The position numbers and the translations under genes were made by a program. Source: Squalus acanthias (lineage: Eukaryota). Taken from it: a DNA stretch of 64,000 nucleotides. Below the pieces are notes generated by a model, which did no database searches, had not been told where the DNA came from, and worked only from the letters and a program-made list of their open reading frames with translations. Below, one piece after another: positions 1-64,000 of the stretch. The stretch is from positions 1,178,001 through 1,242,000 of the forward strand of contig CM059432.1 of the NCBI GenBank assembly GCA_030390025.1. The letters run 5' to 3'. How positions within the stretch are numbered: the first letter of the stretch is position 1; each line of letters starts with the position of its first letter.

Positions 1-268
1 CTTCTTGTGTTCTTTAGATTTGAGGTTCGGATCAGATCAGCCATGATCTCATTGAATGGCGGAGCAGGCTCGAGGGGCCGATTGGCCTACTCCTGCTCCT
101 ATTTCTTATATTGCAGGCTTGGGATTGAGGTGACATTACTGTCAATCGCTCGATACGTTACTTCATTTCACCAGTTTGTCTTTCTCTGTTTACCAAAGTT
201 ATCTAACCATTGGGAAAAGCTATGGGCTGACAGTAATTGGGCCCTTTACACTTGTTACGCCATATTAA

Positions 269-418
<150 letters not shown>

Positions 419-796
419 TGAGTTTCGGTGAAAACTTTTCTTCAATGCTTCTGCGTTGAAAGTTTATATAGATAACCCTCAGAAAATTTCCATCTGTAAT
501 AATTCATTGTATTTGTCTAGTATATTTAAAAGGAAAGAATTGAGCCCTTTTTATCCTATATTCAGTATTCCTTTCAATACTTTTTATTTTGCTGCCTTGA
601 GCTCAATATATGTCATGTTATCCACACTCTAACTCATGGGATTCATCACCCGGAAACAATGTCCTCACTGAAGTCAGTGCAAGACATGTTCTTAGGAGCG
701 TAATTCCAGATAGGGTGGGTGAGAGATCCTTACCAGTGGATTAGTTTGTTAATTCCTGGATAATCCTATATTCTTAGATCAAACTTCAGGATTTAA

Positions 797-2062
797 AATC
801 ATAGAAACTTACAGCACAGAAGGAGGCCATTCGGCCCATCGTGCCTGTGCCGGCTCTTTGAAAGAACAGTCGTGCTCAGTCCCACATCCCCGCTTTTTGT
901 CCTTAACCTTGTAAGTTCCTCACCCCCAAGAACCTGTCCCACTCCCTTTTTAAAATTATTTATGGAATCTGCTTCCACCACCTTTTCAGGTAGAGATTCC
1001 AGATCCCGACAACTCTGAGTGAAAAAAATTCTTATCATCTTCCCTCTAGATCTTTTGCCAATGATTTTGAATCAATGACCTCTGGTTATTGACCCACTCG
1101 CCAGAGGGGATATTTTTTCCCTATTTACTCTATCAAAACCTCTCAACATCTTAAACCTCTATTGGGTCACCTCTTGACTTCTGTTCCAAGGCGAACAGTC
1201 TGAACTTTTCCAACCTCTCCTCATAACTGAACTCCCTCATCCCTGGTAACATCCCGGTAAACCTCCTCTGTACCCTTTCTAATGCCTTTACATCTTTCCT
1301 GAAGTGTGCTGCCCAGAATTGTCCACAATACTCCAGCTGAGACCTAACCAGTGATTTATAAAATTCTAGTATGATCTCTTTGCTTTTATATTCTATTCCT
1401 CAATTTATAAACCCAAGTAACCCATATGCTTTTTTAACCACCTTATCAACTTGCCCTGCCACCTTTTAAGGATTTGTGCATATGGACACCAAGGTCTCTC
1501 TGCTCATTTACACTTTTCAGAATCGTGCCAGTTATAGTATACTGTCTTTCCATATTGTCATCCCAAAGTGCATCACTTCACACTTCTCCGCATTAAACTC
1601 CATCTGCCATGGTTCTGCCCATTTCACCATCCTGTCGGTCATCCTGAAGCCTATAGCTGTCCTCATCACTAGCTGCTGCGTTGCCAAGTTTTGTATCATC
1701 TGTAAACTTTATAATGCTGCTCCCTACACCCGAGTCTAGGTCATTCACAAAAAGTGCAAAGAGTAATGGACCCAAAACTGACCCTTGGGGAACACCACTG
1801 CAAACTTACCTCCCTGTCTGAAAAACATCCATCTACTACCGCCCTTTGCTTCTTCTCGCTGAGCCAATTCCGTATCCACACCGTCACTTTCCCCTTAATG
1901 GGCTTGCTGCATCTTAACAAGCCTCCTGTGTGGCACTTTGTCCAATGCCTGCCGAAAGTCCATATATATATATATATATATAACATCTACTGCGCTCCCT
2001 TGATCAACCTTCTCTGTTACTTCATCAAAGAATTCCATCAAGTTAGTCAGGCACGATTTACC
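797..2062 (-). mobile_element. 5'-truncated CR1 LINE (RT and 3' end), degraded
   Basis: Minus-strand peptides KGKSCLTNLMEFFDEVT, DKVPHRRL, GPLLFALFVNDLD, KFTDDTKLG; CR1 tail near 797; (TA)n at about 1962-1981. Confidence 0.9.
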
Positions 2063-2296
2063 TTTAGTGGCAGTCATTTTCATGGTGCCAAATACAATTA
2101 TATCTCCCTGTGCTGCAGTGTCCAGCATCCTTGCCCCTTTATTAGCTAGTCATCACAGATCAAACCATGTGCAGCACCGTACCCTGGTGAGCACAAGGTG
2201 CTGAACGGATTGAGGGGCCTACTAGGTACCTCTTTCACAGGACTGCTTCGGTATTTTTAAAAAAGCTGCTTTGGCGGTTTTGGTCAATTCAGCTAA

Positions 2297-2737
<441 letters not shown>

Positions 2738-2811
2738 TGAGTAGGTGTATAAGTATTTAATTTTTTTATTTTTGACAACTCCAACTATAGCACGATGCAT
2801 TTGAGTAAATT

Positions 2812-3172
2812 AGAACATGAAATGGGAGCAGGAGTAGGCCATATGGCCCTTCGAGCCTGCTCCGCCATTCAATAAGATCATGGCTGATCCTCTGCATCAA
2901 CTGCACTTTCCCGCCCGATCCCCATATCCCTCAAGTCCCTTAATGCCCAAGAATCTATCGATCTCGGTCTTGAATATACTCAATGATATAGAGCATCCAC
3001 AGCTCGCTGGGGTAGAGAAAACCAAAGATTCACAGTCCCCTGAGTGAAGAAAATTCACCTCATCTCAGCCCTAAATGGCCGACCCTTATCCTGAGACTAT
3101 GACCCCTAATACTGGACTCTCCAGCCAGGGGCAATAGCCTCTCAGCATCTACCCTGTCAAGCCCTCTAAGAT
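2812..3172 (-). mobile_element. CR1 LINE 3' fragment
   Basis: Same 3' UTR and ORF2 end as the copies at 35970-36543 and 48400-48875. Confidence 0.85.
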
Positions 3173-3596
3173 ACCCCTCTATTGCTGTGATAACACTCAG
3201 AGCAACTTTCCTTTCATCTTGTGACATTTAGTGCAGAGGTTATGGGGAGGGAGCCTGCTGGATGAAATTGAAACAGGTCAGCTTATTGATAGTCTTTTTG
3301 TTGCAGTGTTGTGTTGGCACAAGTGATTCACATTTGCGTGTGCCGAGCTTGTTTATGACTTTGGAAAAAATGTACTTTTATCATATTTCACAAACCACAT
3401 CTGAAATCTCATTTCCTGTAGTTTATTAGATGCTTCCTGTGGTGATTCCTTCTGTACATGGCAAAAAATATTGCAGCTGAGGTAGTTTTAAATTTTGGAC
3501 ATGTGCTGAGAATTGAAAAGTCTGAGGCTAAAAGCTATGGTTTTTTTAAATGAAGCCATTGGGTATTGTGCCCATACTTTCAGCAAACATGCTAGA

Positions 3597-4020
3597 AAAG
3601 AAAGACATGCATTTATATAGTGCCTTTCATGACCTCGGGATGTCCCAAAGCCCTTTACAGCCAATTAATTACTTTAGTCTTGGTTATAATGTAGGAAACG
3701 CAGCAGCCAATTTACACACAGCAAGCTCCCACAAACAGCAATGTGATAATGACCAGATCATCTGTTTAATTGATGTTGGTTGAGGGATAAATATTGGCCA
3801 GGACACCGGGTAGAACACCCCTACTCTTTTTTTCAAAATAGTCCTGTGGGTTCTTTTACATCCACCTGAGAGGGCAGACAGGGCCTCGGTTTAACGTCTC
3901 ATCCAAAAGACGGCCCCTCCGACAGTGCAGCACTCCCTCAGTACTGCCCCTCCGACAGTGCGGCGCTCCCTCAGTACTGCCCCTCCAACAGTGCAGCGCT
4001 CCCTTAGTACTGCACTGGAC
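3597..4020 (-). mobile_element. DeuSINE (SacSINE1-like) with 3 tandem 33-bp units
   Basis: Deu-domain core (rc cagtgcagtactgagggagtgctgcactgtcggagg...gttaaaccgaggccc) and L2-like tail; same family as 41550-42060. Confidence 0.8.
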
Positions 4021-5064
4021 TACAGAGAAGTGACTTTGTCTTGAAGTGATTAATATTCAGACTAGCAATGGAGTGTTGACTGACTGTTTCATTGCTCTTG
4101 TGTATATGCCCTTGTGTTTATGAAGGCATCCGTATCAAACTAGAGTGAATTATATTGTCTGATTGTTATTCCCTAGTCTCCTATTTTGTTGCTCAAGTTA
4201 TGGGCTGGTATTCAGTAATTATCTTAGCTACTGATAGCAGTCTTTTAATTTAAAAATTATTCCAGTTCATAGAATTGTACAGTACAGAGGGAGGCCATTC
4301 AGCCCATCGTGCCTGTGCTGACTCTTATGAAAGAGCTATCCAATTAGTCCACTCCCCTGCTCTTTCCCTATAGCCCTGCAAATTTCTCCTTTTCACATGT
4401 ATATTCAATTCCTCTAGACACAAAAGGCATCAAGGGGTATGGGGAGAGAACGGGAATATGGTATTGAGATAGAGGATCAGCCAAGATCTTGAATGGCGGA
4501 CGAGGCTCGAAGGGCCAAATGGCCTACTCATGCTCCTATTTTTCTATGTTTCTATTTAAAGTTACTTTCAGGCAGTGCATTCCAGATCATCATAACTCGC
4601 TGAATTTAAAAAATATATATATTCTCATCTTCTACCTACCACACCCCCGCGCCCCCGGGGATCTTTTGCTAGTTCTACAGTATTGCTGTAGCATAGTCAC
4701 TTTGTTTAAACTCTGTAGTGTGAATTCAGCATTTTGAGATTTTAAGGTGATGCGGGAACAATTCTATGGATAGAAGGAATGTGCATATACATTCCATAGC
4801 TGTTCTTGCTTTGGCTCAAGAACATTGAAGAAGTCTATCTGATCAATCTTGACTTAAAGAAAGAAGGACTTGCATTTATATAGCGCCTTCCAGCCAATGA
4901 AGCTGGTTTGTGAGCCGCCTTCATCTCCTTGACATGGGTTTTCATTGCATCCACCATATTCTTTGTGTCTTTCAATGACTGTGCGGTACAGTTGGCTTGT
5001 TCAATGTTGAACGACTGCTGCATTACGTTGTCCCTATGGTGTTCATACGTCTAGCCTTAAATTA

Positions 5065-6162
5065 TTTTTTTTTTTAATTCATTCACGGGATGTGGGCAAA
5101 GCTGGCAAGGCCAGCATTTATTGCCCATCCCTAACTGCCCTTGAGAAGATGGTGGTGAGCTGCCACCTTGACAACTGAGTGGCTTGCTAGGCCATTTCAG
5201 AGAGCAGGTTAGAGTCAACCACATTGCTGTGGGTCTGGAGTCACATTTAAGCTTGACCAGGTAAGGGCGGCAGATTTCCTTCCCTAAAGGACATTAGTGA
5301 ACCAGATGGGTTTTTACGACAATCCGGTAGTTTCATGGTCAACATTACTGACACTAGCTTTTTATTCAACAACCACTTGTATTTATATAGCGCCTTTAAC
5401 CTAGTAAAATGTCCCAAGGTGCTGCACAGGAGTACTATAAGAGAAAAAATTTGACACCGATCCACATAAGGATAAATTAAGGCAGGTGACCAAAAGCTTG
5501 GTCAAAGAGGTAGGTTTTAAGGAGCGTCTTAAAGGAGGAAAGAGAGGTAGCGAGGCGGACTGTTTAGGCAGGGAATTCCTGAGCTTAGGGCCGAGGCAAT
5601 AGAAGGCACGGCCACCAAAGGTTGAGCGATTATAATCAGGGATGCTCAAGAGGGCAGAATTAGAGGAGCGCAGATATCTCTGGGTGGGTTGGGGTGGGGG
5701 GGGGGGGGGTTGTGGGGCTGAAGGAGATTAGAGAGATGGGAAGGGGCGAGGGATTTGAAAACAAGGATGAGAATTTTGAAATCGAGGCGCTGCTTAACTG
5801 GGAACCAATGTAGGTCAGCGAGCACAGGGGTGACGGGCGAACGGGACTTGGTGCGAGTTAGGACACAGGCAGCCGAGTTTTGGATGACCTCAAGTTTACG
5901 TAGGGTGGAATGTGGGAGGCCAGGCCAGGAGTGCGTTGGAATAGTCAAGTCTAGAGGTAACAAAGGCATGGATGAGGGTTTCAGCAGCGGTTGAGCTGAG
6001 GCAAGGGCGGAGACAGGCGATGTTACGGAGGTGGTTGTTGTTGTCGCTTTTTATTCCAGAATTATTTAACTGAATTTAAATTCCCCAGCTGCCGTGGTGG
6101 GATTTGAACTCATGTCTCCGGATCATTAGTCCAGTAACATAACCAGTATGCTACCGTTCCCG
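5065..6162 (-). mobile_element. tRNA-derived SINE (5065-5365 and 6045-6162) split by an L2 LINE 3' fragment (about 5370-6040)
   Basis: Outer parts are the reverse complement of 37211-37666; inner part encodes LRKLEVIQNSAACVLT...LHWFPVKQRLDFKIL. Confidence 0.8.
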
Positions 6163-8164
6163 AATAATGTGTCCCAGACCAGTAGCTTTCCTTCGTGTGA
6201 TAGTTCCACGGGCTCAGCATCCACTATATTTGCACATACATTTAATCTTTCTGTGCCTATCCTTGTAACCCTAAATGCTAAAAGTCTAATTTATCTATTT
6301 TAAAAAAGGTATTAATTCTGCTTTATCTGGGAACCTATTCCACATTTTCACTGCGCTCGGGGAGGGAGAGAGAGAGAAGAGAGGGAGGAGGTGGATGAAA
6401 TAGTCCTTCCAGTCTTGTCAGTTTTATACTTTCCCTCTAATTCTGGCATCTCAAGTTAAATAATCTGTGCGCATCCAAGTTGTTGTTTCCTCTCTATTTT
6501 AAAAGGCTGTGTCGTTTCTCTTAATATAGTAAGAGTTCACTTGTTAAGGTGCAGAGCTGGTAATCACAGCCCTGGTTGGCTTATTCTGCAATTGATACGA
6601 AGCTCCGTCCTGATTCAGATCATCAAAGTCCTGTGTGTTTTTTGTATAAATTTTGGCCGGGCCAATATATTGTGAAGATAAAATGTAATTGCTCTCAAAA
6701 GGATTTGTTTTGTCTAGGGCCTGAGGGTAGAGTGACTACTCAGTATTGGCTAGGAGCATTTGATAGTATTGGGGGTGTTCACCCAGCTGCTCTCCTGTCG
6801 CGGAGTCATTGGCCCGGAATTTGTGGTGGGTAATAACAGCGAATGAACAGGAAAGTGGGTCACCTGAGTGCAAAGGCAGTTACAGTATTTGTATTGGCGG
6901 GGCTATTGGATACCTTCTGAAAAGAAGGCCGTAACTAGACAAATGCTGAAGGTAAAAGCTTGCTGAAGTCATGGATATTCGATTTCAACCTTCACTGACT
7001 ACATTGGTGGCAACAGAGGCAACGCACCAGTGTACAAAAGAGCACCAGAGGAAAAAGTCAGCTGCTCTGTCTGCTTGGTCACAAATGTTCTGTTTGCCTT
7101 CCTTGCTGATGCTCATCTGAGACACATCTACAGCAGGGTGCCTTTTTCTAAACTGCACCATCTCGCCTTTTTAAAGATAAAATAGTAATTGGAGAAAAAT
7201 TAAAGCAGTTCATTTCGGGTGCAAAAAAAATACATTTGATTTGTTAGCAAGATGCTATTTTTGTGCAGTCGTTTAATCTTCTATTAATGCAAACCAAATT
7301 CTAATGCTTACATGACCTCTGCTATATTTTCCAGGTAAGCTGCAGGTGTAAGCATTGAGATTACGAACAGTCTGAACACCTACGCAATACATTGATGTCA
7401 TGCCTTAAGAAATAATCTAGTGCAATCTAGTTTTGTACCTCCAAACACACGCACTTGGTAAACCCAATGGCCTGCTAAAACTGGCTTTATTCCAGTATCT
7501 GTCAAAGAAACTACCGCTGTGAAGGAGAATAGAGCCAACCTTGGTAGGGTCACCATGTCGGAGTCCATTTTTGTCTGACTGTGCTTTTGTGAAGTGCCTT
7601 GGGATGTTTTTCTACGTTAAAGACACGATATAAACTCCTCCTCTTACTACTTCTCCTTCTGTTGATTTTCTCTGAACGCCATCCCCTTTCCTGACTCGCT
7701 TGGGTTGAACCAGATGGCGTACTTAGATATAATTTCAAACCCCATATACTATCCATTTCTAAGATCGCATACTTCCATCCTCTGCAGCATTTCCTGCCTT
7801 TATTCCTACCACATGCCCGTCACCACTGTCACACTTGTTAACTCCAGACCCTACTTCACTTGCTCCCTTTCTTTCTACCTATATAAACGTCAGTTTGTCT
7901 AATACACTGCCACTTGTATCCTGTCCCAAACCAAGTCTTGTTTTCCCATCACCCTATTTCACAGGCCTGTATTTGCTCCGTGTTTCATCATGCAGTCAGT
8001 TGCAAACCTTTGTTCTTTGAAAATTCCTCCAAGGCCCTGACCAACCCTAGCTCTGTAGACTTCTCCAGCCCATCCCTTGTGGTCCCGTGACTGGCTTTCT
8101 GTGCCCTCACCCATGTCGTTTCCATTGCCGATGACTGTTGCATCAAGCTCTGATGGGTCCAATA

Positions 8165-8980
8165 TAACGTGCATTTGTATAGCGCCTTTAATGTAGTAAA
8201 AACGTCCCAAGGCGCTTCACCGGAGCATAATCAGATTAAAAATTGACACTGAACCACATAAAGAGATATTGGGACAGGTGACCAAAAGCTTGGTCAAAGG
8301 GGTTGGTTTTAAGGAGCGATTTGAAGGAGGAGATAGCGGCAGAGAGGTTTAGGGAGGGAATTCCAGAGACAGCTGAAGGCACGGCCACCAATGATAGGGT
8401 GATGGAAATTGGGGATGCACGAGGCCAGAGTTGGAGGAGCGCAGAGATCTCGGAAGGTCGTAGGGCTGGAGGAGGTTACAGAGATAGGGAGGGGCGAGGA
8501 CATGGAGGGATTTGAAAACCAGGATGAGAATTTTAAAATCGAGGCATTGTTTAACCGGGAGCCAATGTAGGTCAGCGAGCACAGGGGGTGATGGGTGAAC
8601 GGGACTTGGTGCGAGTTAGGTCACGGGCAGCAGAGTTTTGGATGACCTCTAGTTTACGGAGGGGAGAATGTGGGAGGCCGGCCAGGAGTGCATTGGAATA
8701 GTCAAGTCTTGACCTAACAGAGGCATGGATGAGGGTTTCAGCAGCAGGTGAGCTGAGGCAGGGGACGGAGTCAGGCGATGTTCCGGAGGTGGGAATAAGC
8801 GGTTTTAGTGATGGCGTGTATATGTGGTCGGAGGCTCATCTCTGGATCAAATACGACACCAAGGTTGTGAACAGTCTGGTTCAGCCACAGACAGATGCCA
8901 GGGAGAGGGATGGAGTCGATGGCTAGGGAAGGGAGTTTATAACGGGGATCGAAGACAATGACTTCGGTCTTCCCAATATT
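8165..8980 (-). mobile_element. L2 LINE 3' fragment
   Basis: LADLHWLPVKQCLDFKILILVFKSL; tail rc ggcgctatacaaatgca; homologous to 16830-17645. Confidence 0.88.
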
Positions 8981-8996
8981 TCAAGGGCGCAAGTTG

Positions 8997-9100
8997 AGTT
9001 CTGACGAAGGGTCATCGACCTGAAGCGTTAACTCTGTTTCTCTCTCCACAGATGCTGCCTGACCTGCTGAGTATTTCCAGCATTTTCTGTTTTTATTTCA
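8997..9100 (+). mobile_element. Penelope-like pseudo-LTR fragment containing a minimal hammerhead ribozyme (one core mutation)
   Basis: gagtt-CTGACGA-A-GGGTC-atc-GACCT-GAAG-CG-TT-aactc at 8996-9034; flanked by tatttcaagggc(g/a)caagttg at 8977-8996 and 9094-9113. Confidence 0.75.
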
Positions 9101-9468
9101 AGGGCACAAGTTGTTCAGAGAACTGCAAATGTATTTAATTGTTGTTGTTTTGAAAGAGATTGTTTTGGGAGATTGCATGAGGCATTATAACCTAGTGAGA
9201 TATATTTCCTGTAGTGTTACTTCCTAAACCTAATTCATAGACCATATCATCTTGGGCTTTAAACCATCAGGACGTTGTTTGTCCATCAGTTGGAGAGACC
9301 AGGAGATGTCGTGTACTCATTTCCAGTCAGCTTATCAGCAGCATAAAACGGTTCATTGTTCACCCAGGCATGCTACTTCCCAGATTGCTTCACTGATAAC
9401 GTCCAGTTTTGGCCTTGCACATGGGCTTGCCTGCAGAAAGCAGTCCTCTCACTGGCCACAAGTAGTAG

Positions 9469-9969
<501 letters not shown>

Positions 9970-10387
9970 TAATTTTAACTAGAATTTGAACCCTTCACCA
10001 TTTGTGAGCATTTTGCTTGGATTAACTATTAATGAGCTTCGAATAATCTTTCAAGCTTGGGTCACTTTGAAGTCTCAAAGTGGAACAAGTCAGCTTCCTG
10101 AATCCTTTCTCTCAATTTTGAATTTCTGATACTGGAATAATCTTCATTCTTCACCTCTCATGTCTTCCAGGGCAGTAGTATCCTTTTTGTGGTTGGGTAG
10201 CCAGAATTATGTGTAGCCCGCCAGATGGCATGAAACCAGTGCCTCGTTACAGCACATTCTGCATTCATGTGTAAGCTAGTCTTGTGTTTATGAATTGAAA
10301 CCTTCCCCTTCTCATTCTCCTTCCCCCAAGCTGGTCTCTTGAGATTTACATCTTCTGTAGTGATTTAGTGAAACAACAAGAAAGAAT

Positions 10388-11109
10388 TTAACCACCGCCC
10401 CATGACATTCAACGGCATTACCACCGCCGAATCCCCCACCATCAACATCCTGGGGGGGGGTCACCATTGACCAGAAACTTAACTGGACCAGCCACATAAA
10501 TACTGTGGCTACAAGAGCAGGTCAGAGGCTGGGTATTCTGCGGCGAGTGTCTCACCTCCTGACTCCCCAAAGCCTTTCCACCATCTACAAGGCACAAGTC
10601 AGGAGTCTGATGGAATACTCTCCACTTGCCTGGATGAGTGCAGCTCCAACAACACTCAAGAAGCTCGACACCATCCAGGACAAAGCAGCCCACTTGATTG
10701 GCACCCCATCCGCCATCTTAAACATTCACTCCCTCCACCACCCTGTGGCTGCAGTGTGTACCATCTACAAGATGCACTGCAGCAACTCGCCAAGGCTTCT
10801 TCGACGGCACCTCCCAAACCTGCGACCTCTACCACCTAGAAGGACAAGGGCAGCAGGCACATGGGAACATCACCTCCTCCAAGTCACACACCATCCTGAC
10901 TTGGAAGTATATCGGCCGTTCCTTCATTGTCGCTGGGTCAAAATCCTGGAACTCCCTCCCTAACAGCACTGTGGGAGCACCTTCACCACACGGACTGCAG
11001 CGGTTCAAGAAGGCGGCCCACCACCACCGTCTCGACGCCAATTAGGGATCAGCAATAAATGCCGGTCTTGCCAGCGACGCCCACATCCCATGAACTAATA
11101 AAAAAAAAA
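10388..11109 (+). mobile_element. CR1/L2-group LINE (second family, A-tailed), 3' fragment
   Basis: AGQRLGILRRVSHLL...IYKAQVRSLMEYSPLAW ORF2 C-terminus plus A tail; other copies at 12690-13099(+), 20195-20943(-), 53140-53475(-), 55480-55626(-). Confidence 0.85.
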
Positions 11110-11489
11110 GCCTTGTTCTCTCAACATTCATTAAGGATGTCATACTTACCAACTTACTGGTTTTAAGCTGATAGTTCAGTTCAACCCATGTAGAAAAATC
11201 AATTATGGTTTACTAGTAGTGTTGGATTATTAACCAATAAGATGTGTTGAAAGGCACGATTGGAGCATGTCAAAATCGAAGGTTACTTTTCATATATATA
11301 AATGCAAGTTGTTGTTGTCTTCACAATGCCACTGGTTGCATGAGACATGTACCAGGGATGCTGGTGGCAGAAGAATCATCATCTAAAAGCAACTACCTTA
11401 TGGAACAAAAGAAGCAAAATATCTCCCGTGTATGCTGGAAGTGTTGTGAGCAGGCATGGTTTTAAAAACTCTCTTTTGTTTTTCTTTAG

Positions 11490-11606
<117 letters not shown>

Positions 11607-12029
11607 TGAGGTTTGTAATTGGGGGTTTTAAAGGAACGATTTATTCTGCATGATTTATGACCTCCATAATGTATCTCTGCGCAGGATGAAGTGAGGTCAT
11701 ATTGTGTACAAGACTGCTTTGCAATTCATCCAGGGTATATACTTGCATTTCTGTAGTGCTCATGTGCAGAGAGATTGAAGTAATGACTATTCTCCTTGGA
11801 TGTGGTGGTGGGAGGTGGGTGGCGGCGGGGAGGAACAGAGAAGGAATATTAAAAGGTAAGTGAGTGTGAGTTCGTTTTGGATTTTAGGTGGTTCAAAGGT
11901 GATTATCCTGGTGATGGAAGTTTGGAATTAAGTCAGCCAGCTCTGGCTCAATCAGTAGTCTTTATTCATAAACCGAGTAGGTCCACAGTACTCCAGTGGT
12001 CTGTTTTTTATCAGCCAGTCTGGTCACTA

Positions 12030-12368
12030 ATGGAGGGGGATTAACAGGATAGATGCTGAGAGGTTGTTTCCACTGGCTGGAGAGTCTAGAACTAGGGGGC
12101 ATAGTCTCAGGATAAGACTGAGATGAGGAGGAATTTCTTCAGAGGCTTGTGAATCTTTGGAATTCTCTGCCCCAAAGAGCTGTGGATGCTGAATCTTTGA
12201 GTATATTCAAGGCTGAGATAGATAGATTTTTGGACTCATGGGGAATCAAGGGATATGGAGATCGGGCGGGAAAGTAGAGTTGAGGTCGAAGATCAGCCAT
12301 GGTCTTATTGAATGGCGGAGTAGGCTTGAGGAGCAGTTTAGCCTATTCCTGCTCCTAATTCTTATGTA
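12030..12368 (+). mobile_element. CR1 LINE 3' fragment
   Basis: ORF2 end (DRIDAERLFPLAGESRTRGHS) and CR1 3' UTR. Confidence 0.85.
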
Positions 12369-13512
12369 ACCCGGAGAGTAGACCTGTCATTAGAGGCTGG
12401 GATTCTTCCCACTCAATATCCTAACTGTTATTTGCCCATCTAGCCTACTCATTCGACTTCCTAGTTATATTTAATTCTAATAACCTTGAATTCAATTCAC
12501 TGACTGGACCGTGTCTGGTCCCTTTTTTTGACTGCCATCGGTTTCCTATTCCAGCACCCTAGCTGGTTTTGGTAAGCTGCATGGTTTTAGCTGGTTAAAC
12601 TCCAGCAGTATTCTCTTTTTTATGGGGGTGGAAAGCCTAGGTTCTGCCAACATTCATCTAAGCCCTCTGAACTTGGCTAAGTGGGAGACACTTAAACATT
12701 CACTCCCTCCACCACCGGCGCACCATGGCTGCAGCGTGTACCATCGACAAGATGCACTGCAGCAACTCACCAAGGCTTCTTCAACGGCACCTCCCAAGCC
12801 CGCGACCTCTACCACCTAGAAGGACAAGGGCAGCAGGCACATGGGAACATCACCACCTCCAAGTTCCCCTCCAAGTCACACACCGTCCTGACTTGGAAAT
12901 ATATTGCTATTCCTTCATCGTCGCTGGGTCAAAATCCTGGAACTCCCTACTAACAGCACTGTGGAAGTACCTTCACTGCACGGACTGCAGCGGTTCAAGA
13001 AGGCGGCTCACCACCACCTTCTCGAGGGCAGTTAGGAATGGGCAATAAATGCCGGCCTTGCCAGCGACACCCACATCCCAGGAACGAATAAAAAAAAAGA
13101 CTGCAGTCCATTTTGGGCAAAGTGAAATTAGCCTGAGGGTGGCCATCATGGAGTTTGATGGGACTGTAGTCCAGAGGCACGTAGGTGTTTGTAGAAGTTA
13201 GAGGAAGGCTTTGGTTTTTGCTCGCATCTAGTTGGAGGAAGTTTGGACTGATCTAGATTATGTCTGCATTAGCAATTGGAGAGAGTGGTAGCAGCCCTGG
13301 GGTCAGTGGAGGAGATGGAGTACAAGATCAGAAATTTATGACGGACGTTGGAAGAATGGGGCAAGTTATCTTGTACAAGGTTCATGTCCTCCCTGTGATT
13401 TACCTGCGAGCACACACAATCACGCTAAAAATGTACTATGGCAGTAGATTCCCATCAGCCGAAGCTCACTCAACTCCTTCAGCACCGTGATGTTTTTTTT
13501 TAAAAGTTCCCC

Positions 13513-13967
13513 TTGAGGGACTTCAGTTATGTGGATAGACTGGAGAAGCTGGGGTTGTTCTTCTTAGAGCAGAGAAGGTTGAGAGGAGATTTGATAGAGG
13601 TGTTCAAAATCATGAGGGGTCTGGACAGAGTAGATAGAGAGAAACTGTTCCCATTGGCGGAAGGGTCGAGAACCAGAGGACACAGATTTAAGGTGATTGG
13701 CAAAAGAACCAAAGGCGACATGAGGAAAAACTTCTTTACTCAGCGAGTGGTTATGATCTGGAATGCACTGCCTGAGAGGGTGGTGGAGGCAGATTCAATC
13801 GCGGCTTTCAAAAGGGAATTGGATAAGTACCTGAAGGAAAAATTTTTGCAGGGCTACCGGAAAAGGGAGAGGGAACGGGACTAGCTGAAGTGCTCTTGCA
13901 GAGAGCCGGCACAGGCTCCAAGGACCGAATGGCCTCCTTCTGTGCTGTAAACATTCTATGATTCTAT
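13513..13967 (+). mobile_element. CR1 LINE 3' fragment
   Basis: [26 protein letters not shown]...NFFTQRVVMIWNALP; ends ATTCTATGATTCTAT (CR1 8-bp terminal repeat). Confidence 0.92.
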
Positions 13968-14394
13968 TGCATTTTCAGTGTAGGTTTGTGGTGCAGATTT
14001 ATAGAAGAAAAAGTGTCAGCCCACTGGGATAGAAATGGGATTTTTAAATTGGTAGCAGGGGTCCAACTGAAGTGAGGAGGGAAAATTTTCATTTAAATAT
14101 CGTAACGCTGGAGGAGCAGAGTAACATTTCAAAAGAATGCAATGGTCGAAATTTGGTGACTTGTAGCTTTGTAATATTGCATGGGGTATAGACCTTTTGT
14201 GGAGAAGGTGGGGGGGAACGAGGATTTAAATTTGGAGAGGGGGGTATGACTTGTATATTAGTTACGTTGCATGAAAATATATACAGTAGATGTATCTTTG
14301 CAATATATTAAATTGCTTAAAGGGTAAATGTTAATGTGACATTAGTTTGGGACCTGTGATTGAACCATTTGGTCTATATTTGTATTTAACTTGA

Positions 14395-14544
<150 letters not shown>

Positions 14545-15269
14545 TAATTTTTTTTTTAAAGAAGCAAATGCATTCTATAATAGTATCCTGTGTCATGTAC
14601 TGATAAATACAGGCCATCAATATGCTGCATGATCCAGATCTGAAGATATCCCGGATTTGCAGATCAAGATTTGTTGCGTGTAAAGTAATATGGAATAAAT
14701 TCACTCGTTTCAAGTTTGAGTTTTTTAACGGCCATTTTTTCCCCTAAGCAGAGTCTTTAAAAGATTTTAAAAATACCTTTGTAGATTATTAGTTCAGCAA
14801 CGCAGTTGGCAGAGAACAAGCCTTGTATGTACAATAAATCTGCATTCTTAGAATGGTCAGGGCAGATTTTTTTAAAAAGTAGAAACCACTCATTCTCAGA
14901 TCGGCCCCCATTTCTCGTGCTTGTGTTCTATCTGGTTACTGGCTATGATGAATATTCCTTCAGGCTGAAGTATAGGATCTAGAACTCTGCTATTTGACCC
15001 CATTCCAGTAAGATAAATATATACAAAAAAGAAATTGCCTACTTTGGTAGTGTTTTGTCTGTCTTCAAAGAAGCATCTTCCACATGCTGTTGGAATGTCC
15101 CGGCGCTGGGACGCACTCTTGGAAGAATCATGAAGAGGGACTGCCTCCCTTCAAGACTTTTTTGTGATATTGTAACATTACTAAGTCTGAGGTGATCCTT
15201 CCTTACCCATAAAAGGTAAGCTCTGCCCTTTAGATGTCCTAGTTCTTATTAAAACAATTACTCTCTCTC

Positions 15270-17645
15270 ACCCTGACCATTCCCCCTGATATGGCCCTCA
15301 TCTTCGCTCCCTTAAGTCCAAGGGATGCAGACTTGAACGGATATGGCGGACAACTGGTTTAGCCATTCACCGCCAGATCTGGCATTATCGGGTCCTGTGC
15401 TCGTTTGCCCAAATTGCTCACTATTCCAGAATCATTCTGGAATGCAAAGATAAACCCTGGTTCCTATTCTCTACTGCTAACCGTCTTCTTAAACCCCTCT
15501 CCCCTCACCTCCAACAACAAGTGTGAGGATCTCATGGACTTCTTTGTCTGTAAGATTGAGACCATCCGTTCAGCTGCCTCTGCCACTTCCCTTCCTTCCC
15601 TTAGCCCACCGGGCCAAACTTCCTCTAAGGTTCCCGCCTGCCCTAGCCCTGAACTCGCATCTTTCTCCAGTTTCTCTCCGATTTCCCCTCATGACCTCTC
15701 TGCGCTCATCTTGTCCATGAGAGCCACTTCCTGTTTCCTCAACCCTATTCCCACCAAACTGCTGACTGCCCAACTTCCTCTTCTGGCTCCCACGTTAGCT
15801 GACATTGTTAACAGTTCTCTTCCCTCAGGTACTGTCCCCCCTCTCCCTCAAATCTGCCGTCATCACCCCTCTCCTCAAAAACCAACCCTTGACCCCTCCG
15901 TCCTTGCAAACTACCGCCCCATCTCAGAATCACAGAATCCCCACAGTGCAGATAGAGCCCATTTCGGCCCATCGAGCCTGCACCGACACACATCCCACCC
16001 TATCCCCGTAACCCCACGTATTTAATCCCCCCTAACACTAAGGGTCAATTTATCATAGCCAAATCAACCTAACCCGCACATCTTTGGACTGTGGGAGGAA
16101 ACCGGAGCACCCGGAGGAAACCCACGCAGACACGGGGAGAATGTGCAAACTCCACACAGACAGTCACCCGAGGCCGGATTCGAACCCAGGTCCCTGGCGC
16201 TGTGAGGCAACAGTGCTAACCACTATGCCACCATGTTGCCCAACCTCCCTTTCTTCTCCGAAGTCCTTGAACGTGTTGTCACCTCCCAAATCCGTGCCTA
16301 TCTTTCTCGTAATTCCATGTTTGAATCCCTCCAATCAGGTTTCCGCCCTTGCCACAGTACCGAAATGGCCCTCATCAAAGTCACAAATGACATCCTTTGT
16401 GACTGTGACAAAGGTAAACTATTCCTCCTCGTCCTTCTTGACTTGTCTGCCGCCTTTGACATGGTTGACCACTCCATCCTTCTCCAATACCTCTCCACCG
16501 TTGTCCAGCTGGGAGGGACTGCACTCGCCTGGTTCAATTCTTATCTATCTATTCGTAGCCAGAGAATCACCTGCAATGGCTTCTCTTCCCGCTCCCGCAT
16601 CGTTACCTCTGGTGTCCCCCAAGGATCTATCCTTGGCCCCCTCGTATTTCTCATTTACATGTTGCCCCTTGGCGACATCATCGGAAAACACAGCGTCAGT
16701 TTCCACATGTACGTGGTCGGCACCCAGCTCTACCTCACTACCACTTCTCTCCACCCCTCCATGGTCTCTAAATTGTCAAACTGCTTGTCCGACATCCAGT
16801 TCTGGATGAGCAGAAATTTTCTCCAATTAGATATTGGGAAGACCGGAGCCATTGTTTTCGGTCCCCGCCACAAACTCCATTCCCTGGCCACTGACTCCAT
16901 CCCTCTCCCTAACATCTGTCTGAGGCTGAACTACACTGTTCGCAACCTTGGTGTCATATTTGACCCTGAAATGAGCTTCCGACCACATATCTGCAGCATA
17001 ATTAAGACCGCCTATTTCCATCTCCGTAACATCGCCCGTCTCCACCCTTGCCTCAGCTCATCCGCTGCTGAAACCCTCATTCATGCCTTTTTTACCTCTA
17101 GACTTGACTATTCCAACGCTCTCCTGGCCGGCTTCCCACATTCTACCCTACGTAAACTTGAGGTGATCTAAAACTCGACTGCCCGTGTCCTAACTCACAC
17201 CAAGTCCCGCTCACCCAGCACCCCTATGCTCGCTGACCTACATTGGCTCCCGTTTAAGCAACGCCTCGATTTCAAAATTCCCATCCTTGTTTTCAAATCC
17301 CTCGATGGCCTTGCCCCTCCCTATCTCTGTAATCTTCTTCAGCCCCACAAACCCTCCCCCCAACCCCCGAGATATCTGCGCTCCTCTAATTCTGCCCTCT
17401 TGAGCATCCCTAATTATAATCGCTCCACCATTGGTGGCTGTGCCTTCTGTTGCCTAGGCCCTAAGCTCTGGAATTCCCTGCCTAAATCTCTCCGCCTCGC
17501 TACCCCTCTTTCCTCCTTTAAGACGCTCCTTAAAACCTACCTCTGACCAAGCTTTTGGTCACCTGCCCTAATTTTTCCTTATGTGGCTCGGTGTCAAATT
17601 TTTTGTCTTTTAATACTCATGAGAAGCGCTTTGGGACGTTTTACG
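15270..17645 (+). mobile_element. L2 LINE, 2.4-kb 5'-truncated ORF2 (RT), interrupted by a SINE
   Basis: ANYRPIS/NLPF, QSGFRPCHSTEMAL, LLDLSAAFDMVDH, GVPQGSILGP, RNLGVIFD, LHWLP; active site mutated (YVVG), premature stop at 17171. Confidence 0.93.
15925..16240 (-). mobile_element. HE1-like V-SINE (tRNA head, V core, CR1-like tail), full length
   Basis: rc begins ggcaacatggtggcatagtgg (A box)...gggttcgaatcc (B box), V-domain tgtgtggagtttgcacattctccccgtgtctgcgtgggtttcctcc, tail attctgtgattctg; splits L2 NYRPIS|NLPF. Confidence 0.88.
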
Positions 17646-17659
17646 CCACCGCCTTCAAA

Positions 17660-20600
17660 CCACCAGAAATAATATATCATCTATTCCCCGAAAGGCATAT
17701 GGGGATGGATGGGAGTATGGAGTGTCATGTGTGATGGAAGAGTGGAAGTGTAGTGTGTGGAAGGTGCTTCTTAAACACAGACTCCGATCAAGGTAGGTAA
17801 TCTTCCTTCTACAGGGTGCATCTTCCATACACACACACACACACCGCTAAAGTCTAACAAAGTCGTGCAGGACTTGGAGATGGGGAAGTCTTTATGGGGA
17901 ACAGACACTCCAGCTATTAATAGACATGCCAAATTGGCATAGGCTAGGCAGTTTGCTTAACAGAGGTGGGCAGACTACTCCATGTTGCCACATGATAAAT
18001 GCCATGATGGATACTTGCTTCAGTGCTGCCCAAGAAGTAGCCATGGAGCGGAACTTCACCAATCCTGAAGGATTCCTGTTAGGAAGGTAATGAGTGATGC
18101 TGTCCACAAGCTACTAGGCAAGTCCCAAATTAATTAATCATTTAACCCACCCCCCAGGGTTCTGAGGCCATAAAGAGACAAAAATTTGATTCGAGCTGCA
18201 AGGACTTGGTGCAATCAGTGTAACAAGTCAAAGCTCATTGGGCGTTGATGCAATGAAAGTGGTGATCAGACTCCTATCAGAAGCCACTTTCGGCAGGCAC
18301 TTGGAGTTTTTAAGCAGTTCTGTGCAGATCTGCAGTCCCTGGATCGATCTCTCTTTTTGTGCTAAAACCAAGGCTGCAAGAGTTTATTTCCAGGTAAGAA
18401 GTTTCAGTTTGCACATTGCAATGGACTCAAGGTGGCATCCACCAATTTTTGTAAAACTAAATTCAAGTCTTGAAGGGACTGGAAGGGGAAATTTGGAGAT
18501 AATTGTTGAACTCTCACCCACACCTCCCCCATGCTGCATGAAACTAGAGAGAAACGGAAGAGAAATCAACTAAACCATAGTAGGACATGTTGTGAAAATT
18601 GGATGCAGCTGTGACATGAACTCAAATCAAAGTTGGTTTGAGATGAAGGTTGAAGGTATCCTAGAACTGATGTCAATCTTTCTTCTGTGAGGAAGTGTCA
18701 TTGGAATAACACCACTGTATGAATGTATCCTAGCTTGTATTGTAATTCCTGAAGGTTTTTAAGAAGTCAACTATTGAAGATAGTAAAGCTTAGTTTAAGA
18801 ATTGTTCTCTACAGCTACGTTTTCAGCAAAAGCATGTTGGGTCTGGGTGAACAATCTGGTATGATAGTTCAGAGAGACTACCTCTCCTGTGAGGGACACT
18901 GATCAACAATTGTATATCTCAACACCAAAGCTTCCGATGCCTCTGCTCTGCTTGGATTTTCTGTAATCTTGCGGATGAGGGGAAAGGATGCAAAAGCATA
19001 AAGAAATCTTTGCGCCCAAGAGGACAGGATGATCTGTCCCTTGTCCAAGAGCAAAACTGAGGGAACTGGCGATTGTCCGGCAGAGGAAAAAATTGATTTC
19101 CAGGTATCCTTATGTTCTTAAGATGACTTCACAGTGGCTCTTCCACTTGAGAGTGAACTTTTGTTTGACAGAACGTCAATAGTTGTGTCAGTATTTCCGA
19201 GATTGTCACCCAGTGGTTTAAAGCAGCAATGAACACGTAGTATTGTGTCTTGACAGGGCTACCCTACTGTTATAGATGCTATTTATATACCAGAAAACTG
19301 TTCTGTTGCTTGTCCAGAAGTGCAGTGATTTAACCTGCACCAGAGTCTCAATGTAGAAAGGTGAAATCTATTGCTTGGTTTTAATTATGCAATGTGGACC
19401 AGGTGGCATCCATTGGTCCCAGACTCCATCGTAAAAGGTTGGTGTCCAATGCAGACTGAGATACACCTGTCACTGAGAGTTGAAGAGAGGTTGGTGGGAG
19501 TAGAACACCTTGAAACGCATGTTCCTGAGCCCATGACCTCTGGTCTGAAACACGAGGCTCGACCTATTTGCATACGTTAAGACAAAAGTGACCTGTAAGA
19601 GTAACACTGCCGCAGCAGCTTGAACTGAAGTGATCTCAAATGGTCATCCATTTGGCACAGGAAAGATTGTTTGCTGGCGGCAACCAAGAACACAGAGATG
19701 TTGTTCTCCATTATCTTGGATCCTCCTTGGAAAGGAAACCCCTTCGCTTGAATTTATCTGTTGGGCAAGAAGGTTTAATCCAGAACAGTCCAGAAAAAGA
19801 GCCCCAAGAATCTCAGCTCCTGTGATAGCCCAGGTGAGACTTACAAGTGGTCAATGAAACCGAATTCCTTGAGGGAAACAAAAATGTACTGGACAAAAGA
19901 CTGTTTGGACAGAGCTCCCTATTGTCATTTAGCTATGGGTAGACTAGTAGACGTCTCATTTAGAATTGTACCGTGACCGTTGACCAGTATTTTTTAACTC
20001 TGTGGAGGCAGAATGGGGAGCATTTTATATTAAAATTAATAACCTGAAAATGATACCCTATATAACTTGGATGACTTGGGTGCAATGCAATGTGGAAAAA
20101 AAGCATCTTTTAGGTAAATAATGCCTGCCAGTTTCCTAAATAATTACAGGTAGTGTAATTATCTTGAACGTCTCCTGGTGAGGATACTTGTTTGTTTTTT
20201 TTATTCGTTCATGGGATGTAGGCGTCGCTGACCAGGCCAGCATTTATTGCCCACCCCTAATTGCCCTTGAGAAGATGGTGAGCCACCTTCTTGAACCGCT
20301 GCAGTCCGTGTGGTGAAGGTACTCCCACAGTGCTGTTGGGGAGTTCCAGGATTTTGACCCAGTGACGATGAAGGAACGACGATATATTTCCAGGTCAGGA
20401 TGGTGTGTGACTTGGAGGTGATGGTGTTCCCATGCGTCTGCTGCCCTTGTCCTTCTAGGTGGTAGAGATCGCAGGTTTGGGAGGTGCTGTGGAAGAAGCC
20501 TTGGCGAGTTGCTGCAGTGCATCTTGTAGATGGTACACACTGCAGCCACAGTGTGCCAGTGGTGGAGGGAGTGAATGTTTAAGGTGGTGGATGGGGTGCC

Positions 20601-23600
20601 AATCAAGCGGTCTGCTTTGTCCTGGATGGTGTTGAGCTTCTTGAGTGTTGTTGGAGCTGCATTTACCCAGGCAAGTGGAGAGTATTCCATCACACTCTTG
20701 TGCCTTGTAGATGGTGGAATGGTTTTGGGGAGTCAGGTGGTGAGACACTTGCCGCAGAATACCCAGCCTTTGACCTGCTCTTGTGGTTACAGTATTTATG
20801 TGGCCGTTCCAATTAAGTTTCTGGTCAATGGTGACCCCCAGGATGTTGATGGTGGGGGATTCGGCAATGGTAATGCCGTTGAATGTCAAGGGGTGGTGGT
20901 TAGACTCTCACTTGTTGGAGATGGTCATTGCCTGGCACTTGTGTTTAGAGCTATGGGATCTGAAATAGGGCAGAGCCCTCGTAGATTCCTTTTGAGGATC
21001 ATAAAATAGCGTTAGTAAAATGCATCTTTTTCTTGACTAGGGTGAACCTATTTGATTGTCAACAGAAGATCGCTTCTTCAACCAGTACCTCCTTTAATAA
21101 ACAGGTGCTCTCTGAGCAGACTTTACAATTCGTGAAAACATGGGTGATGGACTGACGATGGAGCGGATGACTTTGAAGGATCTCTTGGGACTTGTATATC
21201 TGATGTGATCCTTTCCCATTTTGTTACATAGTGTATCAAGTGACTTCTATTCCCATCGTCCCCGACCCCCTGCCTGGCAAGCTGGTGAGTCAGGAAAAGT
21301 GCCAGTTCTGGGTTTTTGTGGCAGGAGCTAGAGGTGTGGTGTGTCTACATTGCCCATTTGCAGAGGAGTGGAACTAATGGATAGCTCTTTCAAAGAGCCG
21401 GTACAGGCGCGATGGGCTGAATGGCCTCCTGTGCTGTATCATTCTATGATTTGCACGTTGGGAGCAGCTGGCCTGTTTCCTACACACATTGCTTGAATAA
21501 TCAGACTCCTTGCTGGTATTTCTAACTTTAAATTGGTTGGAAAGACACAATATTCTGCTGGTTATGGTCCTAATGCAGCCTATAGACAAAAGTCTGCCAT
21601 TACATAATTAAGCTGGAAGAGCTTGAAGCCGCTGTTAATGTTTGTGATACTTAGGCAGCCGTTGACATTCAAGGGCAAATTTAGCAACTGAAGCTATAAA
21701 TTATAAGTTGAACCAGCAAGTCACAACCAGGCTAAATGACCCAAGTAAAATTGAATGTTCCAGTGTGTCTAAGAAATCGATGGCAATCTATTTCTAAATT
21801 GAGGTAGTGTGCAAAATATCTACTATCGAGGAGAAAAATATAAATTTGCCAATCTAGTCAGAGGTTTTAATTAAAACTTAAAGCTGCTATGTCTTCTGAT
21901 GAAAGAAGCTACCTAGTGAATCTGTTGACATGATTTCCTATTGCACCATGTCCTGTGCAAAGATTCTATGTCCCCATGAATACAGACGCTTGGATTTATG
22001 AACGGGAGGCATGGGATCTAATTCCTGTATAGCTACCACAGAGAAATCCATAGCTGGAATGAGTAGAGTGCTTTAATAGTTGTGTGGTAAATGCAATCTA
22101 TTTTGGTTGTATCTGAGGGTCTACTTACAATGATCTCCCCCATAACCGCTATATGTAAATACAAAAGGAGAGCGGGGTGGAGGGGAAAGCATCCCCACAG
22201 AAGGCCTTTTGAGAAACCTGGAGCGACTGCTCAATTCCTGGCTGATGTCTATCCAAAAGCTATCACCTCCAAAAACCACCGTGGCATCAGACATCTTTGG
22301 CTTCTGATCCTGTGTTGGATCTGGAAGATGCAGTGTGACAATCTCCTCTTCCTTATCTTGTTCCAGCTTCAGATCTCAAATGTCCATTTGTGGGGAGCAG
22401 GAGTTGGTTGGAGAATTTTATAGGAGCCACTAACAAAGCAGCAATGAGAAGACCTTGTTTAATTATTGGGTTGGTTAGCTTGGCCACAACCAGATGGACT
22501 AGACGTGTGTATTTAATTTTCAACAATCCCGGCAGTTCCGAGGGGCTGCTTTTTCTTTCACCTAGGGATGGAAACTTGATGGAACTCGACATTGTCTACG
22601 AACTTAATTTGCTTCTAAGCCAGCTGAATTTTGAGAATTCATGTTTTTCTCTGGAAAAGGGTTTAATTTTGTGGCAGGATTGCCTTCTGGCGAAGGGGAG
22701 ACTACCGCACTACTCTTGCGACCAAAATCAGGTTTCTGATTGATACAAACTCCTCTAATTAACGTTGATATCAGTGGATGAAAACCCATGTTTGGATATC
22801 CTGGATGCAAGGTTGGGGGGGGGGTGGGGGTGGGGGGAGGGTGGATCCAAGACCAACCTGATTGGGGAGGAAAGATATGTTGGATGTCTTGGACTGTTTC
22901 ATTAGATAAAATCAAAAAACTTCTCCAGCTGAATGAGAGTTCTGAATGTGGATCCTGGTACCCTGGCTGTATGGGAACAGGGCAGTCATCAACTTTTGTT
23001 TCAGCTCAAGTACAAGTCCGCATGGAAGCTAGTCAGTCTTGCCTTAATTCTGGAAATTAATTTCTGTATGCATTTCGTCAGTTTCCCCTGATCTTAAGAA
23101 GATGCTGCAGAAAATCTGTAGAGGGCTTGAAGTAATTTGCATAACTACCTGTTTGCTTCAGAAACTGTTTCTTGGACATCCTGACATTGAGCAGTGCCTG
23201 CCTGATTCCACTACCCTCCAGGAGGCTTCTGATTGGTTGAATCCAGATCCAGATCCAGTAAGCTTCCGATTGACTGCCCAGCTGCCAAAAAAGGGATAGT
23301 TAGACCAAGGCCTACCTCTATCTGTAGTTGATAGTTTACTGGCTTAATGTAAGTCATCTAAACTGTACTTAACCGAACCAAGCAGAAGAAGTTGTTGTGC
23401 AAAGTCTTAGTCCTCTCTCCTGTGGTGTACCTTCCATCCTAGAATAGTTACATCATCTTTTCAACATGCAACTGAAATCCAGCTCTTTGCGTTTAATTTA
23501 CCCCAGTTGTGATCTTCCGTGAGTCCCCTGCATCGGGTTCATTAGGAGGGCACCATTTAGTACATTGCTTCATAAAGTTAAATCTTGACTAGCCACTTTT

Positions 23601-24310
23601 ACCTAGAATTATGTAGAAATTACAGCACAGAAACAGACCATTTGGTCCAACATATGAGCCTCCTCCAGCCTACCTCATCTCACACTAACAGCATGTCCTT
23701 TATCCCTCATGTACTTACCCTTAAATGCATCTATGCTATTCGCCTCAACCACTCCATGTGGTAGCGAGTTCCACATTCTAACCACTCTTTAATTCCAAAT
23801 TGGAATTTCCATGCGGTTGTACACAAATTGAAGCTTTCATGCCTCTTGTCATGTATGATCTTAAGCATCTGTCATTTAAAATGTCAGTCTTGGTGTCTCT
23901 GGTTTCAGCTCATCAGATTAATAAGTTCCAGGCACCAGTCGTCTCAGCTCTACTTAATCTGGCATTCTGGTTGCTTCTGAGGACGCATCCAAGTTTCCGC
24001 CCAAAGATTGCTTCCCATTTCCTTTGAGGCAAGAAATTGTCACCCCCCCCCCCTCCCCTCATTCTGTCCAACTCATAAATCTGAACTAAGATGCTTGTAG
24101 GGCCATAGTCATTTAATACTAATTGTACCAAGTCCTGCTACCAAACATTGTTTACATTTTGGCCCTAGATCCTAGAAAGACCAGTTTCTAAACACTTCCA
24201 AAATGGGCAGTGGAGTACGTTCTTCGCTGCAGTGACACCTCCAGAAGACCAAGTGGATCCATAGAGGTTGCTTTACCTGTTCCACAGCAGCTACTTGTGC
24301 ACTTATGACA
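17660..24310 (-). mobile_element. Decayed DIRS1-like tyrosine-recombinase retrotransposon, interrupted by later LINEs
   Basis: Minus-strand motifs in DIRS order: WERITSD (~21210), FY*RYFMILKRN..GLCPISD..LN (~20945-21020), LKDAFFHI (~20088-20115), VYP*LND (19924-19944), SQELRFLG (~19800-19825), TSNRTVFWYIN (19278-19316), WAQRFLYAFASFPLIRK (18965-19018), DLNLVLQKL..LKLLTWK (~18385-18470), LPKVAS (~18280), RSMATSWAA/ATWSS (~17970-18052). Boundary beyond ~21400 is uncertain. Confidence 0.85.
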
Positions 24311-24640
24311 TAGAATAGAATCATACAGCTCAGAAGGAGGCCATTCAGCCCATTGTGCCTGTGCCGGCGCTCTGAAAGAGCTACCAATTTGTTCCACTCC
24401 CCTGCCCTTTCCCCACAGCCCTATAAATTTTTCCTTTACGTATTTATCCAATTCCCCTTTTGAAAGTTACTATTGAATCTGCTTCCATCGCCCTTTCAGG
24501 CAGTGCATTCCAGATCATGACTCGCTGAGTAAACACAATTTTCCTCATCTTCACCCCATCCCTGGCTTTTTTGCCAATTACCTTAAATTTGTATCCTTTG
24601 CTTATCGACCCTCTTGCCAGTGGCAACGGTTTCTCCCAGA
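24310..24640 (-). mobile_element. CR1 LINE 3' fragment
   Basis: FTQRVMIWNALPERAMEADS and CR1 tail. Confidence 0.85.
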
Positions 24641-24847
24641 AACTATCAAAACATCTGCAAACCGGTTACATCGAGCAATCCAGATACCATTCCTGAGACC
24701 TTGTGGAGAGTTCATTTTAAAAAAATAATTCTTCTTTGAACCTTAGTGTTGGCCAACGCACATTGTCACCTCTATGCATAGGCCGGCTTTTATACTATGC
24801 AAAAGCCTGAATTGCACAAATCGCTGTCACCTGACATCAAAAACATT

Positions 24848-25392
24848 TTAGAATCATAGACGTTTATGGCACAGGTGGAGGCCATTCAGCCCATCGTGTC
24901 TGTCCCGGCCGCAAAGAGCTATCCAGCCTAATCCCACTTTCCAGCTCTTGGTCCGTAGCCTTGTAGAGGGTTTCTGCCTCTACCACCCTTTCAGGCAGTG
25001 AGTTCCAGACCCCACCACCCTCTGGGTGAAAACATTTCTCCTCAACTCCCCTCTAATCCTTCTACCAATTACTTTAAATCTCTGCCCCCTGGTTATTGAC
25101 CTCTCTGCTAAAGGAAATAGGTCCTTCCTAGCCAATCTATCTAAGCCCCTCATAATTTTATACACCTCAGTTAAGTCTCCCTTCAGCCTCCTCTGTTCCA
25201 AAGGGAACAACCCCAGCCTATCCAATCTTTCCTCGTAGCTAAAATTCTCCAGTCCTGGCGACATCCTCGTAAATCTCCTCTGTGCCCTCTCTAGTGCAAT
25301 CGATCTTTCCTGTACTGTGGTGACCAGAACTGCACGCAGTACTCTAGCTGTAGCCTAACTAGTGTTTTATACAGTTCAAGCATAACCTCCCT
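24848..25392 (-). mobile_element. CR1 LINE 3' fragment
   Basis: LENFSYEERLDRLGLFPLEQRRLKGDL; same subfamily as 40923-41340 and 49700-50455. Confidence 0.9.
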
Positions 25393-25753
25393 TTAAGGGA
25401 ATGTTTCTTTTTCCTGCACTTCCCCAACCCTCCCCCATCCCCCGCCTCACGGATTCCCAAGGATGTGATCCAAGCATCCTTCTTGGTGCCCTCTTTCTTC
25501 CCCCCCACCCCCACACAAAAGAAACCAGAGGTTATTTTCTTGTTTAACTAAAGACAACTAATTTAGAAGCTGTAGTCAGATACACTGATGAGCAGAAAAA
25601 GCAAGAGGAGGATGGAGACTTGCAGCACTGTCTATTTGTGAATAGAAGTTAGCAATTTATTAGTGTTTATTTGGTTGCCTCCCTGCCATACCTGAATAAC
25701 TTGTGGCAGCTATCCTTACTCTGATTATCCTTTACAGAGTTTAAAAACACAAA

Positions 25754-26467
25754 GGGCTAGAAATTGGGCTCCTTAGCTCCTCCAGTTATCGCCTCCGGGG
25801 GGCAATAACGATGTACTGCCCGGGCATGGCGAGATGAACGACTCCTGCTAACTTGGCCAGGAGGTTTGCGGCGGTGGTAACACTCTGCGCCACGATGTCC
25901 TGCGCTTGGAGATCGTGATGTCATTGCCGCGCGTAGCGCCCCAGACCCGAAATTCGGTTCTGCCCCCTGCAGCATCGTCTGGCGAAAACACCGACAGCTG
26001 CAGGAGGCGTTATTCGGGAGGCCGTGCACTTTGGGGGCGGAAGTTAAAGGGGAGGTTGCTGAGGTACATTGGGGGGAAAAAAATTCGGAAATTTTGCTAT
26101 TCTCCTGGGCCACAATCGATCAGCCCGGCACTCTGCTGGAGTGCATGGGGGTGGATCGAGGCTGCCGTCGGGGACCAGCTAACTGGTCCCAATGCAGAGC
26201 CTGCAGCGATGGCCCTTCCCTTTAAGGGAGGGAAGGAGCCTCTGATTGCGGCAGCGCAGCACGGGACATGGTGCAGCACTGCACCTCTGCCGCCCCGCCT
26301 GCGTCCTTTAACGCTCCAGGCAGGAAGTGGAGCACTTGACTTAGCGTTCCACATCCTTCCTGGAGCGCAAACACCAAATTTAGGAAAAATCATTAGCGTC
26401 TGGCACTAAGTTTCCCAGCTTTCAAAAGTTACCGCCCCCAAACGGGGCGAGACCGAATTTCTAGCGC
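25754..26467. mobile_element. Non-autonomous DNA transposon (PIF/Harbinger-like MITE), GC-rich
   Basis: TIRs gggctagaaatt / aatttctagcgc, both flanked by AAA (3-bp TSD). Confidence 0.75.
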
Positions 26468-26859
26468 AAAATTTCTTCAATTGGATTGTTTAATTAGGGG
26501 AGTTGATGTGTTGAATCTTTTAAAACTTGGGGAGATGAGACTTTCCGATCGGTAGTGCCCGGATTTGAACTCTGGAACCAGGGCAAAAGTGTGATATGCC
26601 ATCTGATTCAAAGTGTATCTTTTCAAATTAAAAACATTTCTAATAGAGTCCCGCCAATTGTGTCAGAGGATCCTGATACTGTATATCATTACTGAGTGAG
26701 ACACAGCATTAACATTTCCATAAACCTAATTTACTGTGCACTAAACATTAATCTAAGTTATTTAGGGTATGTTTTCATAACTTATGACTGCCTTTACACT
26801 TCTGTTTCAGTTTTGCTTTGTTTGCTGTACTGCTGTGTAATGAATTTTTGAGCTGATAA

Positions 26860-27060
<201 letters not shown>

Positions 27061-27784
27061 TAGAGATGAATAAACGTAAAATCTAAAGAGCAATTGGTAA
27101 TTTAAACTTCTGTAAAATACTCAAATGAAAATGTGAAATTAATATGCAATTTGTACAAGCGATACCACCTTGCAGCAACAACAACAACTTGCATTTATGC
27201 AGCACCTTTAACATAATAAAATGTCCCAAGGCTGGTTCACAGAAGTATTAACAAAACAAAAAAAAAAAATTTGACACCGAGCCATATAAGGAGATATTAG
27301 GGCAGATGACCAAAAGCTTGGTCAAAGAGGTAGGTTTTAAGGAGCGTCTTAATGTGGAAAGAAAAATGTAGAGGCGGAGTGATTTTATATTTTGAACACA
27401 TGGGCAGAAATTGCACAGACTCTGTTCCTGCATTTAAATTTTGATAAAAGGCAAGGGGGGAAAGAAAACAACAAAAAAATGCTTAAACAACTCCAGCCAA
27501 TCTTTTCTTAAAATAAGCCTCCAAAATCAATGAAAACTAATTCAAAATAGGGGAAAGAATTGAATAGTGCCATGCGATGTCTACTTTAATGTTTAATGTC
27601 TACTTCACGAGGCAGAATGGGGCCGAGGTTTAAGTCTCATCCAAAAGAAGGCACCTCTGAAAACGCAGTGCTTTCTGCATCCACCCTAAATAATACAAGT
27701 TCAAATCTGTCATTGGGGGCTTAAATTTACAACCTTCTGACTCAGCTGAGAATGCTACGAACTGAGCCATGAAAATGTGTTTTT

Positions 27785-28158
27785 TCAACTCCCTCCATGG
27801 CCTCGCCCCCCTCCCTATCTCTGTAACCTCCTCCAGCCCTACAAGCTTTTGAGATCTCTGCACTCCTCCAAGTCTGGCCTCTTGCGTGTCCTTGATTTTA
27901 ATCACTCCAGCATTGGTGGCCGTGCCTGCAGCTGCCTGGGCCCTAAGCTCTGCAATTCCCTCCCTAAACCTCTCTGCCTCTCTTTCTCTCCTCCTTTAAG
28001 ACACTCCTTAAAACCTACCTCTTTGACCAAGCTTTTGGTCACCTGTTCTGATATCCCTCTGTGGCTCGGTGTCAAAAATATTTTTATTGATATCACTCTC
28101 GTGAAGCGCCTGGGACGTTTTGCTACGTTAAATACGCTCTATAAATATAAGTTGGTGT
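27785..28158 (+). mobile_element. L2 LINE 3' fragment
   Basis: PPYLCNLLQPY...; L2 tail; an opposite-orientation L2 tail lies at 27175-27352. Confidence 0.85.
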
Positions 28159-28769
28159 TGAAAAGGGAATATTTGGAACTCACAAGCTGGTGAATTTGAT
28201 TTGGTAATAACAAGTTTGATTTCTGCTTTGAAATTCCAGTTGTAAAATTGAGATGCACGCATTTACTTTTAAATATTTCTAAATTATTTGCAATCATTAA
28301 ATTTCACACTTTAACTTTTGTGACTCATTTTCTTTAAAACTTTCCCCTTGTATGTACCGTTGAAGTAAAAGGATCTAACTGGGTCAATGTTGCAGCAAAA
28401 TTGTATTATAAACTGTTGTTAAAATTGTCCTGTAAATTATAATCTTGAAAAATAGATGCTTTTAATTCACAGCATCCCCTCCCATACTGCAGGAGTAACC
28501 TTGGACAATTGACACCTGCTGTGTATTGCTGACATTTTCATTCGGATTTTCACCATTTGTAGCTTTTTCATTACCTGAATTGTCAGAGATGGATTGTGTA
28601 TACATTTATTTACTTCATAGGCATTTAATAACTGCTGCATTAAACAGTAGACTGTCTCTTCCTTGAAATTTTTGTTGTTGTATCTACTGGTTCCAAGTTC
28701 ACTGTGGGCAGCAACATTTATGTGGTATTGCTGTCAACACAGTAATGAGCAGCCTGACCAGCTTCGAAC

Positions 28770-29430
28770 CAGACAGCACAGAAGCAGGCCGTTTGGCCCA
28801 TCGTGTCTGTGCCGACTCTTTGAAAGAGCTCTCCAATGAGTCCCACCCTCCCTGCTCTTTCCCCATAGCCCTGCAAATTTTTCCCCTTCAGGTATTAATG
28901 CAATTCCCTTTTGAAAGTTACTATTAAATCTGCTTCCACCACCCTTTCAGGCAGTGCATTCCAGATTATCATAACTCACTGTATAAAAAAAAAAATTCTC
29001 CTCATCTCTCCCTCTGGTTCTTTTGCCAATTATCACAGAATCCCCACAGTGCAGATAGAGGCCATTTTGGTCCATCGAGCCTGCACCGACACATATCCCA
29101 CCCTATCCCCGTAACCCCACGTATTTAATCCCCCCTAACACTAAGGGTCAATTTATCATAGCCAAATCAACCTAACCCGCACATCTTTGGACAGTGGGAG
29201 GAAACCGGAGCACCCGGAGGAAACCCACGCAGACACGGGGAGAATGTGCAAACTCCACACAGACAGTCACCCGAGGCCGGATTCGAACCCGGGTCCCTGG
29301 CGCTGTGAGGCAACAGTGCTAACCACTATGCCACCGTTAAATCTGTGTCCTCTGGTTACCGACCCTCCTGCCAGTGGAAACAGTTTCTCCTTATTTACCC
29401 TTATCAAAAACCCTTCATGATTTTGACCAC
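28770..29430 (-). mobile_element. CR1 3' fragment with nested HE1-like V-SINE (29032-29336)
   Basis: SINE nearly identical to 15925-16240; CR1 sequence ccaatta|ttaaatctgtgtcc resumes across it. Confidence 0.87.
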
Positions 29431-29446
29431 ATTGATATACAATAAT

Positions 29447-30645
29447 GGGCCGGATTTTCCGATCGGAGGCTTCCTACGGGCAGATGCCGCCGATCGGAAA
29501 AAATCTACGCACTTACCTGCTGGCTCCGTAGGTCCCGAGACTTGCGATCCTGGGCCTCTTCACTTCGAAATGCGCAGAGGCCCAGGTATCCCAGGGGCGC
29601 ATGCAGTTCGCAAGCGTCCCTGGGATCATGTGGGCCATGGGGAACCAATCAAAGAACTGAATCCCCCTTCACACTTTTGACAGGTCTCTATGCGTAGATC
29701 TGTCAAAAGTATGAATGGGGATCTGTGGAAGTGCAGTTTTTTGTCTCGGACAAAATGGCTTCCTTGAATTTAAACTGATACAAAATAGCCGACTCTGACT
29801 TGTTTGGAAAGCAAAAAAAAAAACATTGTTATGTTTTTCATGAAAATAAATTTAAAGTTTTAGACTATGCTGTCAGCAAAGTCTGCTAGCACAAAAGAAA
29901 ACAACAGGCTTAAATTGAGATAACCAAGGGCTAGTGAAGTAAACAACCAGGGCCTTGGCCTTGGTCAGAAAAGAACAAATATAATAGACTCCATTTTATA
30001 GGGATTAGTTAGTTTCACCGTAAGGCATTTCTTATGTGTTTTTTTAACTTTTAACTTAGCTTACCTTAAACAACATGTCATGTGATATTATCAGTGAATA
30101 AGAATACTCCATTTTCTGTGATTCGGCAGTCTGTCATCATAGCTAATTGGGCTATGCTTGCAGTCTCCTTGCAAGTAAAATATAATAAAAAGCCTTCTTT
30201 GACGATATTATTGTTTAAAGAGTCTTACTCGGAAGTTGAAACTTCGACAGATCACTTAAAAAAAAAAGTTAAACATTAAATTTTTTTTAACTCACGTAGT
30301 TAAAATTACATTAAATTAAATATTTTAAACAAAAATTTAATTTTTTGAAAAAAATAAAGTTTTTTACGGGGCTAAAAATAAACGTACCTTTTTTAAAAGT
30401 ATTAAATTATAAATGAGTGGGGGGAAAAAAATATCTTTTTATTTTTTTTAAACGCTTATGCTGGTAAAAGCAGGCCTTACGCCTGCTTTTACCAGGCGTA
30501 AGATTTTTGAAGATTTTCAGAGGGCGGAAGTTTTGTAGAAAGCGGAACTCTCTGCCCGCGGATGCCCTTCTCCTGGGCAGGCGGATCATCTGTCAAGAGA
30601 ATTCTTGACCGATCGGAAGTGCTGGGTTTTAGCGTATGCACCCGT
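29447..30645. mobile_element. Harbinger-like MITE (same family as 54299-55065), right end missing, interrupted at 29723-30250
   Basis: Starts gggccggattttccgatcggaggcttc; 29447-29722 and about 30255-30645 are colinear with 54299-54990. Confidence 0.78.
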
Positions 30646-30793
30646 GGGGGTCGGAATATTACAGTTATTGTAGTTATTTCTGCAGCAAATAAGATGGCAC
30701 CACTGGGTAGGCTTGCCATTGGTTACAGTCTCCGCATGACAATTTGAAGCCATTTTTGTGCTTAAAAAAAATGTAAATCTAAATACTGCAAAG

Positions 30794-30957
30794 CAATGTT
30801 CCTGCTAATTTTTTATTTGGGTGCGTGGTCCCTTTAGCAGGCTGCGCGGCCCGTTCAAATTTCCAAGCGTGCACGGTTTTTCCATTTAAAAGCTGCTGAG
30901 CGGCCTGCGCGGGACCTCTAGACCACTGTGCGACCACGCAGCTTATCGGGAACGTTG
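30794..30957. mobile_element. hAT-like MITE (164 bp)
   Basis: TIRs caatgttcc / ggaacgttg; 8-bp flanks ctgcaaag / tcgcaaag (6/8); a related half-copy lies at about 50463-50556 in opposite orientation. Confidence 0.7.
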
Positions 30958-31442
30958 TCGCAAAGTGAAAATTCAGTGTTTAAAACCGATAATTTGAATT
31001 AAGTGACTGAATTAAAAGTATACTGTAAATTCAGGTATATTACCAAGATTAAATTTTTGAGGGAACATGAAAACTGCATTCATGCCAGCAAAACAAATGA
31101 TAAATTCCCTAAAATAAAGTCACAGCCATAGTTAGGCTCTCACTTTTCAAAAAAAATAAATACTCTATTTAAAATTTATTCCTTTTAACCTTGTTGGCTT
31201 TTTATGGATCACAACGAATATGAAAATGATTTTTAGTCATACACACAGCTGTTGTGTGTGCAGAAGTACAGATGCCTGAAATTATTCTAGCGTCTATTTA
31301 AATAGAGAAATAATTGTTTATACAATGTGTTCTTTGTTCATAGATACACATCAGGGTTTCCCCCACCCCTGTACAATGACAATAGCTATTTTTATGTACA
31401 TAAAAGAAAACTATGTGTTGTACCGATACTTGTATAGATCTG

Positions 31443-31925
31443 CAAAATACTGCTGATGCTGGAAACCGGGTTAACGTTTTAGGTCGATAACCTTTCATCA
31501 GTTCTGCTGAGTATTTTCTGTTTTTCTTTCCATAGCCCAGGATTGCCAAGGTTAATGATAGATGGGTCGGTAACCAGAGGTCATACATTTAAAATAATTG
31601 GCAAAAGAACTGGAGGGGGAAATGAGGAGAAATTTCTTCACACAGAGGGTTGTTAAGATCTGGAACGCACTACCTGAAAGGGTGGTGGAAGCAGATTCCA
31701 TAGGAACTTTCAAAAGGCAAATGGACATGTACTTGAAGAGAACTAATTTGCAGGGTTATGGGGTAAAGGTTGGGGTGTGGGACTAAATTGGACAGCTTTC
31801 GAAGAGGTGAATTCTATGATTCTTCCAGTTCTGGCGAAAGGTCATCGACCTGAAACGTTAACTTTGTTTCTCTCTCCACAGATGCTGCCTGACCTGCTGA
31901 GAGTTTCCAGCATTTTCTGTTTTTT
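31443..31925. mobile_element. Inverted pair of Penelope-like pseudo-LTR fragments (each with a degenerate hammerhead) around a CR1 3' fragment (about 31545-31822)
   Basis: Minus-strand CTGATGA-A-AGGTT-atc-GACCT-AAAA-CGTT at ~31470-31503; plus-strand agtt-CTGGCGA-A-AGGTC-atc-GACCT-GAAA-CG-TT-aact at 31827-31863; TSD tacttgt(a/g)tagatctg at 31427-31442 and 31926-31941. Confidence 0.72.
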
Positions 31926-31991
31926 TACTTGTGTAGATCTGTTGCCTTTGCAAATATGGAGAAACAAGATTAACTTTTTTTCTTGACGTGA

Positions 31992-32754
<763 letters not shown>

Positions 32755-33111
32755 TTCATCTCACCCTATCATCATATCCTTCTATTGCTTTCTGCCTCAT
32801 GTACTTAGCTAGCTTCCCCTGAAATGCATCTATGCTAATCACCTCAACCACTCCATGTGGTAGCGCGTTCTATATTCTCACCACTCTGAGCCTCTCCACA
32901 TGACTGAAGTCCCTCATCCCTGGTGCCATTCTAGTAAATCTTTCCTGAATAAGAGCCAAGTTTTTGCACTATCCAAAGTCTGTTATACAAAAGTGCTTGG
33001 GTATCATGACTTGTAGTTGGTGAATCATTCTTCCCATTGTTGCAAGTGAACTGAGATTTTTCACGATAAAATTAACTCGGCAGTGCAAAGTTACCAGTAC
33101 AGCAGGTTATT

Positions 33112-33977
33112 GGCCCAGAAATTGATCTCGCTCTGTTCCCGCGGTGCGTACTCTCGCGTCCCGGGATCAATTTTCGGCCCATTGTTTTTTCACGGAGAAA
33201 AAGTAAAAGTACTTTTTATACAGTTTGAGACTGCAGTTCATATAGATAATGTGTTGGGAAAATCTATATGGAGGCTGACTAAATGGATCGCCTCGCTTAT
33301 GCTTTTTCAGATCCAGCTCGCACGAACTTGATGTTCCAGACATCAGCTGTGCTGGGCTTGCGTATCCCAGCGGCGTAGTGAATTCGTGCGAGCTGTGGGA
33401 TCACGTGACTCAGTTAGAGCCAATGGCAGCACACCATCTTCCATTCATAAGTCTCACAGCATGGCTGTGAAATCTATGAATCTTACACCCCCCCAAAATA
33501 ACAGCTAAACCTCAATTAAATTAAAAAAAAAAAACCATCACATTCATAAAATAAGTATAGTTAATTAAATTAACCATTTTAAATAAAAAATTAAATTTTT
33601 GAAAAAATTTAAAATCTTTTAAAAAGTTATAAAAATAAACTTACCTGTCTTTAAAGTCTATAAAAAAGATATACCTGTAAAAAAAAAATTCAAAAAAATA
33701 CTTAATTCACTACTTACCTTCTTAAAAGCGGGTCTTACTCCTCCTTTTTACATTTCCAAAATCTTCCCTACTTACCTGCGCGTCCAAAGCATGAAGTGCA
33801 CAGCGTGCGCGCAGCCTGTAGCGCGCACGCGATGCACCCAGGCCCCGCCCCCTTTTCAGAAGAGCAATTGCCGGTTTTCAGCGCATGCGCAGGGCATGCA
33901 GAAAACCGGCAATTGGAGTGGGAATACGCGAGAGTACGCAGTGCGTACTCTCGCGTCCCGGGATCAATTTTCGGCCC
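33112..33977. mobile_element. Harbinger-like MITE containing a duplicated copy of its own right end plus flank
   Basis: TIRs ggcccagaaattgatc / gatcaattttcggccc, ATT TSD; 33144-33291 identical to 33941-34088. Confidence 0.78.
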
Positions 33978-35969
33978 ATTGTTTTTTCACGGAGAAAAAG
34001 TAAAAGTACTTTTTATACAGTTTGAGACTGCAGTTCATATAGATAATGTGTTGGGAAAATCTATATGGAGGCTGACTAAATGGATCGCTGCTCCTTTGCT
34101 AAATCCCCATTGACTCATAACTGGATTGTTTCTTTCCCACTACCAAAAAGGGGACAATAAAAATCTAGTTGTCATTGGAATTATGACTACTCTTTAGAGC
34201 TTTCCGCAGAGTGGTTGAGGTGATTAGCATAGAAGCATTTCAGGGGAAGCTAGATAAGTACATGAGGGAGAAAGGATAAGAAGGATATGCTATGCTGATG
34301 GGGTGAGATGAAGTGTGTGTGTGTGTTGATTCTGATCAGTGCTACAGAGGTCAGCCTTGTCAAATTGAGATTGAGTGAACCATGTTTGCAAGTGGGGCAG
34401 ATAGATGTGTGCAAAGACAACAGGGAATGTTAACATCGCTGGTGTTGGACTCAGTAGGTGAGACAAATAAGACCAGAAGATGGGGGGCCTTTGTCACCTA
34501 TCCAATAAATAGTTAGAGAATAAGTTTTCAGAAAAGCTCATTGGCAGGCTTTGAGAAAAATGTTGAAGTATTTCTGGAGAGAGAATGGATTGAGTGGTTT
34601 GGTGAGAAAACAAGGTGAGAAATCTGTTCCTAAAAGTTCTTATTGAATAACAAAGTATCTTGAAATTAATACTTTTTCATGATGCATAGGGTATGTTTTG
34701 AGTCAGTATGTAGTAATTGTGTTTTTATATGTAAGTGTGCAATGAAACGCCTACTATTTACTCCTGTATGCCACAGTAATATTTTATAAAGGAATGCTCT
34801 GCGAATGGTTTCACTTCACAGAATTTGTTTGGAGATTTGCTGTTTGTGTTTGGAATACGTTAATTTACAGGATGATAGCCCTCTGTTTAAAACGATGTTT
34901 CAGTTGTCTTATCCTGATTCCTTTACAAAGAAACTCATTTATGCTTGTTACCAATTCGAGCCTTGCACTAGACATTCTTTTGGTGCTGGTTGCTCCCATA
35001 AGTAGTCTGAGCATCTTTGTACAGACTGATATTTAACTAACAATAGGGTATCCCCTGTGATCTGAACTGCATACTTCCACATGTGCCTCTCCAGTCTTTT
35101 CGCGAGTGGACTGAGACACTTGGTGAGACAAGACTGAATACAAATTGTGAAGCTGCTTGTGAACATACAAAGCCACAGTTATGATTGGATTCACTTTGTT
35201 CAATCAGCACAACCTGTCTTTGCATAATAATACAAACTAATGAATAGGCTTCCCAACGTCCCTGGATCTACTTGCTTGAGTTTAAACAAAATTTATAATT
35301 ATCCTCCTGCATTCTAACCTTTTGAGCCTGGCAAAATTTTGATCTTGCAACTTCCTCTTCAGAAACCCAGCTCTCTGCGAATTTTTCTGTATGTTTCTTT
35401 ATCCGAAGTGTGTCAGCCAATGAGTTGGAGGTGGGGCGGGACTTGCGGCAGGACTCACAGCAAACCATCTATTGACTCAACAAACAGAGTCGGTTTATAA
35501 AGAGTCTCTACGAACTACAGCAAACAGAACTCATGACCGAAACTGCAGCAAAGTCTCTCGATTAAGCAGGATTATTTCTGCAACGCAATGCAGTGAGTGA
35601 AGGATAGTTGCATAATACAAATGATGTGCGTAAAATCAATCCCAGTCACTTACAGCAGTGCAGTCTGCAGGCGTGATTGGGTAATTCCCCCACATCAATC
35701 ATCTCCATTTTGGCAGGGACTAGTGGTGGCACTATAGGAAGCCCTCCTTATCTCCGTGTTCACAAGGGGACAGCCTGTGCCAAACTCCCCCCTGCTGAGT
35801 GCCCAGCACCAACAATGCCCCAACACGATGGGTATGAGGCGCTTATTGATTACTGAGTGATTACTCAATGATTATTGATTGATTGACTACTGCGTTTCTC
35901 TTTGTGGAAACTACTTCAACGCCTAAAACATTAGTGTTTAGCCACCTCTCATCTTGGTGCTTTATGTGA

Positions 35970-36543
35970 ATAGAACATCAGAATTAGGAGCAGGAGTCGG
36001 CCACACGGCCCCTCGAGCCTGCTCCGCCATTCGGCCCCTCGAGCCTGCTCCGCCATTCGGCCCCTCGAGCCTGCTCTGCCATTCGCCCCCTCGAGCCTGC
36101 TCCGCCATTCGGCCCCTCGAGCCTGCTCTGCCATTCGGCCCCTCGAGCCTGCTCCGCCATTCAATAAGATCACGGCTGATCTTCGACCTCATCTCCACTT
36201 TCCCGCCCGATCCCCATATCCCTTGATTCCCTTAGCGTCCAAAAATCTATTGATCCCAGCCTTGAATATACTCAACGACTGAGCATCCACAGCCCTCTGG
36301 GGCAGAGAATTCCAAAGATTCACAACCCTCTGAGTGAAGAAATTCCTCCTCATCTCAGTCCTAAATGGCTGACCCCTTATTCTGAGACTGTGACCCCTGG
36401 TTCTAGACTCTCCAGCCAGGGGAAACAACCTCTCAGCATCTACCCTGTCAATCCCCCCCAGCATCTTGTATGTTTCAGTGAGATCTCCTCTCATTCTTCT
36501 AAACTCCAGAGAGTATAGGCCCAACCTACACAATCTCTCATCA
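35970..36543 (-). mobile_element. CR1 3' fragment with tandem expansion in its 3' UTR
   Basis: RLGLYSLEFRRMRGDLTETYKML...NFFTQRVVNLWNSLP. Confidence 0.92.
36006..36161. repeat. 6 x 26-bp tandem repeat (cggcccctcgagcctgctccgccatt)
   Basis: Units start at 36006, 36032, 36058, 36084, 36110, 36136. Confidence 0.95.
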
Positions 36544-36910
36544 TTTAAATGCAGCTCTCAGCCAAGTTCTTTCTGTGGGAAGAATGGCGCACGTGAGCGT
36601 GCTAAACTCCCAGTGCTCACCCTTGTAGAAGTAATAATGCAATGAAGCTATAAGGAAGAAAATGTTTCATCTTTAACGGCATTGGCCTGATACTGTGTGT
36701 TCATTTGTAATTTTGCATTAATGCAATCTTTAAGATTAAATCTCTTACTTTAGTACTGTATGTACACTTTTTTAAAGACAGCTGCTGTAGTTTTTAAAAA
36801 TTGTACTTTTCCATGAAGTATGTATCTTCCTATTTTTCCTATAAAGATTGGTAATTCTAAGTCTGAATGTAACGTGGACAGTGAATCAGGTTCTGTAGTA
36901 GACTATCTAA

Positions 36911-37096
<186 letters not shown>

Positions 37097-37210
37097 TGAG
37101 TGGGTTTATATTGGGCATCAGCATACAGTAAAGTAAAACACAACATGAAACTTGGATGAAAGATATTTACAATTCTGTATTGTAATAATGTACTGTTGAA
37201 CTAGAACTAT

Positions 37211-37666
37211 GGGAACAGTGGCATAGTTATGTTATTGGACCAGTAATCTAGGGGCCTGGACGAATGATCCAGAGATATGAGTTCAAATCCCCCCATAGCA
37301 GCTGGGGGAATTTAAATTTAGTTAATTAAATAAATCTGGAATTAAAAAACTAGTATCAGTAATAGTGACCATGAAACTACCGGATTGTCCTAAAAACCCA
37401 TCTGGTTCACTAATGTCCTTTTAGGGAAGGAAATCTGCCGCCCTTACCCGGTCTGGCCGATATGTGACTCCAGACCCACAGCCATGTGGTTGACTCTCAA
37501 CTGCCCTCTGAAATGGCCTAGTGAGCCACTCAGTTGTATCAGACCGCTAGGAATTGCAGCGGTTCAAGAAGGGGGCTCACCACCACCTTCTCGAGGGCAA
37601 TTAGGGATGGGCAATAAATGCTGGCCTTGCCAGCGACGCCCACATCCCATGAATGAATAAAAAAAA
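37211..37666 (+). mobile_element. tRNA-derived SINE whose 3' tail matches the A-tailed LINE family at 10388-11109
   Basis: A-box-like agtggcatagt, B-box gagttcaaatcc; tail gcagcggttcaagaag...cacatcccatgaatgaataaaaaaa shared with the LINE 3' end. Confidence 0.75.
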
Positions 37667-37962
37667 CTAAAGTGCACAAATGTTTGTCATTGTCAGATTT
37701 ACAGTTAGCTCAATTACTGCTTTCCAGTTTGCCTGTTTACATACATTCCTCCAGCACTGATTGGTTTGTAAGGAAAAATGCATTGAAAACCATGAACTTC
37801 ACAAATCTACGATAACATTATACTGTTAGGCAGTTATTACTTATCGTAGTATTGGTCGTCTCAGCATTTAATCCTACTCCCTTCCCTTCCCCTTTTGGGT
37901 GCATGGCGTTGCCAATATACCGTAACACAGTTTTCACTTTGTAACTTGTTTTCTTCCTGCAG

Positions 37963-38067
37963 TTCTTCCAGTTAGCTATAAAAGACGAGCTGAGTCGTCA
38001 GAACAATGCGTACATACAGCCGTATGCTTGTTATGAGCTGGGATGCCTGTTGTTGGAGACTCCAGAG
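37963..38067 (+). CDS. TTC39C: TTC39C coding exon
   Basis: gcag acceptor, gtatgg donor; FFQLAIKDELSRQNNAYIQPYACYELGCLLLETPE; 105 nt, phase 0-0. Confidence 0.95.
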
Positions 38068-38334
38068 GTATGGGGAGCTGCTTTTGTATATCCAATATTA
38101 GAGTCAAAACTGCAATTTACTAACCGAGCTAGATGTAACCGCTCGTCCATTTTGCTGATTTACTTTTTTAAAGAATTATAGCATATAGTAACCATTTTTG
38201 CATTCAGTTGTATGTTTATGCATCTGGAAGTACTGCTCACACTGTTATGCAATGTTTTGAGAGCCGCATTAATTTTCTGGGCTCGAATGAGAGAGATAAC
38301 GCTTTATTTTGCATTATTCCAGGATTCCTATAAG

Positions 38335-38720
38335 GCCACTTGGCCCCTCTAGCCTGCTCCGCCATTCAATAAGATCATGGCTGATCTTGGGCTCAAAGCC
38401 ACTTCCCCGCCTGCTTCCCTTAACCCTTCACTCCCTTATCTTGCAAAAATCTGTCTATCTCCACCTTAAATATATTTAATGACCCAGCCTCCACAGCTCT
38501 CTGGGGCAGAGAATTCCACAGATTTACGACCCTTTGAGAGAAGAAATTCCTCCTCATCTCAGTTCTAAAAGGGCGACCCTTTATTCTAAAACGGTGCCCC
38601 CGCATTCTAGATTTCCCCACGAGGGGAAACATCCTCTCTGCATCTACCTTGTCGAGCCCCATCAGTATCTTATATGTTTCAATAAGATCACCTCTCATTC
38701 TTCTAAATTCCAATGAGTAT
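38335..38720 (-). mobile_element. CR1 3' fragment
   Basis: EFRRMRGDLIETYKILMGLDKVDAERMFP. Confidence 0.9.
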
Positions 38721-38867
38721 GTGAATTTATTTTCTCTGCATTTATCCCACTGATTTGGTTATTCCTATCCATGATCAAATTTTCCAGAAAACTTTTGTGA
38801 TGTAAAAGGAAAGATACATTTTGAAAGCTGAAATTGCGCCCCAAAGCAGGAGTTAGAATACAGATCA

Positions 38868-40242
38868 GCCATAGAAGCATAGAAGATAGGAGCAGGAGTA
38901 GGCCATTCGGCCCCTCGAGCCTGCTCCACCATTTAATGAGATCATGGCTGATCATCCAAATTCAGTACCCTGTCCCTGCTTTCTCCCCATATCCCTTGAT
39001 CCCTTTAGCCTTAAGAAATATATCTATCTCTTTCTTGAATATATTTAATGAATTGGCCTCAACTGCCTTCTATGTGGAGAATTCCACAGGTTCACCACTC
39101 TCTGGGTGAAGAAATTCCTCCTCATCTCAGTCCTAAATGGCTTACCCCTTATCCTTAGACTGTGACCTCTGGTTCTGGACTCCCCTGCCATCGGGAACAT
39201 CCTTCCTGCATCTAGTCTGTCTAGTCCTGTTAGAATTTTATAAGTTTCAATGAGATCCCCTCTCATTCTTCTAAACTCTAGCGAATATAAGCCTAATCGA
39301 CCCAATCTCTCTTCATACGTCATTCCTGCCATCCCAGGTATCAGTCTGGTAAATCTTCGCTGCACTCCCTCCATGGCAAGAACATCCTTCCTCAGATAAG
39401 GCGACCAAAACTGCACACAATACTCAAGTTGTGGTCTCACCAAGGCCTTGTACAACTGCAGCAAGACATCCTTGCTCCTGTACTCGAATCCTCTCGCTAT
39501 GAAGGCCAACATACCATTTGCCTTCTTAACCACCTGCATGCTTACCTTCAGCGACTGGTGCACAAGGACTCCCAGATCTCGTTGCACTTCCCCTTTTCCC
39601 AATCTATTGCTGTTCAGATAATCTGTCTTCCTGTTTTTGCCACCAAAGTGGATAACCTCGCATTTATCCACATTGGGCAGATGCATGGCAGATGCAGTAT
39701 AATCACCCAACCTGTCCAAATCATACTGGAGTTTCTCTGCATCCTCCTCACAGCACACACGCCCACCCAGCTTTGTGTCATCTGCAAACTTGGAGATATT
39801 ACATCTAGTTGCCTCGTCTAGATCATTAATATATATTGTGAATAACTGGGGTCCTAGGACCGATCCCTGCGGTACCCCACTAGTCACTGCCTGCCACTCG
39901 GAAAAAGACCCGTTTATTCCAACTCTTTGCTTCCTGTCTGCCAACCAGTTCTCTATCCAAATCTGTACCTTACCCCCAATCCCATGTGCTTTAACTTTGC
40001 ACGCTAATCTCTTATGCGGGACCTTATCGAAAGCCTTCTGAAAGTCCAAATACACCACATCCACTGGTTCTCCTGTATCTATTCTACCAGTTACATCCTC
40101 AAAAAATTCCAGTAGATTAGTCAGGCATGATTTACCTTTTGTAAATCCATGTTGACTTTGTCCGATCCTGTCACTGTTTTCCAAGTGCTCTGCTATTACA
40201 TCTTTTATAATGGACTCTAGCATTTTGCCCACTACTGATGTC
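38868..40242 (-). mobile_element. CR1 LINE, 1.4-kb 5'-truncated copy with largely open RT frame
   Basis: 399-aa [48 protein letters not shown]; inserted into a + strand CR1 tail (gatcagcca|...|catgatctcattgaa). Confidence 0.95.
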
Positions 40243-40704
40243 ATGATCTCATTGAACAGGCTCGAGGGGCCGAATGACCTACTACTGTTCCCATGTAACC
40301 CCTCCCTTTCTCCTACTCGAAATACATGGATTATTAAATGTAAATGATAGTCTTATCATAGAATCATAGAGGTTTACGGCATAGAAGGAGGCCATTCGGC
40401 CCATCATGTCTGCAGTGTTTTTTTTTCAAGGATAAAACATGAACATCGCAGAAAATACAATGAAAAGATTCCTAGAGGAGCAGTAGCCAACAAACAATGG
40501 CTTTTCGAGTCCGTCGATGTGGAGAGAAGTTTCTGCTCCTGTCGATTGTTCTGTGAACTCTTCATTCTACTCAAACCCGCTGATCATGTGCGCTATATTA
40601 TAAATGTGTTTTGGAATTGTAATTTTGTTGCACCCCCAGCAGTGCTGACATTATTTGGGCAAAGGACATTTTGGTAATGCATTTTTTGTTTTTTTTTATG
40701 GCAG

Positions 40705-40743
40705 ACTTTGGATAAAGGCAAAGCTTTGCTCTACCAAGCCAAG
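40705..40743 (+). CDS. TTC39C: TTC39C 39-nt penultimate coding exon
   Basis: Long T tract+gcag acceptor, gtaagt donor; TLDKGKALLYQAK (human TVGRGRALLLQAK as recalled); phase 0-0. Confidence 0.93.
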
Positions 40744-40922
40744 GTAAGTTGGAAAGCTGATGTCCAATAGGAACATTTGCTGTATAATTACGGTTATATT
40801 TTTACACCACCGACTTTGGTGAAATCCATGTTTGTAAATAAGCTAGTACCCGCCCTTGCAAAGTGTATTGCAAATGGACCAAATATCTGTCATGTTAAGC
40901 GCAGTTGATTCACTCAAATATA

Positions 40923-41340
40923 GATAGAATCATAGAAATTTACAGCACAGAAGGAGGCTATTTGGCCCATCGTGTCTGTGCCGGCCGAAAAAGAGCTATC
41001 CAGCCTAATCCCACTTTCCAGCTCCTGGTCCGTAGCCTTGGACAAGTACGTTTTAAATGCGATGAGGGTTTCTGCCTCTCCCACCCTTTCAGGCAGTGAG
41101 TTCCAGACCCCCACCACCCTCTGGGTGAAAAAAGTTCTCCTCAACTCCCCTCTAATTCTTCTACCGAATACTTTAAATCTATGCCCCCTGGTTATTGACC
41201 TCTCTGCTTAGGGAAATAGGTCCTTCCTAATCCACTCTATCTAGGCCCCTCATAATTTTTACACCTCAATTAAATCTCCCCTCAGCCTCCTCTGTTCCAA
41301 AGAAAACAAATCCAGCCTATCCAATCTTTCTTCATGGCTG
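40923..41340 (-). mobile_element. CR1 3' fragment
   Basis: RRTFFTQRVVGVWNSLPERV and CR1 tail. Confidence 0.88.
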
Positions 41341-41549
41341 GGTAGAAAAAGCTAACAATCACCCACTCGATTGCCCAAACTCATTTCACACGTGACCCTT
41401 ACAGCCAATAGAGAGGGGAGACTTTTCCCACCAGAGGGGAAAATGCCGGATCTAACCCATAGTGCCACCCAGTTCCCCGAAAATGAGTTCTTAATGATCA
41501 TTTCCAGGTTCAGGCTAGTTCCCAATGTACGAGTCCCTAATGCAATAAA

Positions 41550-42060
41550 GAAAGAAAAGAAAGACTTGCATTTATGTAGTGCCTCTCTGGCACAGACAGG
41601 ATGGGCCGAATGGCGTCCTTGTGTGCCATAAATTTCTATGATTCTTTCAGGACTACCGGACATCCCAAAGCGCTTTACAGCCAATGAAGTACTTTTTTGA
41701 AGTGTAGTCACTGTTGTAATGTAGGAAACCTGGCAGCCAATTTGCGCACAGCAAACTCCCACAAACAGCAATGTGATGATGACCAGATAATCTCTTTAGT
41801 AATGTTGATTGAGGGATAAATATTGAACTCCCCTGCTGTTCTTCGAAATAGTGCCATGTGATCTTTTACTCCACCTGAGAGGGCAGACGGGGCCTCGGTT
41901 TAACGTCTCATCTGAAAGACGGCACCTCTGACAGTGCAGCACTCCCTCAGCAGTGCACGCAAGTGTCAGCCTAGATTTTTGTGCTCAAGTCTCTGGAGTG
42001 AGACCACAACCTTCTGACTCAGAGGCGAGGGTGCTACCAACTGAGCCACAGCTGGCACCA
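41550..42060 (-). mobile_element. Near full-length DeuSINE (SacSINE1-like) with small CR1-tail insertion (about 41588-41645)
   Basis: rc tRNA-like head tggctcagttggtagc, Deu core with a single 33-bp unit, tail ataaatgcaagtctttctt. Confidence 0.8.
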
Positions 42061-42071
42061 TAGAATTGCAT

Positions 42072-42840
42072 AGAATGAAACACAGCCTTCGGCACTCCCA
42101 GCCGCAGCTGCAGAGAACGGTATCTATCCCCCTGACTATACTGTCCCCTACCACTACAACATTCCTTTTCCCCCCCCCCCCCCCCCCCCCGACTTAAATG
42201 GCCTCCTGTACCACGGTGCTGTTGTCAGTTTGCTCATCCACCCTGCAGACTTCGCCCTCATCCACACAGGCAGCAAGAACCTCATACCTGTTGGACAAGG
42301 GCAAAGGCTGAGGTTGCTCCAGCACTGCACCTGGGGTCTCCTTACCTGCCTGAGTTGCAGTCACACCCTCCTGTCCCTGACCACTAGCCAGACCTGTACC
42401 ACTACCTAACCTAAAGGGTGTGACTCCCTCCTGGATCAAAGATAACTCTCCCCCCTCCCTGATGCCCCGCAATGTCTGCACCTTGGACTCCAGCTGAACA
42501 AATCTGAGCTGAAGTTCCTCGAGATGCTGACACTTACTGCAGATGTGGTCGTCTGGGATTGCGATGCTCTCCACAAACTCCCACGTGCTGCAGTTGCGGC
42601 ACACCACCTGCATTGCCATCCCTTTATAACCTTGTTTTATTTATTTAGTTAATTAAAATTTATGTATTTAATTAACTTAGCTTATAGTTTAGTTTTTAGC
42701 TAATTACTGGATCTGGTTTAAGTGCTAGGTAGATGAAATTAAATATTTACCTGTAACACAAACCACTAAAAGTATTGGAGACAAAAAGCAGCACCTCCTT
42801 TCCCCTCTGCTCCGAATTCGCACTCTCTCCAAATGCCCAA
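42072..42840 (-). mobile_element. CR1 5' end: 5' UTR and ORF1 fragment (zinc finger, leucine zipper, start of esterase domain)
   Basis: MAMQVVCRNCSTWEF...HICSKCQHLEELQLRFVQLE...LSNRYEVL, then VVVGDSIVRGIDTVLC after a poly-G frameshift. Confidence 0.85.
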
Positions 42841-43276
42841 GTTTTACACTTGGTTTCGAAGTACTCCAATTAAGACCACTCTGTGCGTCAGCAGATAATA
42901 GCTCTTGTGAAGCGCCCTGGGATGTTTTACTATGTTAAAGACGCTATATAAATGCAAGTTGTTGTAGTTCCACACAACACTAATTTCAATTGTTCTGCCA
43001 CACGAAATGGACACAAACTCAACATAAGGTAACTTCAATTTATCTACACTGCAGTGCTGAACTCTAATACAGATAAACTCTACTCACTCAGCTGCCTTCA
43101 CACTCTGCTGTTCTCTCCCAACTCATCCTTTTAAAATAACATGCATGGTCCTTCAAAAATCTGTCCACGGTCTTAAAGACACCTCAGTTAATGTTCTTTG
43201 CAGCGCATTCTAATAAGTGTTTATAAAACTCGCAAAGCATTTTGAGAATTTAAGTTTTAATTTTAACGGTTTTCAA

Positions 43277-46200
43277 GAAAAAACAAGTACACTGCGTCAT
43301 GGGGGACTTTAATCTTCATATAGACTGGACAAATCAATTTGGCAAAGGTGGTCTGGAGGACGAGTTCATGGAATGCATTTGAGACAGTTTCCTAGAACAA
43401 TACGTCATGGAACCAACCAGGGAGCAGGCTATTTTAGATCTTGTATTGTGTAATGAGACAGGGTTAATTAGTAATCTCATAGTAAAGGATCCTCTGGAGA
43501 AGAGTGATCATAATATGATAAAATTTCACCGAGTTTGAGAGTGAAATACTTCAGTTGGAAACGAGAGTCTTAAACTCAAATAAAGCCAATTACATAGGCA
43601 TGGGGGCGAGTTAGCTAAGGTAGATTGGAAAATTTGATTAAAAGGTATGACGGTAGATAAGCAGTGGCAAACATTTAAAGAAATATTCCAAAATTCTCAA
43701 AGAATATGCATTTGGATATGCAGACAAGGAATTGGCTTAAGGACAGAAAACAGCAAGTTGTGGTAAATGGCTGTTTTTCAGACTGGAGGATGGTAGACGG
43801 TGGTGTTCCCCAAGGGTCAGTGCTGGGGCCACTGCCTTTTTTGATATATATAAATGACCTGGATATTGGAATACAGAGTAGAATTTCTAAATTTGCCGAT
43901 GACACCAAACTTGGGGGTGTGGCAAACAGTGAGGATGATACCAATCGACTGCAACAGGACCTAGAAAGGCTCGCAGAATGGGCAGACAAGTGGCAGATGG
44001 AATTTAATACAGAGAAGTGTGAGGTGATGCATTTTGGCAGAAGGAACAGGGAGAGGCAATATACACATAATGGCACAGTTTTAAAGAGTGTGCAGGGACA
44101 GAGGGACCTGGGAGATAATGTGCATAGGTCCCTGAAGGTGGCAGGACATATCAAAGGCCTTCACTCCCAGGTCCCTCTGTCCCTGCACACTCTTTAAAAC
44201 TGTGCCATTAAGTGTATATTCAACATGCAAGTATGTAAAAAGAAAAAGATTAGTGAAGACAAATGTAGGTCCCTTTCTGTCAGAAACGGGAGAATTTATA
44301 ATGGGGAACAAGGAAATGTCAGAGCAATTAAAAAAAATACTTGGTTCTGTCTTCACGGAAGAGGACACAAATAACTTCCCAGAAATGCTAAGGAACCAAG
44401 GGTCTAGTGAGAAGGAGGAATTAAAGGAAATTAGTATTAGTAAAAAAATAGTACTGGAGAAATTAATGGGACTGAAAGCCGATAAATCCCCAGGGCCTGA
44501 TAATCTGCATTCCAGAGTATTAAAAGAGGTAGCCATGGAAACAGTGGATGCATTGGTTGTCATCTTCCAAAATTCTATAGATTATGGAACAGTTCCTGCA
44601 GATTGGAGGGTGGCAAATGTAACCCCACTATTTAAAAAGGAGGGAGAGAGAAAACAGGGAACTACAGACCGGTTAGCCTAACATCAGTAGTAGGGAAAAT
44701 GCTAGAGTCTATTATAAAGGATGTGATAACAGGACACTTAAAAAAAAAAAAAAAAAATCAATGGGATTAGACAAAGTCAACATGGATTTATGAAAGGGAA
44801 ATCGTACTTGACAAACCTACTGGAGTTTTTTGAGGATGTAACTGGTAGGATAGATAAGGGATAACCAGTGGATGTGGTGTATTTGGATTTTCAGAAGGCC
44901 TTTGATAAAGTCCCACATAAGAGGTTAGTGTGCAAAATTAAAGCACATGGGATTGGGGGTAATATACTGGCATGGATTGAAAATTGGTTAACAGACAGGA
45001 AACCAAGAGTAGGAATAAATGGGTCTTTTTCAGGGTGGCAGGCGGTGGGGTACCGCAGGGATCAGTGCTTGAGCCCCAACTATTCATAATATATATCAAT
45101 GATTTGGATGAGGGAACCAAATGTAATATTTCCAAGTTTGCTGATGACACGAAACTAGGTGGGGTTGTGAGGAGGATGCAAAGAGGCTTCAAGGCGATTT
45201 AGACAAGTTGAGTGAGTGGGCAAATACATGGCAGATGCAGTATAACGTGGATAAATGTGAAGTTATCCACTTCGGTAGGAAAAACAGAAAGGCAGAGTAT
45301 TATTTAAATGGTGATAGATTGGGAAATGTTGATGTACAAAGGGACCTGGGTGTCCTTGTACACCAGTCACTGAAAGCAAACATGCAGGTGCAGCAAGCAG
45401 TTAGGAAGGCAAATGGTATGTTGGCCTTCATTGCAAGAGGATTTGAGTACAGGAGCAAGGATGTCTTACTACAGTTGTACAGGGCCTTGGTGAGACCACA
45501 TCTGGAGTACTGTGTGCAGTTTTGGTCTCCTTACCTAAGAAAGGATATACTTGCCACAGAGGGAGTGCAGCGAAGGTTCACCATCTGATTCCTGGGATGG
45601 CAGGACTGTCGTATGAGGAGAGATTGGGTCGACTAGGCCTGTATTCACTAGAGTTTAGAAGAATGAGAGGGGATCTCATTGAAACGTATAAAATTCTGAG
45701 AGGGCTAGACAGACTGGATGCAGGGAGGATGTTTCCCCTGGCTAGGGGGCCTAGAACGAGGAGTCACAGTCTCAGGATACGGGGTAGGATATTTAGGACT
45801 GAGATGAGGAGAAATTTCTTCGCTGAGAGGGTGGTGAACCTGTGGAATTCTCTACCACAGAAGGCTGTGGAGGCCAAGTCACTGAATATATTTAAGAAGG
45901 AGATAGATAGATTTCTAGACACAAAAGGCATCAAGGGGTATGGGGAGAGAGCGGGAATATGGTATTGAGATAGAGGATCAGCCATGATATTTAAGGCTCG
46001 AAGGGCTGAATGGCCTACTCCTGCTCCTATTTTTTCTATGTTTCCATGAACCTTTATAAAGCGCTGGTTAGGCCACAACTGGAGTATTACGTCCAGTTCT
46101 GGTCACCACACTTTAGGAAGGATGTGAAGGCACTTGAGAGGGTGCAGAGGAGATTTACTAGAATTTTCTGGGGATGGGGGATCTTAGCTACAAGGACAGG

Positions 46201-48875
46201 TTGGAGAAGCTGGATTTGTTTTCATTAGAGCAAAGGAGGTTGAGGGGTAATTTGATAGAGGAGTACAAGATTATGATGGGTTTGAATAGGCTAGACGGGG
46301 AAAGGCTGTTCCTAGTAGTTGATGGTACAAGGACTAGGGGACACAGATTTAAGGTTTTGGGCAACAGATACAGGGGGGACGTGAGGAAAAACTTTTTACG
46401 CAGCGAGTGGTGATGCCCTGGAATTCGCTGCCGACGGAAGTGGTGGAAGCGGAGACACTCAAGGTTTTCAAGAGGAGACTGGATAGGCACTTGAGGGAAA
46501 TAAACTTGCAGGGCTACGGGGATAGACCGGGAGAGTGGGACTGACTGGATTGCTCTACAGAGAGCCGGCACGGACTCGATCGGCCGAATGGCCTCCTTAT
46601 GTGCTATGACTAATTGAGAAATCTAATGGGAAAAGTGATCCATCCGTGGATAAGATTTAAAGAAAAGGCTTATAATGTTACAAAGAATAGTATCAAGCCT
46701 GAGGATTGGGAGAACTTTAGAAATCAGCAAAGGAAGACCAAAAAATTGATAAAAGGGGAGAAAATAGAATATGAGAGTAAACTAGCAAGAAATATAAAAA
46801 CAGATTGTCAGAGCTTCTACAGGTATGTAAAAAGGAAGAGAGTCGCAAAAGTAAGCGTTGGTCCCTTAGAGGCTGAGACAGGTGAAATTATAATGGGGAA
46901 TAAGGAAATGGCAGAGACTCTAAACAAATATTTTGTATCTGTCTTCACAGCAGAAGAGACAAAGCATACCAAAAATAGTGGGGAACCAAAGGGCTAATAA
47001 CAGTGAGGAACTTAAAGTAATTAATATCAGTATTTTAATTATTGTCCTGGCCAATATTTATCCCTCAATCAACATAACAAAATCAGTTTATCTGGTCATT
47101 ATCACATTGCTTTTTGTGGGAGCTTACTTTGTGCAAATTGGCTGCCGCGTTTCCTACATTACAATAGTGACTACATTCCAGAAGTACTTCATTGGCTGTA
47201 AAGCGCTTTGAGACGTCCGGTGGTCGTGAAAGGCGCTACATAAATGTAAGTCTTTCTTTCTTTAGAGAAAAAGTACTTGAGAAACTAATGGGACTAAAAG
47301 CCGACAAATCCCTGGATCTGACGGCCTACATCCCTAGGGTTCTAAAAGAGATGGCTGCAGAGATAGTGGATGCATTGGTTGTGATCTTCCAAAATTCCCG
47401 AGATTCTAGAATGGTCCCAGCAGACTGGAAGGTAGCAAATGTAACCTGGCTATTCAAGAAAGGAGGGAGAGAGAAAACAGGGAACTACAGGCCAGTTAGC
47501 CTGACATCAGTTGTCGGGTAAATGCTGGAATCCATTATTAAGGAACATTATAATATGATTAGGCAGAGTTAACATGCTTTTATGAAAGGGAAATAGGGTT
47601 TGACAAACTTTCGTTTTTTGAGGATGTAACTAGCAGGGTAGATAAAGGGGGACCAGAGGACGTAGTATATTTGGACTGCTAAAGGCATTCGATAAGGTGC
47701 CACATAAAAGATTGCTACTCAAGATAAGGGCTCATGGGGTTGGGTGTAATATATTCGCATGGATAGAGGATTGGTTAACGGATAGAAAACAGAGAGTAGG
47801 GATAAACAGGTCATTTTCTGATTGGCAGGTTGTAACTAGTGGAGTGCCGCAAGGATCAGTGCTTGGGCCTCAGCTATTTACAATCTATATTAATGACTTC
47901 GATGAAGGGACCGAGTGCCATGTATCCAAGTTTGCTGACTACAAAGCTAGGTGGGAAAGTAAGCTGTGAGGAGGACACAGAGTCTGCAAAGGGATATAGA
48001 CAGGTTAAGTGAGTGGGCAATAAGGTGGCAGATGGAATAAATATGAGGTTATTCACTTTGGTAGGAAGAAGGTGGCAGATGGAGTATAATGTGAGTAAAT
48101 GTGAGGTTATTCACTTCGGTAGGATGAATAGAAAAACAGAATATTTTTTAAATGGTGAGAAACTATTAAATGTTGGTGTTCAGAGAGATTTAGGTGTCCT
48201 CGTACAGGAAATACAGAAAGTTAGCATGCAGGTACAGCAAGCAATTAGGGAGGCAAATGGCATATCGGCCTTTATTGCAAGAGAGTTGGATACAAGAGTA
48301 AGGAAGTCTTACTACAATTGTACAAGGCTTTGGTGAGACCACACCTGGAGTACTGTGCACAGTTTTGGTCTCCTTATCTGAGAAAGGACATACGTGCCTT
48401 GGAGGCAGTGCAACGAAGGTTCACTAAATTGATCCCTGGGATGAGAGGGTTGTCCAATGAAGATCGATTGAGTAGATTGGGCCTATACTCTCTGGAGTTT
48501 GGAAGAATGAGAAACATATAAGATTTTGAGGGGGATTGACAGGTTAGTTGCTGATAGGTTGTTTCCCCTGGCTGGAGAGTCTTGAAGTAGGGGGCATAGT
48601 CTCTGGATAATGGGTCGGCTATTTAAGACTGGTGAGGAGGAATTTCTACACTGAGTGTTGTGAATCTTTGGAATTCTCTACCCTAAAGGGCTGTAGATGC
48701 TGAGTCGTTGAGTATATTCAAGGCTGAGATAGATAGAATTTTGGACTCTAGGGGAATCAAGGGATATGGGGATCGGGCGGGAAAGTGGAGTTGAGGTCGA
48801 AGATCAGCCATGATCTTATTGAATGGCGGAGCAGGCTCGAAGGGCCTACTCCTGCTCCTATTTCTTAAGTTCTTA
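43277..48875 (+). mobile_element. Nested stack of sense-strand CR1 LINEs plus a DeuSINE fragment (47040-47262)
   Basis: Endonuclease motifs VMGDFN, PTREQAILDLVL, SDHNMI (43277-43712); RT fragments 43713-44220, 44228-46045, 46046-46612; outer element resumes 46614-48875. Confidence 0.9.
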
Positions 48876-49699
48876 TCGAACAAAATTTGACACCGAGTCA
48901 CTGATATTGGGACAGGTGACCAGAAGCTTGGTCAAAGAGAGAGGTTTTGAGGTGCGCCTTAAAGGAGAGGCGGAGACGTTTCGGGAGGGAATTCCAGAGC
49001 TTAACACCTAAGCAGTTGAAGGCACGACTGCCAGTGGCAAGTGGAAGGAAATAAGGGATGCGCAAGAGATTACAATTGGAGGAGTGCAGAGATCTCGGAG
49101 GGTTGTAGGGCTGGAGGAGTTTAGAGTTGGGGTGGGGGGGGTGCGGCCAGACCAAGGAGGGAACTTGGCATGATAAGAGAGTTTATAAGCCATGGCTGCA
49201 AGAAATGGCTCCAGTTAGAATTCTTGGCAGATGTAAAAAAAAAAAAATGCCGGGATTTGGGAAAGAGCGGAGGAGTGGGTCTTACTGGATTGTTCTTCGG
49301 AAGAGCCAGCGCCGACTCAATGGACCGAATGGTCTCCTCCTGTGCTGTACTATTCTATGGTTCTATGGTCACTCATTTCCGTTCCTCACTATACTTCTCT
49401 AGCCGTGGGGTTATCACCTCCGGTAATGTAGATCGTAGCAATCCATTCTCTTCCCATATATAGTGTATCGAACTGTTTAGCAGGCTCAGGAGCTAACTTT
49501 CAACTCAAGAAATTCTACCTCAAGACATTTCTTGGCACCCATGGTTGTCCTAGATGCTTATGGCTTCCAAATCATGCTAAATTCCACACAACACTGGTTT
49601 TCAGCGATGCTGCCATATTAAATCATCTACCAGTTTCATGATGAGAATTGCAATGCCTGTACAGGTTTAGCAGTATTTAACTGTATTTTTCAAAAAAAT

Positions 49700-50455
49700 C
49701 ATTAGAATTATAAAAATTTATGTGACAGAAGGAGGCCATTCGGCCCATCGTATCTGTGCCAGCTGAAAAGGAGCTAACGGGCCTAATCCCACTTTCCAGC
49801 TCCTGGTCTGTCACCTTGTAGGTTGCGGCACTTCAAGTGCATATCCAAGTACTTTTTAAATGCGATGAGGGTTTCTGCCTCTATCCACCCTTTCAGGCAG
49901 TGAGTTCCAGACCTCCACCACCCTCTGGATGAAAACATTTTTTCCTCCTATCCCCTCTAACCCTTCTACCAATTACTTTAAATCTATGCCCCCTGGTTGT
50001 TGACCTCTCTGCTAGGGGAAATAGGTCCTTCCTATCCACTCTATCTAGGCTCCTCATAATTTTATACACCTCAATTAAATCTCCTCTCCGCCTCCTCTGT
50101 TCCAAAGAAAACAACCCCAGCCTATCCAATCTTTCCCCATAGCTAAAATTCTCCAGTGCTGGCAACATCCTCGTAAAACTCCTCTGTACCCTCTCTAGTG
50201 CAATCACATCTTTCCTGTAATGTGGTGATCAGAACTGTATGCAGTATTCTAGCTGTGGCCTAACTAGCGTTTTATACAGTTCCAGCATAACCTCCCTGCT
50301 CTTATATTCTATGCCTCGGCTAGTAAAGGAAAGTATCCTGTATGCCACCTCATCTACCTGTCCTTCTACCTTCAGGGATCTGTGGACATGCACTCCAAGG
50401 TCCCTCTGTTCCTCTACACTTCTCAGTATCCTACCATTTATTGTGTATTCCCTTG
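49700..50455 (-). mobile_element. CR1 3' fragment
   Basis: QRDLGVHVHRSLKV...[29 protein letters not shown]. Confidence 0.9.
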
Positions 50456-50545
50456 TCTTTTCAGTGTAAAATTCCGCACATGCGCAAATCTTTGAATGGG
50501 CCGCGTAGCCCATTAAAGGGACCGTGCACCCAAATTTAAAATTAG

Positions 50546-50698
<153 letters not shown>

Positions 50699-52830
50699 TC
50701 TTTGCCAAACAGGAATCCTCTTCAGTGCACATAATGATTGAACTTGATCAGTTTCTGCACTTTATGCTGTAAATACACAGCAAAGAAAGAAAGAGTGGTT
50801 GGCCTGAACTCATGAAGGCTGCATTAAACCTAAGCATGTAGAACGTCTTCGGACGCGCCAGGGCAGTTTCACTGGTCAATGTGAGATGCAACGGAGCTGT
50901 TGCTTCTTTATTATAGATAGTTAAACAGGCGGAGGCTTAGGGGTTCCAAGGATTATCAAGTGGCCTTGCTTGTTTTTTTTTCCCCCCACTTTGATGACTA
51001 TGTAGTCCAATTTAGACCCAACTCTAGCATCGGTGCAGTTTAACAAAGCACAGAGCCCATTCACGTCATTGGCGCAGATTCTAATAATGTGCTTTGGTTG
51101 AGGTAGCAGTAGGTCAGGAAGGAAGAAATGTTCATGGCTTTGGCCTGTTAATAGCCATATTTTTGTTGCACTAATTGTATTTATAATTTGCCTAGACTTA
51201 ACGCCATTGTTATTTTAAAACGTGTAAAATATTATTAGCACTTTTTAATCCCTTTTTGTATTAGACCCCACAGAACACCAGCAGCGAAGGACTTGAGTTC
51301 ATTTCTGCTCAGGGTCGTTAGTAAATTATGAGTGAAAGATGCAGTATCTACAAGGTCTTTTTTGAAATGCCTCTTTAATCCTGTGATGCCACTACACTAA
51401 GATGTTACTTGAGATCTTCTGTGTTAGCATACTTTTAAAAAATCTAAATACCTCAGTTGTAGATCAGATGTAAAAGAAACAAAAAAAAAATTGTAAAATT
51501 CATACATTTGTAAAGGATATCTCTGGGAAACAGGGTAATGGACATATGAAACTGCCTTGTAGCATCTCAGTGTCTAATTATCTACTTTGTCGTTCGTTTT
51601 GTCACGTTATGACGTTGGGTTTGTATACTGTTACTAGCATCTTACAGGGAAAACGAGATTTTATTCTGTATTAGATTATGCCAATGCCAAGTTATTTATG
51701 GACCATTACCAGAGAGGTGTGAACCATTGAATAAGAACCTATCACTTGGCTGCAGATGCCACTTGGAAGCACCATTGGTTTTAAAAATGTATTTTTTTAT
51801 CAATCTGTTCTGAAATCTGAGGCATGATCTAACGGGAATAAAATCAAAAAAGTGTACATCGTTCCTGAATAGTACACGTTTGGGTTTATATACACATTGC
51901 AACACCTTGTGCAGATTGTCCAGCAACCACAAATGTTCATTGCGCCAATTTTCTCCCTCTTTCCTAAAGCCGTGGCTTCCTTGCTGCGGCATGCTTCTAC
52001 AGGCGCTGGTTGCCGTCTGGAACCTTGCCCAAGTGGCCAGTTGACTTGGCACAGACCTGGGGTCTTTCTGTATAGACTAAGCAACTCCTTGGAGAAACTC
52101 GCCTGAACCGTTGCTGGTTACATTGGGTTTTTCTTTCCTTTCTGAATTTTCAGCAAAGTGTTTATTTGTAATTTGGAATCTGTAGTCCTGTGTTTCCAAA
52201 CTGATGATCCTAGAATTTAAGTCCCCTTATTTACACTATGTTGTATAATTCTATATTGTGGCTATTTTTGTTTTATTTTCGAGTAGAATGAAATAACTGA
52301 GGTTTTTGACATCTGGTCATGTGGGTCAAGTAATGTAATGTGAATCTTTCCAATTTGCTTACACTGGAGAATGTTATCAACATTTTTGCTGTAGTACACA
52401 TATTGCTCAGGGGGGAAGGGAAATAAAAAATACATTTTAAAATGTTGAGGAGCTGAATCTTGTAAATTACCCAAGAATTAATGTGCCCCTGGTTGTTGTA
52501 ACTGTATTTCATAAATGGAGGAAGAAATTGGCCACCTTGCATTGCCAAGTGACGTGATTACAGAAGGAAGTAGCACTTATAAATGTTCCCATCAGGGAAC
52601 CTAAAACATACAATATTGTAATTTTTTTCTGCCTGCCCATCACACACTAAGTTACTGTGATGCTCTTTGAGACCGGGGGGGTTGAGAACTGGGTCTGTTC
52701 ATTGTGTACATGAGTGGAAATGTTGACTAACTCGACGGTGATGAAAACTGTCACTGTATTTTTGACTGTATGTAGACTGCTATTAATCTGCTGTATTAAA
52801 AAAAGACACGTGTCCAGATATGTCGTGGTT
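50699..52830 (+). other. TTC39C: Probable TTC39C 3' UTR
   Basis: AT-rich stretch free of recognisable repeats after the stop; candidate poly(A) signals AATAAA 51837 and 52422, ATTAAA 52795 with upstream TGTA motifs and downstream GT-rich sequence; true end unknown. Confidence 0.6.
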
Positions 52831-53473
52831 GATATCTACAAAGTATTGTAACTGGAATATAAATGGTCATCACATTGTAGCTGGTTTGAAACAATTTCAA
52901 AATATTTGACCTGAACTTTATGGGGGGGGGAAATCAGTATATAAAACTATTGCTTTTAAGCGTTGTGCTATTATAACCTCAAATGTGCTATTGGGCAAGA
53001 TTCCACATTATATGTTTAAACAAGTGTATACGCACACCACACTCAGTATTACCTGGGTTTCAGCTTCAACACAAGCTATCCAAAATTTTAATGTTATTTT
53101 TTCAAACTTAAACTACCATACAACTCGAGTCTGTTTTTAAAAATTTGTTCTCAGTATGTGTGGGCGTCGCTGGCAAGGCTGGCAGTTATTGCCCATCCAT
53201 AGTTGCCATGAGAAGGTGGTGGTGGGTCTTCTTGAACTGCTGCGGTCGTTGTAATGGTGGTCCCACAATGGTGTTGGGTGCGGAATTCCAGGATATTGAT
53301 GCAATGACAATGAAGAAGCCGTGGTAGATGCCCAAGTCAGGATGGTGTGTGACGAGGAGGGGAACTTGCAGGTGATGATGCTCCCATGATGTTGCTGCTC
53401 TTGTCCTTCTTGGTATTAGAGGTTGCTGGGCTTGGAGGTACTGTCAGAGTAAAGTCTGAGAGATGCTGCAGTG

Positions 53474-53885
53474 CATAGAATCATACAGCGCAGGAAGTGT
53501 CTATTCGGCCCATTGTGCCTATGCCGGCTCTTTAAAAGAGCTCTCCATTTAATCCCACTCCCCAGCTCTTTCCCCACAGCCCTGCAAATTTCTCCTTTTC
53601 AAGTATTTATCCAATTCCATTTTTGAAGTTGGAATTGAATCTGCTTCCACCACCCTTTCAGGCAGTGCGTTCCAGATCTTAACTCGCTGCATAAAAAAAA
53701 ATTATTTTTCCTCTCCCCTGTGGATTTTTTTGCCAATTATTTTAAATCTGTGCCCTTTGGTTACCAACCCTCCTGCCACTGGAAACAGTTTCTCCCTATC
53801 TACTCTCATCAAAACCCTTCATAATTTTGAACACCGCTATTAAATCTCCCCTTAACCTTCTCTGCTCTAAGGAGAACAATCTAGC
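53474..53885 (-). mobile_element. CR1 3' fragment nested in an A-tailed LINE fragment (53140 to about 54190)
   Basis: CR1 tail catagaatcatacagc; host sequence gcagtgcat|...|cctgtagacagtac resumes. Confidence 0.8.
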
Positions 53886-54298
53886 ACCCTGTAGACAGTA
53901 CGTACTGAAGCCACACTCTGGCATATCTACCATATGAGCCAAGTTCACCTATTGTACAGCCCAACTAGGAGTATTTTACATAAACTTAACATGATGAGCG
54001 TGTGTGGAAGAACTGAAGTTTGATCTATTACTTTATAGTTGTGTGAAGCAGGTGGTGAAACTGGATTATGATCCAACGATTCAAATATGCTGAAGACCCA
54101 ACAGAGCAGGCGTATGTTGGAGATGGGTAATTTGTCCACCTTGCTGGTTTTGCCAAGGCAGGGGATGCAGAGAATGCGACTACCTACAACGATGCTGTGA
54201 GAGAGGTAGACCGGAGGTCTCTAAGGAGAGCAGAAGTAGCTCAATCTAGAGATTTTCTGTCTGACAGAGAAGGTTATCAGAAATCAGCTCATTTGATT

Positions 54299-55065
54299 GG
54301 CCCTGAATTTCCGATCGGAGGCTTCATGCGGGTGGATGCCTCCTATCGGGGAAAAAAATCTACGAACTTACCTGCTGGTTCTGTAGATACCGAGGCTTGC
54401 GATCCTGGGCCTCTCCTCTTCGAAATGCGCAGAGGCCCACGTATCCCAGGGGCGCACGGCGGTTCGCAAGCGCCCCTGGGATCACATGGGCCAGGCAAAC
54501 CAATGGAAGAAGGGAATCCCCCTTCATACTTTTGACAGTTCCGTACGCTCAGAACTGTCAAAAGTATGAATGGGGATGACTGGAAAAATGCACCAACACA
54601 CTGAAATAAATAAAGAAAAACCTTACATATGTAAAATTAATTAAAATATCATTTAATTAAATATTTTAAACAAAAATTTATTTTTTTGTTTGGAACCAGT
54701 GAACGACCAGGCTAGAAAATAACTACCTTATTGCACAGGTTTTTTAATGTTTAAAATTTTTTTTTTCAACCATTTAATGTTATTTTAAACTCTTATGCTG
54801 GTAAAAGCAAGCCTTACTCCTGCTTTTACCAGGCGTAAGAATTCCACGGCCTTTCAGCGGGCGGAAGTTGTGCAAAAAGCGGAACTCTCCACCCGCAGAG
54901 GCCCTTCTCCCGGGGATGCGTGCGATCTGTCAAGAAGATTCTTGACAGATCGCAAGTGCCGGGTTTCAGCGCATGCGCTTCGCATGCCTAAACCCGGCAC
55001 TTGCGCGGCCTCGATGGGTGCGTACACACCTCTTATGCATCCGTAGGGGTCGCAAAATTCGGCCC
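54299..55065. mobile_element. Complete Harbinger-like MITE (767 bp)
   Basis: TIRs ggccctgaattt / aaaattcggccc with ATT TSD (54296-54298, 55066-55068); GC-rich arms with internal hairpins and an AT-rich centre. Confidence 0.8.
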
Positions 55066-56372
55066 ATTAGCATTTAAAAGAGACACTGGGATGGGGGTGG
55101 GGGGAGGAACCACCGAAACGTGGCAGTAAAAATGAGCTGATGAGAAGTACTGAGGGAGGGGGAAGTGAATAAAATGGAACGGGTAACCTGGTGAGTAGGA
55201 AAAGCAGCAGTAATAGAACCAATACAACCAATGAGTTGATGGTAAATATCTGTTTCTGACTAATCCTTTTAGTGTTTACTTGCATGTGATTGGAACCAGT
55301 GAAGGACAAGGCTAGAAAAGAATATGTGGAAGGGATTTTGAAAGTCACTCAATCTGAGGGGGTTAGCGTGGACACAGATAGACCTGATGACAAGGCAGTT
55401 GGAGAAGGTAAGCCTCACCTGTGCGATTGATTACCATTGGCTTAGTGATGGAATTGTCAAAAGCTCCCCTGGGGTTGGGATTTTTTTTAAATTCGTTCAT
55501 GAGATGTGGGCATCGCTCGCAAGGCCAGCATTTATTGCCCACCCCAAATTGCACTCGAAGTTGGTGGTGAGCCGGCTTCTTGAACCGCTGCAGTCTGTGT
55601 GGTGAAGATACTCTCGCAGTGCTGTTATTGTGCATTGTGTTGGGGGTCGGATGAAAATTTAGAGGTTATAAGTATTTAGATGTGTTGTCACGATGTGGAA
55701 TTATTTTTGGACACTAAGGGAATCCAAGGATAGTGCGGAAAAGTGAAGTTAAGATAGAAGATCAGCCATGATCTTATTGAATGGCGGAGCAGGCTCGAGG
55801 GTCCATATGCCCTACTCCTGCTATTTCTTATGTTTGTGTAATCAAAAATAAAGTACCTTTATGCTTGTGCGTGAACTTCGATTAATTCCAAAGCAAAACA
55901 ATGCGGATGCTGGAAATCTGAAATAAAAACAGAAAATGGTGGGAACACTCAGCCCGTCTGGAATTCCACAGATGCTGCCTGACCTGCTGAGTGCTTCCAC
56001 CATTAGAGTAATCGTTATTTAATGTCTCGATAAGAAAGATTTACATTTATACAGCGACCCTCACGACCTCCGCATGTCCCAAAGCGCTTTACAGCCAATG
56101 AAGTACTTTATGAAGTGTAGTCACTGTTTAATGTAGGAAACATGGCAGCCAATTTGGGCACAGCTAGCTCCCACAAACAGCCATATGATAATGACCAGAT
56201 CATTTTTTTTAGTGATGTTGGTTGAGGGATAAATATTGGCCAGGACACCAGGGATAACTCCCCTGCTCTTCAAAATAGTGGTCATGATGCGGAGATGCCG
56301 GTGTTGGACTGGGGTGGACAAAATTGAGAGGTCGCACAACACCAGGTTATAGTCCAACAGTTTTATTTGAAA

Positions 56373-56414
56373 TCACAAGCTTTCGGAGCTATCGATTGCT
56401 CCTTCCTCAGGTGA
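56373..56414 (-). ncRNA. Minimal type I hammerhead ribozyme motif (inverted copy)
   Basis: Exact reverse complement of 56936-56977. Confidence 0.8.
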
Positions 56415-56935
56415 AGTAAATTAGATACAGAATCGCCAAAGCATATATAGATAGAAAACAAAGCATGTGTACCTTACAATTGCAGACCACTAAATTAAAT
56501 CATCCTGACTATCTGCCGAGGTGTGATAAAGATAAAGCCAAGTTCCGCACTCATGAAGACGGTCTCAATCGGGATCTTGGGTTTATGTCACGATACATGA
56601 CGTGATCCGGACTCGAGTCGTCGTTAGCTTGTTCACAGATGTGATTCCCAGTAAAAAAGTAAAAATTTTCCCAGTAAAAAAGTAAAATTTTTAAAGCTTT
56701 TCGTTTTACATACAGACGGCAGCTTTTGACACGTTAGAACCCCTGCGACTACACCTCATTGTCTCAGTTGTATCTTGCTATGTCTTTGATGTGGTACCTT
56801 CCTGGCTGACTTAATTAACTTTATCACACCTCGGCAGATAGTCAGGATGATTTAATTTAGTGGTCTGCAATTGTAAGGTACACATGCTTTGTTTTCTATC
56901 TATATATGCTTTGGCGATTCTGTATCTAATTTACT

Positions 56936-56977
56936 TCACCTGAGGAAGGAGCAATCGATAGCTCCGAAAGCTTGTGA
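56936..56977 (+). ncRNA. Minimal type I hammerhead ribozyme motif
   Basis: tcac-CTGAGGA-A-GGAGC-aatcgata-GCTCC-GAAA-GC-TT-gtga: stem I, conserved core, 5-bp stem II, palindromic AGCT stem III; AATAAA at 56983. Confidence 0.8.
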
Positions 56978-57115
56978 TTTCAAATAAAACTGTTGGACTA
57001 TAACCTGGTGTTGTGCGACCTCTCAATTTTTTCTTCAAAATAGTGCCATGGGATCCTTTACGTCTACCGGAGAGAGCAGACGGGGCCTCGGTTTAACGCC
57101 TTGGCCGAAAGACAG

Positions 57116-57914
57116 CACCTCCAACACTGCAGCACTCTTTCAGTACTGCCCCTCCGACAGTGTAGTGCACCCTTAGTACTGTCCCTCCAACAGTGCGGCG
57201 CTCCCTCAGTACTGCTCCTCCGACAGTGCGGCGCTCCCTCAGTCCTGACCCTCCGACAGTGCGGCGCTCCCTCAGTACTGTCCCTCCGACAGTGCGGCGC
57301 TCCCTCAGTACTGCCCCTCCGACAGTGCAGCCCTCCCTCAGTACTGTCCCTCCGACAGTGCAGCGCTCCCTCAGTCCTGACCCTCCGACAGTGCGGCGCT
57401 CCCTCAGTACTGTCCCTCCGACAGTGCAGCCCTCCCTCAGTACTGTCCCTCCGACAGTGCAGCGCTCCCTCAGTCCTGACCCTCCGACAGTGCGGCGCTC
57501 CCTCAGTACCGTCCCTCCGACAGTGCGGCGCTCCCTCAGTACCGCCCCTCTGACAGTGCGGCGCTCCCTCAGTACTGCCCCCTCCGACAGTGCAGAGCTC
57601 CCTCAGTACTGCCCCTCCGACAGTGAGGCGCTCCCTCAGTACTGCCCCTCCGACAGTGAGGCACTCCCTCAGTACTGCCCCCTCCGACAGTGCGGCGCTC
57701 CCTCAGTACTGCCCCCTCCGACAGTGCGGCGCTCCCTCAGTACTGCCCCTCCGACAGTGCAGCACTCCCTCAGTACTGCCCCTCCGACAGTGCAGCTCTC
57801 CCTCAGTACTGCCCCACCGACAGTGCGGCGCTCCCTCAGTACTGCCCCTCCGACAGTGCGGCGCTCCCTCAGTACTGCCCCTCCGACAGTGAGGCGCTCC
57901 CTCAGTACTGCACT
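57116..57914. repeat. About 24 x 33-bp minisatellite (ctccgacagtgcggcgctccctcagtactgccc) derived from the DeuSINE core
   Basis: Head-to-tail units without spacers; produces the 11-aa periodic ORFs in the track. Confidence 0.93.
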
Positions 57915-58104
57915 GCGAGTGTCAGCCTAGATTTTTATGCTGAAGTCCCTCAGTGGGATAGCAGGTTCTCTCTCTTTAACAGTAGGAGTGCGGGAAAGTG
58001 TATAGGTTGGAATCCCAGTGCAATTCTTCCTGTAATACGCACACTGGGGGAAATGCGCCTTTTTAATAGAGAGCCTGGGTTCAGGGGTTCCCTCATAAAA
58101 TCAA

Positions 58105-58560
58105 CCCAGCTGGCGGCCAAGGGGAGGGGCGTGGTCTGAGTTGACGGGGGCGTGGTCTGAGTTGACTGACAGCAGGCGGCGTGCTTTGATTTGATTGGCA
58201 GGCGGTGAGGGGGCGTGGTTTGCGTTGATTGCCATGCTGGGTGGGCGCGGTGCGAGGTGATTGGCGGGCCGGCGTGCCCGCTGAGCTGGCGCTGACGCGG
58301 ACAATCGCCCTCTGTGCGGGGGGCGGGGTCGGGTCGGGGTCGCGCGGCGCCGGCCGTTTCATTTCAAAACGCGTTGCGCATCCGCGAGAGGCGACAGCGA
58401 CGGGAAGCCGGCCGGCCCAGGCGGAGAGAAGCGCGCAGTGTCAGAGTACCGAGAGAATCAGAGAGTCAGAACAAGGGAGACAGAGTCAGAGCATCAGCTG
58501 GGGGGTCACTGGAATCCACTTCTCCACACAGCCACCCACAGGTGTTTGCTGCTCTCATAG
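58105..58560 (+). promoter_or_regulatory. CpG-island promoter and probable non-coding first exon of the next gene
   Basis: Dense CpG; GGGGCGTGGT at 58126, 58147, 58210; GGGGCGGGG at 58320; ATTGG (reverse CCAAT) at 58194 and 58260; candidate donor ag|gtgaga at 58561. Strand is inferred. Confidence 0.7.
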
Positions 58561-58599
58561 GTGAGAGGAAACACCTGGAGATATGGTCAATGTAGTATC

Positions 58600-61500
58600 T
58601 GTGGGGGATATGGGGGTCTATATACAGTGTGGGGATATGGGGGTCTATATACAGTGTGGGGGATATGGGGGTTTATATACAGTGTGGGGGATATGGGGAT
58701 CTATATACAGTGGGGGGATATGGGGGTCTATATACAGTGTGGGGGATATGGGGGTTTATATACAGTGGGGGATATGGGGGTCTATATACAGTGTGGGGGA
58801 TATGGGGTCTATATACAGTGTGTGGGGGGATATGGGGGTCTATATACAGTGTGTGGGGGGATATGGGGGTCTATATACAGTGTGTGGGGGGATATGGGGG
58901 CCTATATACAGTGTGGGGGATATGGGGGTCTATATACAGTGTGTGGGGGGATATGGGGGTCTATATACAGTGTGGGGGATATGGGGGTCTATATACAGTG
59001 TGGGGATATGGGGGTCTATATACAGTGTGAGGGGGATATGGGGGTCTATATACAGTGTGGGGGATATGGGGGTCTATATACAGTGTGGGGGATATGGGGG
59101 TCTATATACAGTGTGGGGGATATGGGGGTCTATATACAGTGTGGGGGATATGGGGGTCTATATACAGTGTGTGGGGATATGGGGGTCTATATACAGTGTG
59201 GGGGGATATGGGGGTCTATATACAGTGTGGGGGGATATGGGGGTCTATATACAGTGTGTGGGGGATATGGGGGTCTATATACAGTGTGGGGGATATGGGG
59301 GTCTATATACAGTGTGTGGGGGATATGGGGGTCTATATACAGTGTGGGGGATATGGGGGTCTATATACAGTGTGGGGGATATGGGGGTCTATATACAGTA
59401 TGGGGATATGGGGGTCTATATACAGTGTGGGGGATATGGGGGTCTATATACAGTGTGTGGGTGATGGGGGTCTATATACAGTGTGGGGGGATATGGGGGT
59501 CTATATACAGTGTGGGGGATATGGGGGTCTATATACAGTGTGGGGGATATGGGGGTCTATATACAGTGTGGGGGATATGGGGGTCTATATACAGTGTGGG
59601 GGATATGGGGGTCTATATACAGTCTGGGGATATGGGGTCTATATACAGTGTGGGGGATATGGGGGTCTATATACAGTGTGAGGGGGATATGGGGTCTATA
59701 TACAGTGTGGGGATATGGGGGTCTATATACAGTGTGTGGGGGTCTATATACAGTGTGGGAGATATGGGGGTCTACATACAGTGTGTGGGGGATATGGGGG
59801 TCTATATACAGTGTGGGGGATATGGGGGTCTACATACAGTGTGGGGGATATGGGGGTCTATATACAGTGCGTGGGACATGGGTCTATATACAGTGTGGGG
59901 GATATGGGGGTCTACATACAGTGTGTGGGGGATATGGGGGTCTATATACAGTGTGGGGGATATGGGGTCTATATACAGTGCGTGGGACATGGGTCTATAT
60001 ACAGTGTGGGGATATGGGGGTCTATATACAGTGTGTGGGGGTCTATATACAGTGTGGGGGATATGGGGGTCTACATACAGTGTGTGGGGGATATGGGGGT
60101 CTACATACAGTGTGTGGGGGATATGGGGGTCTATATACAGTGTGTGGGGGATATGGGGGTCTATATACAGTGTGTGGGGGATATGGGGGTCTATATACAG
60201 TGTGTGGGGGATATGGGGGTCTATATACAGTGTGTGGGGGATATGGGGGTCTATATACAGTGTGTGGGGATATGGGGGTCTATATACCGTGTGGGGGATA
60301 TGGGGGTCTATATACAGTGTGGGGGATATGGGGGTCTATATACAGTGTGTGGGGGATATGGGGGTCTATATACAGTGTGTGGGGGATATGGGGGTCTATA
60401 TACAGTGTGGGGGGATATGGGGGTCTATATACAGTGTGGGGGGGATATGGGGGTCTATATACAGTGTGTGGGGGATATGGGGGTCTATATACAGTGTATG
60501 GGGGATATGGGGGTCTATATACAGTGTGGGGGATATGGGGGTCTATATACAGTGTGGGGGATATGGGGGTCTATATACAGTATGGGGATATGGGAGTCTA
60601 TATACAGTGTGGGGATATGGGGGTCTATATACAGTGGGGATATGGGGGTCTATATACAGTGTGGGGGATATGGGTCTATACACAGTCTGGGGGATATGGG
60701 GGTCTATATACAGTGCGGGATATGGGAGTCTATATACAGTGTGGGGATATGGGGGTCTATATACAGTGTGGGGATATGGGGGTCTATATACAGTGTGGGG
60801 GATATGGGGGTCTATATGCAGTAAGGGGATATGGGGGTCTATATACAGTGTGGGGGATATGGGGGTCTATATACAGTGTGGGGGATATGGGGGTCTATAT
60901 ACAGTGTGGGGGGATATGGGGGTCTATATACAGTGTGGGGGATATGGGGGTCTATATACAGTGTGGGGGATATGGGGGTCTATATACAGTGTGGGGGATA
61001 TGGGGGTCTATATACAGTGTGGGGGGATATGGGGGTCTATATACAGTGGGGGATATGGGGGTCTATATACAGTATGGGGATATGGGGGTCTATATACAGT
61101 GTGGGGGATATGGGGGTCTATATACAGTGTGGGGGATATGGGGGTCTATATACAGTGTGTGGGTGATGGGGGTCTATATACAGTGTGGGGGGATATGGGG
61201 GTCTATATACAGTGTGGGGGATATGGGGGTCTATATACAGTGTGGGGGATATGGGGGTCTATATACAGTGTGGGGGATATGGGGGTCTATATACAGTGTG
61301 GGGGATATGGGGGTCTACATACAGTGTGTGGGGGATATGGGGGTCTATATACAGTGTGGGGGATATGGGGGTCTACATACAGTGTGGGGGATATGGGGGT
61401 CTATATACAGTGCGTGGGACATGGGTCTATATACAGTGTGGGGGATATGGGGGTCTACATACAGTGTGTGGGGGATATGGGGGTCTATATACAGTGTGGG

Positions 61501-64000
61501 GGATATGGGGGTCTATATACAGTGTGTGGGGGATATGGGGGTCTATATACAGTGTGTGGGGGTTATGGGGGTCTATATACAGTGCGTGGGACATGGGTCT
61601 ATATACAGTGTGGGGATATGGGGGTCTACATACAGTGTGTGGGGGATATGGGGGTCTATATACAGTGTGGGGGGGATATGGGGGTCTATATACAGTGTGT
61701 GGGGGATATGGGGGTCTATATACAGTGTGTGGGGGATATGGGGGTCTATATACAGTGTGTGGGGATATGGGGGTCTATATACCGTGTGGGGGATATGGGG
61801 GTCTATATACAGTGTGGGGGATATGGGGTCTATATACAGTGTGTGGGGGATATGGGGGTCTATATACAGTGTGGGGGGGATATGGGGGTCTATATACAGT
61901 GTGGGGGATATGGGGGTCTATATACAGTGTGGGGGATATGGGGGTCTATATACAGTATGGGGATATGGGGGTCTATATACAGTGTGGGGGATATGGGTCT
62001 ATATACAGCCTGGGGGATATGGGGGTCTATATACAGTGCGTGGGACATGGGTCTATATACAGTCTGGGGGATATGGGGGTCCATATACAGTGCGGGATAT
62101 GGGAGTCTATATACAGTGTGGGGATATGGGGGTCTATATACAGTGTGGGGATATGGGGGTCTATATACAGTGTGAGGGATATGGGGGTCTATATACAGTA
62201 TGGGGATATGGGGGTCTATATACAGTGTGGGGGATATGGGGGTCTATATACAGTGTGGGGGATATGGGGGTCTATATACAGTGTGGGGGATATGGGGGTC
62301 TATATACAGTGTGGGGGATATGGGGGTCTATATACAGTGGGGGGATATGGGGGTCTATATACAGTGTGGGGGATATGGGGGTCTATATACAGTATGGGGA
62401 TATGGGGGTCTATATACAGTGTGCGGGATATGGGGGTCTATATACAGTGTGGGGGATATGGGGGTCTATATACAGTGTGTGGGGGATATGGGGGTCTATA
62501 TACAGTGTGGGGGGATATGGGGGTCTATATACAGTGTGGGGGATATGGGGGTCTATATACAGTGTGGGGGATATGGGGGTCTATATACAGTCTGGGGATA
62601 TGGGGGTCTATATACAGTGCGTGGGACATGGGTCTATATACAGTGTGGGGGATATGGGGGTCTATATACAGTGTGGGGGATATGGGGGTCTATATACAGT
62701 GTGGGGGATATGGGGGTCTATATACAGTGTGGGGGATATGGGGGTCTATATACAGTGTGAGGGGGATATGGGGGTCTATATACAGTGTGAGGGCGATATG
62801 CGGGTCTATATACAGTGTGGGGGATATGCGGGTCTATATACAGTGTGGGGGATATGGGGGTCTATATACAGTGTGGGGATATGGGGGGCTATATGCAGTG
62901 TGGGGATATGGGAGTATATACAGTGTGTGGGGGATATGCGGGTCTATATACAGTGTGGGGGATATGGGGGTCTATATGCAGTGTGGGGATATGGGAGTAT
63001 ATACAGTGTGTGGGGGATATGCGGGTCTATATACAGTGTGGGGATATGGGGGTCTATATACAGTGTGGGGGATATGGGGGTCTATATACAGTGTGGGGGA
63101 TATGGGGGTCTATATACAGTGTGGGGATATGCGGGTCTATATACAGTGTGGGGATATGGGGGTCTATATACAGTGTGGGGGATATGGGGGTCTATATACA
63201 GTGTGGGGGATATGCGGGTCTATATACAGTGTGGGGATATGGGGGGCTATATGCAGTGTGGGGATATGCGAGTATATACAGTGTGTGGGGGATATGCGGG
63301 TCTATATACAGTGTGGGGGATATGGGGGTCTATATACAGTGTGTGGGGATATGGGGGTCTATATACAGTGTGTGGGGGATATGGGGGTCTATATACAGTG
63401 TGTGGGGGATATGGGGGTCTATATACAGTGTGTGGGGATATGGGAGTCTATATACAGTGTGGGGGATATGGGGGTCTATATACAGTGTGAGGGGGATCTG
63501 GGGGTCTATATACAGTGTGAGGGGGATATGCGGGTCTATATACAGTGTGGGGGATATGGGGTTCTATATACAGTGTGGGGGATATGGGGGTCTATATACA
63601 GTGTGGGGATATGGGGGTCTATATACAGTGTGGGGGTTAGGGGGTCTATATACAGTGTGGGGGATATGGGGGTCTATATACAGTGTGGGGGATATGGGGG
63701 TCTATATACAGTGTGGGGATATGGGGGTCTATATACAGTGTGGGGGATATGGGGGTCTATATACAGTGTGGGGATATGGGGGTCTATATACAGTGTGGGG
63801 ATATGGGGGTCTATATACAGTGTGGGGGATATGGGGGTCTATATACAGTGTGGGGATATGGGGGTCTATATACAGTGTGGGGATATGGGGGTCTATATAC
63901 AGTGTGGGGGATATGGGGGTCTATATACAGTGTGGGGGATATGGGGGTCTATATACAGTGTGGGGATATGGGGGTCTATATACAGTGTGAGGGGGATATG
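58600..64000. repeat. G-rich minisatellite, consensus 28-bp gtgtgggggatatgggggtctatataca, more than 5.4 kb, runs off the window end
   Basis: Continuous tandem array with unit-length variants from G-run and GT slippage. Confidence 0.98.

Follow-up and report, generated by a model that had tools for sequence, protein, structure and literature searches.

The best-described elements to which the present locus can be compared are the DIRS-1 retrotransposon of Dictyostelium and the DIRS1-like elements of vertebrates. In its published description, Dictyostelium DIRS-1 requires its internal complementary region (ICR), needed by an active element to rebuild its ends, and produces from its RNA a cDNA that is single-stranded and mostly linear (PMC7192593). 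The same account presents integration by a tyrosine recombinase (YR) as a model and the preference of new copies for existing DIRS-1 copies as an older observation, and it describes the target choice of the recombinase as being without experimental test (PMC7192593). A short core common to the ICR halves and the terminus is a described DIRS pattern (PMC3266345), and DIRS is among the superfamilies reported as present in chondrichthyans (PMC4350176). DIRS1 gag sequence is also described as having been domesticated, in the LAP2alpha exons of TMPO and in ZNF451 (PMC4495291). Our search of the open literature, with Repbase and most subscription papers outside its scope, turned up nothing published on the locus itself or on DIRS families of sharks.

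The window analysed here is a 64,000-nucleotide stretch of Squalus acanthias DNA, and within it we are confident that one intron contains a pair of broken, oppositely oriented DIRS1-like copies whose 5' sides face each other. Both are likely old insertions that have lost their 5' parts, and their decay since then has likely been neutral. As far as the DIRS1-like elements of teleosts, Xenopus, and the anole are described (PMC3266345, PMC9210276; our reference loci L015, L020, and L011), the locus shares their order of RT, RNase H, methyltransferase-like (MT) region, YR, ICR, and terminal repeat, together with an ICR of ~95 nt, a short core in the ICR halves and terminus, and a T-rich end. Unlike those elements, it consists of two partial copies in opposite orientation, in which neither a clear gag nor a left repeat was found, and relative to a teleost-type profile consensus the copies retain ~25-33% identity with all frames broken. 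The ICR of Dictyostelium DIRS-1 is given as a short left and a longer right half of 33 + 55 nt, close to the ~35 + 60 nt seen here, and its reported preferential residence in other DIRS-1 copies has a possible parallel in the two adjoining copies of this locus; that element is active and abundant (PMC7192593), whereas the copies described here are dead, single-copy, and located in a gene intron. The domesticated gag sequences of TMPO and ZNF451 likewise represent DIRS1-like sequence in a host gene, but at this locus no open frame, purifying selection, or exonisation was seen (PMC4495291).

The host intron and two opposed DIRS1-like remnants

The host is a TTC39-family gene, as the initial annotation had it: 3 of 5 candidate exons match Pfam PF10300 in profile order, and such exons flank the pair. 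The paralogue is presumably C (TTC39C). Two more likely host exons were picked up by the splice scan at 36930-37027 and 37963-38067 and have no Pfam match.

11490-11583: host exon; PF10300 match, in order with the others
14414..14522, plus strand: host exon upstream of the pair; PF10300 E 1.4e-9, profile positions 310-344, AG/GT borders
26909..27018, plus strand: host exon downstream of the pair; splice scan, PF10300 E 0.05, profile positions 359-391

Profiles for the frameshift-aware comparison were built from reference loci obtained by a degenerate YR-motif scan of metagenomes, which yielded 26 loci; 16 of these carried the motif in a DIRS-like frame, and the other 10 were dropped as chance matches. 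After exclusion of the near-duplicates L004, L027, and L022, the pol profile comprised 14 pieces and the YR profile 22 pieces, drawn from 13 loci, a small set of teleost-type elements, and all alignments used a purpose-built frameshift-aware aligner with its own scoring scheme. L015 and L020 contain gag, RT-RNase H-Dam-like, and integrase-like ORFs (Pfam RVT_1, RT_RNaseH, and Dam), and an ICR palindrome or ICR-terminus inversion is present in L015, L005, and L024. These metagenome loci look like host fish DNA, judging from gag relatives named from cyprinid fish. L015 and L027, each a whole contig of ~5.8 kb at modest coverage in a metagenome assembly, represent nearly complete DIRS elements whose ORFs are open and which possess inverted ends and an ICR; they are likely host DNA. 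The viral-contig locus L001 was dropped, its E of 1e-4 being relative to candidates only and no DIRS motif being present, and a motif scan of viral contigs gave 0 matches.

The coding remains identified with these profiles are as follows.

18829..21047, minus strand: copy 1 pol (RT, RNase H, and methyltransferase-like), broken; profile alignment
17956..18756, minus strand: copy 1 tyrosine recombinase, broken; profile alignment
23050..23300, plus strand: copy 2 methyltransferase-like remnant; weak profile match at 23064-23234 and DNA match to copy 1
23400..24310, plus strand: broken tyrosine recombinase of copy 2; profile-scored over 23400-24021 and carried on to ~24300 by DNA similarity to copy 1

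On the minus strand, the pol alignment runs from 21047 to 18829 at 44.3 bits, with 124 of 490 columns identical to the profile consensus in a frameshift-aware count, and it passes through 15 frameshifts and 9 stops and spans a 753-nt insert. The YR alignment from 18756 to 17956 reaches 49.5 bits (81 of 262 columns identical, 5 frameshifts, 5 stops). None of 60 shuffles attained either score, the maxima being 23.0 bits for pol and 21.3 bits for YR, and both alignments scored above reversed, complemented, and shuffled controls at all three penalty settings, while every 4-kb tile of the window outside the DIRS region stayed at or below 22.8 bits with the same profiles. RT is represented from profile column 69 onward at 21047-19900, with a decayed catalytic motif, and the RNase H and MT-like parts continue colinearly to column 613 at 18829, the domains having been scored jointly. 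Copy 1 extends from ~22700 or less down to 15026. The longest stop-free run at the locus is at most 84 codons in the 12 frames checked, and neither copy appears able now to make protein or to move. Judged by its sequence, copy 1 is a real, DIRS1-like, and dead element.

These alignments bear out the DIRS1-like identity and domain order, antisense in the intron, that had been proposed from short motifs read across broken frames. Of 16 quoted motif strings, 14 occur exactly, on the minus strand and in the order given; LKDAFFHI is not a single string but is split over two frames, and the first position of RALTCYTDCTKS, quoted as R, is a stop. WERITSD is present at 21218, outside the scored alignment. 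The expectation that colinear DIRS matches would be recoverable on the minus strand held with the newly built profiles and failed with single-frame searches: Pfam returned no relevant family for any of 12 frames with X at stops (one spurious DUF1079, E 0.07), phmmer gave 0 matches for one 866-residue frame against 1.84 billion proteins, and word-index searches with the YR frame gave 0 of 375 and 0 of 5 candidates. An atlas search with the plus-strand YR stretch produced no usable match.

The second YR lies on the opposite strand. Positions 23400-24021 score 53.6 bits on the plus strand (0 of 60 shuffles as high) against 17.3 bits on the minus strand, a result that is robust at all three penalty settings, and this YR also matches copy 1 at the DNA level with a score of 78 (shuffle maximum 57). 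Its alignment contains a 178-nt insert, and ~25 nt of it near 23765-23790 fall within the inserted repeat and may be spurious. Past 24021, the profile score of the C-terminus is equalled by 9-20 of 100 shuffles and falls short of significance, as does a suggestive YR tail at 24623-24688. Upstream, the MT-like remnant scores 24.1-24.6 bits, a level reached by none of 60 and by one of 100 shuffles, but under stricter penalties (2 of the 3 settings) it no longer exceeds them; its DNA match to copy 1, which supports it, scores 71, again with a shuffle maximum of 57. RT, RNase H, an ICR, and terminal repeats of copy 2 were not found by profile, hairpin, or DNA comparison, and we file copy 2 as a DIRS-like fragment rather than a full DIRS1-like member.

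The strand of this second YR bears directly on the initial annotation, which saw one 6.6-kb element at 17660-24310 with gag in 21400-24310. Gag would be expected upstream of RT, where a weak gag-like match does occur at 22691-22620, but 23050-24310 belongs to a separate DIRS fragment on the other strand and the 3' end of copy 1 lies at ~15026, so that a single element with these limits is scarcely credible. Nor is it probable that copy 2 arose as an inverted duplication of the 3' half of copy 1 after insertion. Both copies have MT followed by YR, and their colinear DNA similarity exceeds that of shuffles, as a duplication would predict; however, they have the same residue in only 28 of 135 shared YR columns and agree at 160 of 405 bases, far below the roughly two-thirds identity between ICR and terminus in copy 1, and at places where copy 1 shows gaps against the fish profile, copy 2 matches it. 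This low YR agreement suggests that copies 1 and 2 are probably separate insertions, and we rate duplication as very unlikely, if slightly less so than the single element.

The ends of copy 1 and its candidate gag

17745..17840 (approximate), minus strand: internal complementary region, imperfect palindrome of ~95 nt; hairpin scan, fold, and reference layout
15026..15088, minus strand: 3' terminus of copy 1, the outermost part of its right terminal repeat, with a T run at the end; matches the right ICR as its reverse complement
15089..15260, minus strand: likely remainder of this right terminal repeat, its inner limit being approximate; placed between terminus and LINE
21452..22700, minus strand: single-copy stretch, candidate 3' part of copy 1 gag; weak 24-codon match

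A terminal or ICR region had been guessed at 17660-17830, and a palindrome was indeed found at ~17840-17745, ~115 nt past the last aligned YR codon of copy 1. It is the second-best hairpin locus in the 12.4-kb intron, folds with a z of −2.0 (4 of 200 shuffles equally good), and has the layout of the reference elements L015, L005, and L024. In its right half the palindrome aligns, inverted, with 15026-15088 at a local alignment score of 53 (shuffle maximum 43; 0 of 40 whole-window shuffles as high), and because of this match we place the 3' end of copy 1 at ~15026, 2.6 kb beyond the earlier limit of 17660, from which it has been displaced by a LINE. The identity between ICR and terminus is roughly two-thirds, and a short core is common to both ICR halves and the terminus at 15026-15088.

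These ends also bear on whether the locus derives from another YR element, such as Ngaro, a PAT-like element, or Crypton. The DIRS1-like assignment rests on domains and ICR layout, not on a tree, and no significant match to a left terminal repeat of copy 1 was found in 17860-26900, which leaves some room for such an origin. The relation of ICR to terminus is inverted, however, and not one of split direct repeats, and no Ngaro-type split direct repeats were found in 15-27 kb; an MT-like region is present, whereas Ngaro is described as lacking one (PMC9210276), and RT is present, whereas Crypton is described as a DNA transposon (PMC3212892). For copy 2, the points against this origin are the YR and the weak MT match. 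We regard any of these other elements as a most improbable source, and continue to treat the pair as DIRS1-like.

An exact 11-nt ICR core at 22322-22332, in the orientation expected of a left terminus, has an expectation of 0.055 per window and does not extend (35 of 300 shuffles as good). If this core were the real left terminus, then copy 1 would measure only ~4.1 kb without its inserts. The inverted pair 21360-21430/24335-24405 was rejected as a terminal repeat, being a high-copy repeat. For gag, a profile assembled from 131 stretches in 120 fish proteins gave a weak match at 22691-22620, of 20.4 bits over 24 codons only, with 0 of 60 shuffles as high in a narrow region and 4 of 60 in a wider one; matches to a first gag profile had been rejected as proline-rich noise.

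Proposed history of the pair

Both copies may have arrived by active DIRS1-type insertion, through cDNA and a tyrosine recombinase, with the missing 5' parts subsequently removed by a deletion across the junction, at ~22400-23050. Two insertions followed by such a deletion would fit a back-to-back pair in which both 5' parts are missing. At this one locus, nesting of one copy in the other and chance neighbourhood would look alike. On a more ambitious reading, the pair would mark where one DIRS element integrated into, or up against, an older one from a different family, by the self-targeting noted for Dictyostelium DIRS-1, and would record an extinct, uncatalogued cartilaginous-fish DIRS lineage that survives as single-copy fossils invisible to repeat finders based on copy number; we consider this conceivable but rather doubtful. 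The two copies are likely an ordinary long-dead genomic fossil, their back-to-back layout a mild curiosity.

If back-to-back DIRS pairs proved common in the lineage, they would provide evidence, if indirect, of how the DIRS recombinase chooses its targets. More generally, the locus shows that intron sequence of this genome may look unique and yet be DIRS debris of great age, a point relevant to annotating repeats and estimating transposon content, and the orthologous fossil could be used as a neutral marker when related species are compared.

Younger repeats, copy depth, and decay

Copies 1 and 2 are cut by five younger repeats.

15260..17644, plus strand: younger LINE between ICR and 3' terminus, left limit approximate; RVT_1 E 9e-17 at 16266-17180
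20188..20944, minus strand: LINE 3' fragment inside RT; 753-nt alignment insert, 89% to 10374-11107
21360..21452, unstranded: short high-copy repeat fragment; up to 10 overlapping window matches, depth
23590..23790, unstranded: repeat fragment in copy 2 YR, limits approximate; 178-nt insert, window copies at 23675-23788
24315..24637, unstranded: high-copy repeat that interrupts copy 2 close to where its YR ends; window copies and contig depth

Three of these interruptions, at 20188-20944, 21360-21452, and ~23590-23790, had been recognised at the outset and recur here, and the great relative age ascribed to the sequence agrees with the window copies and contig depth of the repeats that interrupt it. 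The LINE at 15260-17644, presumably L2-type, has copies elsewhere in the window at 78-88%. Nested in its RT is a recent short repeat of 304 nt (15929-16232), 98% identical to 29032-29335.

In an independent DNA run (organism A), depth is ~4-14 for bins that lie entirely within the DIRS parts, as against 10^5-10^6 in the inserts, and the LINE fragment at 20188-20944 has a summed contig depth above 10^6. The low depth of the DIRS parts implies that the genome contains no close relative of either copy, and with single-copy depth and no single-frame matches it is plausible that the pair escapes standard repeat masking. Contigs of organism A cover 18032-20218, 20916-21401, 21424-22829, and 22821-23633, and there are loose contig ends at 23788, in the copy 2 YR insert. 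The overlap at 22821-22829 is only 9 letters and falls at a G run; this G-rich stretch, 22813-22845, lies near the junction of copies 1 and 2, and contigs of the DNA run break there.

Contigs of organism C over 17743-19952 show 129 other letters and 80 gap letters in ~2,200 (~6% different), and those over 23832-24110 show 13 other letters and 6 gap letters; cover is sparse over 21010-23600, and no listed C contig reaches non-DIRS intron. The organism C sequence is likely orthologous, and the pair would then predate the split from that organism. A run of organism B contributed two 190-nt pieces with zero differences, which are uninformative on age. Of the 24 listed differences from organism C that fall in the YR frame, 9 are synonymous, where 28% would be expected in the absence of selection; this comparison rests on 24 sites, and there is no sign of coding selection in this frame.

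These differences also speak to whether the sequence might have been domesticated, as coding or exonised sequence, in the manner described for DIRS1 gag in mammalian TMPO and ZNF451 (PMC4495291). Its intronic position and retention in organism C are compatible with a host function, as is a single contig of 362 nt, found at depth 2.1 in a run presumed to be RNA. Among RNA data, none was listed as carrying the sequence, which counts neither for nor against expression. At so low a depth, however, an intronic piece is in keeping with pre-mRNA or DNA, and no frame is open beyond 84 codons, while the differences from organism C look neutral and include the 80 gap letters. Domestication accordingly has almost nothing to recommend it, and neutral decay of two dead copies is the reading we retain.

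Elsewhere in the host intron, a GC-rich segment at 25755-26470, whose two ends match in inverted orientation and which contains internal hairpins, resembles a non-autonomous DNA transposon, and the best hairpin score in the intron falls at ~26280-26400. Tandem repeats are also found in the window: six copies of a 26-nt unit, 95% alike, at 36006-36162; a 33-nt array with 24 copies at 57118-57911 and 3 copies at 3913-4013; and a 28-nt satellite of at least 192 copies that occupies 58600-64000 and runs off the window end.

Follow-up and report, generated by a model that had tools for sequence, protein, structure and literature searches.

Penelope-like elements (PLEs) typically insert as a truncated body with an adjacent inverted pseudo-LTR (pLTR), a 30-40-bp tail on one side and a target-site duplication (PMC8557442; PMC3846280; PMC8969392), the one-sided tail being defined in PMC8557442 and PMC11167929. 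EN+ PLEs are characterized in PMC8557442 by a CCHH motif with two cysteines between GIY and YIG, and by conserved R, H, E and N residues; in the same account, elements with a CX2-5CXXC linker joining RT to EN belong to Neptune or Nematis and not to Penelope/Poseidon. In the vertebrates covered by a preprint, no clades other than Neptune and Poseidon are reported (10.64898/2026.07.22.740005). For an anole element, the protein has been described to cut and extend both target strands, with two internal reverse-transcription start sites bounding the tail, and in the literature found this Poseidon enzyme is the only full-length PLE enzyme reported active in vitro (PMC11167929). Rotifer PLEs include a copy flanked by inverted 212-bp pLTRs, and self-priming, on an antisense template or from palindromes, is the explanation favored there for inverted junctions (PMC3846280). 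Moreover, minimal hammerheads are known from metazoan PLEs, including opposite-strand pairs lying 100-700 bp apart (PMC4209133).

Here, we examine an insertion in a 64-kb stretch of Squalus acanthias DNA, called the window below, whose closest proteins are those of sharks. The insert is very probably a 5'-truncated, non-coding copy of a high-copy shark PLE, likely of Neptune type, arranged head-to-head with an inverted copy of its own end. The copy itself is unable to code for its own movement. Its layout is already published for PLEs (PMC3846280, PMC8557442), and every EN+ PLE feature tested was found, either in the insert or in its relatives. The literature search returned no account of this shark family, which may be catalogued in Repbase or Dfam.

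Anatomy and surroundings of the insertion

The insert totals 751 bp, consisting of the last 495 bases of the element, the last 212 bases again in inverted orientation, and the 39-base tail (Table 1). Truncation at the 5' end, an inverted pLTR and a tail of 30-40 bp at one end, together a feature of EN+ PLEs, are thus all present. The first-pass annotation had described a perfect 212-bp inverted repeat, a 287-bp spacer and a 39-bp extension on the left arm only; recomputation gave no mismatch between the arms, whose exact match cannot be lengthened further, and returned both the spacer and the extension exactly. Four small corrections apply to this anatomy: a single additional T (57031) sits between the right arm and the right copy of the duplication, the head-to-head junction carries a 6-nt tandem repeat, parent sequence begins at 56536, with 56532-56535 part of neither the exact arm nor the parent ORF, and each arm holds a previously unlisted hammerhead motif. 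A 23-bp tandem duplication lies in the 3' untranslated part at 56645-56692; directly next to the inner edge of the right arm stands the palindrome TTAATTAA (56811-56818). No other inverted pair of at least 150 nt exceeded 89% identity in window positions 1-58500.

Table 1. Coordinates of the insertion, its parts and its immediate surroundings in the window
Feature	Position	Strand	Evidence or remark
Host SINE interrupted by the insertion	56030..57930 (ends approximate)		High-copy SINE-like repeat
Target-site duplication, left copy, 14 bp	56267..56280	+	Empty site matches two SINE copies
One-sided 39-nt tail	56281..56319	-	Reads ATGAC at its sense-strand end, where the next ORF likely starts; 5 listed family joints have their end point at 56278-56285
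Inverted pseudo-LTR, left arm, 212 nt	56320..56531	-	Exact reverse complement of 56819-57030
Predicted minimal type I hammerhead motif, left arm	56373..56414	-	Mirror of 56936-56977
Head-to-head junction	56526..56537	+	ATAAAG twice; loose ends of family contigs start at 56536
Final 22 codons plus stop, RT + GIY-YIG ORF	56536..56605	+	5' truncation point 56536
Element 3' untranslated part	56606..56818	+	High summed depth in family contigs, runs X1, X5, X6
Direct pseudo-LTR, right arm	56819..57030	+	Natural 3' end of the body, without tail; then T at 57031
Predicted minimal type I hammerhead motif, right arm	56936..56977	+	Predicted cut after 56973
Target-site duplication, right copy, 14 bp	57032..57045	+	Repeat of the left 14-mer
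CpG-rich stretch with GC-box-like repeats	58100..58450		CpG o/e 1.13, GC 0.69; likely a promoter, outside the element

The 14-mer TCTTCAAAATAGTG flanks the insert on both sides as an exact, maximal repeat. When the empty site was rebuilt in silico, two further SINE copies of the window could be aligned with it through the junction (3687-3998, 84% identity; 41686-41956, 81%), so the duplication, first annotated as a 14-bp one inside a SINE, is real, and the target duplication characteristic of EN+ PLEs is seen here as 14 bp at a single locus. The host SINE may be of SacSINE1/Deu type, a label that would fit shark SINEs. DeuSINEs are marked by a conserved Deu domain, a tRNA-like head and an L2-like tail; ARAGORN called no tRNA in the host repeat. 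The host SINE also holds an array of 24 copies of a 33-bp unit (57118-57911), located on the side of the insertion that faces the CpG island. The CpG-rich stretch begins about 1.06 kb downstream of the insert, in line with the approximate 1.1 kb given before. On the other side, a TTC39-family gene has its stop about 5.6 kb before the insert. Two of its upstream exons match PF10300; its putative last exon was located by a motif and gave no Pfam match.

Other repeats were also observed in the window. Directly after the CpG-rich stretch, at 58600-64000, some 192 copies of a 28-bp unit form a strongly G-skewed satellite, which runs off the window and yields long spurious ORFs. Short palindromic elements at 54516-54577, 54921-55005, 29661-29722 and 33865-33956, of which those at 54516 and 29661 share similar flanks, may be true MITE-like repeats. 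Additionally, a second, older family of PLE ends occurs at 8989-9105, 31830-31925 and 55901-56003; two of these older copies bear a variant hammerhead-like core, the first is flanked by a 12-bp direct repeat (8977, 9094), and the last, 260 bp left of the insert, is a short head-to-head remnant with a one-sided tail.

Each arm of the insert carries a minimal type I hammerhead motif, absent from the first-pass annotation, by which the hammerhead typical of the pLTR of EN+ PLEs is present as a motif. It comprises a 4-bp helix I (TCAC/GTGA), the core CTGAGGA, an extra A, a 5-bp helix II with a G-C first pair, GAAA and the palindromic AAGCTT. A descriptor of this motif matched twice in the window, once per arm, and gave no match in 40 dinucleotide shuffles of 58.5 kb or in 2000 shuffles of the body, a lenient control given that the descriptor was composed after the motif had been seen. 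The hammerhead region folds no better than its shuffles (z -1.5), and Rfam models at gathering score had no match in the window. In a dimer fold prediction, the two helices II paired with each other, which is not the active dimer; furthermore, a single transcript would not yield the dimer, given that the motifs occupy opposite strands.

Parent protein, family copies and class of the element

Within the spacer, 56537-56605 encodes the peptide AKFRTHEDGLNRDLGFMSRYMT followed by a stop. With the 61-residue frame spanning the junction as query, six of nine candidate proteins matched, all with the same terminal peptide. One of the six, an RT protein of 643 aa from Heptranchias, heads a cluster of 54 members; the 39 arm-derived residues preceding the peptide had no significant protein match. 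The spacer peptide is identical at 20 of 20 residues to the C-terminus of cluster member P0014 (697 aa; Pfam RVT_1, 3.7e-10), whose match begins exactly at 56537, and at 20 of 21 to P0006, and it differs at 2 of 21 residues from the end of P0004, which matches Pfam GIY-YIG (2.3e-5, above cut-off). The protein alignment contains an RT and a CX4CXXC linker; between its GIY-like and YIG motifs stand two cysteines, and G-L-N is terminal, with C548, C552, R568, H572 and N633 present in at least 90% of the rows covering them (alignment A1). The CCHH-type GIY-YIG domain of EN+ PLEs is thus found in the alignment, and the order of RT followed by C-terminal GIY-YIG in a single parent ORF is found on protein relatives and in-frame family contigs, the link to RT resting on proteins of Heptranchias and other sharks plus short DNA loose ends. 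The annotated GLN-type end of the GIY-YIG domain agrees with the terminal G-L-N of the alignment, although a motif named 'GLN' is absent from the main text of PMC8557442.

The linker occurs in all 15 members listed of the 54-member cluster of P0006, pointing to Neptune or Nematis and excluding Penelope/Poseidon; judged from these protein sequences, the parent family is likely of Neptune type. Most Heptranchias proteins end in RYT or RYTLPHQ, not RYMT, suggesting that the subfamily of the insert differs from most of them. Searches elsewhere added little: none of 22 candidates for the ORF start proved to be an N-terminal relative, a search of representative proteins gave no closer full-length shark protein, and no solved structure matched P0028. 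At the DNA level, arm and tail patterns had no match in viral, metagenome or bacterial-genome contigs, and a related-locus search of microbial and viral collections produced just three uninformative loci (29-31% identity) from a plant metagenome. Full-length copies in partial tandem, an arrangement characteristic of EN+ PLEs, did not turn up in these microbial and viral collections. Pieces of the PLE ORF were also observed within NCBI gene models, namely Heptranchias FAM204A, XRCC5, DIPK2Ab and EPN2 isoforms and a Mustelus pyrin-domain protein (the proteins behind these models being P0002, P0005, P0014, P0044 and P0003); they represent either exonisation or annotation artefacts.

Family copies were followed in contigs from four of 24 listed sequencing runs, compared with 55650-56818, a segment that includes one arm only and has the right junction outside it. 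The listings cover 32 pieces out of roughly 257,000 and 15 joints out of 524, with differences partly uncounted in runs X1 and X13. The contigs showed neither an intact source copy nor an empty allele. Loose ends before 56536 occur in 7 contigs of X1, 25 of X5 and one of X6 (three runs of organism A, X6 perhaps being an RNA run), and, read by eye, continue in frame as KIIEQKLI, matching RKIVEQKLIAKF / RKIVEQKLI of P0006. Longer copies therefore run into the endonuclease, and the copy at this locus has lost everything before 56536. Across the element, summed depth reaches 0.4-5 million, against about 4-20 at unique places (X1), which is not a copy number and shows that the PLE family is very abundant. 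In organism C (X13), the ORF end and tail region are covered, depth is 0-10 over most of the 3' untranslated part and inner arm, and family sequence at 90% identity or above is nearly absent there; organism C carries related families, not the family of the insert. As a further observation, four runs of organism B (X7, X8, X17, X19) contain a fraction of 0.21-0.31 of the words of 54600-57050, perhaps from the same family.

These results bear out the original reading of the insert as a 5'-truncated Penelope-like copy with an inverted pLTR, a one-sided tail, a target-site duplication and a GIY-YIG end, which now draws on RT and GIY-YIG protein matches as well as on family contigs. They also uphold the remark that the insert looks like a TIR transposon and is a retroelement. 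A non-autonomous DNA transposon (a MITE or foldback element) with 212-bp TIRs and a captured retroelement piece would share the perfect long inverted repeats at the ends and the target duplication, but is highly improbable: the 39-nt tail makes the left arm non-terminal, in family contigs the spacer runs on naturally into the arm at its 3' side, and a PLE-type hammerhead motif lies inside it. Moreover, family copies have varied end points and continue upstream in the GIY-YIG frame, which identifies a 5'-truncated PLE rather than a TIR transposon. Neither of the two findings that the annotation had named as incompatible with its reading, arms that are fixed TIRs and the lack of an RT/GIY-YIG ORF upstream, was made. 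A non-LTR retrozyme, described as non-coding head-to-tail tandem units with a hammerhead in each (10.64898/2026.07.22.740005), was rejected since the pair is head-to-head and retains an ORF remnant. A fold-back artefact of long-read sequencing or assembly is the least credible reading, for while it would explain arms with zero mismatches, and none of the listed contigs from the four runs spans the stretch, flanking DNA would then be mirrored as well, and neither the 14-bp direct duplication nor the tail on one side nor the SINE continuing on both sides would result.

Formation of the inverted copy and age of the insertion

How the two arms came to lie head to head can be approached through the ends of family copies. 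Among the 27 joint rows listed of 715, five distinct entry points into the element fall at 56278-56285 and two at 56324-56326, with different flanks; family ends thus cluster at two places about 40 nt apart. The two clusters match the paired reverse-transcription start sites that bound the tail of the anole element (PMC11167929). We lean towards double priming, whereby both nicked strands prime separate cDNAs that are joined head to head. Inside the older SINE, the GIY-YIG endonuclease would nick both strands of the target at points some 14 bases from each other, and each target 3' end would prime reverse transcription on family RNA. The bottom strand would prime from the inner start site, copying 495 nt without a tail, and the top strand from the outer site, copying 251 nt with the tail included. 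The two incomplete cDNAs would be joined via a microhomology of a few bases and a 4-base locally templated insert, where TGATA of the arm resembles TGATA of the parent, leaving ATAAAG twice; gap filling would then produce the 14-bp target duplication. Against double priming, the evidence for use of both strands comes from a Poseidon-clade enzyme in vitro, and the ATT cut preferred by the anole enzyme is at neither edge of the 14-bp duplication (PMC11167929).

A less probable but serious explanation is that one cDNA folded back and primed itself, on an antisense template or through the TTAATTAA palindrome, with no second target-primed cDNA. Such self-priming is argued for inverted junctions in PMC3846280, the palindrome sits directly at the inner edge of the arm, and a joint of 56534 to 56789 (X5, X6) suggests another copy with an arm stopping nearly alike. 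However, the arms end at different outer sites, one with the tail and one without, which two separate priming events explain simply. Furthermore, the junction is not itself palindromic and is separated from the second arm by 283 nt of body. Strand-change joints in family contigs run from 56810-56817 into the arm.

Other joints concern the target rather than the junction. Two family joints reach 2-3 bases into the duplicated target, weakly hinting at microhomology at the tail end and an ATG-ACC start there. Loose ends of SINE type at 56271 derive from other SINE copies, the SINE-tail junction is crossed by two X1 pieces with seven differing letters each, and a joint of 56278 to 56324 is present in X1 and X5. 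In X1 and X5, contigs of other loci connect this SINE position (56250-56325) with the family's tail or arm, a weak hint of a preferred insertion site that is not distinguishable from chance; the remaining joints listed enter the element from five other repeat positions.

The first-pass annotation called the insertion very young on account of its identical arms and duplication. Relative to the other repeats of the window this holds: CpG o/e is 0.92 in the insert and 0.43 in the window, where 11 of 110 500-bp windows reach 0.69, and 25 CpGs are kept in 751 bp. No position listed in 56281-56818 differs from more than 80% of family depth, as against four host-repeat positions differing in 85-97% of depth; at 56456, the copy has the minority base of the family, in both arms. 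As an absolute statement, by contrast, 'very young' does not follow from identical arms, which are compatible with millions of generations at the shark rate. With 7e-10 mutations per base per generation, a rate with a wide interval from another shark species (PMC10587355), a copy 1 million generations old would be expected to have identical arms in 74% of cases, and one 3 million generations old in 41%. The arms give a 95% age bound of 10 million generations; taking all sites lowers it to 5.5 million, and to 3.5-4.4 million if CpGs mutate 5-10 times faster. Given so slow a rate, identical arms place no tighter limit on the age than about 10 million generations. Compared with other repeats of the window, the copy is likely recent, at under about 5 million generations.

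Within this range, an insertion that is already fixed has the edge in our judgement. It would be up to a few million generations old, its arms kept alike by slow mutation with or without gene conversion, and the family would perhaps no longer be moving. Such a history accords with the expected persistence of identical arms and with several family positions that are split 57-80% between alleles, suggesting that subfamilies had time to diverge. However, the 25 retained CpGs, the perfect duplication and the lack of a listed private change count against it, conversion between the arms would not explain the unchanged spacer, and the family is nearly absent from organism C in the region noted above. 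The suggestion that the insertion is polymorphic is accordingly kept as a tentative one, somewhat short of even chances. That the family is jumping now, with polymorphic Neptune-type insertions, an intact ribozyme motif and head-to-head copies that record double priming from two start sites, seems unlikely.

Significance and comparison with known systems

As a single locus, the insertion matters little, being a clean example of a published layout. The family is of broader use as a probe: its copies are abundant and nearly identical, and at least one other species lacks this form of it, so that it could serve as a source of shark population markers. Its junctions could decide how Penelope inverted repeats arise, and it is perhaps a source of an active Neptune-type enzyme. 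If the family were indeed active now, the unsettled origin of these repeats would be testable within one genome and a live Neptune enzyme would be available. More generally, perfect repeats are a poor guide to age in sharks, and such PLE copies can be mistaken for TIR transposons or end up inside gene models.

Among described systems, the closest is the canonical EN+ PLE unit (PMC8557442 Fig. 2; Adineta Pen2/Pen2a, PMC3846280), which shares the truncation, adjacent inverted pLTR, one-ended tail, target duplication of variable length and C-terminal GIY-YIG. The shark insert differs from it in host, in retaining only 22 codons of the ORF and in lacking an upstream direct pLTR; in addition, target duplications are 8-10 bp in the rotifer examples, compared with 14 bp here (PMC3846280). 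The hammerheads resemble those described in PMC4209133 in their 4-bp helix I, the extra base between positions 9 and 10.1, the G10.1-C11.1 pair, and palindromic bases after GAAA with no stable helix III. Helix II is 5 bp here, whereas it is 7-8 bp in the Schistosoma families, and no shark example was found in the available text of PMC4209133. SacSINE1/DeuSINE is described as an abundant shark SINE (PMC5499810). The host repeat may resemble it in make-up, and is set apart by its 24-unit array of a 33-bp unit.

At the level of clades, the insert's protein relatives share their linker with Neptune, although the insert itself no longer has it, and Nematis carries the linker as well. The Anolis Poseidon element PAc combines a hammerhead in the pLTR with an ORF start near the tail (PMC11167929), both of which are predicted for the insert. 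It belongs to a different clade, however, and its reverse transcription starts about 111 bp or more into the ORF (PMC11167929), whereas the tail of the shark insert seems to end just 5-8 nt into it.

Follow-up and report, generated by a model that had tools for sequence, protein, structure and literature searches.

The two oppositely oriented hammerhead ribozyme motifs found in a 64,000-nt stretch of the Squalus acanthias genome (assembly GCA_030390025.1, contig CM059432.1, positions 1,178,001 to 1,242,000; hereafter the window) are the two ends of one recent 5'-truncated Penelope-like insertion of ~750 bp, which occupies positions 56281-57031. The best explanation, and in our judgment a very likely one, is that a high-copy Penelope-like element (PLE) inserted here recently in truncated form together with an inverted copy of its 3' end, the motif pair being a probably neutral by-product of integration; we infer neutrality from the youth and the abundance of such insertions. 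The locus itself is of little weight, being one among many copies of a structure that has already been described, and the family matters more. The origin of the tandem or inverted pLTRs and of the tail in Penelope elements has been called unresolved (Craig et al. 2021, PMC8557442), and in a family as young as this one, insertions in the tens of thousands, together with clean target-site duplications (TSDs) and intact ORFs, make this origin testable by counting.

Direct reading of the letters bears out what a first-pass annotation of the window had said about the motifs themselves. The core letters CUGAGGA and GAAA, the stem II strands GGAGC/GCUCC and the palindromic AGCU are all in place, an additional A follows the CUGAGGA box at position 56947, the CUU triplet at the predicted cut ends at 56973 (at 56377 in the minus-strand copy), AATAAA is found at 56983-56988, and the plus-strand motif is identical at all 42 nt to the reverse strand of its partner. 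The motifs lie in two inverted arms of 219 nt, 56317-56535 and 56815-57033, that are 99% complementary and are separated by a spacer of 279 nt; the 212 bp of perfect complementarity that had been claimed hold over the segments given in Table 1, and the sole mismatches of the longer arms are at 56818 and 57031. The assignment to the minimal hammerheads of Penelope pLTRs, with a palindromic stem III, is supported as well: a minimal motif, an extra nucleotide, a palindrome and dual motifs on opposite strands 100-700 bp apart are all described for metazoan PLE hammerheads (Cervera & De la Pena 2014, PMC4209133). The extra A, considered as an oddity of this particular motif, was rejected as such on the same authority (PMC4209133); helix II has 5 bp here, whereas 7-8 are given for the Schistosoma PLE hammerhead in that paper. 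An Rfam scan of 55500-58000 did not corroborate the hammerhead reading, as it gave no hammerhead match at E<=5 for either motif, likely because the motif is without stem III, and the sole match that it returned was a chance one within the neighbouring minisatellite.

Table 1. Features of the insertion and its surroundings, in window coordinates
Feature	Position	Strand	Remarks
Last coding exon of TTC39-family gene	50609-50698	+	5.6 kb upstream of insertion
Target-site duplication, left copy	56267-56280	+	14 bp
PLE tail	56281-56319	-	39 nt: 5' UTR and ORF start codon; left arm only
Inverted 5'-truncated pLTR arm	56320-56531	-	Complementary to 56819-57030 at all 212 bp
Predicted hammerhead motif 1 (minimal type I)	56373-56414	-	42 nt; predicted cut after 56377; sequence reading
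Inversion junction	56532-56535		TGATA common to both cDNA ends, and short duplicated GATAAA
Element ORF end, 22 codons and stop (GIY-YIG endonuclease C-terminus)	56537-56605	+	Start of spacer
Sense copy 3' UTR / pLTR	56606-57030	+	Stops at U-tract, without tail
Predicted hammerhead motif 2 (minimal type I)	56936-56977	+	42 nt; predicted cut after 56973; sequence reading
Target-site duplication, right copy	57032-57045	+	14 bp
CpG-rich, GC-box/CCAAT-type promoter-like stretch	about 58125-58450	.	1.1 kb downstream of insertion

The three features on which a Penelope-like identity depends, namely a TSD, the tail and ORF identity, are all present. The first-pass annotation mentions neither the TSD, nor the tail, nor the remnant of the endonuclease. 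The tail sequence continues into an ORF of 892 aa in the full-length copies L038 and L039, and the window is 99.0% identical to L038 over 497 nt that comprise the ORF end and the 3' UTR/pLTR; a Pfam search with the 22-aa ORF remnant alone gave no match. The final 6 nt of the left TSD copy also match element ORF codons 2-4, a microhomology that leaves the boundary ambiguous over 56275-56280, and the letters at the inversion junction are consistent with microhomology-mediated joining. The target of the insertion is itself a high-copy repeat. Two minor features of the element may be recorded here. The first is a 23-bp tandem duplication in the 3' UTR (56645-56690), which is common to most sister copies. 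The second is a set of splice-like signals noted by eye: the ORF start is immediately preceded by a CTCAAT that resembles a branch point, by a pyrimidine tract and by CAG, and the pLTR contains GT donors upstream of them. They were placed at 56306-56338 (minus strand), which is the tail-arm equivalent of 57012-57043, and at 56874-56882. Judged from these signals, a 5' UTR intron could contain the hammerhead, as in Drosophila Penelope.

At the level of the family, the sister copy L038 has an intact ORF of 892 aa with an RVT_1 match (E 1.9e-08) and a GIY-YIG match (E 1.4e-04) whose 22.5 bits fall 0.1 bit below the curated cut-off of 22.6. Locus and family together thus display the characters of EN+ Penelope-like elements, i.e., an ORF with the reverse transcriptase followed by a C-terminal GIY-YIG domain, a truncated inverted pLTR, a one-sided tail of 30-40 bp and a short TSD. 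The likeness to published EN+ elements (Craig et al. 2021, PMC8557442; Arkhipova et al. 2013, PMC3846280) extends to the 5' truncation, to the adjoining inverted truncated copy that yields flanking inverted repeats, to the tail of 30-40 bp at one end with a short TSD, and to the single ORF of the same domain order. Both papers, and a curation guide (PMC8969392), describe a truncated copy in inverted orientation and a tail confined to one end; the TSD is described in PMC3846280. As far as these accounts extend, the differences are that here 22 codons rather than a full ORF lie between the arms, that the TSD measures 14 bp, against 8-10 bp in those elements, and that the present family is far more numerous. 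A Cys cluster, identified by eye, precedes the GIY-YIG motif in the RT-EN linker of the family ORF; such a Cys motif is described for Neptune and Nematis (PMC8557442), and the cluster suggests that the family may belong to the Neptune clade. The copies L038 and L039 are themselves inverted insertions, with tandem, near full-length arms and long open frames, and the upstream pLTR of L038 starts 3 nt before the hammerhead.

This is a young and very large family, with copies 99-100% identical and tens of thousands of insertions. In the DNA search, 40 copies were scored among 278 candidates, and each was 99-100% identical. The exact 42-mer occurs 3,570 times in the genome (0 for the control), and a relaxed hammerhead pattern has 77,601 matches, or ~21 per Mb (9 for the reversed control), both genome counts being possibly inflated by unplaced contigs. 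The relaxed matches, which span several subfamilies differing in loop II, are so far above their control that the motif cannot be due to chance. They also far exceed the ~4,000 reported for coelacanth and the ~9,000 for Xenopus, obtained with different search methods (PMC4209133). Among the first 100 matches listed, all on contig C1, the relaxed motif formed 28 outward pairs (56 matches) and 2 inward neighbours within 3 kb, and the exact motif, again among the first 100 listed and all on C1, formed 18 outward pairs (36 matches) and 1 inward within 3.5 kb. Extrapolation from these matches yields roughly 20,000 relaxed and ~640 exact pairs in the genome. The inverted hammerhead pair is accordingly a routine product of the family.

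The motif is a real conserved element, whose cleavage is predicted from its sequence. We aligned 21 motifs (20 distinct), namely that of the window and those of 20 of 30 loci sampled by position, mostly one per pair. In the 20 distinct motifs 96.1% of the stem cells are paired, compared with 17-50% in slid controls, and one stem I pair alternates between C-G (10), U-A (8) and U-G (1). Stem and core conservation and covariation across genomic copies, one of the points on which the first-pass annotation had staked its reading, are therefore present at the level of the family, the covariation consisting of this one stem I pair among related sequences. Stem II shows one-sided wobble changes only and has a single unpaired cell, the length of loop II ranges between 3 and 9 nt, and the outermost pair of stem I is disrupted in 4/20. 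The search pattern fixed most core letters, so that core conservation among its matches is no independent test; position 17, which the pattern left free, is U or C in 30/30 loci. Two further consensus features of the PLE minimal hammerhead, also listed in PMC4209133, are present here, although the pattern behind the 77,601 matches fixed both and that count is no independent test of them. Related PLE motifs cleave weakly as dimers and not at all as monomers in the experiments reported in PMC4209133, dimer cleavage is summarised in PMC6765202, and the anole element PAc is cleaved only in the presence of the element's protein, cleavage being dispensable for insertion in vitro (PMC11167929). The hammerhead would likely serve the element only in tandem copies on the same strand, by dimer or protein-assisted cleavage.

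Both motifs of the inverted pair face outward, and by this layout a transcript entering from either side meets an antisense arm first and a ribozyme second. The first-pass annotation had proposed that read-through RNA masks the ribozyme, and predicted folding agrees: the 212-bp duplex is modelled at -396 kcal/mol and the motif at -12, and the stem II pair probability is below 1e-6 in both directions. In RNA starting within the spacer, predicted folding recovers stem II (0.92-0.95) and hardly any of stem I (0.08). When two motifs were co-folded without constraint, the catalytic dimer was not recovered, and this prediction was set aside. With a single sense motif per transcript, formation of a dimer in cis is excluded, and because synthesis reaches the antisense arm before the ribozyme whichever strand is transcribed, masking would be permanent and there would be no switching. 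At this locus each transcript would comprise an antisense and then one sense motif, locked in a duplex and inactive, and RNA read through the locus would amount to a commonplace repeat hairpin, open to editing or silencing. The models give the inverted pair an off state with no evident on state.

Such a hairpin, if transcribed, might feed endo-siRNA production or A-to-I editing and so contribute to Penelope silencing or exert an incidental effect on the neighbouring promoter, and we consider this rather unlikely, though the least unlikely of the alternatives. A perfect duplex of 212 bp is predicted, and nascent transcripts often extend a few kb beyond the poly(A) site. In transformed Drosophila siRNAs map to inverted Penelope regions (PMC3681739), and long inverted repeats as a dsRNA source link the present hairpins to the rearranged Drosophila Penelope copies of that paper. 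On the other hand, thousands of equivalent hairpins are likely to exist, so that this locus would not be special. The siRNA/ADAR idea put forward for it in the first-pass annotation is plausible but generic, having already been described for Penelope inverted repeats (PMC3681739). It concerns an effect of the insertion, as distinct from a switch under selection, and can be reconciled with the recent truncated insertion that we prefer. A search of sequencing runs listed no RNA run containing the stretch. Over 55850-56810, where contigs from other copies predominated, the one presumed RNA run mirrored the DNA runs, and an A>G difference at 56456, considered as a sign of RNA editing, was rejected, as the same change occurs in DNA runs. 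At the scale of the genome, if the hairpins, roughly 20,000 in number and perfect or nearly so, are transcribed, they would correspond, for editing and dsRNA sensing, to the inverted pairs formed by Alu elements.

How the inverted structure arose was approached by resolving the ends of many insertions. Two DNA searches provided 43 non-redundant loci, 25 with outward pairs according to a script and 18 without; at least two of the latter (L028 and L047) were missed by the script, as BLAST finds an inverted arm in them. After removal of L038 and L039, whose arms continue into the ORF, 23 inverted insertions were resolved. The ends are mixed in 23/23: at one, the tail end, the sequence follows the element for 37-49 letters past the anchor, and at the other, the U-tract end, for 1-6. 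An exact TSD of 11-14 bp is present in 22/23 and one of 9 bp in the remaining case. The query behind the first 30 loci was biased towards tail-less, T-rich ends. In the second sample, comprising 8 pairs among the 30 positional loci, the ends are again mixed in 8/8, with a TSD of 11-14 bp in 7/8 and a 6-bp exact core in one. Thus one tail end and one U-tract end were found in 31/31 resolved inverted insertions from both samples. At the tail end, the overlap between TSD and element (6 nt at the 56281 locus) has a mean of 2.4 nt versus 0.75 nt with a random cut point, a value that 0/5000 simulations reach, and the excess holds when shared targets are collapsed to 18. Truncation points were also considered as clustering at the hammerhead cut site, a candidate that was rejected as the arm starts are scattered.

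The uniformly mixed ends and the excess of microhomology at the tail end together suggest twin priming at two sites. The GIY-YIG endonuclease would make two staggered nicks ~13 bp apart, one nicked strand would prime reverse transcription at the U-tract, and the other would prime ~39 nt further 3', at the ORF start, aided by a few bases of homology; both cDNAs would end early (~495 and ~251 nt at this locus) and would then be joined at microhomology (TGATA). If true, such a scheme would explain the inverted pLTRs, the one-sided tail and a TSD of 12-14 bp in one step. We regard the matter as evenly poised for the composite proposal that priming is asymmetric in this way (at the U-tract on one strand and, via microhomology, at the start codon on the other) and that it has left roughly 20,000 self-masking hammerhead hairpins, so many ribozyme motifs and so much potential dsRNA as would set a record. 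PAc, a Poseidon element of Anolis (Frangieh et al. 2024, PMC11167929), is alike in that two RT start sites close to the pLTR-ORF junction delimit its tail, in that both target strands are cut and extended, and in that the pLTR contains a hammerhead. Its start sites are ~111-118 nt inside the ORF (PMC11167929), whereas the tail here ends at the start codon, and the RT-EN linker of the present ORF is rich in Cys, a character described for Neptune. The in vitro data reported for PAc (PMC11167929) show no strand difference in starts and no target homology, unlike the present pattern in which the ends always differ and microhomology is in excess, and this counts against our best explanation. Much of the anatomy is already published, namely the inverted copy, the tail, the extra A, the opposite-strand hammerhead pairs and the siRNAs from Penelope inverted repeats. 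In the published literature covered by our search, which left most subscription journals and Repbase reports outside, we found neither an asymmetric twin-priming model nor an account of this family, and the available portions of PMC6155905 and bioRxiv 10.64898/2026.07.22.740005 hold nothing on the family.

A different origin of the inverted copy, in which one cDNA or antisense RNA folded back or primed itself in place of two primings at two nicks, appears improbable to us. Self-priming from an antisense template was proposed for inverted copies by Arkhipova et al., in bdelloid Penelope elements with junction palindromes (PMC3846280), and some pairs in our samples are indeed nearly spacer-less, being 35-70 bp apart. 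However, in 31/31 insertions each arm adjoins its own TSD copy and has its end at a different fixed point of the RNA, the U-tract or the ORF start; the tail-bearing arm has 39 nt that are missing from the other arm and therefore cannot be its copy; and the longer arm can be either one. Several observations on target sites were made along with these. Independent-looking insertions share a target site inside other abundant repeats (L001/L017/L036, L002/L030, L007/L035, L043/L053 and L051/L067/L072), and most TSDs begin with T at the U-tract end, which suggests sequence-selective nicking or priming. In L021/L022 the inverted part amounts to just ~10 nt of tail end beside a 13-bp TSD, a minimal form of the two-ended anatomy; L021 and L022 have flanks in common and resemble a segmental duplicate.

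The surroundings of the insertion bear on the proposal that it acts as a built-in switch, i.e., that the host has exapted the pair to toggle between active ribozyme and masked duplex and so to control TTC39 read-through or the downstream promoter. Exons of a TTC39-family gene, which we take to be TTC39C and not A or B, lie on the plus strand within the window. The downstream CpG-rich stretch would be the promoter of a gene with an RIIa-domain exon ~37 kb beyond it on the plus strand, presumably a CABYR-like gene. The position of the insertion, between this gene end and the promoter-like stretch at the distances given in Table 1, and the intactness of both motifs speak for such a switch, which we nevertheless hold to be hardly credible. 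The motifs are intact because the insertion is young (arms 100% identical, family 99-100%), and the pair is too young to show signs of selection. It is moreover one of the roughly 20,000 relaxed pairs extrapolated above, so that an equivalent recurs genome-wide; the antisense arm precedes the ribozyme whichever way the locus is read, with the stem II pairing reduced as described; a single sense motif per transcript makes a dimer in cis impossible; and 11 poly(A)-type hexamers, A(A/T)TAAA, intervene between the TTC39 stop and the element. The switch placed by the first-pass annotation between TTC39C and the next promoter is therefore unsupported. Least probable of all, to the point of being negligible, is an assembly artefact in which a fold-back read made a false inverted repeat: no public contig bridges the unique junction among the pieces listed from four runs, a gap that proves nothing, while the 14-bp TSD, the asymmetric tail, the non-palindromic spacer of 279 nt and the same anatomy across several subfamilies all speak against it.

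Other repeats are found close by, and the neighbouring repeats resemble those of cartilaginous fish. Short near-perfect inverted repeats with arms of 16-26 bp lie at 54516-54577 and 54921-55005, and a 33-bp minisatellite occupies 57150-57910, between the insertion and the promoter-like stretch. Directly after the latter follows a G-rich minisatellite of ~9 kb with a unit of 27-30 bp and a GC skew of 0.5-0.7, which extends over 58570-64000 and for ~3.4 kb past the window (L093).
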